From the NCBI GenBank assembly GCA_026023565.1, contig JAPETS010000006.1, forward strand, positions 682,001 to 746,000: a DNA stretch of 64,000 bases. Reading direction: 5' to 3'. The position numbers were made by a program, and so were the translations under genes. Under the pieces are notes generated by a model. That model was given only the letters and a program-made list of their open reading frames with translations. It had not been told where the DNA came from and searched no databases. How positions within the stretch are numbered: the first letter of the stretch is position 1; every line of letters begins with the position of its first letter. This document shows positions 1 through 64,000 of the stretch, piece after piece. The stretch comes from Cirrosporium novae-zelandiae (lineage: Eukaryota).

Positions 1-608
1 GGCATGGCTTCGGCGTCTTTCTCCGCCTTGGTCTTTCTCCTCCGCGGTAGGATTTTCTTTGGGGTGACTGTCTCCTCGTTCTTCTCTTCGAGTTCCTGCT
101 CCTGCTCCTCTTCTACCACTTTCTTCGCCTTAGATTGCCTACCACGCGGTTTAACAGCTGGTATATCATCCTCTTCGTCTTCCACGGCCAGGTCTTCCTC
201 TACCTGAACCTTTGCCTTTGTAGCTCTCCTAGCTCTTTTTGGAGTCGGAGCAATCACTTCTTCCTCGTCATCTACAGCATCAACTTCGTCCTTAGCCTTT
301 AGCCTTCCCCTACCCTTCTTCGGTGAGCTCGCTGCCATAGCCGTAGCCTTGACCGCAACCTTCTCAGTCACTTTCTTGCCACCCCTCACCCGTTTCTTAG
401 GTTTAACTTCCTCTTCCAGATCCAAGTCTTCCTCATCCTCATCTTCTTCTTTATAACTTCCTTGGAATTTTCTAGCCCGTCTACCTTCTCCACTAAAAAC
501 ACTCGTGTCTGGCTCTGCGCGCTTCCTCTTGCGAACCGGTTCGGAGCTTGCCGAAGGGAGGTCCTCGAGTGCCACTGAAGCTGTAGGCTTGGAAGGACGG
601 CCACGCAT
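1..608 (-). CDS. APN1: N-terminal part of an AP endonuclease 1 (Apn1/endonuclease IV family)-like protein; gene runs off the left edge
   Basis: Open frame from ATG at 608 (MRGRPSKPTAS...) through a long K/E/R-rich low-complexity region ending ...RRKTKAEKDAEAMP at the window edge. This matches my recollection of the linker preceding the catalytic domain in filamentous-fungal Apn1. The catalytic domain is not in the window, and the ORF track misses this frame because it has no stop here. Confidence 0.6.
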   Translation of the reverse strand, partial: MRGRPSKPTASVALEDLPSASSEPVRKRKRAEPDTSVFSGEGRRARKFQGSYKEEDEDEEDLDLEEEVKPKKRVRGGKKVTEKVAVKATAMAASSPKKGRGRLKAKDEVDAVDDEEEVIAPTPKRARRATKAKVQVEEDLAVEDEEDDIPAVKPRGRQSKAKKVVEEEQEQELEEKNEETVTPKKILPRRRKTKAEKDAEAM

Positions 609-699
609 TTTCGAAGATGTTTTTAAACTAGATTTTAATGAATAATTTAGGATGCTTGCCTGCCAGATGTGAGGCGAGGTGAGTGTTAGGGGCGGGGCA

Positions 700-710
700 A
701 CGCGTCGCGT
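700..710. promoter_or_regulatory. MluI cell-cycle box (MCB)-like element ACGCGTCGCGT
   Basis: ACGCGT at 700-705 plus an adjacent CGCGT, about 90 bp upstream of the putative DNA-repair gene ATG. MCB elements are established upstream of fungal replication/repair genes. Confidence 0.5.
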
Positions 711-1179
711 ATGGGATTGGGAGTGAATATGAGGTGCTTGGGGTAGATGAAAGGGAGTTTTGAAATAATTCTGCCGCGAAAAACGAGATAAGGGAGCTCG
801 AAGGATTATAAAATTTTGGGTGAGTGACATTAAATGGGTTACTGTTGGATACCTAGGTATGTATTTATGAGGTGTGCTTGTCAAGCGGGCGACCTGCTGA
901 TGCCGTTTCACACCCTTGGAAAAAGTTGTGTATACATCCTGGTTGGGTTGAACCATAGATCTATTACAAATGAGTCAAGTATTGTTAATTATATATTGTA
1001 TAATGCAATTTAGTTCCTATTCTCTATGAACAAATTTGTCTCATCAATCATGGACTTTATTCATCGCCATGATTTCAAGGCACCAATACCTAGGAGAGCA
1101 AATACAAGACTAGCTTGTATGCTATCTATCCCGACATCATGATCTCTTTGCCTAATCTAGACCTATCTAAATTCTCGAT

Positions 1180-2935
1180 TTATAACACATACCTAAATGT
1201 CACGGCCCTATTTCCTAGCTTTCCTAACTTTTCATGGTCAGTTTCAAGGTCGACTCCATCGGATTCTATCATCATCTCCCTCTTGCGATTGATTCTTCCA
1301 TACACTACCCTCATTATCACCACAGCAACTATCCCTAAAGCTACAAATCCCAACTCTAATGCATGCCCCAATACAAATTGTGGCGAATCTTGTGAGCGGT
1401 AGAAGTTTGAGGCCATTGCACCTCCCAGGTTTCCTATCCCGATATGAATTGCCATCCCAGCACCACGTTTGTAGAGAGGGGAGAGATTGTTGGCTATCCA
1501 CGTAATGTTTCCAGGGAAAGCCGGATAGATGCCGCAGACAGCGATGAAAACGCCAGCATAGACGAGACCTGGAATGACGTGACCATCGCTACCAGCAGTG
1601 CTACCGACAATGCAAAGAAGAAATCCAACCAGAATAGTGAATTGGGCAGCAAGTATATAAGGTGAGCGTTTTCCGTGATGGTCCGAGAAGTAAGCAAGGA
1701 CGACTGTTAAAGTGGCTGCGGTGACATAGATGGGGACCGTAAGGAGTTGGGCAGTGGAGGACTCATAACCGAGCGCCTTGATAATGGTAGGGAGGAAGAA
1801 TGATATGCCATAGAGAGGGCAGACAATAGACCAATACACTTGGGGTTTCTGTTAGCTAATGGGGTTATTTGAAGAGTTTTGGGGATTTTTCATACTCAAC
1901 AGCCCAAGGTAGATCTGCCAGTCTAGAAACGCAGCTTTGACAAATTTCCATTCAAAATGCTGGGTTTCGGAAATCTCTGAGTGTTGATATCTCAATCGAT
2001 GGACAACCCATGCTCGTTCTTCGTCAGTCAAGAAGCTTGCCGTGTCAGGGAAATCGTAGATGAGGAAGAAGGCAACGCAAGCCACGATGACCGTAGCGAT
2101 GCCTTCAAGAATAAAGATCCAGCGCCAACCAGCTTGACCAGCTACGCCATCCATTTTCTACAAGAAATTTTGTATGAGCAAACTATCGCGAGGACCCACA
2201 GCCAGAAAGATAAACCGTCAATACTTACAGCTATAGCATAAGCCAGAAGACCACTAAAGGCCCCAGCAATACTAGCACCACTGTAGAACGCTGCCTGCCT
2301 GATCTGGACTTCGGTTCGTACATACCACATTGTGAGGTAGTATGCAACTCCAGGGTATAGTCCAGCTTCCGCTACACCGAGGAAGATGCGGGCGATAAGC
2401 AGGCCATAGTAGCTCTGAACGAGACCCATAAGAGTCATGACAACGCCCCAGGCGACCATAATAGAGGGAAGCCAGATCGAAGGACGAAGACGCTTGAGCA
2501 GGAGGTTAGACGGAACTTCGAAGGCAGAATAGGTGAAGAAGAAGACAGTCACTATGAGAGGGTAATTAGCGCTCACCAAGACTACTGAAATCGGAAAAAC
2601 ATACAACAGATATTATATTGTGAGCCTGTCAAATTCAAGTCCTCTGTTAGACCCTCGATCTTTGCGTTACCAATATTCCCCCGGTCAAGGAAACACAAGA
2701 GATAAAGTAGAATGAGCATAGGGATCAGTCTCATATCCATCTTTAAGAGCACCTTCTTGCGGTCAGCCTCACTTAGGGAGGGAATGTCCATCGTCAATCG
2801 AGCATGCTGATTTGGGTCGCTCCGTTTATAATCTTCTGGAAGAACGGGGTCTGCAACTTCTGCCTGCTCGACGTCGACTTTCTCGTCAGGTCTTTGGGAT
2901 GTGTCTGTAGATTCTTGTTTTTCCGGGACAGCCAT
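1180..2935 (-). CDS. MFS transporter, anion:cation symporter / allantoate permease (Dal5/Tna1-like) family
   Basis: 4 exons (2935-2605, 2551-2229, 2157-1896, 1838-1180) with GT-AG introns. Motifs KMDMRLIP, LDRGNIGNAKI, FEVPSNLLLK, EAGLYPG and GWRWIFILEG. Confidence 0.92.
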
Positions 2936-3735
2936 TTTAGCTTCTTCCTTGATTTACCTGATACAAGTGAATGAGAGTGTGTATTAAAGCCGTTGGCCTT
3001 CTTGTGTAATATAAGTGAGCCCTCGGGCTCGGGGCTATTATCAGCACCATCACTGTCAAGAGATATGCCAAGTATCGGAGTCATCAGAAAAACAGTGCCT
3101 CGGAGTAGATTCAAATGGCTACGGCTTCATTCCCCGCATTCGGTGAAAACTGTGTGGATCTATAGCTCCAATGATTACGCGGGCCTCGCAGATAGGCAAT
3201 GGCAAAATTTGAAAAACACCAAGATCATCCTATCAAGTGTAACAAAAAACAAACTTGGCAAATTGTGGGGGTCTCGTTTCCCCCCGAACTCTGGGGTATA
3301 ATTGCCGAAAGGCAGAAAGAATAGATCGGTAATTGTTAAAAGATATTCGGATGTCATCATACATTTTCGTTTATGGCCTTGCTAAATGCAATTCACAATA
3401 AGGTAGGACACCGTGGAACCGATCTAAGGACAGGGTGTTTTGGTAGCGTAGGGCGCGTGGGTGGTTACATATATGTACTGTTTCTGGCTGAATGAATTGG
3501 CAACGCCATATATCTCGGGGCGCGGACTAGCTATCCCCGCGAGAGGGACAGGAGATTTCCATATCATGACTTCCTATCGTTGAATTACTTCAATTTTAGG
3601 GATACAAACTTTTTGACAAGGTCAACAATTAACATTTCCCATGCCTATCAGCGTTTAAATAATATACATCATATCAATCACATCGCATGGTATCATTGAC
3701 ATCTCAACTGCAAAACACATCACGCATCACGCCCA

Positions 3736-5814
3736 CTAAGCCTCTACCTTCTTAGGCACGCTTACACTCCCTACTCTCCCTTGCGCATCTACCGCTGTCG
3801 CCTTGATCGCCTTCTGTCCCTGATCTTCCAATTCATTCATTTCTTCCTCCGTTTCATTATATCTTGAGTAAATCAACCAGAATGCAATACCTGAAATGAA
3901 GGTTGCAATTGCCAGTCCGGTATACATCCACAAGAGCTTAGGATCCACCGCCGTCGGAGACAAAGCGCACCCTAGTGCGCTTCCAAACGCGGACGTGAGC
4001 AGGAACATGGACATGATGAAGGATTTCATGGAAGCAGGGGCCTTGGTGTAGGCATATTCAAGACCAGTAATGGAGGCAAAGATTTCGGAGAGACCAATGA
4101 AGAGATAAGCAGGCGTTTGGATGGCAACGTGGACGTGATTGGGGAGTGAGCCGCCATCAGAAGCAGCGCATTCTAGAGGCGCGTCGTAGCAGGGTCCGGC
4201 ACTGTAGATTAGATGTTGGACTATGGCGGCGTAGGCCATGGCTAAGGTGGCGAAGACAAAACCCATTGTTATACGAGTGATGGGGCGGAAAGGTATGCTG
4301 AGAGATGGATTAGCGGGATTGTGTAGAATGGAATGAGAATGACGAGGATGACTCACCCAATCCTTCGGAGTAAGGGGTAGACGATGCGATCGCAGATAGG
4401 GATGAAGATGATGATGGTGAGAGAATCAATATTCTGCATGATGTCGTTGGGAACTCCGTGCAATTGCATCTGTCCGGCTTGAGAGATGAAGTTATTGAGC
4501 ATCTGCGAGTAGGTGACCCAGTAGATGGGATAGAAAACGAAAACCCGGCACGCGACCAATGCCCGTTTCATTTCCTCAATAAAGTGGTCATCCCATGGGG
4601 TATCGTACTTGCGGCCATATTCCTCTTGGTACGACGGCTTTGCAGCATTCATGTCAAATTTGTTCATTGCGCCAATCCACATGGACCTGAAAGCCTTGCC
4701 CATGATACTACCCTGAGGCGGTCGAACAATGTAGAAGCGTTTACCTAGAAGCAGGACTCCGAAGCCGACGAAGAACATGCACATAGGTAAGAGATACGCG
4801 GACCAGAACCCGATATGCAACTCCATTTCTGTAGTTGCGATGGAAGATAGCGAACCAACGTTGATGCAAAGGTAGAAGACGAGGTAAATTCTTTCGATTG
4901 TAACGGCGGGATCGACAATCACGCGTTTGCCATTCGAAAGAGTCTTGATCTTCATCTTCGTGAGCGATATTTGTTCCGCAATCAAGGGGCTAACGTTGGA
5001 TTTTATTCCTCCGGTTCCTAGGCCGATGATAATCATTGCTGCAATCAAACCTCCAAGAGAGGCCCCATTCTCGATAGCAACAGGCAATGAAGTGCAAAAC
5101 AAGACGATCAAACCAACGATGTAGACGAGGGAGAAGTAGCTGTAGGGGCCCATCGGTACCCATCGGGACTCGTTAGACACTGGACTATGAATATATAGCT
5201 TCGGAAATGCTTACACAATGGCGTTGTAACGGCCAACATATTGATCTGCGACGATACCTCCAAGAATTGGGGTGACGTAGCACCAGAACTGGAAGAAATC
5301 CGTAAGACCAGTGGCACCTGACTGACCTAGGCCAATTGCACCCGGAACACCAGAGGGATCATGGTACGAGTTCTCAACTAACAGAATCAGTAATGGTGAT
5401 AGATGTATGATGGGCCATATCCTTACTGTAGTTCTGAAAAGGGCCACTCAACCCATAATAAGCAAACCGTTCGCACAGTTCGACGACTGCAACCAGAAAG
5501 GCAGATTTGGGGAGGGTATCAGAGACATGAAGGAGGGTCTGCCTTTCCTCATCTGTAGGCTCGTCGCCATCCAAGGATGAGGTAGAGGCAAGGTCAATAG
5601 CACCCTTTTCCTCGTCGTAGAGCTTAGGTGTATTGATAATGGGTGCTGGAATATCTCCTCCGGCGGCATCTTTTGTTACGGCTGCATCTTGCTGCATCGA
5701 CTTTCTGGACTCCACCTCGGTAGCATGGAGACTGGGACAATCAGTATAGTGAAACGTGATTGGTTTCTAAGATATAAAGACTTACTCAGTGATACTTCCC
5801 GTGCGTTCAGTCAT
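3736..5814 (-). CDS. PTR2: POT/PTR-family di/tripeptide transporter
   Basis: 5 exons (5814-5786, 5731-5427, 5377-5215, 5139-4357, approx. 4297-3736). Motifs ELCERFAYYG (ExxERFxYY), GTGGIKSNVS, FYLCINVGS and EYAYTKAP. Confidence 0.93.
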
Positions 5815-6392
5815 TTTGCCCAGACTTGTTCCGCGAATGAAGTCGACTCAAGATGAAAATTAAGCAGCGCAAGGAGTTCAAAAAAACAAGAAGGGGAAAA
5901 TGGATAGTAATATACCATTGTAGCTGAACATGGGAAATGACCCCATGGTGGGCCAAATGGCGGATGCAACCTCAGGTCGACCATCATGTTGGAAGTAATA
6001 AAAAAAAAAGCTTGATAAGAAGTATAGGCTATGAGATCAGGGCTTCGATGTTCAGTGCAACATTGACGAAGGGTGTACCCGCGATGAACCCGCCACTCTT
6101 TGACCAAAGAGCCATTGAAACCAAAGGAGTGAGATCCAAAATGGTTCGGGATCAGATTTGATATTATTCGTCAATGACCAGATATCAAGGCCTCACATGA
6201 AAGATTGTCATATTCTTTAGAATTTAGAGCTACTAAGATTCCAAGCCAAGAGGACCAATACAAGTGAATCGATAGCATCGGTTACACTCGGTTTATGGGT
6301 AAAGAGGCGTCTCAGCTACTTGAGTACAAGACAGTACGTGATGTGATCTACATGGAAAAAGTCTGTGGTCCAATAAACCGTTTATGGGCAAC

Positions 6393-6442
6393 GGGGGGCA
6401 CTAGGGGCTACTGGGGGCTACTGGGGGCTACTGGGGGCCACT
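6393..6442. repeat. 10-bp tandem repeat (CTGGGGGCTA)n, about 4.5 copies
   Basis: ggggggca ctaggggcta ctgggggcta ctgggggcta ctgggggcca ct read directly. Confidence 0.9.
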
Positions 6443-7182
6443 AACATCCCCCCTGTACAGGTAAAAGGCCCTAAGCGATAAGATTTACGGGTAATACTGT
6501 AAGTGGACGGGAAAATCGCTTTGTCGATAACTTTGACTTGTGGTTGGAGGTTGGATACAGGACACCACCATTCACGACGCGTGGCTGTTGCTTTGAAAAT
6601 GCTTGATTGTCCTTGAATGGTCCAGTCACCCAGTCACCACCAATGAATTGTACCAACCACCTTCGATGATAGTTCTATAATCCTTCCACTGCATTATCAC
6701 CATCATCATCCCGTCGGATGCCCATCAGGCGCCTTTTTACACTGTGGGGGTCAAAGTTGCCTTCCTGTTACGGATCTTACAGCCACAGATGTCCAAGTAA
6801 CAAATTTTGGTAGCAACTGTGAACTGTGAACTGTGAATTGTAAACTGTAAACATGACTTATTCTCCGTCTTTTAGTGACCAACTTCAAATCTCCTGTTCG
6901 ACATTCATAGTTGGGGTTTCTAGGTCAATAAACGAATTTCTGTTACCAAAAAATAATCCGAAAAAGGTGAAAAGTAACCCGGCGCCCTCCGGGTGATTAT
7001 ATTTTCTCCCGTATTCATAGTTATCCTCGGTACTCTCGACAACTTGGAGTCTCATTACCGGGTCTAGGAGACGTCTAAGAAAGGTGACGGTAAGCTTTTT
7101 TTGCCTTTCAGTGGCTTTGCGCTCTTCGTTTGGCCGCCTAAGAACCTCCTAATCCTTCCCCAGACTAGCAAAACTCGTAATG

Positions 7183-7218
7183 AATCTTCAAATCTTCAAA
7201 TCTTCAAATCTTCAAATC
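7183..7218. repeat. 8-bp tandem repeat (AATCTTCA)x4
   Basis: aatcttca aatcttca aatcttca aatcttca aatc read directly. Confidence 0.9.
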
Positions 7219-9346
7219 CCAAGACGAAGAAAAAAAAGTCCCTGAATCTCCTTGGTCCCCTAACTGACATTTCTGGACAAAACTTCAACTTCGGCCTGCC
7301 TATTTTGGTTTCCTGACTGATGGTAGAGATAAGCATCTACAATCTAATTGAATCTCTGGGAACTTGCCCTTAGCTTTTGACAAATTAATTGCTATCCCTG
7401 GTTAGACCCTCTCTTCACCTTCAGTTTCCAGTTGTTTGATGATAAGAACGTTGCATATAATGGACCTTGCCACGCGCTTGGGGCGTTAAGACGGCAATTC
7501 TTGTTGACATGGATGGAAAGAGAACGTCGCCTGAGCCAGGGGGAGGCCTCAATAGAAATTATACCGACAACAAGACCTTCTCCTTCAGATTTCCGCCAAA
7601 GCCTCAGTCTACTACGATGACTCATATCAAGAATATTACTCCCTATATAAAGTCACTTTGGTCTCTTCAATTCGTAATCATTACCCAGGTTACTGCATGA
7701 CACTCTGAGATGAGATGCCACGATTAATTTCTGAAATAGTCATAGACCAATATGGTCCCCACTGAACAAAGGATCTGCTGTGGGTCGTGGTCGCAAGGAG
7801 TTTTACGTCCGTCTGATCCCAGTCAGGTCCAAGCGTCTCCATGTGGCCTGGGAAACGAGGCAGTGAGGGCTAGTCTCATGTACAGACTCAGATTGGTCAC
7901 GGCTAAAGTCGAACAATCGCCATCAACCCCAGTTCAGTAATCCTCTGGACGGCCTTACGGGAAAGGCATCTGCAGCTAATTTGGACCTGTGGAGAATTGA
8001 GGGGAATGCTAAAGCTCTAGCTGGTTCCCTGGGTTCTCCTTGATCAAAACTACATCTCCAGTAATGGATCGAGGGTACAAGTATCGGTATTATCACTCAG
8101 AAAGATTAATGCCAGAAAATTAGACAATGTGGAAATTGGTCCACGTCCATGGAGTTGGAAATGTTGGAATTGGGTATATGGTGAGATATAAAGGATTCAA
8201 CCGTCATCAACATAGTGGGTATCCTTCCTTCTCTCCTGACTTGGGCCGCCCTTAGATAATCCATTTCATTCGCGATGGGAACAATCATAGCGAGGGCGTG
8301 AGCCAGTACTTATAAATTTAGTGCAGGACCGAGATCATATTTGTTTGTTTCTCCTTGTACTTTGATCCTGTTGGATCGAAGATTATGGGGTTAGGCTAGG
8401 CTCAAAGTTTATTACGGGTGTATTATACACCACCCTGGGCTTTAAAATATATCTCCGAGGTCAGATTTGGCCGAGAAACATTTAGCAATACTGACGGTAG
8501 GTTGAAATCTCGATGTGTTTTCCCGTCGCAACTATTGACGACACAGCTTGACGAGCTTTAGGTGTCCTACTCAACCCTCTTATCGGAATAGCTCCTTAAA
8601 GATGGTTTTACTGGGAGACGTCCTCGATATACATGTCGCCATATGGACTTTGCATACTGGAAAGAGATATGCTAGAATAGTAAAGTGACCCTTATCGAAA
8701 TATCAGAAACATAAACTTTCTTCCCGACGTTTGAACTGCACGAGTCTTAGCAGGGTGTCAAGGTATTCTCACCAAGTTTGCTAATCATACTAACAAAGTT
8801 TAGTATAATGAGATTACGGGAGGGCCCATGATCTTTGGCCATTAAACCTGACATTGCATTGGCTCCCTCGGAACACAGTACATGTAAAGACCAAGCCCCC
8901 TAAGTACGTGCTAATTTAGGTTTCAGTATTTGATAGAATTCCAACTTTAATAATCTAGGGAGTCTATATTTCCACTATGTAGGAGTATTAAAGATCCTTA
9001 CCATTGGGGCTGCGCATGGAATTGCTGGTTCAGATGTAGAAGTCGATGAAATTATTCAATGATATGTAGGGATTATGAAAGTTGTGGGAACGGAATGATT
9101 GGTTGCAGGGTTGAATTAAGCTTGATTGCAAGTTTCCGAAGAAATTGCTTGTTGCTATTTTCTATGACGTCGTGTTTCAATATCTCCAATTGAAAGGTCC
9201 TTGGATCTCACCAAATCCTTTCATACTGATATATTTCTACTACCAATGTCTTTCTAATTCTTACGTCTTGCTCATAACGTCTTAAATCAATAACCAGTAC
9301 ATACGATTTCTCAGTTGAGTGTTTATAACTTATTCCTGATTCAAAT

Positions 9347-11009
9347 ATGACATTCCATAAATTTCTTTTTGTTCTACCGGCTTGCTTGCTATTGGCAATT
9401 GCTTCACCTATTGACCCTGCGGTTCCATTAATAACCCCTGCTCCTGTGAACTGGTCACCGTCAAAAACCCTTGAGAGAAGAGGCATTTACAGCGACCTTA
9501 CTGCTGATCTTGGCTCCATATTTTCTTCCCTTGGATCAGCAATACCATCCTATGTCGCAAGCGGGGTTCCAAACTACTTCCAGGACCTTCCTTCAGGAAC
9601 CGCTGTTCAGTCTTCTCTTGGAATCAATGATGATGATTTGAAAGCATCGCCTACCGCGGTCTTGAACATGCCGTATGTTGTCCTTTACGTCTCGATGGAC
9701 CAAAATTACTAACAAGACCTTAGCCCTTACGCAAACTGGACCGACCAAGGCTGGAATGTACGCTTTCATGGCAATGGTATGTCCCAAATTCCATAATTGC
9801 ATGACCCATAACTTTTGCTGAGTTCCAATGTCTTTAGTATATAAAGTGCCCAACATCTCTGAATCGAAAATCGACGACCTCGCAAATGTGTTCCTTATCG
9901 ACGTAGATATCGAAGACCTCCCAGCTTCACAGCAAGACCAAGCTCGAAATCTGACAAGGGAGATCTTCGTGGTTCAACAAAGTGATCGTAATGTCACCTT
10001 CTATCTCGAGCCAGCATCTTCCGCTGGCTCCTCCGGACAAGAGGGTGGAAGTGGAGCTGTAACACCAAATGGAGGCAATCAAACGGTTGATTTTCCCCAT
10101 GAGACTACTTCGGAAGGGGACTTTGACGCCTTTGTCCCCATCAAAAACGTTTCCGGGAGCGGACTAGCAGCGGGAAACGAAACCAAAGAGATCCAACGCC
10201 TAAATGTCTATGCAACCGGCACAGATACCGGCAACGCAACGGCTTATCTCGTCCCACCCTCTGGCTTGACCGTCATCTCAGATATTGATGACATCCTCCG
10301 GGTAACCAAGATCTACGAACCAAAAGAAGGCCTCCTCAACACCTTTGCCCGCCCATTCACTCAATGGATGAACATGCCCTCCATCTATTCCAACTGGTCC
10401 GAAAGTATCCCCAACATGCATTTCCACTACCTGACCACCACCCCTGAACAAGCCACCCGCAACTACATGGAATTCATCTACAACACATACCCCGGCGGCA
10501 GCTTCGACACACGGCCCCTAAACTTCAGCGACGTCAACGCAACCCTCTCGATCCGAAAGCACTTCCTGAACCGAATCTTCGAAACCTTCCCGGAGCGGAA
10601 ATTCATCCTCGTAGCCGACACCAGCAACAGCGACGTCATGAGGGACTATCCGCAAATGGTCACCGACTTCCCCAACCAGGTCCAATGCATCTTCCTACGC
10701 AACACGTCGGGCACAGACTCCGGCGACCGCTTCCCCTACGATACCTCCGGGTTCGAAAACCTCAACCAGCAGATGTACATGTTCTTCCTCACCCCAGACG
10801 ACCTCACCAACCTCGATGTCGCCAACGGACAGTGCTATAACACAAGCGTGAAACAAAACCTCACGTTTAGCTACCAGGGCCTCCCACTCGGTCTTAGCAA
10901 AAGGAGCGCTGCCGTTCCAACAACTCCGGCCCCGGCTAATCTCTGGTTGATGATGGGTGGAACCATAGCCCTCGCAATGACATTCGGAAGTCTAATTGCT
11001 GGAATATGA
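9347..11009 (+). CDS. Secreted, probably GPI-anchored App1-like (phosphatidate phosphatase catalytic domain, HAD fold) protein
   Basis: 3 exons (9347-9672, 9724-9776, 9838-11009). N-terminal signal peptide MTFHKFLFVLPACLLLAIASP; App1-type motifs VISDIDD, FHYLT and FPERKFILVAD; hydrophobic C-terminal tail. Confidence 0.8.
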
Positions 11010-11839
11010 AAAAAAACTTAAGGATTCACTTTTTCCTATTATTACGAAAATTCCAAACCTACAGAATCCATGCATGGTTGGCTACTAGCGAAAACGAAAA
11101 AAAAATAAAGCATTCGTCCGACGACGGGGTGGTTGGGCGTTACGAATTTAAGGAAATCCGATACTTGGGTTCTGGAAGCCCCTTCTCTTCTGCTTGGTCT
11201 TCCTACTCACAAACCATACTTTCACACATACACTCTCTCTTTTTTTTCCCTCTTCTCAAACAAAACCCCTTTCCTTTGTATTTGTATTCTTTTTTTATTT
11301 GTATTATTATTAGGATTTTGTATTATACCAGTTCTTCGCCTCTTGTGTCCATATCCATGTCCTCGCTTCGCTTTGCTCGATTGAGCCGGATGAAGGAATA
11401 GGAGAAGGAAGAAATTCATTATTATGGGCTTGCCCTTACCTACCATATTTGCCCTACCTTACTTGTGTCACACATACACATACACTACACATATACATGT
11501 GTGAGGGGAAAAGGGGATGCATTATATTATTGTTCATTATTCATTATTGTAGATATTATATTTAGATATATTTATGAAAATAACATCCATTCACCTGTCT
11601 ATTTTATGTACATTTCGTACATGTATAGTCTAATCGAAATCTGGTTTTATATTTATATACATATATAAGTATCTAATTATGTTATTTATCATTTATCTTC
11701 TCTCTTTCTTATTTTCTTCTTCTTCTTCTTCTTCTTCTCCTCCTCCTCCACCCCATCCTCCTCGAAAAAAAAAATAACAACGAAAAGAACAAGAAAAAAG
11801 AAAAAAGAAAAAAGAAAAAGGAAGCCGCAACCTCACCCC

Positions 11840-13414
11840 CTACCCAACAACAACAACCTCCTCCAAAACCCCCCTCACCCTCTCAAACTCCCTCTGCACA
11901 TCAACCCCCCAATTCCCAACCGCAATCCTAACCGCCCTCCTCCCAGCCCAAACCGTCCCCCCCACAAAAATCCTCCTAGTCTCATTAATCCTCCTCTCCA
12001 ACCCCTCATTAACCTTCGGATCCTTGGCCCGAAACAACACAATAATAAATGTGTTCTCCACAATTTCGGGGAGGGTGCGTCCTGGGGGGAGGAGTTCGTA
12101 GTGGGGGGAGGAGTGGAGGTAGGAGGCGAGGGTGCGGGCGAGGGTGGTGAGGTTTTTTAGGAGCGTGGTGTGCCCCGTGTGGCCGTAGGCGTGGAGGGTG
12201 CTGTAGACTGGGAGGGCGCGGAAGCGCCGGGAGTTTTCTAGGGTGGTGTTTAGGGGGGAGGGGATTTGGGGGTTGGAAGAGGTGGAGGGGTTTTGGTGGG
12301 AGGGGTCTGAGGAGGAGGAGGAGGTAAGGTAGGCTGCAGATGGGTTGGAGAATACCCGTGACGGGAGGTCCGCGTGTCGCGTGAAGAAGAATCCGGTGTC
12401 GTAGGGGACATTGAGGAGTTTATGTGCATCGCCGGCGATGGAATCTGCGATTTTCTCCAGCCCTACGCACCCAGCACGGATGGTCGTGTAGGCCTGGTCG
12501 TCGGCCGGCAGGGCCAGCGCGAAGAGGCCGAAGGCCCCGTCTACATGGATCCAGGCGTTGTGGGTCGTAGCCAGCGAGCGGACGGTTTGGAGATCCTGGG
12601 GTGTGGTTGCGTAGAACCCCGTATTGACCTCACCCGCGGAGATGGAGATTATATTTGCGGTTCCCGGCTGCGCGAGCAGGTAGGCCAGCTTTTGCAGATC
12701 AAAGCGCCATGGGTTTTCGGCTTGTGGGATCTCCTGCACGGAGAGGCGGCCTAGGCCGATTATGGAGGCGGCTTTTAGGAGCGAGGAGTGTGGGGAGGTG
12801 GTTAGGATTCGGATTGTGTTGATGCCGGCGGCTTGGCAGGCGGCGAGGAGACCCATTTCCCCCACGGAGATGGTTTGGGAGGAGTGGGGTTCCAGGCCTG
12901 TTTCTACGAGTAGGCGTTGCTCGCTGAGGCCTGCTTCGATGATGGCTTCGCGGCCGCAGGCGAGCCCGAGCACATTGCTGGCGGTGGCGCCTGTGGTGAA
13001 GGTTCGGCCTCTCCAGGCTTTCTTGTCCAGCCCCAGCAGGTCCTGCAGCATCTGCAGGGCGGCATTCTCCACGAACGTCGACACCGAGTGCGAGGGCAGA
13101 TGCACCTGGACGTTTTGGTCGAAGCGGGAGACGATTTCCTCGCCCAGGCGAGCCGCGGGCGTTATGCCCCCGTTTACGAAGCCGTAATAGTTGGGACTTA
13201 GGCTTGAGCCGTTGAGGCCGGGGACGATGTCCTGCAGGAGGTGGGTTTTGGTGGCTGAGAGGCCGTGTCCCGTTTCCGGGAGCGTGGTTGTGAGGCTGGT
13301 GATGGCTGAGGATATGGCTTCTGGGGAGGGGATGACGCCATCTTGGATTCGGTAAGCCGCGGCTTCGTCGACGGAAGCGTGGAAGTCTGAGTAGGAGATG
13401 CTGTTGTCTTCCAT
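11840..13414 (-). CDS. Group II PLP-dependent (aromatic amino acid/tyrosine-type) decarboxylase
   Basis: Intronless 524-aa ORF with YYGFVNGG, TTGATASNVLGLACGR, WIHVDGAFG and the PLP-lysine motif DAHKLLNVPYD. Confidence 0.9.
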   Translation of the reverse strand: MEDNSISYSDFHASVDEAAAYRIQDGVIPSPEAISSAITSLTTTLPETGHGLSATKTHLLQDIVPGLNGSSLSPNYYGFVNGGITPAARLGEEIVSRFDQNVQVHLPSHSVSTFVENAALQMLQDLLGLDKKAWRGRTFTTGATASNVLGLACGREAIIEAGLSEQRLLVETGLEPHSSQTISVGEMGLLAACQAAGINTIRILTTSPHSSLLKAASIIGLGRLSVQEIPQAENPWRFDLQKLAYLLAQPGTANIISISAGEVNTGFYATTPQDLQTVRSLATTHNAWIHVDGAFGLFALALPADDQAYTTIRAGCVGLEKIADSIAGDAHKLLNVPYDTGFFFTRHADLPSRVFSNPSAAYLTSSSSSDPSHQNPSTSSNPQIPSPLNTTLENSRRFRALPVYSTLHAYGHTGHTTLLKNLTTLARTLASYLHSSPHYELLPPGRTLPEIVENTFIIVLFRAKDPKVNEGLERRINETRRIFVGGTVWAGRRAVRIAVGNWGVDVQREFERVRGVLEEVVVVG

Positions 13415-14641
13415 TTTGAAATTAAGAGTGGTGAGTTTGTATTAGGTGAATTGACGATTACGTTGTGTGTTGCGTCTCTTTTTTCTTCGGTCTTTTTCTT
13501 CTTTTTTTCTCTCTAAACACCTTACCCTCGGTCTTGAGCAAAAATGAACTTATTTCCAAGTCAGCATATTTTCCCATGCTGCTTGAAGGCTTTCCAATAT
13601 GTCATGTCAAAGTCTGCCACTTACATTATTGTAGGATCAAAAATTACCTGCGCTTGCTGTAAATGCTGACCAGAACAGGATGACAGATATGACCTTGAGA
13701 GGCGTACGTATTATGCACTCCTTCAGTGTGTCTATAACAACCACAGACAGGACTTGTCGTCGAATAAGCTGGTGAGATGACGATGACAATAATGTATAAG
13801 ATCCCTGAACCAATATTATTTTGTTTTGGGATGAGATTTCTTTTTATTCAGGCCTTTTCCAATGACCAATTCCTTAAATGGGTAATTAGGCCCTCGTGAT
13901 AATTATCCACCTCACAGCACCAAGCCCTAGAAAAAGGTCAAGTACGCAAAAAAGACAAGAAAAATGGCTTGGGACCCGGGATGCTTATTTTTCTTTTATA
14001 ATCATTAGTAGCTCACAGCTAGTACTGTTTTTGGTTTCTTTCTACCACAATTGGAGTTTAGCAAGACGATGCATCCTTTTTAACGCCGTGGTAGCTGTTA
14101 GTTGAAACCATCTGCAAGTATCGGCAAGCTCAAGACTAGGAGTTGAGGCACTCCACATTTTTCCTTTCGTAGCTTGCAGATGATGATGATGGTTCAATAA
14201 ATTGGTCTCGAGCGTTTCCCTTGCTTTCTTTGGATGATCTTGCAGCCGAACGGGCCGGCGTCGAACAGGTATGCATTCGAACAAAGCTAAGAGAGGGGAG
14301 GGGGGCATTTCTCACATCAGATAGATCAACAACTCTCTGGAGGATAATAGTCTAATAATAATCGAATAATTACCTCCCAAAGAGGGAAAGGAAAAGAAAA
14401 AGGATGTAATTCTTCTTATCTCACCACAAGTTCATCTTGTGATTAATTAGTCCGAGAAGAAGTTGCGGTAAATTATCTAACTAAAAATTCCTTGAAATTC
14501 CCCGAGGATTTGTACCAAGGGTCTCTCTTCTTACTTGATACCTCACCGACGAATGACCCACTCCCCTCCGTTGGAAGTTTGTCAACGACAACAACTTGCA
14601 ACAACAGTAGCACAGTAACCCCCCGTGTCAACCTTCCCAAA

Positions 14642-16722
14642 ATGAGTCTCGCCAGACTTCTCGAGAAGAGAACCCATCTGATTCCAGGTATTTATACTTC
14701 TTAGTCCCAGCTATATCCATATCTTCAAATGACAAAAAAAGAAATGAAAAGAGAAAAAAAGTAAATAATCGTCGTCACTACAGGAAAACTAAAGGTCTCG
14801 GAGCTCTTTTTCGAAGTCCCCAAGGATTACTCCAAACCCAGCGATGGCAAATTACGAATCTTTGCCAGGAGCGCTGAAAAGGCCGAAAAGCCTGTAGATC
14901 CTCCCACCACCGATGACAAGAAGCAGCTGCCTTGGTTTGTTTATCTTCAAGGTGCTTCTACCAATTCTCTACTTCTTTTGACTTTGGCCACTAAAGTAGA
15001 CTTTGAATAGGTGGACCTGGGTTCGGTTGTGCACCACCTGGAAGCTATCCTGCCACTTCCTTTATCTTGGACAAAGGCTATCAGGTAGGTGCCATTGCCA
15101 TACCCCTGGGAAAAAAAGAGAAAAACCAACCGTCTTTACAGATGCTCTACATCGACCAGCGAGGTACAGGACTTAGCTCTCCAATCTCTGCCAGCACCCT
15201 TCCCCTGCAAGGATCTCCGGAAAACCAGGCCGAATACCTCAAGCTTTTCCGAGCAGATAGCATAGGTATGTCCACGTCGCCAGATATACTAGACAACCAG
15301 ATGGCTCATAGAATGCAATTCCAGTCAGAGACTGCGAGGAGATCCGCAAACTACTGACCAAAGATTACCCAGAGGAGAAACGTAAATGGAGTATCCTTGG
15401 TCAGAGCTTTGGCGGCTTTTGTGCCATAACCTATCTCTCCAAATTGTAAGTACATCTATCGTGCGGGGAATTTCTACTTGAGATTGCAATTGACTCCATT
15501 GGCAGCCCGCAAGGTCTACGAGAAGGTGAATGGACCCGTAAACCCGCAGAAGCCATCAGCATTGATAAATAATCTCTAGTATTCCTCTGTGGTGGCCTGG
15601 CTCCTATTGTCAATAACCCTGATATAGTGTATAGAAACACTTATCGTAAGAACCCCAAGTTTTCTGCTGATTAGCAGCGAGATATACTGACAGGGTGCAG
15701 GGAGAGTTGAGAAGAGAAACAAGGCCTTCTATGAAAAGTATCCTGAAGATATCGAGCGAGTGAAATCCATCGTGAACCATCTGGACCAAAAATCAATCGC
15801 TCTTCCATCGGGCGGGACCCTCTCACCCAGTCGGTTCCTGCAGATTGGCATCAATTTCGGGGGTCACGGTAGGTTGCCTCAGGTTAGTAACTATGCGTAG
15901 CAACATCATTGGCTGACAATCGAAGGCGGGTTGGATAGTGTCCATGGTAGATTTCTGGAATATTTTCGAGACAAGCAAATATTAATAATGATCTAGATGT
16001 AGTCTTGACTGCCTCTACAGACTTGAAAGACGTCGGATTCTTAACGAGACCAACCCTTGCTAGAATTGAAGGGAACCTGTCCTTCGATGATGCTGTCATA
16101 TATGCGATATTGCACGAATCCATCTATTGCCAAGGGTGATCATTGATGCCATGTCCTATAAGAAGCTTGCTGAAACGTAATATAGAGAACCTTCCACATG
16201 GTCTGCCGATCGTCTGCTTGCTGAATATCCCCAGTTCGACATTCAGAGCAGAGCTTCAACCCAGAACAATGATGAGCCAGTCTTGTTCCGTGGTGAGATG
16301 GTATGCTAGCCCTAATCTGATCGCTAAGTGAAAAGTAAGAATTAACACGGACCAGATATATCGGGAAATGTTTGAGTCTTTCTCCGAGCTCCGTAAGATC
16401 AGGGAAGCAGCAGAAATTGTTGCAAATATGACGGACTGGCCGACCTTATATGACGAGGAACAGCTTGCAAAGAACGAGGTTCCCGTATTTTCATCAACAT
16501 ACATGGAGGTTGGAATATTCCGATCTGCAAATAATTCTAGATATCATGGCTAATGTTGCATAGGATATGTATGTTGACTTTGACTTGGCCCAGCAAACCG
16601 CTTCCAAGATCAAAAATTGTCAACAATTCATTGCTAACAGAATGTACCACGATGCATTCAGAAGTAAATCAGACGAGGTAATGAGGCAGTTATTTGCGTT
16701 AAGAGATGATTCCATCGATTGA
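14642..16722 (+). CDS. Proline iminopeptidase (peptidase S33, alpha/beta hydrolase)
   Basis: 13 exons and 12 GT-AG introns spliced by hand into one frame. Motifs YLQGGPG, DQRGTGLS, FRADSIVRDCE, nucleophile GQSFGG, EDMYVD and MYHDA. The ORF track shows only fragments. Confidence 0.92.
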
Positions 16723-16760
16723 GCTTGTGATCAAGTAGATGAGGTACTATCCATAGTCAT

Positions 16761-17884
16761 TCACCCATCAATCTCCCTGGAGAAGTCAATGAGTCGGAGC
16801 TTCCTAGCGTCCTTTTGATGTAGATAGGCTACTTTTGACCTGACTAAGAATCGAGATGCTGCAGAATCTCTATCCAGGTTGATGTAAGAAGTCGTACCCG
16901 TACCCTCATGGGAAGCGTCAAGAAGTTTAAGCAGTAGAGACTTCATCTCAGTAGCGGCGGCTTCACGGGCGGTCCGTGTTTCATCCCGGTCTTCCCCTTG
17001 GCCTTCCGGGGCCCATATCTCATCGATCCGTTTTTGAGTCTTGTCCTGCTTGCTCTGCGACCCGCCCAACTGTCTTTTGGGCTTGCCTTGGTTAGTGAAA
17101 CCAGCTTTCAGGACCTCATCAGAGATATTGAGCATATTCCCTACGGTAGGGCCACCAAGCTCCTCAGCAGCTAACATTGCTGCGAGATGTTGATCAATAA
17201 ACTCGCCCAGAGAACTTGACAGTCTTTCTGTGTCTTGTAGAAATTTCTTTTTTTTCTTTTGCTGTTCACGTAGTAGCTCTTTCCCTAACTGGTTAGAGGA
17301 CTTTTGTGATTTGTTTTGGCGTGCAATCTGTAATCTCGCAATTCTAGCTTTTAAGGCTTCGTTAATTTGCCGGTTGTCGCGTAGATCCGCTTCTTCCTCG
17401 TTGAGCTGGTTACGAGTATGCTCCAAGTCTGGATGATCACATTTGATGGAGGCCGTACATTCAATGATATCATTGTAGGTCTGGCGCAGTTCTAGAAGCA
17501 CGGGAAGAGCTGAATCTGGATTAGGAAGATCCGTTTCTGTCGATAGCATAGAATCGTATGCTTCTTTGACAAGACGAACTTGGCGCAAGCGCATATTGGA
17601 ATCCGAAGATGGCTTGAAAGCTTCCAATCCAGTAGTTGATGAGCGAAGCTACAATTTCGTCAACATGAAGATGACAAATTCGATAATAAATCCTTCCTCA
17701 CCTTCTGTAGCGCATTCTCCTGCTCACTTACTTGATCCTGAAGCTGTCTCAGAGTTGTGTTAATCTGGGATTCATAATTGCTTCGAGCGGTCTCGGACAC
17801 GGTGCCTCCAATACCAGCATCCGAAGTCGATGAACGGGAATCTGAAGCATAGCTGCGTAATCTCTCAAGAATTTCTTGATCCAT
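16761..17884 (-). CDS. CENPK: Inner kinetochore protein CENP-K (Sim4/Mcm22-like)
   Basis: 2 exons (17884-17702, 17648-16761). Coiled-coil body, HLAAMLAAEELGGP, and C-terminal SAASRFLVRSKVA...DARKLRLIDF typical of the CENP-K family. Confidence 0.75.
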
Positions 17885-18950
17885 ATTACGGTTGATTTCA
17901 GAGATGATTATGAGTGGGAAACGGATTGTTCCTGGGTTTCTAAATGTGATTAGGTCTAGGCATGCACAATATATATATGGGACTCGGGCTTCTTTAAACT
18001 TGCACTTCAACTTCCACCTCTCTTAAGGTTTAGTAAATACTTTGACCTTAGACTTAGGGAATTGTGCAGTGTTTTTGATGGTACGGACTAAAAAGTTCAT
18101 TAGATCGACTGAGACTAAGAAAGAGCTTGGGGTTGATGATCGTTTGCCATCCTTGTTTTCACGTGATTGTCTAATACAAATCCCGTTAGACTAAATGCAG
18201 CTGAAAGTTTGCTTTCCGTCCTCTGCACCTTCTACTCACTTGCTCTTCTACCAACAACCACCATCCTCCTTTCCCTTAAGCTGTCTCTTGTCCTCTTTCC
18301 TCCTTCCTCTCCATCCGAATATTTACGAGACGCGACATTCTAAACGGTTTTTTTGCCATCTGTTGTCTCGCTAACCTCGCCTCGAGAACGTGTCACTATC
18401 GTCGCCCTTCCATCCCACTGAATTACTTGAACTCATACCCACGGTCAAGGTTTGATAGCATAGTTTCAAAAGGTCTTCTATTTGGGTGGTCCTACTCCTC
18501 CAACCATCTCCAACCATCGTCTCCATCACCTGCATCTGCACCGACAAGACCCTCCTCCTCAACATCCTTCCAAGACTACACACGCATTCTATATTCGAGC
18601 CTCGCTTTTCACTTGCTCCCAACTCAAAAGCTCTTCAAATCAGCACTGAGGCGCGCTGCTCATTGTTGTCGCTTGCTTTCCCTGGTGCAATCTATCGCAA
18701 CCTTGCCTATACCCGAATTCACTGTCACCATTTCTACTCCTGAAAACCCTTTCTCCACGAATATCTCAACACCTCGATTCCCCAGCACCCCGAGATCGCT
18801 TGCACCAGCACGTTTTCCTTCGAAACATCCTGGTGTATATAGTCGATCAATAAAAGAACGTTTAGCTTTACAAGCTTTTCTATAGCAACCAATTCTTCTT
18901 AGAGGAATATTGCTACTCCTATCTGGTTCTCCTGTTGATATTTAGGCACA

Positions 18951-20522
18951 ATGTCTGCATCTCCCCAGACCGCGATGGCCGCTTCGACCAAACGGCCGCT
19001 TGAGGATTCTTCCCCTTCCGGCCCTACTGACCAACCTGACGCCAAACGCCCCGCCCTCGATAAAGCAAAAACCGACGCAAACGAAGAACATAAAGCTGAA
19101 GAAGTAGAGCCGACTGAGACGGCAAAGGTAGCGTCATCAGAACCAAAGTCCAATGGTACTAGTGATCATCAGGATATTCCTGTTCCAGATGCTCCAAATG
19201 GTACAACTACCGCTGCTGGAGCTGCTATCCTTGAGACCCAACCCATTCAATCTACTGTTTCTCAGAGTGACAGGGCAACATCCCAACCCCCCACCCAACA
19301 CCCCCACCAGGATGAGACTGGTTGGATCCATATCCGTGCAGTAATTTCAAGCGCGGAGGCTGCAACAGTCATTGGAAAAGGAGGCGAGAACGTATCACAA
19401 ATTAGGAGGCTTTCTGGTGCAAAATGTACTGTAAGCGATTATGCTCGTGGGGCTGTCGAGAGAATTTTGACAGTCAGTGGAATGCAAGATGCGGTTGCCA
19501 AGGTATGTTAAAATGATGTATTGTGATGGTAGTCTTGCTAAATTTTCCTTGTAGGCATTTGGTCTCATCATCCGTACTTTGAATAATGAGCCTCTTGAGG
19601 CGCCATCTACTCCCCAGTCTAAAACATATCCCTTACGTTTGTTGATCCCTCATATACTGATTGGTTCTATCATTGGTAAATCCGGTGTTCGTATTCGAGA
19701 GATTCAGGAGGCCTCAGGTGCTCGACTTAATGCCTCTGATTCTTGCCTACCTTTATCTACAGAACGATCCCTGGTGGTCCTAGGTGTTGCAGATGCCGTC
19801 CATATTGCAACTTATTATGTTGCCAGCACGCTTGTAGAGCAGCTTACTGAACGTTTTGGTGGTCCAGCAGCTTCGGCGTACGCTACCCGCAGCGGTGGCC
19901 CAGCTGGCGTTGTTCCTGGTGGGATGCAGGTTGTCCCATATGTCCCGCAGCCCGCTGGTGGCCAGTATGGGCATCCAAATAACTACAGGCGCCATAATGA
20001 CCATCCCCAACGTACCCCCGCAAATCCTTACGGAGTTCCTTATATGCATGGCCAACCTCCTCAACAAGCTGGGCAAGCTCCTCTACATTATGGTGGTTCT
20101 CCCCGCCCAGGATATGCAGGAGCTGGTCCACATCAACCCGTACAACAGTATGGAAACCACGCACCCCAACAAGGTAGCCATCCTCAACAGCCTGCCCAAC
20201 CCATGCAGGGTATGGTTCCAGGCCAACCTTTGACACAACAGATCTTCATTCCCAATGATATGGTTGGTGCAATAATCGGCAAGGGAGGTGCTAAGATTAA
20301 TGAGATTCGGCAATTGAGCGGAAGCGTCATTAAGATTAATGAACCTCAGGATAACAGCAACGAGCGCCTGGTGACGATTACCGGAACGCAAGAGTGCAAC
20401 CAGATGGCGCTGTACATGCTCTACTCCAGACTTGGTAAGATTTATTTTTGCTGTTCATTTATTGGTTGAAATTGCCGAGGCTAACGTTTATACGTATAGA
20501 GAGTGAAAAACATCGTATTTAA
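18951..20522 (+). CDS. Triple KH-domain RNA-binding protein (Rnc1/Hek2/Pbp2, hnRNP K-like)
   Basis: 3 exons (18951-19503, 19555-20434, 20500-20522). Three GxxG loops: VIGKGGENV, IIGKSGVRI and IIGKGGAKI. Confidence 0.93.
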
Positions 20523-21238
20523 GCTGCTTTTTATTATTGTCAGGTAAGGAAACGGAGGATGGAAAATGGGCAAAAAATCTTAAATTACAAGGTCGTTATT
20601 TCCGATCATTCACTTCCATTAAGCGGTTAGGCTTTTGTGTATTTCTATTTATCAACACAGTCTCCTAATTCAAAAATGTCAAATCTACAATATTCACCGT
20701 GTGGCTTCCCCGCCCGTTGTTTGCTCGAGTGTTTGTTGATCTTGATGTGGCGATCTTCAGGATTTCTTGGCATGCCAGCTCAGAACTTATAATCCCAGCT
20801 GACATGTACCAGCAACTGACACGTGTAGCTCTGGTAAATGTTTTAGATGACTGTGCAACATGCATAATCTTGGCCTGGATCAATTCCCCATCGCCGCAAA
20901 GGATGCGGGGCACTGGATAAAAACCTATAGACTGTAAGTAACCGAAAATGACTATATACCTAGGTATGTGAATATGAATGCGAAATTACAATATGAAGTC
21001 TTGAATCTGAAAGCCAGCATATTCTATACTTTAACTATGAAACATTTGTGGGAGATGAACTCTCAGTAGTCACTCAGTCATATTTATGGACAGCTGCAAA
21101 CGCGCTATCTACAGATTGCCAACGCATCTTCCCACGAACCTAACCTTCATAATCTACTCCTAAAACTTTTCTAATCTCTGACTATGCAGTTTTCTTAATA
21201 ATATTATACAATTGTCGTCACACTCCTGAGCTCTCCCA

Positions 21239-21999
21239 ATGCCTTCTTTTGACTCTCAAACTACGGAGGTACGAATGCCGTTAAGGTAATAAATCCATAT
21301 CAGACCCCCTAAAATTGACTAAATAAATCCAGGTTCATGTTCAAGACCATTGTGAAGGTCGAAATTGGTCCAGAGAGCATCCCATTCTGGGTTCACAAGG
21401 AGATTATCTGTTCACAATCACCTTTTTTTCATGTCGCATTCAACGGTAGCTTCAAAGAGGCTATAGATCAAGCCATAAAACTTCCTGAGGATTCCCCAGA
21501 AGTTTTTGAATACTTCATGCAATGGCTGTACACCGGAAGTCTAGCCCATGAAGCTGTCGATTCAGACAAACCTGCCTTTCATATCTTGATCCGCCTCTAC
21601 ATTCTTGCCGATAAACTGTCTATCCCACAATTGAAAATCGACCTCGTCAGCAAATTTATTGACACCGCAGAACAAAAAAATTGTGTGCCAAACGCCGACG
21701 ATACCCACATTGTTTATGAAGAACTCCGTGAATCTTCACCTATGCGCTTACTAGTTCTCGATCTTTTCATGTACAAGAAGACGGAAAAGCTTATTGAAAC
21801 CGACGAGGACTCATGGCACGAGCGGTTTCTGAGAGACCTTATCGTAAAGCTGAAGAAGGAGAAAACCAAGGACCAGGACACAGACAAAGTGAAGGTGCTG
21901 CCGCCTTGGAAACTTGATCGCTGCAGATACCATGAGCATTACGATGGTCAAACATGCAAGCAAGAAGTCAATACGGAAAATGATAGGTCAGTTGCTTAA
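21239..21999 (+). CDS. BTB/POZ-domain protein
   Basis: Probable short exon 21239-21285 spliced to 21333-21999. Motifs FWVHKEIICSQSPFF, F.GSFKEA, LPEDSPEVFEYFMQWLY and LYILADKL. Confidence 0.88.
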
Positions 22000-22555
22000 G
22001 CTTGTTTCGCATGCTTTGGGCCAGCCACGGAATCAACACGAGCATCAGGAAGCCGTTTTGGCTTCTGTGTTTTTTGTAGTACTCCACATTATATCTTCCA
22101 AGGTTCCTGGAGAGGCCTAGCACATTTCTTTTCATCCAGCATCTTCTAATATTTTTACAGTATGAGTATTACTTCGTCTCCTTTAGATCCAATTCCGGAC
22201 CGCATCCCGCCCTCTGATATGCCGGGAATGAAGACGAAAGCTCACAAAGTTCTTGGAATCTGAATATCGTGACAGTTAAAGACAGAAATGGTTAGCTTTT
22301 GCATGGATATCGGCATGTTGTGTGCATGAGGGCTCCGATGGTTTTTGGTGGAGCCAGCTAGTACTAAAGGCGTACACTGGACTTTTCGTAGGTGTTTCTA
22401 GCATATGGCGGAGTTTGACGTGGCAAGGCGGATACTAGGCCACCATCAATGCTTTATTACTGTGGGTGAGCTTGAGATACTTTATACCGGAGCTCAAATT
22501 TCTATAAAATCACCTCGTTCCAACTGAGACTTCTATCACGGCCGGCCGCTAACAT

Positions 22556-23266
22556 CTAAAAAGACTGCAGCTTCACATGATGAACTTCAGCTCCTTTGAC
22601 GAGCTCTCTAACTGGCTTAATCGAATCCTGGAACTCCTTGGTTTCCCTATATGCCATATGTGCCTCCACACTCTCCCAACCCACAGCCAATGTATGTGCT
22701 TTCGTTTTGCCTAGATTGCCGTGGGACATTTGCTCCATCACCCAACCCATGGATGTGCCCTTGCACCCCTTTGCATGCTTCTCAATGACTTCCGCAAACG
22801 ACTTCATCTCAGCTTCATACTTTTTCTGGGCTTCAGGCGAGATGTCTGGCGCAAGGAAGAAAGTACAAAGTTCGGTAACGGGTGCAGAGAACGGGGCGAT
22901 AGGAGGATGGGGTTGCATGTTCCGATGATGTACGTGAACCGGTCCTCCCATGATGGAACCAAATTCGCCTCCAAATGGACCGTATTCAGGAGAAGCCATG
23001 AACCGCTTATGCGCATCGACGGAATCCCAATCTACCATTGCTTGTGAGCTTTGGTTATCCGATAAGAAGCTTAGTTGAAGCTACTAACCAACTAGAAGAT
23101 CCACATTATTTTCATGCTCAACTTCATAGCCCCAGTAAATTCGCTGATAACCGGGTTGTTTGGCGATACATTCAAGAATAGAAGCCCATGTTTTTCCAGC
23201 GCGTGTAGTCTTGTCACCAAGCTTCGCGCCAGGCGTAATAGCTGTAATGCAGAATTCTGTAGCCAT
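22556..23266 (-). CDS. Tandem dimeric alpha/beta-barrel (ABM/EthD-like) protein
   Basis: 2 exons separated by one GTTAGT...TAG intron near 23030-23090. Two repeats of the ABM-like pattern (QPGYQRIYWG...DWDSVDAHKRF and GWESVEAHMAY). Confidence 0.8.
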
Positions 23267-23800
23267 GTTTGATATATTGGAAGGTTCTGCCCGAATTATA
23301 ATGAAATGCCTGGGTATTAGAAATATGAACAGGGGATTGAAGGAGAAAACTAGGGGTACCCCTCAATTTTTATACAATGATGGCGATCTGATGATACTAT
23401 GTCATCCAACACGTGAAGGGTGGGTTGGCCCAAGAGTCCGGTGGGGTTCAAGGCCGACATTGTTGCATTCTCTACTTAGTAAAGATGAAAATAAGTATCG
23501 AAACACCACAATGACCCAATATTTTGAAATGTTCGATGTTCGTTTTGGATTTTTTGCTAATAGATATGGTAAGGTTTAGTGTCAGAATATATCTTATATT
23601 GAGATTTTTTGATACTAAATAAGATCTTTGAGAGTTGAAATAGATCCTTCTTTGACAGGGTGGTGTCTGTGTTATCAGTAATATTCTCCGGGGATGGCCA
23701 GTCTATGATTCGTCGATGTTTTCACGGTGTTTTCTGCGACCTAACCCCAACGTCCGTAAGAGAGGATACCGTGCCATATTTAATTACTTGACATTGCAGC

Positions 23801-26389
23801 ATGGATCAGAACAGACTTTTAGCAACCAGCACAAGCCAAGCGGATAGTCGCCCACCTCAAACCATTTCCGACACATCCAACGGCTTCGACCGTGTGCCAG
23901 GTCATCCAAGGAACACGTCCAGCTCTCATAATGGAGCCCCAGTTCCCAAGGTACGCCGCAGAAACCGCATGATAACCTCATGCTTGGAATGTCGAAGAAG
24001 GAAGTTAAAATGCGACAAATCTCATCCATGTGCCAATTGCTCAAAATTCAGAAGGGACTGCGTGTTCCTAGCATCCGCCTTGGATACCGCGTCGCAACTC
24101 AAGCTTTCAGAGATCAAGGAGAAGATGGGTTCCTTGGAAAGGGTATTGGAACACGATGTGGCTAGAAAGAACGACAATATGGCCCGAGAAAAGGCTCCGG
24201 CCCTGTTTGGTCAGGAACAAGAATCAGACAATGTCCTTGTACCCGACGACGAGAAAGATCTTGATCCGACACCATTATCTGTCATTGATGCGGCCTATGG
24301 TGATGGTGCAGACGATGACCTGCTCGACCTGGGTATTAAATTAGGCAAACTAAGGCTTAATGAAAGAATCGGTGGATATTTTCGACCCAAGATTCATGAA
24401 GAGGTATTGTTACTGCTCATGCTTTACTGGGAGGTCAAGCTCTCTTTGACAAACTGTATAGCTTACCATAGGATTGAACGATGCATTGCTTGATCGCCGG
24501 TCACCAGACGAAAAAGAAGCTGAAAACTTCACCCCACCGCAGACCTCATCAGATTTGTCTTACTTAGCCCCGGGTCCTAACTACATTGCACCCTCGTCAA
24601 ATTTTTTCTTCGGCGGACATATGCAATTGAAATCTCTAATAGATTATCTTCCGTCGAGGTCCGCAGCAGATCTCCTAATTCAGCAGTATTGGGTTGCAGT
24701 CCACCCCGTTGTGAGAGTTGTCCACAGGCCTAGCTTTGAGAACCAGTACGAAACATTTTGGGCTGAGATCACAGCAGGGATACAGCCTGTTGCCTCTCTT
24801 CAAGCACTTGTATTTTCTGCTATGTTCTCGGCCGTTGTTAGCCTTCCAGAAACCGCAATATTAAATAATTTTGGAGTATCAAGGAGAAAACTCATCGATA
24901 ACTTTCACCAGGGTACAGAGGCTGCTCTAGCCGCTGCAAATTTTCTACGAACCTCCAAAGTTGAGACGTTACAGGCTCTGGTTATGTTTTTGGTAAGAGG
25001 TCATTGACATGTTGATAACATCGAGTTAAACTGATCACGCAAGATTCCCCTATGTCGGAATGAAATGTCTCGAGCCCACTCTGCCCTCATAGGTCTCACA
25101 ATCCGTCTCGCCGAATGCATGGGTCTGCACCGAGATCCTTCACACTATGGCCTTACTCGCCTTGAATGTCATGTTCGCCGGATTCTTTGGGCTCAAATCT
25201 GTTTTCTAGATATACGTACCTGTGAGGTTCAGGGACCAAGACCGACGATTCGCAAAGACGAATTCGATACAAAGCTCCCCGAACTAATTGATGATGATGA
25301 CCTGTTAGCCAATCCAGATTGTCAGGAGCACCCAGAGCGATGGACAGATATGACTTTTGCTCGTATCCGTTTCGAATGCAATGAAATGCATAGACAAATA
25401 TGGGTCGACCGCCCCCGCATCGAGAAAAAACAGATCAGCCTTACCTCTTGTGTGGCGAAAATTGAAGGCTTTCGTAAGAGAATGAATCAGAAATATTTGC
25501 CTGTTATCAATGACAGTGATCCGCTCCAGCGGGACGCGCATCTTGTAATGGAGCTCCTTACAAGCCGTATGGTTATTATGCTACTTCATCGTTACCACAG
25601 TATGATCAACAACCGTCTTCCAGATCGGTTGCGCCAACTCATTCTTACTGCTGGCACTGTGCAGCTAGAATCATCTATGGCGGTTGAAACGATACCTGAA
25701 CTGCAGACCTGGGCGTGGTATGCTGGCGCTTACCAGCAATATCATGTGGCCTTTCTCCTCTTGGCCGAAATCTTTATCTTCCCGACACGTAAGGAGGCTG
25801 ATCGTATATGGGCCTGTTTAGATTATATCTTTGAGCCACCGCTACGTTTAACAAGAGATCAGAAAGCTAGGCTCATCCTTAGAGAGATCAGAGACAGGAC
25901 AACCGTGTACAATGGAATAAGGAATGTCAAAGCCCCTGTGGCAATGACGAAAGCCCTTGGATTGACACCACCTAGAAAGGTCGCTGATAGGGGATATCCA
26001 CAAATGATGTCTCAAAGTGCTCCCGCTAATGTTTCTGATGCTCCAGCAATTGGTCAGGAATTTCAATTTACGGGAGTTGCTAATGGCGAAGCATTATTCT
26101 CATCTCAAGTACCAGATACATATTTAAACCCAAACGCTGTTCAAGGAACAGCCCTTGGACATAGCCCTAGTGGGAGCAGTTCTGGCATAGAGACATCAAT
26201 TGATGAATTAATGACTACTATTGATTGGGTGAGTGGTCCTTTCGATATATTCCATGTGACGACAGATATGCTAATTTGGATCTGCAGAATGAATGGGATA
26301 AATTATTCCCCTCTGAGATTCCATCTGGAACCTCTTCAGGGGACTTTACAATGCCTGCTATGACCAGATTTGGTAATGATGGATGTTAA
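23801..26389 (+). CDS. Zn(II)2Cys6 transcription factor with fungal TF middle homology region
   Basis: 4 exons (23801-24403, 24462-24992, 25044-26228, 26289-26389). SCLECRRRKLKCDKSHPCANC...C and MGLHRDP...RRILW motifs. Confidence 0.93.
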
Positions 26390-26866
26390 TGATAGGTATA
26401 TGAGGTCATGTATAATATATTGACACAGGATTTCGGTTTTTATATTTACAATGCTATCAAATAGAGAATAACTGATGTATAGAAGTTCGACTGCAATTCT
26501 CGGTAGTGATGACGGCGCACACGTGTTTTATGATTAATAGCAAAGAATTGATCATTGCATTTGTTCAAACATTCTCTTGTCGTGGACCTCGTAGATTCTT
26601 CAGCCTTACACACAGCACTGAAACAGGACGCCCTCGCCGTATGTTCTCAAGTACCACTGCTAAGGATTCTCGGATTGTCCATATGATGGAGGATATACCC
26701 TGATCAAAAATTTCTGAATTTCTGCTTTCCAAGTTGTTTTTGAGCCATCTTACTGGTCTATTTTTGCTTGCTGACCGAGTCTACCTCACTTTCCAGCCTT
26801 GTCTCAACGCCCTTTCTAACAACGCCCTTTCCTGCGAACGCCCTCTGCTTACACGCTACAATCAAA

Positions 26867-27869
26867 ATGGATCCAATAAAATCCCAGTTCAGCATGCAGC
26901 CTAATGCAGAATTTCTGCAAGACGGCAGTGCTGAGCTTGGGTAAGTTTTTTTTTTGACATACTTCTTACCCCATTAGGCCAGGAATTTCTCCATTTTCAG
27001 GAACCAATAGCTTTGTTGGCCCTATCAACACATTGCCATTTGGCCAAGAGCCACTAACTCATGGTACGCACGACAATTCATCTTCTCTCCAGTTGTCTAC
27101 CAACTTTGGTAGATATGATTTTACCGGCGGCTTCTCACAAGAGCCGTTTTCCAGAAGGCAACATAGTCTTTTTAATAATGCTTTAACCCCCACCATCCTC
27201 CCCAGCAACATAGGGAGCTTTGCTTACACGAACGACCATGTCTTTCAGTATCCAGTTGAGACTGGTAGAGTTAATCATCAGCTTACTGGAAATGGCACCG
27301 GAGGCACTACCAACAATATAGGAAGCTTCAACTTCACGGATAGCTATGCCATTCAATATCCCGCTGGGGTTGGTAGAGCTAATTACCAACTTGCCGAAAA
27401 TGGTATCGAAGATTTTACCAACAGCATAGCAAGCCTTAACTCCACAGCTAATTATCAGCTTGCCGGAGATGACACCAGAGGCACTACCAACAACGTCCCT
27501 CAGCCCACTCTCATTGGACCCTCAATCCATCCTATCAGTCAAGATGTCACTGTTCTCACCCCTAAAACCAGAACCAGGAAAGAAAAAGAAAAAGGAAAAG
27601 AATCTAACAATTCCACATCTGGCCCCAGCCCCTACCCCCGTACCCGCTGCTCAAAATGCCCCTCCACCTTTTCCCGCAAGGCCGACCTCCTCCGCCACAT
27701 GAGGGATAAACACTCGGGGCGTGTATACGACTGCTGGGCTCTTGGCTGTCAACGCAACGGGGAAAAGGCATTCGGTCGTAGGGACAAGTTGTTGGATCAT
27801 CAACGGAAAGTACATGGAATGAAGGATAAGGCTACTCCGATATCCAGTGGAGTTGAAAGTGAGGAGTGA
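26867..27869 (+). CDS. C2H2 zinc-finger protein (two C-terminal fingers)
   Basis: CSKCPSTFSRKADLLRHMRDKH and CWALGC...FGRRDKLLDHQRKVH. Probable first exon 26867-26940 joined through a 37-nt intron (26941-26977). Confidence 0.8.
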
Positions 27870-28099
27870 GGAGGCTTCAAGATGACTTGTTGGGCTATGC
27901 AGATTCCGTCTAGCGTTAGACAAAGGAAAGAAGGGTGGAAGTGACTGTGGAAGTGACTTGATAGCCGTTTTATGAACCTTATCGTCTTGACGGACCTACT
28001 TTTTGATAGGACGTGATACTTGACTTTTTTTGCTTTTTTAAGGTACACGGATTAAATGGAATGAAGAAATGCCACCCACTTAACAAAAAACATTCCGTT

Positions 28100-30600
28100 T
28101 TTCTACATCTATAGTATAAACAATGACTCCATCCCTATTTCGATTCCTTCCCTTCCCTTCCCCTCTCTCAACTCATGTTTATTATTTAAAATATAACAAA
28201 TATAATAGATATTGCTGATATTATATACCAATGAATAAATTAAATAGACCACCTACCTACCTACCTACCTACCTACCTACCTAGATAAATACCTCCCTCC
28301 CTCCTTCCCTCGCTCACTCAACCCACCAACCCTCAGGGCTCTCAAACAACTTCGAAAGCCCGAAACAGTGTCAGGGGGGGAGGAGGCAAGGGGTGAAATG
28401 GATGGATATAATCAATCAATTACATTATGCTAAGTCAAGTTAGATTTAAAAATTGGCAAGGTAAGATAAGGTAAGAGTAAGGTATCTGGGTGACATAAGA
28501 ATTGGATAACTTGATGTAAGTACCTAGGTAAGTGACGATTCATATCCCCATCCCCATCCACACCCCCCTTTATCCCCCTTAATCCTCTATAAAAAAATCC
28601 ATTTAATATATATTTTTCCTTTCCCCTTATTCTTTTTTCTTTTTTCTTCTCAAACCCACAGCTATAAAACATGGCATAAAATGGTATAAGACATGAAAGA
28701 GAAATAGAAATAAGAATATAAATTATCCATCCACCCCTTCCCCTCCTCTCCTTTCCTTTCCTTCATTTAAACCAAAAAAAAAAAAAAAGGTCAAAAAAGA
28801 GGTAAAGAAAGAAAGTAAAATAAAATACCTCATCCCTCATCTTCTCACTCCTGAAAGAAGTATTAATTCCCCTCCATCCCCTTCCATCCAAGTCTGCCAA
28901 AAAAGCCAAACACATATACACACACACACTCTCTCTCTTTTATAAAACGCCTAGATATATGTGATTCTTTTCCGTTTTTCTGTCTTTTCTCTCTCTAGGA
29001 GGAGAAGCGGAAGTAGAAGAAGAAGAAGAAGAAGAAGAAGAAGGAGAGAGAAAAAACGGAAAATAGGTAGGTAGGTAGATGAGTAGGTAAAGTAGATAGA
29101 CGTCATGACTTTCCTCTCTCTCTCCCATTTCCTCTCTCTCCCTCTCCCCACATAGCCTACATAGCACATACTACCCCCCCCCCCTCCACTTTCCCCATCA
29201 CCCCATCATCCATACCATAGCCACCCAACAACAAATCATCATATACATATCCCCATAGCCCCGGATCAGTATGTCCTCCCCCCTCTACTCCCAACCCTCC
29301 ATCCTCTAGCTCGGTATTAAGAACCCATCATTTTCGTTTCCATTTTCATTTTATTGTTCGAACTTGGGATCTTCCGAGCTTGGGATGACTTGGATGACTT
29401 GATGGGACACGTGGGGGTAGTGGAATAGTGGGACGGAATATGAGGGTTTGGAGTTAGGATTTAGGCTTATGATATGCTCGAGCGTATGCCATATATCATA
29501 TAAACAACCTCCCTAACCCCCTTTAGTATCCTACCTTGTTTAATATTAATACCAATACCCCAGCTCTAACAAAAAAAAACCCAAGGCCCAGATGGATTTT
29601 GGATGATCCATATATAATATGCTTAGAGACAGATTCCGTGCTTGAGGGAGGGGCACGAAATATGATAAATGCAAGAGAATGCGAGAAAATGTGAAATAAT
29701 AATGATATCGTCGTTAATTCATTAACAAATAGATCCAAGTATCACAAACACAACAGACTTATATCTACTGTATTCCATACCCAACTTTATAAACTCGAAG
29801 GAACTCGAAGAAATTCTCTTTTTAGGAAATATAAGAATATAAGAAGGAAGCGTCGAGGCGAGAGGGGACGAGAGATAGTATATTGGGGTTTGGAAGAGTA
29901 TCTGGGTAGGGAAATGGAAATATTGTCACAGTGTTAGGAGTTAGGAGGACTAATCACTGTTAAAAGACAAGCTAAATGGAACGTGGGATACTGTATCCGC
30001 TCCTTGAACAGATACGGATATAAAGCCCAGTGGTTGTTAGGAGATAGAGATATAGATATAGATACATAACCAGACTACGTCGTACAGTAACACTCACCCA
30101 CTCACCTCACCCACTCACCCACTCGCTCACCCGAAAACGAAAACCGTAAGCAAAATAAATCCAATCATCCAAGCACCGAACTAACTATCAGACAAATAGC
30201 TACCTAAGTACCTAGCTAATGAATCTATATTTTTCAAAACTTGTTCAGGTTAACCATTGACTCTCAACCAACCAACCATCAACGGCTTGCTTATCCATGG
30301 CCCATGGATGGCAAAAGCTGAACTCAACCAACGACTGGAAGCAGGGGAAAAAAAAAAGAAGTTCAAGAATCAAGAGAGCTTTGATGGATGATATCGGATA
30401 TTGGACATTGGGGAAGTACTGTACCCTGGTCATGTGTTAGAATGTTACAGTATCTAAATAAGCAAGCAAACGGAACAATTTTTCATAAAAAAATATATGG
30501 CAAGTAATGTCTTCAATATTCAGAACAGGATGCTCTGTCCATCATTTGAGTATAGGCGATGGATGCTCTATCCACAAATTTGCATTTAATGCTAAGCCTA
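28100..30600. repeat. Microsatellite/low-complexity intergenic island ((ACCT)n 28251-28283, poly-A, (CA)n/(CT)n, (GAA)n near 29015-29043)
   Basis: Simple repeats read directly; no credible ORF. Confidence 0.85.
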
Positions 30601-30682
30601 TATAAATCCCTCCAACCCCCCAAATACCAAAAGCCCTCGTTTAAACCCCGAAAAATACAAAAAAAAATCAAAAACCGAATAA

Positions 30683-32407
30683 TTATTCCAAATCCTCTGG
30701 TCGCTTCAGGGGAGATGTACGCCTTGATCCGCCATCTAATGCTTGTTGCCCTTCTGACAGATTGACAGTGTCCGTAAGAACTGACAAAGGTGGACCGGTA
30801 GTAGATTCCAGCCGATCCGCAAATGTGTAATCCCCATCTGGGCTGCTTTCTTCTATCCTCTCGCCCCTCAGGGGTTCGTATATATCTTCATCCATGGTTA
30901 ATTTATCCAGTTTCTCTCTCTCTTCCCGGCGCATCTTCATGATCTTCATGTAGTTATACGTTGCAATGCTCGCAATGGTGACAAATAAACCACTAAGATT
31001 TATAGGAGTGAGGCTATCATGAAATACAATCTGAGAAGCAATTATCGTCACCACTTCTTTAAAGATACCACATATACTAAGTGTCACGACCGAAGTTCGT
31101 TGGAGGAGTGCGAATTCTGAAGAAATCATGCAGAATGCGAGGCAGCCAGGAAATAGGAGAATCAGTATGCCCATCATTGTACCATTTTTGTCTGTGAGAA
31201 TGCCTAGACCCTCAATCACCGCCAAAGGACCTTCAACGGGGACAGCGATCACAAGGAGGCTCACAAACATGATTGGCGCAAGGAAGAATATTGAAGAGAA
31301 CGGATTGGACGTTGCTGGATGCCGAAGTAGTAGTATTTGTGTCAAAGCCCATCGGAACCCGGAGAAAAAGGCCGACGAGATAATTAGGATAAAACCCAGT
31401 GCATTAAAGGCAGTTTCTCCAGCTACCATCATAATAACTCCGACTGTCATGGTTCCAATGATGACAACGAGTTTAACCGAAGGCTGTTCCAAGTGAAAGA
31501 CAAATGCGAAGAGAAGAACAAAGGCAAGGGCCGAAGATTTACACATTGTGTAAAAAGTCAAGGATATAAATTTGAGGGACATGTTCCCTAGACCAATATC
31601 GAGCCCTGTGGCAGTACCGCAAGGACCTATCCGAGTAATATAGAAATTTCGAGTCATTATGGGTTTCTTTGCGGTTGGAGGTGCGCTAAGATCGTCATCT
31701 AGGTCGGAATGCTCAGGGCGTGGTCTTAAATTCGGAAGAAAGTATAGGACGGTGGAGGCAAGTGAAAATTGTACGAGCATATGCAAGCAAGTCGTAAAGA
31801 GTGGGAAGTGGAAGTCGAGATGATCTTTTGAAAACATCCATTTATTGTACTGATTGATATTAGCCAGCTGACATGTGCTGAAGACAGGGGAAGCTTACAA
31901 TTGAAATAGACAATGAAAAGAAGTACCTGTTCAAAATGTCAGCACCTTTGACGCCTAGAAATTGATATTGACATACCATGATCCTATGAGGGAACCATTG
32001 ATAATAGATCTTTGTAAAACGCTTAGATTGGCCAGTTTGTTTTGTTCTTCATGTATAGACCTAACATCTCCTAGAATTCGACCATCCATGGCCGTATTGC
32101 GACGCCTTCTTCTCCTTCTTTTACTCCTTTCCTTTTGTGTAAGACCCGTTTCTTCATCATCATCCAAGCCTTCATCTGAGGCTATATCGTCGAGTTCCAT
32201 CTCGTCGTCACTGGTAGAGGGTAGAGACTGACTGTCGTCTTCAGGAGGTTTATTCTCTTCGTCTTCTTCTTCGATATTTTGATCTTTCAATGCCGTGTTT
32301 CGGGAAGATGATTCGGATTTCGGATAAGCAGTGCGGGTGCCAGTTGAAAGCTTACTCGTATTGGCGAGGGAATTGCTTCTCCTGCGGTGTCCGGAGCCAC
32401 CTTCCAT
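30683..32407 (-). CDS. Triose-phosphate/nucleotide-sugar transporter family (SLC35C2-like)
   Basis: 3 exons with a small middle exon near 31900-31926. Motifs WYFFSLSISIYNKWMF, FPLFTT.LH, TGLDIGLGN.SL, TFYTMCKSS and SICGIFKE. Confidence 0.9.
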
Positions 32408-33878
32408 TTGAAAATTCCGGAATTCAATTCAGTATGCTATTGCATGGGCGAGGTTTGTAAGAAGAGAAGTAAGAATAAAATAATACTAAATGAAAGATCG
32501 TAAAGAGTGTCCGATGATAAATTTAGTATTGAGTACCAAGATGGGAGAGTATGGTAGGTACGGGTTTGGAGGGGGGGGGGGGGTGTGAAACAAAGCCGGA
32601 CACAATGTCAGCTAAATTTGGTTGTTCAACTAATAACAGAATATCTTGACTCTACTACTTTTTGGTGACAAGGGATGTGAAGGATTTTAGAAAACAAAGT
32701 AAATTGGTAGGATAGTGATAGAATATATTTATTTTACTGTATGTATATTAAAATAACATTTATTTGTTGTGCACGCGACTATGGGATAAGTCCATCAACC
32801 TTTGATCTGGGTGGTGAGTAAAGGTCATTTAGCATTGGGGATGATGGTATGGCTGGGATAGATCGAGTACGAATAAGATAGTTGGTGTAGCCGAATTAAG
32901 CTTGACGCACAGTGATCAGACCACATGTTGGTCTGTGTCACCTAATTGTACCAATCCGAGGCCACCAACATCATCCAACTCGAACTCCTGAATTTCACAC
33001 TCCAGACCGCTTCCACGCGTGGCCTTTGTGGTTTTGTTAATTTAGGGGAATGCTACCAAAGAGAGTCTCTCGGATGTCGGATTTGAATATTCCGCGGCGC
33101 CAAATGCAAGTTATGGAAGTGATTTGAAGATTCTTAATCACACACCTCTTCATCTGGTAGGGGTGTCGGCTGTATTTTAACTCGTCTGTCCAATTCGTTG
33201 CCCTCTCCCACATCTTTCATTTCAACTCCATAAATCAATGAAATATATCTCGCTAGATTCCACAACCCTCGTCCTCCCATGTAAGCTTGAATCATTTGAA
33301 GCTATAAACATGTTTCTCCCTACATTGTCAGCTCAGTACTTAGTACTTTTCACTGTCTGTGTAAAAATTATTAAAACATTCACCATTGTCCCCTTGACCA
33401 ACTCTTTATCAAAAATCTCCAGAGAGTTCTATGTATTGGCATATAATTACTAAGCAGTAGTAAGAGCATTTGAGACCATTAACACCCTAGCAGTACTGTT
33501 TTTTGAGATTTTTCTGGGTTCTTCGGAGAATTGGATCCGTCGTCACCAGTTTGCTGTTGCATCATTAATATTGGCTTTCAAACTTTCAGTTCTTCTATTT
33601 GAAATACTTTAATTATCAACAGGAGCGCAGGAAGCATATGAATCCTCTGTCTGCTGAATCACCAATACCGCTTCAATGACAAACCTAACTATCGCTGACA
33701 CATTGTGACATAACCCACCAATTACAAAGTCTAGGAACGAAATCTTAAATACAGCTTCTAATCATCATTTCGCCTGCAGTTAATGACTTGATGCATTCGG
33801 TTTCCCTCAGCAGGGATATATCAGATTCATATCACGTTTATAACAGGTATTCATGCCCATGGGTTCTCAGCCTTGAAA

Positions 33879-36210
33879 ATGGAAGACCATCCTACAAACT
33901 CTGAGCTTTCCCCCTCTCCCATATCTCAAAGCTTCGTTAACAATCCATACACACCAATCGAAGACTATGGCATCATTGGAAACATGCGTACTTGTGCGCT
34001 CATAAACAAACGAGGAAGCCTTGATTACATGTGTTGGCCAAACTTTGATTCGCCGTCGGTTTTCTGCCGCCTATTGGACAAAAATGACGGCGGCCACTTT
34101 AGTATTACTCCCGTGAAGGGAACATTCTCGGTAGCAAAGCAACAATATTTGATGAAGACAAATATTTTGCAGACCCGATGGATTCATGAAGATGGTGTTG
34201 GAACTCTTACCGATTTCTTCGCGAGATCAGAACCAACCTTAATACGTCGAGTCAAATGTATTCGAGGGACTGTCAAAATAAGGGTTGAATTCTATCCAGC
34301 ATTCAACTATGCTAAAGTAAAGGCTACTCGAAGCACCTATACAAAAGTCACTGGCGGACAGATTGTTCAGTTTTCAAGTCCAGATTTAGCTCTCCGACTT
34401 GATGCGATTTGTGACACTGATGATCCTCGGCATGCTTCGCTATCATTTTCAGCTCGGCAGTCAAAAGCTTCTACTCACACGCCTTTCATATTCGAGGAAG
34501 AGGGACATGATGATCACATAGACGGGGCAAGTAACAGCCCAAACGGAGTTGTGGCAACCTTTACCCTCAATGAGGGCGAAGGCTATTCTTTCGTTCTTCG
34601 AGAAGTTAGGGTAGGATACATAGCTGAAGCGTTATCGATTCACAAGATCAACCTCATGGAACAGGAGACGCGCGAATTTTGGCGTGGTTGGATTTCGAGT
34701 TGCAAGTACAAGGGTCGTTTCCAAGATATGGTAGAAAGAAGCCTTATGATCCTCAAGCTTCTTACCTTTGAACCCACAGGGGCTATTGTTGCAGCCCCAA
34801 CCTTTTCGCTCCCCGAGGACATTGGTGGAAAACGCAATTGGGATTACAGGTACTCTTGGGTAAGAGACGCAAGTTTTACCGTGTACGGTTCGTATTTAAC
34901 TTGAATTTTATGGAAAGAAATCAGTTAATCAGAGTCAGTACTTCTCCGGGTTGGCTTTACCACAGAGGCAGAAGCTTACATTGATTTCATCACCAACCGG
35001 CTACGTTTCTCAAGAAACAAAGATGGTTCTCTCCCAATTATGTTTAGTATTCACGGCGATACTCAGCTAGAGGAAATTGAACTACCTCATTTGGAAGGTT
35101 ATCGTGGTAGTCGACCTGTTCGAATTGGAAATGGTGCTTCTGATCATATTCAGCTCGATATTTATGGCGAATTGATTGATGCAATCTACCTATACAACAA
35201 ATATGGAAAGCCAGTTTCTTATGATCAATGGGTTGCCGTGCGCGAGATAACAGATTACATCTGCACCATCTGGAAGAATCCCGACATGTCTATCTGGGAG
35301 GTACGAGGACAAAAAGAAAATTTTGTATACTCGAAAATCATGCTGTGGGTAGCCTTTGACCGAGCCCTACGGCTAGCTTTCAAACGCTCGTTCCCATGCC
35401 CTGGTCGTTATAAATGGCGGAGCATCCGAGACGAAATTTATGAGGACATTATGGAAAAGGGGTTCAACAAGGAGATGAATTGCTTTGTCCAAAGCTACGA
35501 GAGTCATGAGGTTTTGGATTCTGCTGTCCTCATCGGGCCTCTGGTTTTTTTTATGGCACCCAACGATCCTAGATTCTTAGGTACTCTCGATGCTATCCTC
35601 AAACCACCAGAGAAGGGTGGCTTGACGAGCACGGGGTTGGTGTATCGATACAATCACCTGAAGAGCCAAGATGGTAAGTTATTCGTATAAACGTACCTGG
35701 CACCTCAGCGTATCACCTTTATTCCAACAATCAAATTAACCCGGACGCGATCTCACAGCCCTTGAGACGCAGCTATTTCCAGCTACCCCAATACCCTTAA
35801 CCCCTCAGCCTACACATTCCGCTCCTTCCCCAACGTCCCCTTCTACAATACCCATCTATTAACTCTACCATCTTATAGGTGTAGGCGGAAGAGAAGGAAG
35901 TTTCACCATGTGTAAGAAGCCCCCTCCCCAATGCCCCCCCATTTCCCAATCCCTAACCTTCCCAGGCACTCTATGGCTCGTAGAAGCTCTAACGCGCGCC
36001 GGCCGCTACGACAAAAAATACCTCGACCTCGCCGTGACCATGTTCGAAGGCCTCCACTCCTTCGGAAACCACTTGGGAATCTTCAGCGAGCAGATTGCAG
36101 CCAGCGGGGAACAGCTAGGGAACACGCCTCAGGCTTTTAGCCATATTGCGTTGATTAGTGCAGCGTTCAATCTGGATCGAACGTTGAGCGGGAAGTGGGA
36201 TTCTGTTTGA
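33879..36210 (+). CDS. Glycoside hydrolase family 15 (cytosolic, trehalase/glucoamylase-like with N-terminal beta domain)
   Basis: 4 exons (33879-34887, 34939-35673, 35879-35911, 35966-36210). Motifs [47 protein letters not shown] and FSEQI...[10 protein letters not shown]. Confidence 0.92.
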
Positions 36211-36399
36211 TAGGTTGGGTTGGAGGATTTTGTGTGTGAAATTCGTTTTCAGGCTGTGTGTCCCTTTGGTATGGCTGCGAAACTGCTGTTCAAAGAACAC
36301 CACGTTTTGGTTGTAGCGAGAACGGTATCCTCTCCATTGGGGCCATTCGGGTGTTAACTTATCATCGTCAAAATCCCTGACGCAAGTATCCGTGAAGGT

Positions 36400-38100
36400 A
36401 AACGCTAACACCAGAACGCAGAAATTTAAAGAGCGAAAAAAGAAAAAAAACCAGCCTCACTCTGCATCCACCCACTCCACTCCACCCCACACCACATACT
36501 CCCCCTCCCACTTCCCTACCTACCCCGCAAGCCCCTCCCCACCACCCAGCCACATCCCTCCCTATCCATCACCCAACCCCTCACCTACTCGTAGCACAAA
36601 CCACAACCACAACCACAAACAGCCATAATAACCATAACCCTTCCAAATCCAACCCCTCTCCCCAACCCCCAAACCTGGAATTATTACATCCACACACACC
36701 CTTTATCCAAACAAACAAGAATCACAACCACAACCACAATCATAACAATAGCAATAGTAGTAGTAAAAAAAACACACAAAAAAGGAAAAACGAAACAAAG
36801 AGATATAATCATCCTAGTTCAAAAGAAAGAAAATAAATAAGATTAAGATCTTGTACTTTGATATAGATATATAAAAATAAATGAGGAGGGGGAGGAATAG
36901 AATGATACGGCCCCCCCTCCCCCCCTCCCTCCCAACAAAAGAAACATAAACATGCACGTATACACACAACAACACGACGCATACACAAACCGAAAAAACT
37001 CCCTTATCCCCACCCCCAATAATCCCGCATTAAAAAACCCCCCTTTTATTTCATCATTGTCCTTTCTACCCCGCCCTCGGGGTTATGAGGTTGTATGGCT
37101 ACTTATATTTGTGTTCTGTATCTATATTTCTCTATCTGTTTATCTGTTGATCTGTTGATCTGTTTATCATTGCTAGCATAGAAATCAAAGAAAAAAAAAA
37201 TAAGTAGGAAGTAGGTACCTAGGTAGGTATCCCCTAACATGACCTAGCCTAACCTAGCCTAACATAAGCCATACTATACCATACCATACTCTACTATACT
37301 ACACCATAGATAATCCAAATCCTATGTCCTATGTCCCTATGCCTTAGTAAACTACCAAACGCATACTGTACTACTAAACACATAGTCTACTAGCATTTTA
37401 TAGTCATATATATAAACTCCAACTTTCCCATCTCCATTTCTATATTATTTGAAAGAATATCTAGATAGGTAGGTAGATAGGTAAGTAGGTAGGTAAGTAG
37501 GTAGGTAAGTAATCCTAACCAGTCAGGTCCGCAGACCTGGTCCATAAATCCATGGGATATGGGATATGGGATATGGGATGGGAGGAGGAAGGGAAGGAAA
37601 CAAGAAGAAGGTTTAAGTTTTCTAAGTTTTTTCTTTCTTTCATTCTTGTCTTAGAAAGAACGGTATCAACATCAACAGTAACAGATTCTAGATTCCAGAG
37701 TTAAGAAAGCAAGAAAGGAAGCTCAGATAAAGATAAGAATGATTTCCTTTCTCTCTCTCTCTTTCTCTCTTTCTCTCTCCCCCTTTCCCCCCCCAATCCC
37801 CAAATCCCCCAATCTCATGCGCCAAAATGAACAAACTCCCCCCCACCCCCCCGTGGCCAAAATAAATAACTAATAATAGTAATAGATAATAATAATCAGT
37901 CTTTGTTAATTCGACAAATCCCACGCTTGCTTGCTTGCTTACTCCCCAGATTCAGCTTACTTGCTTGTTTTGCTGGACAAAAAAAAATCTCCTCTTTCCG
38001 TTAAAAACACCGAGCTGAAATCCCCCTCCCAAAAAGATAGCCACTTGTATGGGAAAGATAAAAAAAAGGTAAAATAGATAATCGGGTATTCCGCTTTTCC
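36400..38100. repeat. Microsatellite/low-complexity intergenic island ((CACAAC)n, (AGGT)n near 37465-37510, (ATGGGAT)n, (CT)n)
   Basis: Simple repeats read directly between convergent GH15 and JHD1 genes. Confidence 0.85.
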
Positions 38101-38139
38101 TCCATCAATATTCATATTCCTCCTCACTTGTCCTCTCCC

Positions 38140-41100
38140 TCACCCTCTCCTCCGTAATCCAAACTCTCCCTTCTTCAATTCTTCTAGCAGCTTCAACGTT
38201 TCTAAATCTGCAAAATTCTCATCCAAACTCATCCTATTCCTGGCTTTGTGGTGGCTCATCCCACTCGCCGCGCCAACACTCTTCGCTCCTGGACTCACTG
38301 TTGAACGTGAACGGGCACTACTCGATGCCCTGCGACTTCCTCCTGATGTTGATTTGGATGTGGAAGCACCCGCACCAATAGCATATGGAAGTACGTGACG
38401 GTTACTGGCACCTGATGAGGGTGATTGTTTGGCGCTTTTACTTATTGTTGGAGATGACCTTTCCCGCTTTGATGAACTTGCCGGAAATTCCTCTGGCACA
38501 TAACGCTCCGCTTGTTTTGGCTGTCTTGAGGAATGTCTGGAGCTACTGCTGGTAGTTGCTGGCGTTTGGACTGTCCTTGCGTTATCTCCCAACGGACTCG
38601 TTTCTTCATTTAATTCTTCAACGTCATTAAGGAGAGATTCGGGTGGTGAGGCGAGAGGTCCAATGGGATGAGGAGGTGTGGCTGACTTTCCTTCGGTTAT
38701 GGCACCACCGGCGGCTGATGGTGAAGCAAGTTCGACTGGTTGCATGGCGCTCGAAGGATCTGTGAGGTTAGGGGAAGGTTTGAAACGGTTTGTCAATAGT
38801 TCATTGTTGGGTATCGTGTGTGATGGCTTGCTACTTTCTGCATGTGAGATGCTCTGCTGATCACTCATATCTTTTTCAGCCGCATTGAAAATCGGCTGGA
38901 CGGTGTCTGTAGCAGCATTTTGTTCCATAGGAGACGTGCTGCGAGCATTGGCATGTTCCTGAAGTTGCTGTTGCAAGGATGTTATATCTGAAGCAACTAC
39001 ACCATTGGTTTCATTGATATCACCGTCTGTCTCTTGGACAGCTGAAGACGTACTCTGAAAGCCGCTATGATCTGATGATCTGTATTCCTCCTTAATTTTC
39101 TTCTTTGCCGGTTCTAGTGCAGGGTCAAGATTATTACTAGATCTCCTCTTGGGGATGATAGACCCTCTTGGTTTCGGTGGCTCTTGAGCTTTAGCTGGAT
39201 CAACATTGCCATTTTCATCGTGTATGCAACGACGTTTGCTTTTACGGCAGTCATCGCAGGCTTTTGTTCTGCCCTTTCTCGAAGCAAAGAAGCTTTCGGG
39301 ACTAAGAGCGGGGGCGGTTGTCCCGGTAGTAGGTTGGGTGTGATTGGTATCGGTGTGATTCGTAGTGGTGGAAGGGGAAACGCCGGTTTGATTAAGACTT
39401 TGGGGATGTGAGATATCCACTTTGCTATCATTGGCTTTGTTGATCCCGGTTGGTGTGTTAGGGGGATTAAAACCTTGATCATTCCTGTGCTTGCATTTCA
39501 TTCTCCGTTTCCTGCAAAAATCACAGGCAACTCGTTTTGGGCCCAATTTAGATGTCTTTGGAGTACTGCGGAACCCCGGTTGAAGGGTCGACTCAGAAGT
39601 AGGCGGAGGAGCTGGTTTTTGCTGTGCTTGCGATTGCATCCTTGCCGATTGCCTTTCTGGAGCAGCACGACACGTGTCAATTCCAGCTTTACGATCGAGT
39701 TCCCTCAGGGCGCGAGCACTAAGTTTCTTTTCCGTGGGTGCATCTTGAGCCACATCTGGAGAATTTTCAGGGTGCGCCCAACTTGGGATCAATTCATCTC
39801 CTCGCTTCCATGCTGCCCAGATCGCAAATGTTTTGATAAGTTCAAGTGGATCCCCAATTCCTTTAGGTATTGACCGCTTTACAGCTTTCAGGGTCTCGGC
39901 GGTTATTCCTTCAGTCAAGTCACCTTTCGCTATCAGGACTGTGCGTAAAAGATATCTTATAAGCCCTGGTAGCCCATCTAACTCGACCTGGGGATAGTAG
40001 CGAGCATTATAGCCTTCTGAACCTGGTTCGGCCTTATTTATTCGCTCGCCGAACTCATAATGAGCAGGTATGTCTCGGGGGAACTTTTCCCCTTGGCAAA
40101 GCGCTTCGCGAACACTGTCTGGAACTGGATCATCCTGAAGATATTTGATTGCGGTATACCACAGGATCTTTTGAAAATAAGGATAACGGAATTTCTTGTC
40201 CATTTTTGTGTTCTTTTCGATCTGGTTAACCCGTATTTGCATGTCATAGCTCATGCGCGTCAGAAAGTTACCTCCAATAACCAAGCTATTTTCAGGGGTC
40301 CAAACTGCGTGTATCCAGCCCGAGGGAATGAGCATTGTATCCCCTTCGGAAAGATCGACCCGGTAACATTCTTTGCATACATCTCCCAGAAAGGTGGTAT
40401 CCTGTTCCTTGGAATTGCACCATTTCTCATACTCCTTGAGATGCTTTTCTTTAGGAGGAATAAAGAAAAATGTTTTCTTGCCCTTGATGATGTGATAGTA
40501 GACGGATGAACCACCAAAGTCGATGTGAAAGTCTGTGTAGCAGTCGGCAACGGACATGAGACAGTAAAATTGGACCCTCGGAAAACTCCCCGTTTGTTTC
40601 AGCTCGTCGGGCCAGACAGAGTCTTGTAGGTCCAAGTCGCGGACGATCTTCGGCCGTCGGACTAGCTTTCCTAGTTTGCTCTGCGAGATTTCTAGACTGA
40701 TTACGTTCCGAACAGCTTTAGAACTGGGATTCTCATAGTATTCGGCCCATCGCCTCATTGTCCACATCTTGTCTTCTCCTTGTTGTGATTTGACATCAAT
40801 CACTTCCACCTTCTCGTCTGGACCGTAGAGGTCGGCGACTCTCCGTACTGTCAAGCCTTGAGGTATAACCATGTCAAGAGCATCCTGGCCACAGTCAATC
40901 GCTGGCTCGTATTCGAAATCATCGGTAGAAACTTCTTCAGACGGTTCTTGTTGGGGTTCGGATTCATAGCTGTAATCCATCAAATCGGGAGCATCCTCGA
41001 GATCCTCAAGATCGGAAATCCATGATGGTATAGGCCGAGGATTCATTGATGCAGGAACGCAAACTGGTTCTGTCATGCCCATACCCTTCTCAAAATATTC

Positions 41101-42522
41101 TGCAGTGACAAGCTCTGGTCTCATACGCGGGAAGTTGTCGGGAAGGAACTTTATCGTTCCATCTTTGATGGGTTTAATGTAGTGATGCTCCGGGTATTCA
41201 TCTGAGCTCTTAACTACACCCTGATTGAGTCCAGCATAGTCAATTGCCGTCCGAGCTCGAGAAGACTTTCGGACAAATGTTGTAGGGCCGTATATTGGTG
41301 TACACTCCTCACAGCTAAACTTATCAACGCTTCTAACATCGCGTTCATTACTGAATCCGACACAAGAGGCGTGAAACCACCTTTTGCAGCCATCACAGCT
41401 TATCCATGAAGTCATTTCACTATCACCTTCAAGCATGGCCCCAGCTTCATTGCATTTTGCGCACGTAGTTTGCGTTGACTGACTGCCGCCCTGCATATTT
41501 ATAGATTCCATTAACGGTTCGCTCGTTTGGTTTGTAGGAGGGTCTTGTATAGCTTCGGTGGGTGCATGTTTGGTAGAAGTTTCGGCAATTATCGCTTTAT
41601 CAGCTTGAGGTGAGGACGGAGGCATTTTGGAAGGCTCTATTGCGGATTTGAGCCGGATGGGACTTGATGAGAGCTTTATGATTTTCGAAGCATCATCAGC
41701 GACTTTAGAATCATCATTTAGATTAGGCGGCAGTTTTGACTCCTTGGAAGTATCATCAATCGTAGGAGGCGTTTTTTGATCATTTGAGATGGATGATGAT
41801 GCGGATTTATGGCTTTCAGTAATAATTGTAGTAGGTTGGACAGGTTCAGTCGTTGCGGTCGGTGTAGGATTTTGTTCATCTGGAATAGTATCTAACGCAT
41901 GAAGTTTTGATTGCGCCCCACTATCCCTTCCGCTGTATATAACTTGCGATTCTCCCTGCGACCAGGAGGAGTTGCGAGGTCGAGAGAAAAGGTGAAGGAG
42001 TAATTCCGCATCCTCGGTGGGGATAGTAACAGAGGCATGGCTCGTAGCAGGTCTTGATTCCGGTGGAGGTAACTCTGGAGATGGAAACTTTTCTGAGCGT
42101 GGTCTTTTCGCGGGTCGTTCATCATTATCCGGGTAGCTTGGGTACTGAGATAGAACAGCCAATACAGGTCGAGGTTCAGGGAAAATCTGCGACCGTGCCT
42201 GAGGACTGGTCGCAAGCGCGATGGATGCGAAAGTATCCATCGCCGAATCAGACCCATTCTGCTTTCCATTGGACAATTGTATCGGAGGTGATACTCGGGA
42301 GTGTGGAGTTTCATTATATTTGACCGTCCCCCAATTTATGTTATATGAAGACTGTTCGAGAGGGTATCGGCCTCTGTTGATGTACGAATCACTGTTCGCG
42401 GATGTGGAGGGGTAATGGGCGAAGGTGGGGGTAATTGGCTCGATAGCGTCACGAGGAGGTGAAGGAGTCCTGGGCCTAGGCTGAGGCAGCTCAAGGCTGA
42501 GTCGAAATCTCGTGGAGGTCAT
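38140..42522 (-). CDS. JHD1: JmjC-domain histone H3K36 demethylase with PHD finger (Jhd1/KDM2 type)
   Basis: Intronless 1460-aa ORF. PHD finger (CAKC...WISCDGCKRWFHASC...CEEC), JmjC Fe-binding YTDFHIDFGG...PSGWIHAVWT, and two C-terminal CxxCRxxxxxCxH motifs. Confidence 0.95.
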   Translation of the reverse strand: MTSTRFRLSLELPQPRPRTPSPPRDAIEPITPTFAHYPSTSANSDSYINRGRYPLEQSSYNINWGTVKYNETPHSRVSPPIQLSNGKQNGSDSAMDTFASIALATSPQARSQIFPEPRPVLAVLSQYPSYPDNDERPAKRPRSEKFPSPELPPPESRPATSHASVTIPTEDAELLLHLFSRPRNSSWSQGESQVIYSGRDSGAQSKLHALDTIPDEQNPTPTATTEPVQPTTIITESHKSASSSISNDQKTPPTIDDTSKESKLPPNLNDDSKVADDASKIIKLSSSPIRLKSAIEPSKMPPSSPQADKAIIAETSTKHAPTEAIQDPPTNQTSEPLMESINMQGGSQSTQTTCAKCNEAGAMLEGDSEMTSWISCDGCKRWFHASCVGFSNERDVRSVDKFSCEECTPIYGPTTFVRKSSRARTAIDYAGLNQGVVKSSDEYPEHHYIKPIKDGTIKFLPDNFPRMRPELVTAEYFEKGMGMTEPVCVPASMNPRPIPSWISDLEDLEDAPDLMDYSYESEPQQEPSEEVSTDDFEYEPAIDCGQDALDMVIPQGLTVRRVADLYGPDEKVEVIDVKSQQGEDKMWTMRRWAEYYENPSSKAVRNVISLEISQSKLGKLVRRPKIVRDLDLQDSVWPDELKQTGSFPRVQFYCLMSVADCYTDFHIDFGGSSVYYHIIKGKKTFFFIPPKEKHLKEYEKWCNSKEQDTTFLGDVCKECYRVDLSEGDTMLIPSGWIHAVWTPENSLVIGGNFLTRMSYDMQIRVNQIEKNTKMDKKFRYPYFQKILWYTAIKYLQDDPVPDSVREALCQGEKFPRDIPAHYEFGERINKAEPGSEGYNARYYPQVELDGLPGLIRYLLRTVLIAKGDLTEGITAETLKAVKRSIPKGIGDPLELIKTFAIWAAWKRGDELIPSWAHPENSPDVAQDAPTEKKLSARALRELDRKAGIDTCRAAPERQSARMQSQAQQKPAPPPTSESTLQPGFRSTPKTSKLGPKRVACDFCRKRRMKCKHRNDQGFNPPNTPTGINKANDSKVDISHPQSLNQTGVSPSTTTNHTDTNHTQPTTGTTAPALSPESFFASRKGRTKACDDCRKSKRRCIHDENGNVDPAKAQEPPKPRGSIIPKRRSSNNLDPALEPAKKKIKEEYRSSDHSGFQSTSSAVQETDGDINETNGVVASDITSLQQQLQEHANARSTSPMEQNAATDTVQPIFNAAEKDMSDQQSISHAESSKPSHTIPNNELLTNRFKPSPNLTDPSSAMQPVELASPSAAGGAITEGKSATPPHPIGPLASPPESLLNDVEELNEETSPLGDNARTVQTPATTSSSSRHSSRQPKQAERYVPEEFPASSSKRERSSPTISKSAKQSPSSGASNRHVLPYAIGAGASTSKSTSGGSRRASSSARSRSTVSPGAKSVGAASGMSHHKARNRMSLDENFADLETLKLLEELKKGEFGLRRRG

Positions 42523-42982
42523 GTTGAGCGGCTAAGAAGGTTGGTTTTGGTGAGGAATTGCGAGTAAAGGACGGAGGTGCCCGTTTGCCGTAAGTAGGTC
42601 TGCGCAGGAACAAATAGAAAGAAAAGATGGAGAGTATGTTATCGTAGCATGGTTCGCCCTCGACTCAGACCATTTATGGAAACAACTCTCGTTGAAATGA
42701 AGGCGAGGGCTTGGTGTGGAGTTGAATTGTTTTAACAATAGAGGGGATTTGCTGTTGCCCGCTTGAGTCGAGGTTCCTTCGCGGGCGGTTGTCTAACGGA
42801 CCTCGCTTAACCGCCCACCCGCCCTTATTACCCGCGGTCATCAATGTTTCCCGCTGTGTTTCCAGCAAGCAAGGCAGTACCTCTCTTGCTTTTACAAGAA
42901 TTCAATCTCTACCACTAATTAAAAGCTCCATACCAACCATCTCTTAAGAGAACCCTTTATACCCTGAGCCCTCCACCAAGAT

Positions 42983-43594
42983 ATGAGTCGCGCTGGAAAA
43001 CTTGCTCCGGAGGTGAATCGTGCGCTTTTTGTCAAGAACTTGAGGTATCCATCCTGCCTATTTTGATTGCCTGATGGCTCGGAAAACTAAATGGTTATCT
43101 CGAGGACTACACCGAAACAACAAAATTTGCTAACTGCGATGGTTCCCCAGCTACAACGTAACTCCAGAAGAGCTCTTCGATCTCTTCGGTAAATTTGGCC
43201 CCATTCGGTGAGTTTTCCGAGTGCTGCTGTAGAGCTCTGTACTCACGTGTTTGGAGCTCTCATGTTTATCTGGACATGAAATATTAATCATTTATTAGCC
43301 AAGTCCGTCAGGGCATCCAAAATACCACAAAGGGAACTGCATTTGTCGTCTACGAGGATGTTATGGACGCGAAGCAAGCTTGTGATAAGCTGAACGGATT
43401 CAACTTTCAAAATCGTTATCTCGTTGGTACGAAGCCTTTGAACATAATGATCAATAAAGGCCAAGGAATATACTAACTTGGATATTGCGCTAGTACTATA
43501 TCACCAGCCAGAGAAGATGGCCAAGTCGAAAGAAGACCTCGCACAAAGACAAGAAAACTTAGAACAGCTCAAACGTCAACACGGGATCGACTAG
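42983..43594 (+). CDS. SF3B6: U2 snRNP SF3b 14-kDa subunit (pre-mRNA branch-site protein p14)
   Basis: 4 exons (42983-43044, 43151-43207, 43299-43426, 43494-43594) give [45 protein letters not shown]...[36 protein letters not shown]. Absent from the ORF track; divergent from JHD1 (460 bp). Confidence 0.95.
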
Positions 43595-44620
43595 CGATTA
43601 CAGTCCACATGCGACCTTCATGTGGGCGAATCACGAATCCTTGAGTCCCGATCTCAGCGCTCCAAAAAAAGGAGCTTCCACGTTCATCGACTTCTGCTGG
43701 GGTTTTGGCGTTCACTGTCAGGGGATAATATGATACGGAAGATTGTCACAGGCAGACAGGCAGGTGGATAGGTGCAAATTGCCAAGAATATCAGTGGTTA
43801 ACTGGCCTTATGTGATTACGAGACACAATGGGATATCTCAATAAGATTAACTTTATTATGGGTATGGCCAAAGGCCATCTAGTGAAATCAGGGTTCAAAC
43901 GTGCGGCCTGAATATACTCTTTTCCAATATCTATTTCAGTTCAGTCGCAGGTCAATTCTGTATTTCGACGACTAACCAATAGGCAATCCCTTGTCCGAGA
44001 ATCCTTTATTGAGAATCCTTCATTGGGAATGTCTTCAGGGCCTTGAGTCTAGTGGACATGAGAAGGACCAAGCAATTCCCCACTGTATTTCTCGTTCTAA
44101 ATCTAACATCTATCATTTTCAGTAATCAATCCTTCTACTATCTCTAGGAACGATTATTGCTCATCTTTGAATAGGTAGGTTGGTTGTGAGGGGTCAAGAT
44201 AGCTGAGATAAGATAACTGGTAAGTACAAAGGTACTTCTCTTGGGTGTTTGTTTGTTGCCTGGTGTGGTGTATAGAGAGGATTGTGTGATGAGCAACAGC
44301 CGGACATGGCGGGGATTCCAAAACCCAAAAGGGCTCTCTAGCACCTCCGCATTTATTACCCGCAGAATGTCCAACGAAATCAGCTCGACGACCTCTCAAT
44401 TGACGACTCGGATTCTAGACGCCACCTATCATGTGCTCTGCCTGCCAAGACCTATCATCTTCCAGCGTCGGCATCTCGGGTCAATCTTCCATGTTATCGA
44501 CATCTACAAAATGTACAAGTACCGCATCAGTATCCTTATTTTCCTTTATTTTTTTTTCACCATGAGCTTCCAAGCCACAGGAAAACCTTGCAGGACCTCT
44601 AACCCTAGTGTGCTACGACT

Positions 44621-45701
44621 ATGTCATCGTCCTCTATGCACGGAAAGGTCATCGCCATAACAGGCGGGGCCTCCGGCATCGGCCTTGCCGCCGCAATAAT
44701 TCTCTACAACCGCGGGGCCTCTATCTCCATCGCCGACAACGACCAAGCAGCCCTCGACAAAGCTAGCACCCTATTCAAAAACCCTACCCCCACAACTCCC
44801 AACCCCCGCCTCAAACTAACCAACCTAGATGTCCGCAACCGAACCGCCGTTGACGCCTGGATCTCCTCCACCGTTACGTGGGGTGGCAAGAACCAACTCG
44901 ACTGCGCCGTCAACTCCGCCGGCGTAATCGGCAAGCACCATGGCATCAGGCCGGTCGAAGACCTCGACGACTCCCAGTGGGACCTGATCATCGGCGTAAA
45001 TTTAACCGGGATGATGTACTGCCTGCGGGCGGAGCTAAAGAATATGCCAGGGCCCGGAAGCGTGGTGTGCGTGAGTTCGATCCAGGGCACGAATGGATTC
45101 GCGCTCCATGGGGCGTATTCGGCAAGCAAGCATGGGATTTTGGGACTTGTGAGGTCGGCGGCGAAGGAGGTTGGAGGGAGGGGGGTTAGGGTTAATGCTA
45201 TTACGCCGTATGTTATTTTGTATTCTTTTGTTTCATACTTTTTTTGCATGCATCAACTTCTCGGTTTGAAATCTTCCTGAGGGGTTTGGAGCCAACGATA
45301 GAGAGGAGAGTGGTTGATAGACTTCCCACTCGAATGGATTTCCTACATACTGGTTCCCTTAACTCGCCATATCTATCCATAGGAAGTACACAGTGCATTC
45401 ATTACCCTACTTACTATCAACCACCCCTACCTTCCAGCCTAAACCTCTCCCCCTTCTCCCCAATTTCTTCACCCACCTCACTAACCCCCCTTTCTCCCCT
45501 AGTGGCGCAATAGCAACCCCCCTAATGGACAAGCGCGACGAGCTCTTCGGCGGCAAAGGCCAGGGCGACCAACCCACAACTCCCATTCCCAGACTCGGCA
45601 CCGCTGAGGAATGTGGAACGCTTATTGCGTGGTTGCTTAGTGATGAGGCGAGTTTTGTTACGGGGGGCACTTATGGTGTTGATGGGGGGTGGGGGTGTTA
45701 G
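44621..45701 (+). CDS. Classical short-chain dehydrogenase/reductase
   Basis: 2 exons (44621-45207, 45503-45701). [12 protein letters not shown], catalytic [16 protein letters not shown] and VDGGW motifs. Confidence 0.92.
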
Positions 45702-46127
45702 GGTGGATATGCGTGGAGTTTTTTGGGAGGGGGATGGGATGGGGGGATTGTAGATATGAAGTCCGGATGGTTAGTCTCGCTATGGGCATTGTTGATATAG
45801 TACCATGTATGGGATGGATGGATGGATGAAGGTGTGAAAGATATTTGTTTGGAGGTTTATTTGTGTGTGAATGTGCGTTGAGCTTGATTGATCCTAACTA
45901 ACTCGAATCGACTCGAACTAAATTTTGGAAGCTCTAGATATCCCATCCCAAGAAGTTAATCTAGAATTCTGGATATATATATGTTATATAAACCAGGTTT
46001 CCCGAATTCATATCCAATCCCTCCTTTCTTGAAAAGAACCCCCCCCTAAGGGCCAAATAAATTCCACAAGCAACTCCTCACGCCCAACTTCCCAAACCAA
46101 AAAAAAAGAAAGCCACCAGCCCCTAAA

Positions 46128-47291
46128 TCACAAACTCTCCTCCTCCCCAATTCTATAAACCAACTTCCTCCCACTAACCTTCCCCTCCCTCATCCTCTGC
46201 AACCCCTCCAAAACCCCCTCCAACCCCTTCCCAACCTCCGTCGGCACCGGCCGAACCTTCCCCTCCGCAATCAACCCCTCCGCAATCCCACTCCACATTT
46301 TCCAAAACTCAAAATCTTCTTTACTGACCGGCAAATCCAGTTTTCCGAGGAGGCAGCGCTCGCCTATGGCTGTATAACCGAAGGTAACTTTGTTGATAAT
46401 GTCTTTGCGGGGAAAGTCTTCGATGGGCTGGAGGGAGGAGTAGTGGCAGCCGCCGGTGGTGGTGGTGGTGGGGGAGGAGGAGAGGGCGGTGCAGCAGATG
46501 GAGACGGAGCTGGGCAGGGAATTGCGGTCGAAGATGGTGTTGGGCAGGGAAATACAGTCAAAGACGTGTTGGAGGGTGTTGTGGGTGTAGGCGTTTATTT
46601 TGGAGCCGCAGGAAGGGTCGTTGTAGTCGAAGACGGCGGTGGCGCCGAGGGATTTTACAAGGTCGAAGTTTCGGGGGGAGCAGGTCGTTATTACGGTTAG
46701 GTTGGAGCTAGGAAGTTTGTTAGTAGGGGTAGGGTAAGAAGTTAGGTTGCAGGAGGGGAAGGGGTAGTACAGTTTTGCGAATTGGATTGCTAGCATTCCA
46801 GTTGCGGTGCTGCCTCCGTATATCAAGAGGGGGAATGGTTCCTTGGCTGGCTCCGTAGGAAGTGGTAGCTTCAAGGTCTGGTACAATGCCTGTCCCACAG
46901 TCACAGTCCCCACCCCAAAGGTCGCCACATCTTCAAACTTCATCCCCTCCGGCATCCTCATCGCTACATCCCCCTTCACGACAATATACTCAGCAAAGGT
47001 TCCGTTCTCGTGATGCAGGGCATTGGCCCCGTGCGCCATGCCGAAGACACGATCGCCCTTCTTAAAGGGTTTGGTGACCTCGGGCCCGACCTCCACGACA
47101 ATACCCGCATAGTCGCAGCCGACGACGGCGCCGGTGCAGGGGATGTAGTCGATGTGTTTCCAGTCGGTGGGGTTGAGGGCTACGGCGATGGTCTTGACGA
47201 GCATGTAGCCCGGACGGATGGTGGGGAGGGGTATGGTGGTTATGGCGGCGTTTTTGGGGTCTTGGACTATGATTCCTTGTTGGGTCGACAT
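46128..47291 (-). CDS. Medium-chain reductase, trans-enoyl-reductase-like (LovC/ToxD/YNL134C type)
   Basis: Likely start MSTQQG at 47291, with one 63-nt intron (46770-46708). Motifs VALNPTDWK, GCDYAG.V, LIYGGSTATG, VFDY and GKVSGRKLV. Confidence 0.9.
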   Translation of the reverse strand: MSTQQGIIVQDPKNAAITTIPLPTIRPGYMLVKTIAVALNPTDWKHIDYIPCTGAVVGCDYAGIVVEVGPEVTKPFKKGDRVFGMAHGANALHHENGTFAEYIVVKGDVAMRMPEGMKFEDVATFGVGTVTVGQALYQTLKLPLPTEPAKEPFPLLIYGGSTATGMLAIQFAKLYYPFPSCNLTSYPTPTNKLPSSNLTVITTCSPRNFDLVKSLGATAVFDYNDPSCGSKINAYTHNTLQHVFDCISLPNTIFDRNSLPSSVSICCTALSSSPTTTTTGGCHYSSLQPIEDFPRKDIINKVTFGYTAIGERCLLGKLDLPVSKEDFEFWKMWSGIAEGLIAEGKVRPVPTEVGKGLEGVLEGLQRMREGKVSGRKLVYRIGEEESL

Positions 47292-48491
47292 TGTGTGTGA
47301 GTGAGTGGGTGCTGTTTTTCTGGGGTTTTTAGGGGAAGGGGAGGTTTGGGGCGGCTTGGAGAAGGGAGGAAGAAGAAGAAATGTGGAGGATAAATAGAAG
47401 GAGAGAGGGAGGGAGGTATGTGGATGATTGCAAATCATGCGTTTTTTTCCCCCCCATCATGTTATATGGGGTATACGACATGGCATAAGAAAGGTGGGAA
47501 TTTCCCAATATGTGACTATCTCCGTTGAATATTTTTTTTTTACTGGACCGAGGTCCTTTCTTTGTGGGTACCTTGATGATGTTAGCTGAAATGTATGATT
47601 AATAATTATTTTTTTCATTTTTTTGGATTTGTAATTGGGATATTGCGTATCAGCGACGGATGAATATATAAATATTATCAACTAAAATAGGAGAAGTAGG
47701 GAAATGCCTAATTAAGCAATGGTTGTCAGATTCATAATCATCTTTATGGTTGACCTCGGTTACATAGATGAGTCCAAGGATGAACTTTTTTTTTTTTGCC
47801 ATTTGGATATTCATTGCTATCTTATCGCACCGTACAAGTCAAATAGAGTTCGTCGTGGAGTTTTCTATACGAACAACATTAGACAGCATCAGAGCTGACA
47901 TGACAAATCTGTGAACGAGTTAATGTCTTGTTAGGATTGGTAGACTGGACTTTGCAACCAACCCCATAAAGTACTTCCAATCAACCAGGTCTCATTAATG
48001 GTCTCATAAGCCCAAGGAACGACTTGAATCCTCCCACAATCACGTATATTCCTGTGGGCTGTAGTATTGATTATGCATTCCTGTTCTTGTCTTCCAGAAA
48101 GTAGAACCAGGCTCATCCCTGCCCATGAGAGTACCAATGTGTACTTTGACTTCTGGGTCCCATCTGCAGCGTACAACCAATTCGCCAAACTTGAAGAGAA
48201 GCCAAACCTTGTGCTCCAGGGAGGACAGACTTGACAATGACCATCACTGGAAGAAAACGTAAAGCATCATGTTCATGATTTCAAGTTGATATCCCAAATA
48301 CTCTCAAGAAGAGCCACCTCATACCTGCTGTCGGAATGCCTCCCAATACCTATCGAAAGCACCCACAATAGCCTAGGATCCTCGTATAGTTATAGTAAAA
48401 CAGCAGCCTTCCACCACTCTTTGACTGAAACGAAGAAGCAAAATGTATCCCTAGTGGCAGGCGCCTGTATACACCTGTAAGGAGATGCTGC

Positions 48492-49129
48492 TCACAGCAG
48501 CTCAAAGTCGTCCAGGTTGTCCCGATATTTGAGAATATTCCTCTTGATCTTGCTACTGTCTACCCATGTAACAAAGTCCTCCATATTTCTGGTGACTAGA
48601 AATGCTGGATCTGTGACAACTTCAGGACCGACTCGGACATGTCCCTGCTCTATAAACTTTATGGCCTGGTTGAAGTAGCAAATGTTAGCAATGAATGAAG
48701 CGCAATAGGATGGCAATAGCTTACCGTTTGTACGGTCTGTACCATCCCAATCCTTGTCATTACAACTCCTAACCTTCTTCTGGCAAATGCGCTAACACCT
48801 AACTTCCGCTCCACCTCACTGAGCTTGGCTTTTCCTCCTTCACCTCCCTCCTCTCCGCCGGCTCTCCCCAGAAGTCCCATATCCCATAGTTTGTCAAGCA
48901 TAAGTGTCTCGAACTTGGCTCTTACAGGATCTGCTGGGTCTAGCGCAGCAAGTCTGTGAGCAAGTTGCTTCAAGTTTCCGCATATGCGATTATAGGCAGA
49001 GTAATCGTTCGGATTTTGTATAACATAGCGGCGATTGACAGAGTGAGCACGGTGGTCTGCAGTGTCATTACCGATGAAGTCAACCTTGCGGAGGAGCTTC
49101 TGCTCATGGTACTTGAGCTTGCGCACCAT
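48492..49129 (-). CDS. IMP3: U3 snoRNP protein Imp3 (S4-like)
   Basis: 2 exons (49129-48725, 48665-48492). [18 protein letters not shown] and [33 protein letters not shown] motifs. Confidence 0.96.
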
Positions 49130-49563
49130 GGTGAGAAGTGAATGGAAAGAATAATATTATGAAAAGCTATTTCTGATAAGTGAGAAGCTTTGAAGTTTCA
49201 TTGTAAAAGTTTACGATGCTTTCTTAGTATTAGGTAATCATGTAAACCAAAATGGTTTAAGGTGTATATCCGGAGCTTCGGGTTTCTAGGGCATTCCTAA
49301 GCACGTGAAATAAGATAAGAATAAAGGCAGAAAGAGCAAAACACAAAAGAGATGTCAACTCAACTTTAGTATTCATAAAGTTGTACCAAATAATGAGCAA
49401 TATGATAACCAAACATTCCAAGACCTTGCCAATACCAATACCAAATACCAAAGGATCAAAGCGGGGGGTGACTTGATTTGATTCACTGATTAGATACCTG
49501 GCAATGCAGGTCAGGCAAGTAGGCTGGCAGATAATAATACTGGCAATGCAGTGAACTGAGGGC

Positions 49564-49602
49564 CTCACTCCTCACTCCTCACTCCTCACTCCTCACTCCT
49601 CA
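49564..49602. repeat. 7-bp tandem repeat (CTCACTC)x5.5
   Basis: Read directly in the IMP3/unknown-gene divergent spacer. Confidence 0.9.
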
Positions 49603-50139
49603 GTCGACCTCAATTTCTAATTCACAATTTCTACTCATTCCCACTGATAAGAGCAAGACAAGAAAAATAATAAAGCACCATGGTCTCTGCTTTCGACACC
49701 TAAGCCATCCAAGAAAGAATCCCTTTAACACGTGCTTCATTCCCATTTAAGGAATTCCCTCTTCTTTGTTTCATCAATATCTCACATTCGCTCAAGTGTG
49801 GCATTGCCATCAACGGCTTCAACAGCCTTTGTCTATCAGCTACTACAAACTTATTACCAACAATCTCACCTCAGGACAATACAACTCCATGACCTTGCTA
49901 ATACTCTAAGACTTCTCTTGACCTCAAACATCCCTCCATCTTAAATATTTACGCTTCATTCACTATGCCCGCCTCCTAATTATCTGAAGTTAGCTTGGAG
50001 CTGGACTCAAGACACTCAGTCTCTCCTTGGCGATATTTCGCTTCTTTCTAATTATTTCCCCTTCCATCTGCAGACGTTATCGACAACTCAAACCGATATC
50101 CCACCTGGAACTCGCTTTGAAATAGTCCTGAACGTCGCC

Positions 50140-51300
50140 ATGGGGAATACAGAACTGTATATTCCAACTTCTCCTTCAACTTTAAGTATCAGCAATACTC
50201 CACCCTCTCCCATCACTGTGAAGTCTATTATTCGACTCCAGTCATCTCGACCTCTGTCCAAGCTCAAGAAATGCACAGATAGCCCCAATTTAACGCTACC
50301 AAATATCCGGCCCTGGCTGTGGACTTGCCATGTCTGCTCCCGTCGCTATCCTGTTAGTGTCACTCGCCGTTGTCTCAATGACGGCCACCAGTACTGTTTT
50401 GGAGTCACTAAGCACGTGCGGTATGGCACCCTATTTCACGATCGATGCATAACAGTCTTTGACTACTGTGGATGGCAACTGTGGGGTAATATGAAGAGAG
50501 CAGTATCTGAATTCTATATTGACGAAGGTCAAAAGCACTGCTGGGACAACTGTGACTATCCTAGCGAGTGCAGGCGTAGAGTTACATGGCATTGTAATCC
50601 CGCAGGCTTGGATGCAAATATGTTGGAGATGGGACCCCTTTTACGAGAATCTGAGGCAAGCAAGGAGGAGGAAATCTTCCCATCCGACTCAGAACCTGAA
50701 ACAAGTGATAACGAGATGCAACTTGATGATGATAGCGATTCTGGCACTGGGGCTGATATCGAAAGCGATCCTAAATACCCAGAAATGGAAACAGAGAGCA
50801 AGATGGTCTATCCGGTTACTACGCCAAACGAGCTCGCTACGTACGAAACCTCTTCTACCAGTTCCACTTCACCAATTAGCTATATCTCGCCCATTGGCCC
50901 TGGTTCCTCCAGCAGCCCAACCTCCCTAGCTAGCGATTTCTCACCAACCTGCCCCATCGACCCAACTTCACTCACAACCACCATGATCTCAACTCCTCCC
51001 ATGTGCCTAAGAGAACAAATCCTCATCACCTCAGTCGCAATAAACACTCTCGACCTCTCCACCCCACCTCTTAGTCCCTCCCCCTTGACACCTCACGCCA
51101 TAACTACACCCACAACCATTGATACGCCCCGCTTACGCCGTGCATCCTCCACTGGCCCAAATCTCTTCCTCGAAAAAATCACCCGAGCTGCTGAGAGACG
51201 ATCGAAATCATTCAAGACCTTGTTATCGCCTGTGGATGAAGATAGTGATGCTGGGAGAAAGTTGAGTCTCGTTGCTGCCAAGGTTGATATGGCCCCTTGA
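50140..51300 (+). CDS. Uncharacterised fungal protein with a Cys/His-rich (putative Zn-binding) domain and an S/T/P-rich tail; start uncertain
   Basis: 386-aa ORF containing WTCHVC...RRCLNDGHQYC...C...FDYCGW...CWDNCDYPSEC. The frame stays open upstream to 49945. Confidence 0.65.
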   Translation: MGNTELYIPTSPSTLSISNTPPSPITVKSIIRLQSSRPLSKLKKCTDSPNLTLPNIRPWLWTCHVCSRRYPVSVTRRCLNDGHQYCFGVTKHVRYGTLFHDRCITVFDYCGWQLWGNMKRAVSEFYIDEGQKHCWDNCDYPSECRRRVTWHCNPAGLDANMLEMGPLLRESEASKEEEIFPSDSEPETSDNEMQLDDDSDSGTGADIESDPKYPEMETESKMVYPVTTPNELATYETSSTSSTSPISYISPIGPGSSSSPTSLASDFSPTCPIDPTSLTTTMISTPPMCLREQILITSVAINTLDLSTPPLSPSPLTPHAITTPTTIDTPRLRRASSTGPNLFLEKITRAAERRSKSFKTLLSPVDEDSDAGRKLSLVAAKVDMAP

Positions 51301-52325
51301 GGATTTGATATAGACCGCGAAGCTAGTACAGTGAGAGTTTTATAAAGAACTAGCCTATATATGCGCTTGTGCTTATGGACAACTTGGTGAGAAGTGTCTA
51401 CTATACGTGGTATCCTTGGCAAGGATACAAAAGACCTCAACACTATCAACAAATATGAACGAAATGGACATTATACAGAATCTTATGGCGGATACGACAT
51501 ATGGAATACAGATATGGATACAGATACGGACATGGATCCGGATACGAATATGGATACAACAAACTGTTGTTGTTGTCGTTGTTTGTCATTGGACATGGAA
51601 AAGCCCCTCTTCCCCCCCCCCTTTTTTTCTCCTACAAGACTGGCAGGACAGCGCGGGGCGGGCTAGAGGGAAGGGCAAAGGGTAGTTATAAGATACTTCC
51701 CGCGAATCCAAATCCAAATCCAAATGAAACATACTCAAAAAAATGAAAAATAGAAAAATTAAATGAAAAATTAAATAAAACAGTTTACTTAAGATTCAAT
51801 TATATTCTGAAAGGCTCTCGTAGAGGATGTGCATCTTATTTATATATATATCTGCCTTGAATTTTTCGGCTTCAATTCTGCTTCTAGTGTACAGTAGTTC
51901 TGCAGAGGTATTGGCTATTGGATAACCCCCCTATTTTCCCCTTTAGGCCTTCGGAATCTAAACCCCCCCCTATTCAAGACTGGATGTTTGTAGGCCACAC
52001 AGGATTGGGAGTTCCCTGTTCCTGTTCCTGTGTACGCCCCTGATGTGGTAAGCTAAGCTTTAGGATATGTGTCCGTCCCGTCCGTCCCGTCCGTCCCTCA
52101 CTTATTCCCAATGGTAATAGTAATGGCCATATACTGTAGAAGAATAATCCCGATATCCAAGACCGCTTAGTCCGATGAGAATAGGAAGGATATGGAGACC
52201 AGCGTGGAGGACGGACGATCCCTGAGCTGAGCCACCATTATCCTATCCCCCCCACACCCCCTCATCCTCCTCATCTGTCTGAATCTAGACAAGTGGTGGT
52301 GGCGTGAGCATAGCAAGCGCCCCCC

Positions 52326-53546
52326 TCATCCCAAAACCCTAAGACCACCTCTCGTCTTCCCTTGCTTCTTCTGTATCCCACCTCCCTGTTTCCCATTCCC
52401 ATGTCCACCACCCCCACCCTTGCTCCCCTTTCCTTTCTTCTTATCCCCAGGCACAGTGGGTCGTATCTCCGTCGTGCTTCGCCTCAACAGTACCGGATGG
52501 CTGCCGATATACTTCCCCTGCATATCCCTAGCAGCCTGGAAATATTCTTCTCCGTCGCTGAAACTTACGAAGCCGTAGCCTTTGCTTTTGGTGGTGCGTT
52601 TGTCGCGCACGACTCGCGCCTTTTGGACGGAGCTGTATTTAGAAAAGGCTTTGAGGAGACTGTCGTCTGTGACTTCGCCGGCGAGATTGCCGACGAAGAG
52701 GCGGAAATGCGCGGGGTCCCATTCTAAGAGGGTTGTGTCGGTCCAGGTCTGACCGCCTCCGCTGCGCACGACTGTTTTTTTCTTGCCGTCGGTAACGATG
52801 TTAGCGACGCCGGTGTCTGTGTGGGCGGCGGATGCGAGATCGGCGCTACTCATGGCAGGGGCAGAGATGTCTGGGCGGGTTCCTAGAGGGCCGACGTTGG
52901 AGCCTGTGGCAGAGGCGGATCCTTCGTTGAAGTTGTAGCGGCGGTTGGTGGAGCTGTTGGTCGAGGCGCGGTTGTTGGGGTCGGTGGGGTCTTTTGACAT
53001 GTAGGCGCTCTGCCATTGGGCTATTTGCGCTTCCATCTCTGGATCGACAGCGTCGGGTCGGCTTCCTCTAGAGCCATTATAGTTGTTTGTAGAAGGAGGA
53101 GGGAAGGGATTCCGGATTTGAGGAGGTGAGTATTGAGCTTGGTATGCGGCATCTTGGCCGTAGTAGGAGTTTGTTTGTTGATACGAGGGTTGGGCTGTGT
53201 ATGCTTGAGATTGATAGGTTTGAGGAGCCGAGAAACCTGTTGGAGGTGCAGGAGGGGCCGACACAACAGGACTCTGAGTCCTATATGATGACTGCGATGC
53301 TACGGATCGAGGAGCGAAGGATGTAAAGGCATTGTAGTTAGCTCCGCTACCTTTGGAGGTAGCATTGTAGTTAGAGGTGCCCGGAGCACCGGCAGAAAAA
53401 GAAGGAGCATTGCTGTACGCGGGTTTGAAGGATGGCGGAGGGCCAGCAGGTGGAGGAGGTCGGGCTGGCAATGAAGGATGAGGTTGAGGGGTGGAAGTCG
53501 AGGATGAATGGGCGGACTTAAGACCTGGAGGTGGCGGAAAGGCCAT
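52326..53546 (-). CDS. RBM42: RRM protein, RBM42 homolog (tri-snRNP associated)
   Basis: Intronless. VRSGGGQTWTDTTLLEWDPAHFRLFVGNLAGEV...KARVVRDKRTTKSKGYGFVSF...MQGKYIGSHPV is diagnostic of RBM42. Confidence 0.88.
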   Translation of the reverse strand: MAFPPPPGLKSAHSSSTSTPQPHPSLPARPPPPAGPPPSFKPAYSNAPSFSAGAPGTSNYNATSKGSGANYNAFTSFAPRSVASQSSYRTQSPVVSAPPAPPTGFSAPQTYQSQAYTAQPSYQQTNSYYGQDAAYQAQYSPPQIRNPFPPPSTNNYNGSRGSRPDAVDPEMEAQIAQWQSAYMSKDPTDPNNRASTNSSTNRRYNFNEGSASATGSNVGPLGTRPDISAPAMSSADLASAAHTDTGVANIVTDGKKKTVVRSGGGQTWTDTTLLEWDPAHFRLFVGNLAGEVTDDSLLKAFSKYSSVQKARVVRDKRTTKSKGYGFVSFSDGEEYFQAARDMQGKYIGSHPVLLRRSTTEIRPTVPGDKKKGKGSKGGGGGHGNGKQGGGIQKKQGKTRGGLRVLG

Positions 53547-54360
53547 TATGAACGGCAGTTCGGATATAGGCCTTTAGTACTGACTTGAAGACGTACCTCT
53601 AGAGCCAGGCAATCGCAAATCTGCTTTGACTAACCGTGGGCCTGTGATGTAACAAGCTGGAACGGATAGCTTGCTTGTTGTGGAGTGCCTCGGTGCCTTT
53701 GGGTTGCAGATACGAAACCAAAGAAAATAGCTCAAACAAGTCAAGGGTGGTGATCAATGGGGGGGGATCACAGGTAGTCAGAGATATTAGTGTACACATT
53801 CAGCAGGTTCGTAAGCATTCCAAATCTTTATTAAAATGGATTTGGGGAATACTAAGGTCGCTTGATATGGTTTGGTAATAGCTGGTATGTGTGTGTGTTG
53901 GTGTTTGGTGGTAGTTACAATGACTGTATTGTATGTATGTATGTAACATGTAACGTCAAATCTGATTAGCGTTTGAATACAAGGTTTCATGCTGAATAAG
54001 CAAAAGTACTTTTTCCCAAATTTCCCGCAAATGATTCCGTCATGGGTGACCCAGAGGGGGATTTCAATGATTCCAATGATTCCAATGATTCCACTACTTG
54101 GAGCTTTTCAGGTAACTTTGCCCGGGTTCGTGACCACAACTCGTCCGAAATAAACTGCCCCGCCCAGCCCAGAAGGTCCAGGTCTCTCATATCTGAGTAA
54201 CCACAAATATCATCACTACCCCCACTACTGCTAACTTATGAGAGAAGATTTCCATCCTCTCTTCTTGATTTCTAAATATCTCTCTCAAATCTTTTCATTC
54301 CACTTTATCATATCTATCAGTCAAATCATTCAAATACAATTCCAGAAATAATCCACAATC

Positions 54361-57026
54361 ATGGCAGACCATGCGTAAGTCCTTCCCATCTGTTGCTTGC
54401 CATCACCCCCACTATGTTTGTCAAAATCTACCTACCCCGTCTACCCCGTCTATCCCATCAATCTCGTTAAGCTGCAAATACCTATATTTAGAGTATTACA
54501 TGCTACTGTAAATAACGACAGCATCATCATCGAAGCTCCCCAATGTCGCCTCTAGATTGGAACGCATTGTCTTGCTCATACTTGCCTCCTTCAGTGCACG
54601 GCGTTTGGCCAACTTGAATGTCGGTGCTGCTCCGATTCAAGACGTCAATGGGTCGTGTCATCATTCCTGTGTTGAAATAAATAATCAGCATGGTATTATG
54701 GATGCTAATATATCTGGGTGTAGAGGATCCTGTGATTTCGGCCTCATTGGGCTGGCGGTGATGGGACAGAATCTGATCATGAATGGTAATCAATAAACCT
54801 CATTACAAGCGTGAACTTCTTTGCTGATACTAGGTTAGGTGCCGATCATGTAGGTATAAGACTATTCGCCCAATGCGATTGAGAATAGATATGATATCTG
54901 TCTTGTGGGCGACAACTTAGACTGATCAATACTGACCTCCATTAGGGATTCAAAGTGTGCGCTTTCAACCGAACTGTCTCAAAAGTTGATCGTTTCCTCG
55001 CAAATGAAGCACAGGGTACATAGATTTCTAATCAATTGAAGAAATAATACTAATTCTAAATAGGTAAATCAATTGTCGGCGCTCATTCGCTCGAAGAATT
55101 TGTATCCAACCTCAAGAAACCTAGAGTTGCTATGCTTCTTGTTCAGATAAGTCCTCTTTTCCAAGCAAGGATTTGCTGAGCATTGTATCTAACAAATCAT
55201 GCACGCTGGTCCCGCTGTAGATGGTATGTAACCTTATTAAACCCACGTATGGAGCCTTTCTCACTGGTTGTTATTGTAGCATTCATCGAGAAATTGGTCC
55301 CTCTTCTGGAAAAGGGTGACATCATAATAGACGGAGGAAACTCCCATTACCCGGACACCACACGGCGACAAAAATATCTGCAAGAGAAGGGTATCCTGTT
55401 TATTGGCACTGGTGTCTCCGGTGGTGAAGAAGGTGCTCGTTTTGGACCTTCCTTGATGCCCGGCGGTAATCCTGAGGCTTGGCCACGTGTCAAGGATATC
55501 TTTCAAAGTATGGCTGCCAAGAGTGACGGCGAACCCTGCTGTGACTGGGTCGGCGACGAGGGTGCTGGTCACTACGTGAAGATGGTGAGCAGACTTGTTT
55601 GTTGCTTTGAATGTTAAACGGAATACTAATTTTTACTTCAAAGGTACACAATGGAATCGAATATGGTGATATGCAATTGTACTTTTTTGAGCGTCTACGA
55701 ACGTCTATGAGATTAACTAATGATGTGTTAGGATCTCCGAAGCTTACGATATCATGAAGAGAGGTAGGTTATTCATCCAACAACCAGACAGCGAGCGAAA
55801 TAATCTAATACACCTATAGGCCTTGGAATGTCATACAAGGAAATGTCTGAAGTATTCGGGTAAGCTCTTACCTTTTTTTTACTGGCTTGGAGAACCCTCA
55901 ACTTACGGTCATTTTTCAATCCAGATCCTGGAACAAGGGCGTGCTTGACAGCTTTTTGATTGAAATCACCAGAGACGTTCTCGTAAGTTTTATGACAAAA
56001 TCTCCATGATTCGGCCCATCCTCACCATTTTTAGGCCTATGTTGATGAAGATGGAACTCCTCTGGTCGAGAAAATCTTGGACAAAGCTGGCCAGAAGGTA
56101 AGCACATTTGCGGTGGTACTCTCACACGCACATCAACTCACGATTATCAACAGGGAACCGGAAAGTGGACCGCCATTAATGCTCTCGATCTCGGCATGCC
56201 AGTTACTCTCGTCACCGAGGCCGTGTTTGCTAGATGTCTGAGCTCATTGAAAGATGAGAGAGGACGAGCGAGCACCCTTCTAAGTGGCCCCAAGCCCAAG
56301 TTCGAGGGTGACAAGAAGGAATTCTTGGCAAACCTCGAACAAGCGCTATATGCTTCCAAGATTATTTCTTATGCGCAAGGCTTTATGCTTATGCAGGATG
56401 TAGGATATGACCTTTATATCTCCTTAGTGGACATGTTCTAACAATATACGTATCAGGCTGCGAAGCAATACGGTTGGAAACTAAACAAGGTTAGTTCACA
56501 TTTACATGTTTGGCGCCTTAACTTTTGCTGATACAATTCAAACTCTAGCCATCTATTGCACTTATGTGGAGAGGCGGCTGCATTATCCGTTCAGTCTTCT
56601 TAAAGGATATCACCAACGCTTACCGCAAAGACCCCGAACTCGAGAACTTGCTCTTCAACGACTTCTTCAACAAAGCTATCCACAATGCCCAATCTGGCTG
56701 GAGATCCACGGTTGCATGGGCCACCATGAATGGCATTCCAACTCCGTAAGTTCAAAAAATCCATGCCACCCCATTCTACTTTCTTTTGAAACTCAACCTA
56801 ATAATTTTGTCCTAGCGCCTTCTCAACCGCCCTCTCATGGTTTGACGGGTACCGCGAGAAGGACCTCCCTGCCAACCTCCTCCAAGCGCAACGAGATTAC
56901 TTTGGTGCCCACACCTTCCGAATCAAGCCCGAATTCGCCAACGATAAATACAAGATCGGCGAGGATATCCACATTAACTGGACTGGTCGTGGTGGAAATG
57001 TCTCCGCCTCCACTTACCAAGCATAG
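54361..57026 (+). CDS. GND1: 6-phosphogluconate dehydrogenase, decarboxylating
   Basis: 16 core exons: 54361-54374, 54724-54785, 54839-54849, 54946-55015, 55064-55146, 55205-55223, 55280-55584, 55644-55678, 55732-55763, 55820-55859, 55925-55982, 56035-56097, 56154-56399, 56457-56489, 56549-56745, 56816-57026. Motifs [45 protein letters not shown] and QRDYFGAH. Intron 5 must be AT-AC to keep the conserved sequence. Confidence 0.96.
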
Positions 57027-57479
57027 ACGACAGACAAATGGAGCCTCAACACTGATATTGCTGTTGACTCGAACATGCCTGTCAAACATTCCAATAAGCC
57101 TTTTGTTTTCTTTTTGAATTGACAAAAAAAAGATGAGCGAATGTGTAAAGCTTGTTATGTGTGATTGAATGATGACTTGCTGATGATGATAATGATGTGT
57201 GTGACCCAACCGATCATTTATGATGATGATAGTGGTCTCCCGTCAATGGAACCAATGGTGGGGAGGAGGGCAACTGCAAATGCGAATTATTATCCATATC
57301 TAACTAGACCAACAAAACAAAGTGATCAATCACCCATGATAGAATCTCCGTGCTTGTTCTTGTTCTTCTTTTCCCTTTTTTCCTTCTCCAAGGAACTAAC
57401 CAACCCCCAAATATTGGTTCTAATTCTAACCCTAATACTTATATACTTACATACATGCATAAATAGTAGTAAGCATAAC

Positions 57480-58600
57480 ATCTCAAATTAATAGATAGAC
57501 AGATAGACAGATAGACAGATAGACAGACCAAGTCTACGTGAATGTTTCTCTCCCATGTTTTCCAAGATTAGGTTGGTTTAAACATTTATTTCTCTCTCTC
57601 TCTTTCTCTCTTTCTCTCTCTCTATAGAGGAGACAGACTAACTACCTAAGTTTATAAATCCCCATTCCCATTTAATAAGATTCCATATAGATATGCATCT
57701 ATGTCCGCATCTATGTACGCAACGTAACTTACTGATCTGATAAACAGGTAGTTAGCTAGCTAGGACCTACCTACCTGCGTTTAAGAGTGACTGTCTTGTA
57801 TATATATGTTAAGCCAATTCAAACCAAACCCACCAAGATCAAAAGCCCTTCTACACCATACATACATACCGTGTTGCTCTAACAAACCCCAAACCCCAAA
57901 CCCCAAACCCCACTCTCCTCTCCTCTGCTCCCGATATAATATAAATCCCCATATCCCCATCCATACCCATCCCCCATCCATACCTATCCCATAATCCAAA
58001 AAAAAAACTTTCAACCTAGCCTGCAACTTAGTTACCTAAATAATGATCCATTATCCATTTACCTACGTTCGCTACTGCTACAAAGTATAAAGTATAAACA
58101 CCCAATATAAATGTGATATCCCAATTCCAATCCCATAATTTCAAACCAACCAACCAGCTACTGTAACCACAACTAAGCTTGCAAGCTAGTTTAGTTTAGT
58201 TTAGTTTGGTTTGGTTTATATATCTAGTACCTAACCCACGCGTATCGTATGGACCTACAAAATATATAGTCTACTCTACTCTTAACATGATATAATAAAT
58301 ATCCCATAATTTGGAAAAAATGGCTTTCAACTAGCTAGCCATCCATCGCTACCACCCACCATGCCTACACACGTTATAAGCACATAGTCAAGTCTTGTGC
58401 TGTATATAACGGGGAGGAAAGGAAGGAAGCAAGCAAGCAAGAGAAGGCTATCTATCTACCTAACCACCTTCTCTTGAAGCTTCCCACACAAGCTTCAACT
58501 CAACCCAACTAGCTCAGCTTAGCTAACCTAACCCAATCCACCTACTGTACCCACCTAACTGGGTACTAACGCAAAAGTAACGTGAATGGTGACCTTCTCC
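57480..58600. repeat. Microsatellite/low-complexity intergenic island ((AGAT/AGAC)n, (CT)n, (AAACCCC)n, (TAGTT)n)
   Basis: Simple repeats read directly between convergent GND1 and LSM12-like genes. Confidence 0.85.
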
Positions 58601-58621
58601 CTTCACACACATATATAGCTC

Positions 58622-59616
58622 CTAACCCCCTTTCCTCTGCGCCTGTCCCACACTCGCACCCGCACCAGCCTCCCTACCCGCAGTGGCAGCTTTCGCCCTC
58701 TCCAAAATCTTTCTCCGCTCCCCCTCAACAACCTTGCGCACCCTCACAAGAGCATGCTGCGCATTCTGCCCCTTTCCCTCAATAGCCTTGCAATCCTCAA
58801 CACGATACGGGGCTTCAATGACAACATTATCACTCACGACCACGTTCTTCGCATCCCAGCGGACCGGCAGAGTTCGAGCGAGGGCATCGAAGATTTCCTG
58901 GCCTTCGCGCGTGACGCCTTTTCCGCGGCGGGCTTGAAGGGCTTTTGCGGCCGCGATGGCGGCTGCTTCGCGTTGTTTTTGGAAGGAGGTGGAGAGAGGG
59001 TGGATGGGGGGTTGGAGGGTTGTGAAGGGGGATGGGGATGAGGATGAGGTGGTGGCGTTGGTGTCGGCGTTGGGGGCGGTTGAAAGGAGGTGGAAGCTTG
59101 TGATCGAGGAGATGGGGATGAAGGTCATGGAGCGTTGAACTGTGGAGATGGCGACGAGTGAGGTTATCGGGTCGCAGGCGAAGATTGTGCCTTCGTGCAT
59201 TTGGGGGTTTGCGCCCGCGGTTGTGATTTTGACTCTGCCCATGAGAAGGAATAAATTAGCATTGGATATTCATGAGGGGGAGCTGGCGCAATTCGTGAGA
59301 GAGAAGGTGAGGTGGTGGTGATGATGTCCTTTTTGTTTTAGAAAAAAGTTCAAGTTTATTGCTTGTGGGATATATATACATTGTGTGGGATGTATACATG
59401 ATGATTATTCGCTGCTTTATGTCCACAGTAGGATGTATATATAAAATAAGATGGTGTTTTGAAAACTCACCTCGCTCCGATGGCATGAACCAATGCCGTC
59501 TCCAGAGGTGCTATCGAGGTGCCAGAGCCAACATTAATATTGGGAGTTGCGACCGGAACCTTGGGGCCAGTGTTGTGGCGTTTCATAGCCGTCGTCGTGG
59601 TTGTTGTCTCTGCCAT
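58622..59616 (-). CDS. LSM12: Lsm12-like protein (Lsm domain plus anticodon-binding AD domain)
   Basis: 2 exons (59616-59471, 59234-58622). AIGARVKITT...EGTIFACDPIT Lsm-like N-terminus; GVTREGQEIFDALARTLPVRW...V.IEAPY...RVRKVVEGER AD domain. Confidence 0.8.
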
Positions 59617-59798
59617 ATTCGCAACTTATTTCACCCAACCCACATATGCACAGGCACACACGGAAATATCCAGATCTAAGCGGGCGCTTGCTGCAGGAGT
59701 TGCTACTTGGCTCTTAAACCCAACCTGGGAAAGAGAACATAGGTGGCGGCGAGTGTTTTTTTTTTACTCGGGTGAAGGAAGGGAAGGCAAAGGCAAGC

Positions 59799-59857
59799 GC
59801 TGGTGCTGCTGGTGCTGCTGGTGCTGCTGGTGCTGGTGCTGGTGCTGATGTTGCTGG
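59799..59857. repeat. (TGG/TGC)n trinucleotide-derived repeat upstream of LSM12-like gene
   Basis: tggtgctgc units read directly; (CAG/CAC)n on the LSM12 sense strand. Confidence 0.85.
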
Positions 59858-60661
59858 TCTGCGTCCTCAGACGAACAACGAGGAAAAAAACTAACTACAG
59901 TAAAATCCGAGACAAAAGGAAACTTAGTTTTATAAAGTTCCTCCAGGGTGTGTGTGCGGATGGGTCTGTTGTTGTAGAAAGTGCGAGGAAGGGGAAGAGA
60001 CGTCAAGAATTAGAGTGAATTTCTGGATAGGCGAAAAAAAAAGAGGGACAAGAATGAAAGGAGAGGGATAAAGGGTAATCCAGCTCTGGGGGAGAGAGAA
60101 AGAGGTGGAAGGTGGGTCTTTGTAAATATTACCCCCCTCGTCCTCAGTTTCACGCCTTTGTTGTGTTCAAAGGGGAAGAATGAATTCTAAGGGACATAAA
60201 GGACAAGTTGGGAATCCTTGAAGAACTGAGGATGATGCATTGCTGAAATCGGTTTAGCTTTGTTCGTGTCATCTCGTGTTCCTCCACCACCTCCACCACC
60301 ACTGCCACCATCTGCACAACAACCTCCTCTTTCTCCCTGTCATCCCTGTTATATCTCGTTTCATTAATCCCCATTACATATTATCTGAAAATTAAAAATG
60401 AATCTTGTCATTCTCACTCATCCTGCTAGTCGTACTACCTAAGTATTGCCCCAATGTATGCCCTACCTGAGAGCTCTGTCATTCTACCTAGTCTTGCAAT
60501 GCTCTTCCTGAGAGTCATCTTCTCGTTCATCATCATATCGTTATTTCCCTTTTTGATCTTTCCATCAATGCCCTTTTTTTTAGTTTCCAATGCCAATTTT
60601 CCATAGCCTCCCTTCATATGCACATTTTTATCTGCCAGACCCCCTCTTCCTTCCCTTGATT

Positions 60662-63600
60662 CTAGTTCTTGGGCATTCGTGTCGACATACTACAGCAAAG
60701 GGGAGTAAAGTCAGTCATAAGTGACTTCTCTGAAAAATGAAATAGTAATAAATTGAAGTAAAGGAAAAGAGAGACATACAAATCGAAAAAGGCAAATTGA
60801 CTTGGATTGCTGCCGAATTCATAAACAAAGCGACTGGCGAGGAAGCTGCCAAAGATTGAGCGAAGATAGTTTTCGGGAACCTAAATAGACAGACATTATT
60901 AGCATTTTCAAATAATATGGCTTGGAAGGAGTGGAGGTATTTGACTGACCCGCTTCAAAATTGTATCCAATCCGATCTTTTCTAGTAGCAACTTTGGCAA
61001 TGCATCCGAGAGTACACTCCTCCGCAACGGAACATTCTCCCATAGTCCGGATTGTTTTAGATCCTCATCCAAGGACGTGATAGCCACACTCAAGACATCA
61101 CTAATGATACTCCTTGGTTTACCAGTCTGCTGGTGCTCCCGCCAAATGGCTTCAAATTCAAGACGTGCATTATTCTTGATGATAGATTGAACTTCTTTAA
61201 CATAGGCATCATAGAAAGCTGGTGCTGTGCCATCATCACTATGACACATATTTTCCACGAAACCTTTGTCATCAAAGGAGAGGGATGCAAGAACCTCAAG
61301 CGATGACGATGTTACGCCGCCCTTGTTAGCAGAAGCATCTTTGTAAAGAACGCATCCTGCCTTTTCAAGACGGATCTTAGCGTCTTGGGTGATAAAGAGG
61401 TTGGCGCCTTCTACAATGTATGGGACGATTGATTTGCCATCAACAATGAGATTGTGCACAGAACTGAGGTCAATGGATTCAGGTCGTCCTCCACATGGTA
61501 CAAAGAGATCGAATGCACGACCTGGGAGTAGGTGGAAGCGATTGCGGAAGATGGTACCGTTAGTGACAATTTCGCCGCTGGGGAGGGGAACATTGGTTTC
61601 ATCGACGAGAACCCGGTAGCCCTGTTTCGAGAGCTTGGAAATGTCGAACTCGGAGATCATAGCACGCTTCTTGGCAAGCCTTACGAGCTCTGCACGATCA
61701 AGACCTTCGGGATCAACAAGAACGCCTGAACCATCCACGATAGCCGTGTATTTTTCATTGCCTAGCAGAATTTCGTTGGAGCCAAGATCACCGTCTGGGC
61801 CACCAGTTTGCAGCTTTCTAATGCTTCCGGGGTCAAGGTTCTTCTTGCGATAAATACCAAGGATATATTCCCGTACCGAGAGTGTGGTCATCCCATACAC
61901 GTCATGAGGGATGCCTCCTAGCTTGGGACTCTTTCCAGTGAAAAACGACTTCCACCAAGGTGCACCTCGCGCTCTTGCATGCTCAGTAGCCCAGTCTACC
62001 AAATCGGCAGTGTTCTCATCTGGACCCATGAACAAAATCTCCTCCTGACCATAGAGATCTACGATCGGGTCCTTTATTCCGGGACTATTTGCTGGCAGAA
62101 GAAGGTCCATAATACTATCAATGTACTTCTCAAATGCAACCTTCACCTTGTCCTGGTGATCCTTATCCAGTAAGATCACACCTTTCGAACCTCCCTCTGG
62201 GATGTCCTTGTTCTTGCGCTGTTGAGTGTTGGCAAGATTGTAGTTTTCGTCGAATATCGAGCGTGCATTGATAGAATAGGCTTCGGCATTTCTTGACTTA
62301 ACAATACGAATACCACCCCTTGCAATATCCCGGAATCGTAAATGAAAACCACGGAACTCTGAGCTGATAACCAAGAACATACCGAAGAGGGGCTGGGGGT
62401 ATTCAGCCGGAGGTAAGAAGTCGGGTTTGAGTCGGAAACTCAAAGCGACCTTTGTGGGGGTGTAGAAATTGGTTTTAAGCACCGCCTTATTAAAGACTCG
62501 GAATGCTGTCAATACCAACCCGTCGTGCTCGTTCTCTACCGTCTTGGCAATTATAGTCTGAAGCTCTGTATCACCTAGGACCTTGTCAACCTTCAAGCGA
62601 AGGTAACTAAGTGTGGGAATGAAGTCGTCTTGCTGTCCACGCGTCTGAACGTAATGGGTATCCGCAAAGTTCAGGTACAGCGAGTGTATTAAATCAGGGT
62701 ATTTGTAAATAATCTCAAGAATGTAATCAGGGGTAAAGGTCTCAGTTCGAAATCGTTTCTTGATCTTTGAAAGTAGTTCTGCATGAACACTGTTGCTGGG
62801 ATTCAGCAGTGAGACCAAGGAAGTATATTCCGATCCCAAGCGGTTCAGGAAATGTTGTGTGAACACCCAGACGCAATGAGCATAAATTGTTTCTTGCAAA
62901 CTTAGACGACCCCTTGCAAAGTGGCCTTGTAGTTTGTTTTGGGGAACGCAGTATAGCAACGACACTTCCTTCATGATCTGGTGGATCGAAGACTCGATAG
63001 GAGGATGCTTTTCCTGGCCATTAGGTAGAGGACGTAGATACAAAGACATGATAGTCATCCCATTGGAGAATTGCTCCACGTATTTTCTCGAACTAGTGAG
63101 ACCGTAATAATGATAAAGGTCGGAAAGGGCGCTGCATAGGCCCATTGCTGATCCTTGTTTGTACGCAATCACAAGCCTTTTCTCCCTGCTACCCTCAACT
63201 TCGAACATTTCGATGACAGGCCCTGCTCGCACAATCCCATGAGTAATAACCTCCTGGTAGATGGTCTTGGTGTTTTTGGTGGCCTTTTGAAGAAATCTCT
63301 TGTCGCCAATAACTTCAATGTTTGTTTCCTCCGGACTTGGATCAGCATTCGCAAAATTACATTTGTACACAAACCAGCATCGCAGAGATTGGTTGTTATC
63401 TCCTGGGAGAGCGCTTGAAGAACGAAATGTTTCAACACGATAACTGGTTTTGGCATTCGAGCCATTGAGGTATTTTTCGTCTATTCGTGTCTCGTATCTC
63501 GGTCCCTCGATATTGGCAATTCCAGGTCTACTCGTATCAATATACACCGCGTGGTCTGCATCTTCTCTATCCAGGCGAATGCCCAAGCGGCCATCATCTC

Positions 63601-63774
63601 TTGCATACGCAGCCACCTTGGCAGCATATAGGGAAAGAATTTGGTTCACAATTGACTCGGCCGTCTCTGTTTGGAAAAAGCTATCGTCAATGCCTAGCAT
63701 ATTGTAAAACCATTCGGTCTCGGATTGGACAAATTCAGTGGGAATGAAGTTCTTGGTTTCGAGAATGTCCATCA
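60662..63774 (-). CDS. GDH2: NAD-specific glutamate dehydrogenase (large, Gdh2/GdhB type); first exon(s) lie beyond the right edge
   Basis: Large exon 63774-approx. 60949 plus two small 3' exons ending FMSTRMPKN* at 60662. Motifs GFHLRFRDIARGGIR, QQRKNKDIPEGGSKG, GPDENTA, TGGPDGDLGSN and KDASANKGGVTSSSLE. Confidence 0.96.
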
Positions 63775-64000
63775 CTAAAAGACCAATTAGTATAATTTCA
63801 AGATCTTATAGAAAATCACCAAAACATGAGATAGAAATTCATAGTTCGTCTGGTTGAAAGCCGTATCAACACCTAGACTTGTGTAAATGCGATTCACCTG
63901 ATAGGAAATCTAGCACACAAAGACTCTAGGGGCGTTTACAGCCTACATGACTTGCACTTCGACCACACATTTTGTTTAATCTTCACTGGGGGGGGCTGAT

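What the first reader, a model, noticed from the sequence alone, without database searches (positions are those of the whole stretch)
55147..55204. AT-AC intron with U2-type (major spliceosome) signals inside GND1
Seen: the exon ends ...ATG CTT CTT GTT CAG (MLLVQ) at 55146. It is followed by ATAAGT, a CTAAC branch point at 55189-55193 and CATGCAC ending at 55204, then GCT GGT CCC GCT GTA GAT G (AGPAVD). Removing exactly this 58-nt AT...AC segment restores the conserved 6PGD motif MLLVx-AGxxVD. The donor is the canonical GTAAGT with G1>A, and the acceptor is YAG with the terminal G>C, i.e. a compensatory terminal pair. Established: the U12 donor is RTATCCTT and most ascomycetes lack the minor spliceosome, so this does not look like a U12 intron. 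Inference: this is a rare U2-dependent AT-AC intron in a core metabolic gene, possibly a splicing-rate control point. A GT-AG alternative (GTCCTC at 55151 to AG at 55220) is in frame but deletes AGPAVD, so gene finders would probably mis-annotate this site.
Basis: partly seen in the sequence, partly recalled or inferred. Interest (0 to 1): 0.85.

Follow-up and report, generated by a model that had tools for sequence, protein, structure and literature searches.

The report
AT-AC intron in fungal GND1
A 58-base intron in the 6-phosphogluconate dehydrogenase gene of an ascomycete fungus begins with AT and ends with AC instead of GT and AG but otherwise looks like an ordinary intron; this is a rare, already known kind, and it led the public annotation to cut off the front of the protein.

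Summary
The window holds a 16-exon 6-phosphogluconate dehydrogenase gene (54361-57026, + strand). It is 100% identical over exon 7 to a public protein named gnd1 of Cirrosporium novae-zelandiae.

Fourteen introns are GT-AG. Intron 5 (55147-55204, 58 nt) is AT...AC.
- Of 3296 in-frame, stop-free junctions tried, 55146|55205 scores best against a profile of 56 orthologues. The best GT-AG or GC-AG choice is 18.5 bits worse and loses the AG..VD motif, which all 120 listed homologues carry.
- Apart from its two end bases, the intron resembles its 14 siblings in length, donor and branch site. It matches the U12 donor rule at only 3 of 8 positions.
- An independent re-assembly of reads shows the same bases.

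No RNA run was available, so splicing itself is not shown.

U2-type AT-AC ("type II") introns are known in animals, were proposed for fungal xylanase genes, and appear at about 0.03% in RNA-supported fungal gene models. This is therefore a new member of a known kind. The "rate control point" idea is untested.

The public protein does fail here: it starts at an ATG inside the intron and lacks 80 N-terminal residues.

The parts
54361..57026 (+). 6-phosphogluconate dehydrogenase gene (GND1). The model has 16 exons, 15 introns and 492 codons plus a stop.
   Evidence: The model was built from coordinates. It is 83-85% identical over 475-491 residues to full-length orthologues. Exon 7 is 100% identical to the public protein P0001, named gnd1 of Cirrosporium novae-zelandiae, which carries Pfam PF03446 and PF00393.
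55064..55146 (+). Exon 5, ending with the codons for MLLVQ.
   Evidence: Residues 9-80 of the model (exons 2-5) are on average 78.8% identical to 56 full-length homologues.
55147..55204 (+). Intron 5: 58 nt, phase 0, with AT...AC ends.
   Evidence: Retaining it gives a stop codon after 10 further codons.
55147..55152 (+). 5' splice site ATAAGT, which is the U2-type consensus with A in place of G at +1.
   Evidence: With position +1 masked, the donor score is 7.76 bits on a matrix built from the 14 sibling introns, which range from 4.08 to 9.9. It matches the U12 rule RTATCCTT at 3 of 8 positions.
55188..55193 (+). Branch-site motif TCTAAC. The branch A is at 55192, 12 nt from the intron end.
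   Evidence: In the 13 of 14 sibling introns where the script found a branch motif, the A lies 10-17 nt from the end.
55202..55204 (+). 3' end CAC (a YAG with the last G replaced by C).
   Evidence: With the last base masked, the acceptor-side score is 1.70 bits, at the bottom of the sibling range of 1.71-7.21.
55205..55223 (+). 19-nt micro-exon encoding AGPAVD plus the first base of the next codon.
   Evidence: All 120 of 120 listed homologues contain AG..VD. The identical QAGPAVD occurs in P0003, P0004 and P0013.
55224..55279 (+). Intron 6, an ordinary GT-AG intron (GTATGT...TAG) of 56 nt.
   Evidence: The public model P0001 uses it too.
55280..55584 (+). Exon 7 (305 nt), used as the query for homologues and related loci.
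55199..55201 (+). ATG inside intron 5, used as the start codon by the public annotation.
   Evidence: P0001 begins MH followed by AGPAVD. Its residues 3-414 equal model residues 81-492, 412 of 412.
55151..55156 (+). Rival GT donor, GTCCTC.
   Evidence: Its donor score is -4.83 bits on the sibling matrix. Paired with the AG at 55219-55220 it is in frame but loses AGPAVD.

Best explanation
Intron 5 of GND1 is a natural U2-type ('type II') AT-AC intron. The ordinary major spliceosome recognises it through its normal donor (ATAAGT pairs with U1 and U6 at every position except +1) and its normal TCTAAC branch site. The first step proceeds as usual. In the second step, the usual non-Watson-Crick contact between the first and last intron bases (G with G) is replaced by the compatible pair A with C, so exon 5 (ending at 55146) is joined to the 19-nt micro-exon (starting at 55205). 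The result is a full-length 6-phosphogluconate dehydrogenase with an intact NADP-binding domain.

Shown here: the sequence, the uniqueness of this junction, the intron's likeness to its siblings, and its unlikeness to U12 signals. Inferred: that it is spliced, at what efficiency, and by which spliceosome.
For: (1) The junction 55146|55205 is the best of 3296 in-frame, stop-free junctions against a profile of 56 orthologues. The 19 GT-AG/GC-AG options are at least 18.5 bits worse and lose AG..VD, which 120 of 120 listed homologues carry.

(2) Intron 5 matches its 14 GT-AG siblings.
- Length is 58 nt; 13 siblings are 48-96 nt and one is 349 nt.
- The donor scores 7.76 bits without +1, within the sibling range of 4.08-9.9.
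- The branch A is 12 nt from the end; siblings have 10-17 nt.

(3) It matches the U12 donor rule at 3 of 8 positions and the recalled U12 branch consensus at no more than 5 of 8. Two surveys report no minor introns or snRNAs in Ascomycota (passages).

(4) The rest of the gene is intact. There is no stop or frameshift in 492 codons, all 28 terminal dinucleotides of the other introns are canonical, and the exons upstream of the intron are 78.8% identical on average to orthologues.

(5) A Logan contig of run X1 (7884 nt, word depth 348.6) covers the whole gene with 0 differences.

(6) Published precedent (passages): U2-type AT-AC introns occur in human (15), mouse (6) and fly (3). A G-to-A change at the first base is rescued by a G-to-C change at the last base in yeast and human, though less efficiently.

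(7) Only 0.09% of random double hits on terminal splice bases would give this pair.
Against: - There is no transcript evidence of any kind.
- Published rescue of A-first by C-last is described as less efficient, which sits oddly with a highly used core gene.
- With the last base masked, the acceptor-side score (1.70 bits) is the lowest in the gene.
- Run X1 may be the very sample the window was assembled from, so the base check is independent of the assembler but not of the reads.
- The whole genome was not available. Neither the absence of minor snRNAs in this organism nor the absence of a second GND copy was tested.
- None of the 9 related loci inspected has an intron at this position, so there is no comparative support that the intron or its ends are conserved.
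Confidence: 0.75

Rival explanations
1. The intron is crippled. The A at +1 and the C at the end make splicing fail or run at a trickle, so this GND1 copy is dying or dead and another copy elsewhere in the genome does the work.
For: A-first/C-last pairs splice less efficiently in published mutant work (passage). The acceptor side scores lowest in the gene. The genome was not available to exclude a paralogue.
Against: There is no stop or frameshift in 492 codons, and all other splice ends are canonical. The upstream exons are still 78.8% identical to orthologues. Decay would very rarely hit exactly the one compensating pair, 15 of 15930 double-hit outcomes. No second Cirrosporium protein appears among the 120 best hits, all at least 80% identical over exon 7; this is weak evidence.
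Confidence: 0.1
2. The cell uses cryptic GT-AG sites: 55151 to 55220, or 55151 to 55279 skipping the micro-exon. This would make a protein without AGPAVD.
For: Both junctions are in frame and free of stops.
Against: The donor GTCCTC scores -4.83 bits on the gene's own matrix. The first option leaves a 3-nt exon. The profile score drops by 18.7 to 21.7 bits. The lost motif is present in 120 of 120 homologues and lies in the NAD-binding domain (Pfam PF03446, precomputed for P0001).
Confidence: 0.05
3. Sequence error: the true intron is GT-AG, and both end bases are wrong in the assembly.
For: The record is labelled a metagenome-assembled genome.
Against: An independent contig build of run X1 gives the same bases, at word depth 348.6 with 0 differences over 2669 bases. 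Two errors would have to fall exactly on the two end bases and give exactly A and C.
Confidence: 0.03
4. It is a U12-type AT-AC intron removed by a minor spliceosome.
For: It has AT-AC ends, and its branch motif lies 12 nt from the 3' end, a spacing that also suits U12 introns (recalled).
Against: The donor matches RTATCCTT at 3 of 8 positions, and the best match to the recalled U12 branch consensus is 5 of 8. Defining features of U12 introns are the donor and branch sequences, not the ends (passage). Minor introns and snRNAs are reported absent from Ascomycota (passages). No snRNA of any kind was found in the 64-kb window, which says little.
Confidence: 0.02

Closest known systems
U2-type AT-AC ('AT-AC type II') introns, e.g. 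human SCN4A and SCN5A; 15 human, 6 mouse and 3 fly cases in SpliceRack (Sheth et al. 2006, PMC1557818; passages read)
   Same: AT...AC ends, with a donor that is a good U2-type site apart from +1. There is no U12 donor or branch box. The implied mechanism is first-base/last-base compensation.
   Different: Those cases have experimental or cross-species support; this one has none. This one is in an ascomycete that should have no minor spliceosome at all. It is only 58 nt long and abuts a 19-nt micro-exon.
AT-AC introns proposed in xylanase genes of filamentous fungi (Wu and Krainer 1997, known to me only through the citation in PMC1557818; the paper itself was not held), and AT-AC junctions in RNA-supported fungal gene models, 0.03% (SnowyOwl, PMC4084796; passage)
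   Same: The same kind of intron in Dikarya fungi.
   Different: The gene and lineage differ (Xylobotryomycetes). I found no paper that pairs 6-phosphogluconate dehydrogenase with AT-AC (0 papers).
Engineered G1-to-A plus last-G-to-C double mutants of yeast and human introns (cited in PMC1557818, passage; the original papers are recalled, not read)
   Same: The same pair of end bases on an otherwise normal U2-type intron.
   Different: Those are laboratory mutants with reduced efficiency. This is a natural allele in an otherwise intact core gene.
U12-type AT-AC introns
   Same: The terminal dinucleotides only.
   Different: The donor and branch sequences do not fit. The host phylum is reported to lack the machinery.

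Membership tests
U2-type AT-AC (type II) intron | The intron begins with AT and ends with AC, at the junction that yields the correct mRNA. | tested here: met
   The junction is the unique best of 3296 candidates. Shifting it by one base either way changes the protein, because the flanking bases differ (rows).
U2-type AT-AC (type II) intron | The donor is a good U2-type site apart from +1 (criterion of Sheth et al., passage). | tested here: met
   The donor is ATAAGT. It scores 7.76 bits with +1 masked on a matrix of the 14 sibling donors, which range from 4.08 to 9.9. The matrix is local, not SpliceRack's.
U2-type AT-AC (type II) intron | No U12-type donor or branch box. | tested here: met
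   3 of 8 matches to RTATCCTT, and at most 5 of 8 to the recalled U12 branch consensus.
U2-type AT-AC (type II) intron | The junction is present in mature mRNA. | not testable with these tools
   No run on record as RNA was available for this DNA.
U2-type AT-AC (type II) intron | Splicing depends on U1, U2, U4 and U6, not on U11, U12, U4atac and U6atac. | not testable with these tools
   This needs snRNA depletion or genetics. Literature only: Ascomycota lack minor splicing. This genome is not held.
U12-type (minor) intron | Conserved donor RTATCCTT. | tested here: not met
   3 of 8 positions match. The rule is quoted in PMC2846911.
U12-type (minor) intron | Minor snRNA genes in the genome. 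| not tested
   No genome is held. The window alone has no Rfam match.
6-phosphogluconate dehydrogenase (decarboxylating) | NAD_binding_2 (PF03446) plus 6PGD (PF00393) domains, and full-length similarity to named orthologues. | tested here: met
   Both Pfam domains are precomputed for P0001. The model is 83-85% identical to full-length orthologues.

The most novel reading that the evidence does not exclude
This is not a one-off. Cirrosporium, or Xylobotryomycetes as a whole, may tolerate or favour A-first/C-last introns genome-wide, for instance through a change in the second-step machinery. Alternatively, this intron may be kept as a deliberately slow step that throttles entry into the pentose phosphate pathway. 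A wilder variant is that it is the converted remnant of a minor-class intron from before Dikarya lost the minor spliceosome. None of these is excluded, because neither the genome nor any RNA could be examined. Against the remnant idea, none of the 9 related loci inspected has an intron at this position.
Probability: 0.06. Interest if true: 0.65.

Novelty: new member of a known kind. Interest (0 to 1): 0.35.

Why it matters
It is a clean, sequence-level example of a major-spliceosome AT-AC intron in a phylum without a minor spliceosome. It sits in a single essential-pathway gene and lies next to a 19-nt micro-exon.

In practice, standard gene finding failed on it. The public protein lacks its first 80 residues, including the glycine-rich start of the NADP-binding fold. 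Homology-guided re-annotation that allows AT-AC ends would repair such models.

For splicing biology, it offers a natural substrate for measuring how well a fungal spliceosome handles the A/C end pair. It adds nothing new in principle.

Tried and rejected
- **Whole genome.** None is held. There was therefore no search for minor snRNAs, for other AT-AC introns genome-wide, or for a second GND copy.
- **RNA evidence.** No RNA holder is listed. The one holder, X1, is DNA and may be the source sample. X2 and X3 gave only scattered pieces of conserved exons, mostly under 90% alike.
- **Rfam on the window.** 0 matches.
- **Orthologous introns.**
  - 160 loci were fetched with exon 7; most appear to be intron-less bacterial genes.
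  - In one search, 19 of the 160 had a longest match under 350 residues. I inspected 9 of these 19.
  - All 9 read straight through the intron-5 and intron-6 positions. Four (L001, L002, L005, L025) appear to break at the position of the window's intron 4.
  - Whether an ancestor had GT-AG here therefore cannot be told.
- **Pattern scans for other AT-AC introns in the window.** With donor, branch and end motifs alone, the A...C count (26) was no different from the other 15 first/last base pairs (9-41), and G...G (30) was not enriched either, so the scan has no power. Adding an open-frame filter gave hundreds of hits for every pair. Both scans were dropped.
- **Introner-like repeats.** No GND1 intron matches elsewhere in the window beyond 18 nt.
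- **dN/dS against four fungal loci.** This was unusable: synonymous sites are saturated, and my ungapped alignment ran across an intron. I replaced it with the amino-acid identity of the upstream exons.
- **Literature.** One search returned unrelated papers. One search returned one irrelevant paper. The 'AT-AC' hits in PMC3091305 were polyketide-synthase domain strings. Wu and Krainer 1997 is not held.
- **Earlier findings of this scan.** Nothing on this genome, and one unrelated note on GC-donor introns in an amoeba.

Full report
**What is there.** The + strand from 54361 to 57026 holds a 6-phosphogluconate dehydrogenase gene. I modelled it as 16 exons and 15 introns, giving 492 codons.
- Exon 7, translated, is 100% identical to a public 414-residue protein named gnd1 of Cirrosporium novae-zelandiae, a member of Xylobotryomycetes in Pezizomycotina.
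- The full model is 83-85% identical over 475-491 residues to full-length fungal orthologues.
- Fourteen introns are GT-AG.
- Intron 5 (55147-55204, 58 nt, phase 0) begins ATAAGT, has TCTAAC at 55188-55193 and ends CAC.
- It is followed by a 19-nt exon that encodes AGPAVD, and then by an ordinary GTATGT...TAG intron.

**Is this junction the real one?** I enumerated every donor position from 55100 to 55223 and every acceptor up to 55319, with any dinucleotides, both keeping and skipping the micro-exon.
- I kept the 3296 pairs that are in frame and free of stops, and scored each protein against a profile built from 56 full-length homologues.
- The junction 55146|55205 (AT-AC) is the top score at 1005.2 bits.
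- The next rows are the same 58-nt deletion slid by a few bases. They have end pairs of no known class (GA-CA, AG-GC and so on) and a changed residue.
- The best of the 19 GT-AG or GC-AG pairs scores 986.7 bits, and all 19 lose the AG..VD motif.
- That motif is present in 120 of 120 listed homologues. 111 fit the stricter pattern that includes the preceding hydrophobic strand. The other 9 either start at or after that strand or differ in it at one position.
- If the intron is retained, the frame stops after 10 further codons.

**Is it an ordinary intron apart from its ends?** Yes, on the donor and branch side.
- Its length of 58 nt lies within the 48-96 nt of 13 siblings; the first intron is 349 nt.
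- With +1 masked, its donor scores 7.76 bits on a matrix of the 14 sibling donors, which range from 4.08 to 9.9.
- Its branch A is 12 nt from the end, against 10-17 nt in the 13 siblings where my pattern found a branch motif.
- On the acceptor side, with the last base masked, it scores 1.70 bits. That is the lowest in the gene (siblings 1.71-7.21) and counts mildly against efficient use.
- The rival GT donor at 55151 scores -4.83 bits.

**U2 or U12?** The donor matches the minor-intron rule RTATCCTT (quoted in PMC2846911) at 3 of 8 positions. No 8-mer in the last 40 nt matches the recalled minor branch consensus at more than 5 of 8.
- A review states that the donor and branch sequences define minor introns, not the ends (PMC3584512, passage).
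- Two surveys report no minor introns or snRNAs in Ascomycota (PMC10639083, passage; PMC2846911, passage).
- I could not check this organism itself, because no genome is held. The window has no Rfam match.

**Are the bases right?** A contig built independently by Logan from run X1 is 7884 nt long with a word depth of 348.6. It covers all 2669 bases of the gene with no difference. X1 may be the sample the window came from, so this excludes an assembler artefact but not a peculiarity of that sample.

**Is the gene alive?**
- There is no stop or frameshift, and all 28 other terminal dinucleotides are canonical.
- The exons upstream of the intron (residues 9-80) are on average 78.8% identical to 56 homologues, with a range of 58-88%.
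- If two random substitutions hit the 60 terminal splice positions, only 15 of 15930 outcomes give first-base A with last-base C in one intron.
- Decay is therefore a poor explanation for this particular pair.

**Comparison with other fungi.**
- Of the 160 loci fetched with exon 7, most are uninterrupted, apparently bacterial genes.
- Among the 9 split or short loci I inspected, all read straight through the positions of introns 5 and 6.
- Four appear to share the position of intron 4.
- The intron is thus not widespread, and I cannot say whether its ancestor was GT-AG.

**Public annotation.** The public protein starts MH and then continues AGPAVD. Its start codon is the ATG at 55199, inside intron 5. 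Its residues 3-414 equal my model residues 81-492. It therefore confirms exons 6-16 independently, and it shows that the gene finder could not cross the AT-AC intron. The published protein lacks the first 80 residues.

**Mechanism.** The best-supported account has three steps.
- The major spliceosome binds a normal donor and a normal branch site.
- The first step is not prevented by A at +1.
- The second step, which normally relies on a contact between the first and last G, is satisfied by the A/C pair.

This rests on published work that I saw only as a citing passage: a first-base G-to-A change is rescued by a last-base G-to-C change in yeast and human, less efficiently (PMC1557818). The original papers are recalled, not read.

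**What is known.**
- U2-type AT-AC introns were counted at 15 in human, 6 in mouse and 3 in fly, and were proposed for xylanase genes of filamentous fungi (PMC1557818).
- Non-U12 'other AT-AC' introns are tabulated in EST-based sets from species without minor snRNAs (PMC2846911, section 11).
- RNA-supported models of three fungi show 0.03% AT-AC (PMC4084796, passage).
- AT-AC is rarer in fungal annotations than in those of plants or animals (PMC7072748, passages).
- No paper in the library pairs 6-phosphogluconate dehydrogenase with AT-AC (0 papers).

**Verdict.** This is a new member of a known kind. The U2-type reading is well supported in silico but unproven at the RNA level. The rate-control idea is untested.

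Noticed in passing
window 54595-54654: There is a probable extra coding exon inside what I modelled as the 349-nt first intron. Spliced in with GT-AG ends (acceptor before 54595, weak donors after 54651 or 54654), it adds an N-terminal stretch. That stretch resembles the extension carried by the 508-509-residue orthologues but not by the 490-492-residue ones. It may be an alternative exon.
   Followed up: partly
window 54839-54849: There is a second, even smaller micro-exon of 11 nt. It encodes the ADH residues of the conserved N(G/A)ADHGF stretch and is flanked by GT-AG introns of 53 and 96 nt.
   Followed up: partly
window 54361-57026 compared with 38143-42531 and 60911-63805: GND1 has 15 or more introns in 2.7 kb, with exons of 11-305 nt. 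Neighbouring genes have very long uninterrupted frames: a JmjC/PHD protein of 1463 codons and an NAD-glutamate dehydrogenase of 965 codons. Other fungal GND loci fetched show only a few breaks. The reason for this local intron richness is unknown.
   Followed up: partly
window 54060-54095: A short tandem repeat of a 9-nt unit, about three and a half copies, lies about 270 nt upstream of the GND1 start codon (seen).
   Followed up: no
loci L081-L160 (genome contigs) and most of L001-L080: Bacterial 6-phosphogluconate dehydrogenases from many phyla (Bryobacteraceae, Spirochaetales, Chlamydiae, Vibrio and others) are 72-85% identical to this fungal exon 7 at the protein level. That is unusually high for a bacterium-fungus pair.
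   Followed up: no
proteins P0032, P0035, P0092, P0112, P0116: Several public GND1 models from lichen-forming fungi are N-terminally short (439 or 475 residues). They begin at internal methionines close to the positions of the window's first introns, which suggests that the 5' exons of this gene are often missed by annotation.
   Followed up: no

Follow-up and report, generated by a model that had tools for sequence, protein, structure and literature searches.

The stretch of DNA analysed here (the window; 64,000 nucleotides from Cirrosporium novae-zelandiae, a member of the Xylobotryomycetes) carries on its forward strand, at 54361-57026, a GND1 gene for 6-phosphogluconate dehydrogenase (6PGD) with 16 exons and 15 introns. 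The short-form coding sequence built from the exon coordinates measures 1479 nt, is in frame and closes with a stop codon. It encodes a 492-aa protein that is 81-84% identical to the full-length relatives P0030, P0095 and P0066, with 0-2 gap columns. From its third residue onward, the deposited model P0002 matches residues 81-492 of this protein without a difference, and P0002 contains both the NAD(P)-binding domain (PF03446) and the C-terminal domain (PF00393), which places the product among the 6PGD enzymes.

All features described below lie on the forward strand. Exon 1 (54361-54374) consists of the ATG and a further 11 nt, which encode M-A-D-H and the first two bases of an alanine codon, and it ends in phase 2. 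It is followed by intron 1 (54375-54723; GTAAGT...GTGTAG, phase 2) and by the constitutive exon 2 (54724-54785), which encodes the start of the Rossmann fold, including a 15-residue stretch that is near-invariant among relatives (pN 0.015). At 349 nt, intron 1 is about six times as long as the median intron of the gene, the other 14 introns measuring 48-96 nt. This disproportion had been pointed out in an initial annotation of the locus, and the coordinates, splice signals and reading frames described there were likewise recovered from the sequence.

Two 3' Splice-Site Modules in Intron 1

Intron 1 contains two complete 3' splice-site modules 129 nt apart, and the AGs that end them (at 54594 and 54723) are both in phase. 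The 5' part of the intron (54375-54594; 220 nt) runs from the GTAAGT donor to the proximal AG. The proximal module (54574-54594) is composed of a branch-like GCTCAT (54574-54579; A at 54578), a pyrimidine tract and the AG at 54593-54594, the branch-like adenine being located 16 nt from the end of the intron as defined by this AG. Its CTCAT departs from CTRAY. Introns 6, 11 and 12 of GND1 have no CTRAY either, but they do have CTCAC at a similar distance from their ends. On an acceptor matrix the proximal site scored -1.5 bits, comparable to the weakest real acceptors, the 14 sites behind this matrix being too noisy for ranking.

From the proximal to the distal AG, the reading frame is open over all 129 nt, a multiple of three. 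The first 57 nt (54595-54651) form the candidate optional coding segment: they comprise 19 codons including the split ones, run from phase 2 to phase 2 without a stop, and have a GC content of 0.54, near the 0.50 of the exons. Within them, 54602-54628 encode the motif R-L-A-N-L-N-V-G-A, whose R-L codons (54602-54607) would specify residues 8-9 in either predicted long isoform. The following 72 nt (54652-54723; the spacer) might be a second small intron or, alternatively, the in-frame linker of a 129-nt extension of exon 2. They hold the distal branch site GCTAAT (54704-54709; A at 54708), with CTAAT 15 nt from the intron end, and the distal AG (54722-54723). The spacer is both a multiple of three in length and stop-free, a combination found in none of the 14 other introns, and a third isoform is possible for this reason, as had been suggested; freedom from stops on its own arose in 12% of mononucleotide shuffles. 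The GC content of the spacer (0.36, compared with 0.37 in the other introns) resembles that of introns more than that of coding sequence and agrees equally well with an excised intron and with a linker under loose constraint. An origin of the spacer as a duplicated intron was rejected, since blastn-short on the window returned the self match only.

Conservation of the Encoded Peptide

The initial annotation had pointed to a similar peptide, ARLAGINVGAP, in some 6PGD models of Pezizomycotina. Database proteins bear this out: many Pezizomycotina models of 506-510 aa have the peptide after a few initial residues and ahead of the GDFGLIG that begins the Rossmann fold. Twelve of the 21 relatives that we retrieved have this length and start with M..AVARLAGINVGGPARxxPS, followed by GDFGLIG, and in all 12 of them A-R-L-A-G-I and the glycine at motif position 8 are invariant. 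The RLANLNVGA of the window aligns with the RLAGINVG[GAS] motif of relatives and differs from the consensus by two substitutions (G to N, I to L) and one extra arginine. Because another fungus has RLANLKVGP contiguous with exon 2 (P0032), the N and L variants are evidently tolerated.

Scored with a position matrix derived from the motifs of 116 relatives (26 unique), the window motif reached 17.7 bits. On neither strand of the 64 kb does any other site score as high, the runner-up having 15.2 bits, and none of 5000 dinucleotide shuffles of intron 1 came up to it (maximum, 15.9 bits). A search with an N-terminal profile returned 853 proteins at E<=0.001 among 8000 candidates. The motif was present in each of the 26 named models taken from these matches, which, according to their source names, span Eurotiomycetes, Lecanoromycetes, Geoglossum, Bathelium, Candelaria and Chaenotheca. 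At the DNA level, relatives write R-L-A-G with different synonymous codons (CGC/CGT/CGG/CGA for Arg, CTG/CTC/TTG for Leu, GCC/GCT for Ala), a sign of constraint on the protein, and pN/pS over the nine-codon core was 0.48 (six sequences, 15 pairs) versus 0.025 for exon 2, a modest codon-level signal.

The matrix score, the shuffles and the frequency of the N-terminal peptide in relatives uphold the earlier suggestion of a conserved coding element. The same suggestion had cast the segment as a rare fungal exon-skipping event. Of this, the idea that the segment would add an N-terminal peptide to 6PGD is supported; the rarity is not, because the element itself is widespread in Pezizomycotina and is found in many deposited models as if it were constitutive, including the 508-aa Gnd1 of Aspergillus fumigatus Af293 (P0283). 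Models of 508 aa and of 491 aa have been deposited within the same genera. At one metagenome locus (L007) the motif is lost and the extension amounts to only 18 nt. A protein search with the read-through ORF of the window (P0001, residues 28-94; longer proteins) gave 148 candidates, none of them significant, which is probably explained by the retained spacer together with the shortness of the query.

Architecture of the Segment in Relatives

All relatives examined have the segment directly abutting exon 2, where it is reached via a proximal 3' splice site. Consistently, 29 of 30 short ORF fragments read without interruption from intron-like text through ...S/ARLAGINVG...PS/GDFGLIG. Among 80 metagenome loci, nine were examined (L001-L007, L017 and L050), the other 71 matching the Rossmann-fold part of the query only. 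The DNA of L001-L005 displays a tiny exon 1, a GTAAGT or GTGAGT donor, a branch site, the proximal AG, an extension of 48-93 nt and the distal AG, with both AGs read as part of serine AGY codons. Exon 1 of relatives is 14-17 nt long and ends in phase 2 before GTAAGT or GTGAGT; the distance from the donor to the proximal AG is 118-191 nt, compared with 220 nt in the window, and GCTGAC stands where the window has GCTCAT. In L001-L004, which represent the contiguous type and of which none is named as Aspergillus, a single CTGAC branch site precedes the proximal AG by 5-6 nt. The extension of L005 is 93 nt long, lacks an in-phase GT and has a CTAAC of its own upstream of the distal AG.

The linker that follows the motif is seven residues long in 111 of 120 pattern matches, whereas that of the window would have 10 residues without the spacer and 34 residues if the spacer were kept. 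A 20-aa linker in P0049 and the 93-nt extension of L005 indicate that long linkers are tolerated. At the yeast-type locus L006, R-L-S-Q-I-A-G-H-V occupies the same place before GDFGLIG. A segment split from exon 2 was found in no relative examined. The short form is encoded by all 10 full-length relatives on transcript-like contigs (1.7-2.6 kb) and also by P0312.

Taken at face value, the arrangement of an intron after the first codons, an in-frame proximal 3' site and a conserved peptide makes GND1 of the window one of the fungal genes with an optional intron-1 segment. The 57-nt segment is, as judged from sequence, this fungus's copy of the optional intron-1 coding segment of filamentous ascomycete GND1 genes. 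In position, it is homologous to the PTS2 segment that yeast GND genes splice alternatively.

Extension of Exon 2 or Cassette Exon

How might the segment be joined to exon 2? The initial annotation had proposed a cassette exon. The 72-nt spacer would then be removed by way of GTCGTG, GCTAAT and TAG to yield an isoform with 19 additional residues, the major mRNA would result from exon skipping, and the arrangement would represent a second independent change after that in GND of Yarrowia lipolytica. In the latter, as described in PMC7491326, a PTS2-type segment forms a separate small exon within intron 1, and the source marks exon skipping there as having replaced an alternative 3' site (Hurtig et al., 2020). 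This precedent has the architecture proposed for the window. The composition of the window agrees with it in several respects: the 57 nt are in phase, a multiple of three and exon-like in GC; the spacer has intron-like GC, typical intron length and a well-placed CTAAT; and a linker of 10 residues after spacer removal would be closer to the usual seven than one of 34.

The donor speaks against the cassette. GTCGTG (54652-54657) is the sole usable in-phase GT, the GT at 54718 having been rejected because it falls inside the acceptor, and an in-phase GT is expected by chance within about 100 nt. It had been called weak from the outset, rightly so: on a small matrix made from only the 14 real GT donors of the gene it scores -4.7 bits, less than any of those donors, which range from 0.8 to 10.2 bits (leave-one-out), although weak donors can still be used. 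It ranks 20th among the 25 GT sites in 54380-54780, no better than a random GT, and has a C at +3, which occurs in 0 of 15 GND1 donors. Furthermore, in the relatives examined the segment is continuous with exon 2 and is reached through an alternative 3' splice site, and a spacer that is 3n and stop-free is needed only under the extension reading. The Yarrowia event, moreover, belongs to Saccharomycotina and is backed by junction reads in the account cited. Exon skipping is thus not supported by the comparison with relatives, and we regard the cassette as a serious but unlikely proposal. Given that GTCGTG falls below all real GT donors, a 129-nt extension adding 43 residues is therefore at least as likely as a cassette adding 19.

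Comparison with the PTS2 Consensus

The consensus for type 2 peroxisomal targeting signals is printed in PMC7214817 as (R/K)(L/V/I)x5(H/Q)(L/A). The window motif agrees with it at positions 1-2 (R-L) and at position 9 (Ala) and departs from it at position 8, where it has glycine; the earlier observation that RLANLNVGA does not conform to RLx5[HQ][LA] is therefore correct. This departure is systematic. Among 120 pattern matches in 226 proteins, position 8 is G in 114 and S in one; the remaining five are chance matches in upstream intron text, and His or Gln was found in no genuine motif. Position 9 is G in 52, A in 39, L in 10 and S in 10, so that many relatives deviate from PTS2 there as well, among them the lichen-type motifs, which end in G-G. 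Positions 3-5, which a PTS2 leaves 'free', are always A, G and I in the alignment of 12 sequences, a pattern more specific than a generic PTS2 would demand.

Discussion

An optional N-terminal extension of GND has already been noticed in yeasts and in Aspergillus, and the window holds a local version of it with an unusual architecture. We favor, with moderate confidence, a reading in which GND1 of C. novae-zelandiae has an optional N-terminal segment selected by an alternative proximal 3' site, its long form being most likely the 129-nt extension of exon 2 and serving peroxisomal sorting. The use of the proximal site in this fungus, the ratio of the isoforms, the fate of the 72 nt and the peroxisomal destination are all points that we infer from the order of signals in the gene and from its relatives.

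We envision that most of the pre-mRNA would be spliced from the exon-1 donor at 54375 to the distal 3' site (GCTAAT, AG at 54723), yielding the cytosolic 492-aa enzyme, and that a minority would be spliced to the proximal AG at 54594, so that R-L-A-x-(I/L)-N-V-G would come some seven residues into the protein. In relatives, where the segment runs directly into exon 2, this choice would be an alternative 3' splice-site event adding about 17 residues. Here, an intron-like, in-frame and stop-free spacer of 72 nt presumably came to lie between segment and exon 2; it contains the branch point of the distal site. The long form would most likely contain exon 2 extended by 129 nt (+43 aa), and a form with 19 additional residues would be made only if the weak GTCGTG were used. 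The peptide, in turn, most likely derives from the PTS2 of yeast GND and acts as a sorting signal at the N-terminus, by which a small fraction of 6PGD, and hence of NADPH production, would be sent into peroxisomes. With full-length relatives on transcript-like contigs encoding the short form alone, the long form may be made very rarely, only under certain conditions or not at all.

Alternatively, the long isoform may be made with a peptide that is not peroxisomal but acts as a weak mitochondrial presequence or as another sorting, regulatory or stability element, having diverged from PTS2 or never having been one. The lack of His or Gln at position 8 in every genuine motif, the invariant residues at the supposedly free positions and the G-G end of the lichen type would all be in keeping with this idea. 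On the other hand, the peptide shares both its position and R-L-x-x-I with the yeast segment, as seen at L006. A presequence in particular would be a poor one, because the first 25 residues of the long form contain two Asp and two Arg and have a net charge of about zero, and relatives substitute H, Q, P, W or C for the Arg of the 'PAR' linker. We consider such a function unlikely.

A further scenario strikes us as rather improbable. In filamentous ascomycetes, a minor 6PGD isoform would keep a strongly conserved A-R-L-A-G-(I/L)-x-x-G as a PTS2-derived element with a fixed Gly at the place occupied by His or Gln in all validated PTS2 signals. This element would be either a type of Pex7 ligand not recognised before or a novel signal for sorting or regulation, while the segment of the window would be a free-standing cassette exon, the second such change to arise independently after Yarrowia. 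If this were true, the description of the A. fumigatus peptide as a 'PTS2' in the literature would call for revision.

Might the segment be a relic? It could descend from the conserved extension and have fallen out of use when a 72-nt insertion brought in a new distal branch point and left the proximal site idle, the open frame being due to chance or to decay that has yet to occur. The proximal branch-like site is indeed off consensus (CTCAT, where relatives have CTGAC), the motif has accumulated two substitutions and an additional Arg, L007 illustrates a lineage in which it was lost, and stop-freedom of 72 nt is within the reach of chance, as the shuffles demonstrate. Against this, the motif is still the top-scoring one of the window, its N and L variants recur in P0032 next to an uninterrupted exon 2, the frame is open throughout the 129 nt with a length of 3n, and three other introns of this very gene make do with CTCAC-type branch sites. 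Disuse of the segment thus seems to us quite improbable. Very remote, finally, are the notions that the segment is an ordinary constitutive exon, as many deposited models have it, or that intron 1 owes its sixfold length to a resident non-coding RNA, given that all 11 transcript-like full-length relatives have the short form, that 508-aa and 491-aa models coexist within genera, and that the 5' part of the intron (54375-54594) had no Rfam match at E up to 1 and no unusual fold (z = -0.47), for which reason an RNA was rejected as the cause of the length.

The favored reading, an alternative proximal 3' site that adds a sorting peptide, has a close counterpart in Candida albicans GND1, where alternative 3' splice sites reportedly give rise to a peroxisomal PTS2 isoform (Strijbis et al., 2012, FEMS Yeast Res 12:61, as related in PMC7214817, PMC3798809 and PMC7491326) whose mRNA is quoted in PMC7491326 as about 0.1% of the total. 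Both cases concern the same gene and the same intron right after the first codons, and in both a proximal 3' site adds, or here would add, a short peptide just ahead of the Rossmann fold in what is, or would be, a minor form. They differ in that the Candida peptide is reported in these accounts to be a functional PTS2, whereas the window motif has Gly at the His/Gln position, and in that the window has 72 extra bases between segment and exon 2. Minor GND isoforms that include a PTS2 have been described in four yeasts (Hurtig et al., 2020, RNA 26:1464, PMC7491326).

The same source notes a potential proximal 3' site in GND of A. fumigatus, for which no junction reads were seen (Hurtig et al., 2020). 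There, the same Pezizomycotina element reads R-L-A-G-I-N-V-G-A after the proximal AG, the distal AG follows 51 nt further on, and RNA contains the short form. The Aspergillus segment is contiguous with exon 2, unlike the window with its two complete 3' site modules. Our searches of the literature for GND splicing in Pezizomycotina or Aspergillus found nothing beyond Hurtig et al. (2020), and those with the peptide string returned unrelated text only. In Ustilago maydis, Pgd1 is described as acquiring a cryptic PTS2, RISSLAAQL, through non-AUG initiation (Kremp et al., 2020, PMC7214817). With the window it shares a minor, N-terminally extended form of 6PGD with a candidate sorting peptide upstream of the normal start, and the idea of a small peroxisomal pool; its mechanism, as set out there, is translational rather than based on splicing, and its motif conforms to the PTS2 consensus and was shown to work.

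Dual targeting of pentose-phosphate enzymes to cytosol and peroxisomes by cryptic signals is an established theme in fungi, of which the GND1 case in filamentous ascomycetes has so far consisted of one sentence on A. fumigatus, without junction reads. Added here are the conservation of the segment over several classes of Pezizomycotina, its presence in many deposited gene models as if constitutive, and the systematic departure of its motif from PTS2 at the key His/Gln position. The question is thereby sharpened to whether R-L-A-G-I-N-V-G is a Pex7-dependent peroxisomal signal or not. A minor observation concerns the public annotation of the window itself: the deposited GND1 model is without the first 80 residues, because annotation failed at an 11-nt exon and an AT-AC intron.

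Results

In a model that we built by coordinates, the 6-phosphogluconate dehydrogenase gene GND1 occupies 54361-57026 on the forward strand and comprises 16 exons and 15 introns, with a coding sequence of 1479 nt that yields 492 amino acids. Aligned to three full-length relatives, this protein shows 81-84% identity with 0-2 gap columns. At 100% identity and coverage, the top database match for the large exon is the deposited 414-aa model of the same gene, P0002, which carries PF03446 and PF00393 and bears the source title 'MAG: phosphogluconate dehydrogenase (decarboxylating) gnd1 [Cirrosporium novae-zelandiae]'; the species is placed in Xylobotryomycetes, inside Pezizomycotina. From its residue 3 onward the deposited protein is contained in our model, and it lacks 80 N-terminal residues, including the GxGxxG Rossmann start. 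The start codon of P0002 is an ATG within intron 5, and the likely cause of its truncation is an annotation failure at this AT-AC intron and at tiny exons.

Gap-free alignment to relatives requires an 11-nt micro-exon that encodes part of G-A-D-H (54839-54849, forward strand) as well as a 19-nt exon (55205-55223, forward strand). Intron 5 (55147-55204, forward strand; 58 nt) has AT...AC termini, with ATAAGT at its 5' end, CAC at its 3' end and CTAAC 12 nt from the 3' end. AT-AC splicing is the sole way to join ...MLLVQ to AGPAVD... that keeps the conserved protein, read-through meeting a stop. Relatives lack an intron here, as their genomic ORF fragments continue uninterrupted through ...MLLVMAG.PVD.... 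By its sequence, intron 5 appears to be an ascomycete case of the rare U2-type AT-AC introns.

Exon 1 (54361-54374, forward strand) ends in phase 2 and is followed by intron 1 (54375-54723, forward strand), which measures 349 nt, the other introns of the gene being 48-96 nt long. Within it, a pyrimidine tract precedes a proximal AG (54593-54594, forward strand), 16 nt 5' of which lies the A of a branch-like GCTCAT. CTCAT departs from the usual CTRAY; it is plausible as a branch-like site because CTRAY is also missing from introns 6, 11 and 12 of GND1, which have CTCAC at about that distance. The AG opens a 57-nt segment (54595-54651, forward strand) that is in phase and stop-free, with GTCGTG next to it at 54652. 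The following 72-nt spacer (54652-54723, forward strand) is a multiple of three, is stop-free as well, and carries the distal site's own branch, GCTAAT, whose A (54708) sits 15 nt short of the spacer end. Checked against the sequence and the gene model, all coordinates that the initial annotation had assigned to the intron and the segment are correct. No Rfam family matched 54200-54900 at E up to 1, the fold of intron 1 is not unusual (z = -0.47), and no copy of the spacer occurs elsewhere within the window.

The segment encodes R-L-A-N-L-N-V-G-A (54602-54628). The initial annotation had pointed to an ARLAGINVG-type peptide at the start of some Pezizomycotina 6PGD models, which would suggest conservation, and database proteins bear out both the peptide and its conservation. 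Among 21 relatives fetched from a first search, 12 are 506-510 aa long and read, after a few residues, A-R-L-A-G-I-N-V-G-G-P-A-R-x-x-P-S and then GDFGLIG; in five others, of 491-493 aa, the opening residues are joined directly to [AG]DFGLIG. The alignment of the 12 long N-termini shows no variation at A, R, L, A, G and I or at the position-8 Gly of the motif. A profile of these N-termini matched 853 proteins at E<=0.001 among 8000 candidates scored, and all 26 named models fetched from the best 120 of the 853 matches contain the motif. By source name, these models come from Aspergillus, Penicillium, Talaromyces, Monascus, Thermoascus, Ophidiomyces and many lichen-forming fungi, and further Geoglossum, Bathelium, Candelaria, Chaenotheca and Sclerophora. 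According to cluster listings, single genera such as Aspergillus, Penicillium and Blastomyces have both 508-aa and 491-aa models; the deposited A. fumigatus Af293 'Gnd1, putative' is the 508-aa form.

On a matrix built from the motifs of 116 relatives (26 unique), the window motif, taken as 10 residues, scores 17.7 bits, the top value of the 64 kb on both strands and one that 5000 dinucleotide-shuffled copies of intron 1 never attain. The runner-up at 15.2 bits, A-L-L-A-G-N-T-A-G-N at 21126 on the reverse strand, is most likely a chance match that marks the background level of the matrix. A closely similar variant, R-L-A-N-L-K-V-G-P, is found in P0032, a protein of another fungus.

Across five relatives and the window, synonymous changes occur in the motif codons for R (CGC/CGT/CGG/CGA), L (CTG/CTC/TTG) and A (GCC/GCT/GCG-type). 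In these six sequences the nine core codons give pS 0.54 and pN 0.26, the adjacent exon-2 codons (15 residues) give pS 0.59 and pN 0.015, and ungapped identity of the upstream intron is 0.27. The values suggest protein-level constraint on the motif core, chiefly at positions 1-5 and 8 and far weaker than on the enzyme proper, a modest indication because the codon test covers six sequences. The main evidence for conservation of the peptide is the breadth of the protein alignment.

How is the segment arranged in relatives? In 29 of 30 short, fragmentary ORFs on genomic or metagenomic contigs, the reading frame runs uninterrupted from intron-like text through ...S, ARLAGINVG...PS and GDFGLIG to the next intron, and the full layout is visible in the DNA of six fungal metagenome loci. 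An exon 1 of 14-17 nt ending in phase 2 is followed by GTAAGT or GTGAGT, 118-191 nt of intron sequence, a branch site, the proximal AG, the extension, and the distal AG directly before the [GA]DFG codons; in the long frame each AG opens a Ser (AGY) or Arg (AGR) codon. In loci L001-L004 and L007, a consensus CTGAC lies just 5-6 nt 5' of the proximal AG (roughly 10 nt 5' of position 2000 in L001-L003 and of 1866 in L004). No second CTRAY precedes the distal AG in L001-L004, in L007 the distal AG has that CTGAC 24 nt upstream of it, and the extension of L001-L003 has no internal AG ahead of the distal one. An AG so near the branch would be poorly used, with the next AG taken by default, which would explain a minor long form. 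This arrangement suggests that in L001-L004 the two AGs share one branch point and that the long form stays rare through steric exclusion. L005 has a 93-nt extension that contains a CTAAC of its own, 12 nt from the distal AG, and lacks an in-phase GT, and the database protein P0049 has a 20-aa linker of this lengthened type. In L007, a lichen-type fungal locus, both AGs are kept at 2000-2018 with 18 nt between them (A-R-I-V-A-S), and the conserved motif is deleted. Judged from the DNA, all these relatives are predicted to use an alternative 3' splice site rather than a cassette.

The short N-terminus is present in ten of ten full-length proteins on contigs of 1.7-2.6 kb, and likewise in P0312. 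Given the several introns of the genes, we regard these contigs as transcripts. Some of the short proteins come from lineages with the extension in genomic models (e.g., P0312, in the cluster of P0079), and no transcript-like contig among the best 120 of the 853 profile matches carries a long form.

The window differs by the 72 nt between the homologous segment and exon 2, and its long form would be either a 129-nt extension of exon 2 or, ranked somewhat lower, a separate 57-nt exon that adds 19 aa once the spacer is removed via GTCGTG. Base composition fits the cassette, with an intron-like GC of 0.36 in the spacer (other introns, 0.37) and an exon-like 0.54 in the segment (exons, 0.50), as does the linker, which would be 10 aa with the spacer removed versus 34 aa with the spacer kept, nearly all relatives having 7 aa. 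However, GTCGTG, the sole in-phase GT, scores -4.7 bits on a small matrix of the gene's 14 GT donors (leave-one-out, 0.8-10.2), ranks 20th of 25 nearby GT sites, and has C at +3, as in no real donor of GND1. Moreover, a spacer that is both stop-free and a multiple of three is needed by the 129-nt extension only; 12% of spacer shuffles are stop-free, and none of the 14 other introns combines both properties. Because of the weak donor and this spacer, an exon-2 extension of 43 aa would rank somewhat above the cassette, and both may occur. The interpretation given in the initial annotation is thus partly right: the 57 nt are a conserved piece of optional N-terminal coding sequence, of a kind known for GND1; cassette splicing and a targeting function remain proposals.

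Discussion

As a general phenomenon, an optional GND1 segment is known from published work and from deposited models. As described in one study, C. albicans GND uses alternative 3' sites, of which the proximal one includes a PTS2 that directs the product to peroxisomes (~0.1% of mRNA), minor PTS2-including isoforms also exist in L. starkeyi, C. jadinii and Y. lipolytica, and in Y. lipolytica the event has turned into exon skipping; the study also points to a potential proximal 3' site in A. fumigatus, for which it saw no junction reads (PMC7491326). Another study has U. maydis reach the same outcome through non-AUG initiation (PMC7214817). What is new here is the split arrangement of this lineage, together with a motif that systematically fails the PTS2 consensus across Pezizomycotina.

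The motif departs from that consensus, (R/K)(L/V/I)x5(H/Q)(L/A), at position 8, which is Gly in 114 of 120 pattern matches and Ser in one, the remaining five being chance matches in upstream text; no genuine motif among the 120 has H or Q there. The yeast-type metagenome locus L006 encodes R-L-S-Q-I-A-G-H-V at the equivalent place; this position and the shared R-L-x-x-I pattern connect the Pezizomycotina motif (R-L-A-G-I-N-V-G-G/A) with a PTS2. Peroxisomal import of the long form is our leading hypothesis, a tentative one to which we would give somewhat less than an even chance. A role of the long N-terminus as a mitochondrial presequence seems less likely, given its net charge of about zero in the window and a linker Arg that is not conserved.

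L006 is intron-poor, and at 1986-2040 an in-frame M-L-R-L-S-Q-I-A-G-H-V-T-N-K-A-S lies directly 5' of GDFGLIG, with a TACTAAC branch site and an AG encoded inside the segment as Thr-Asn and Ser. The segment seems to be of PTS2 type, with a coding sequence that also supplies the 3' splice signals.
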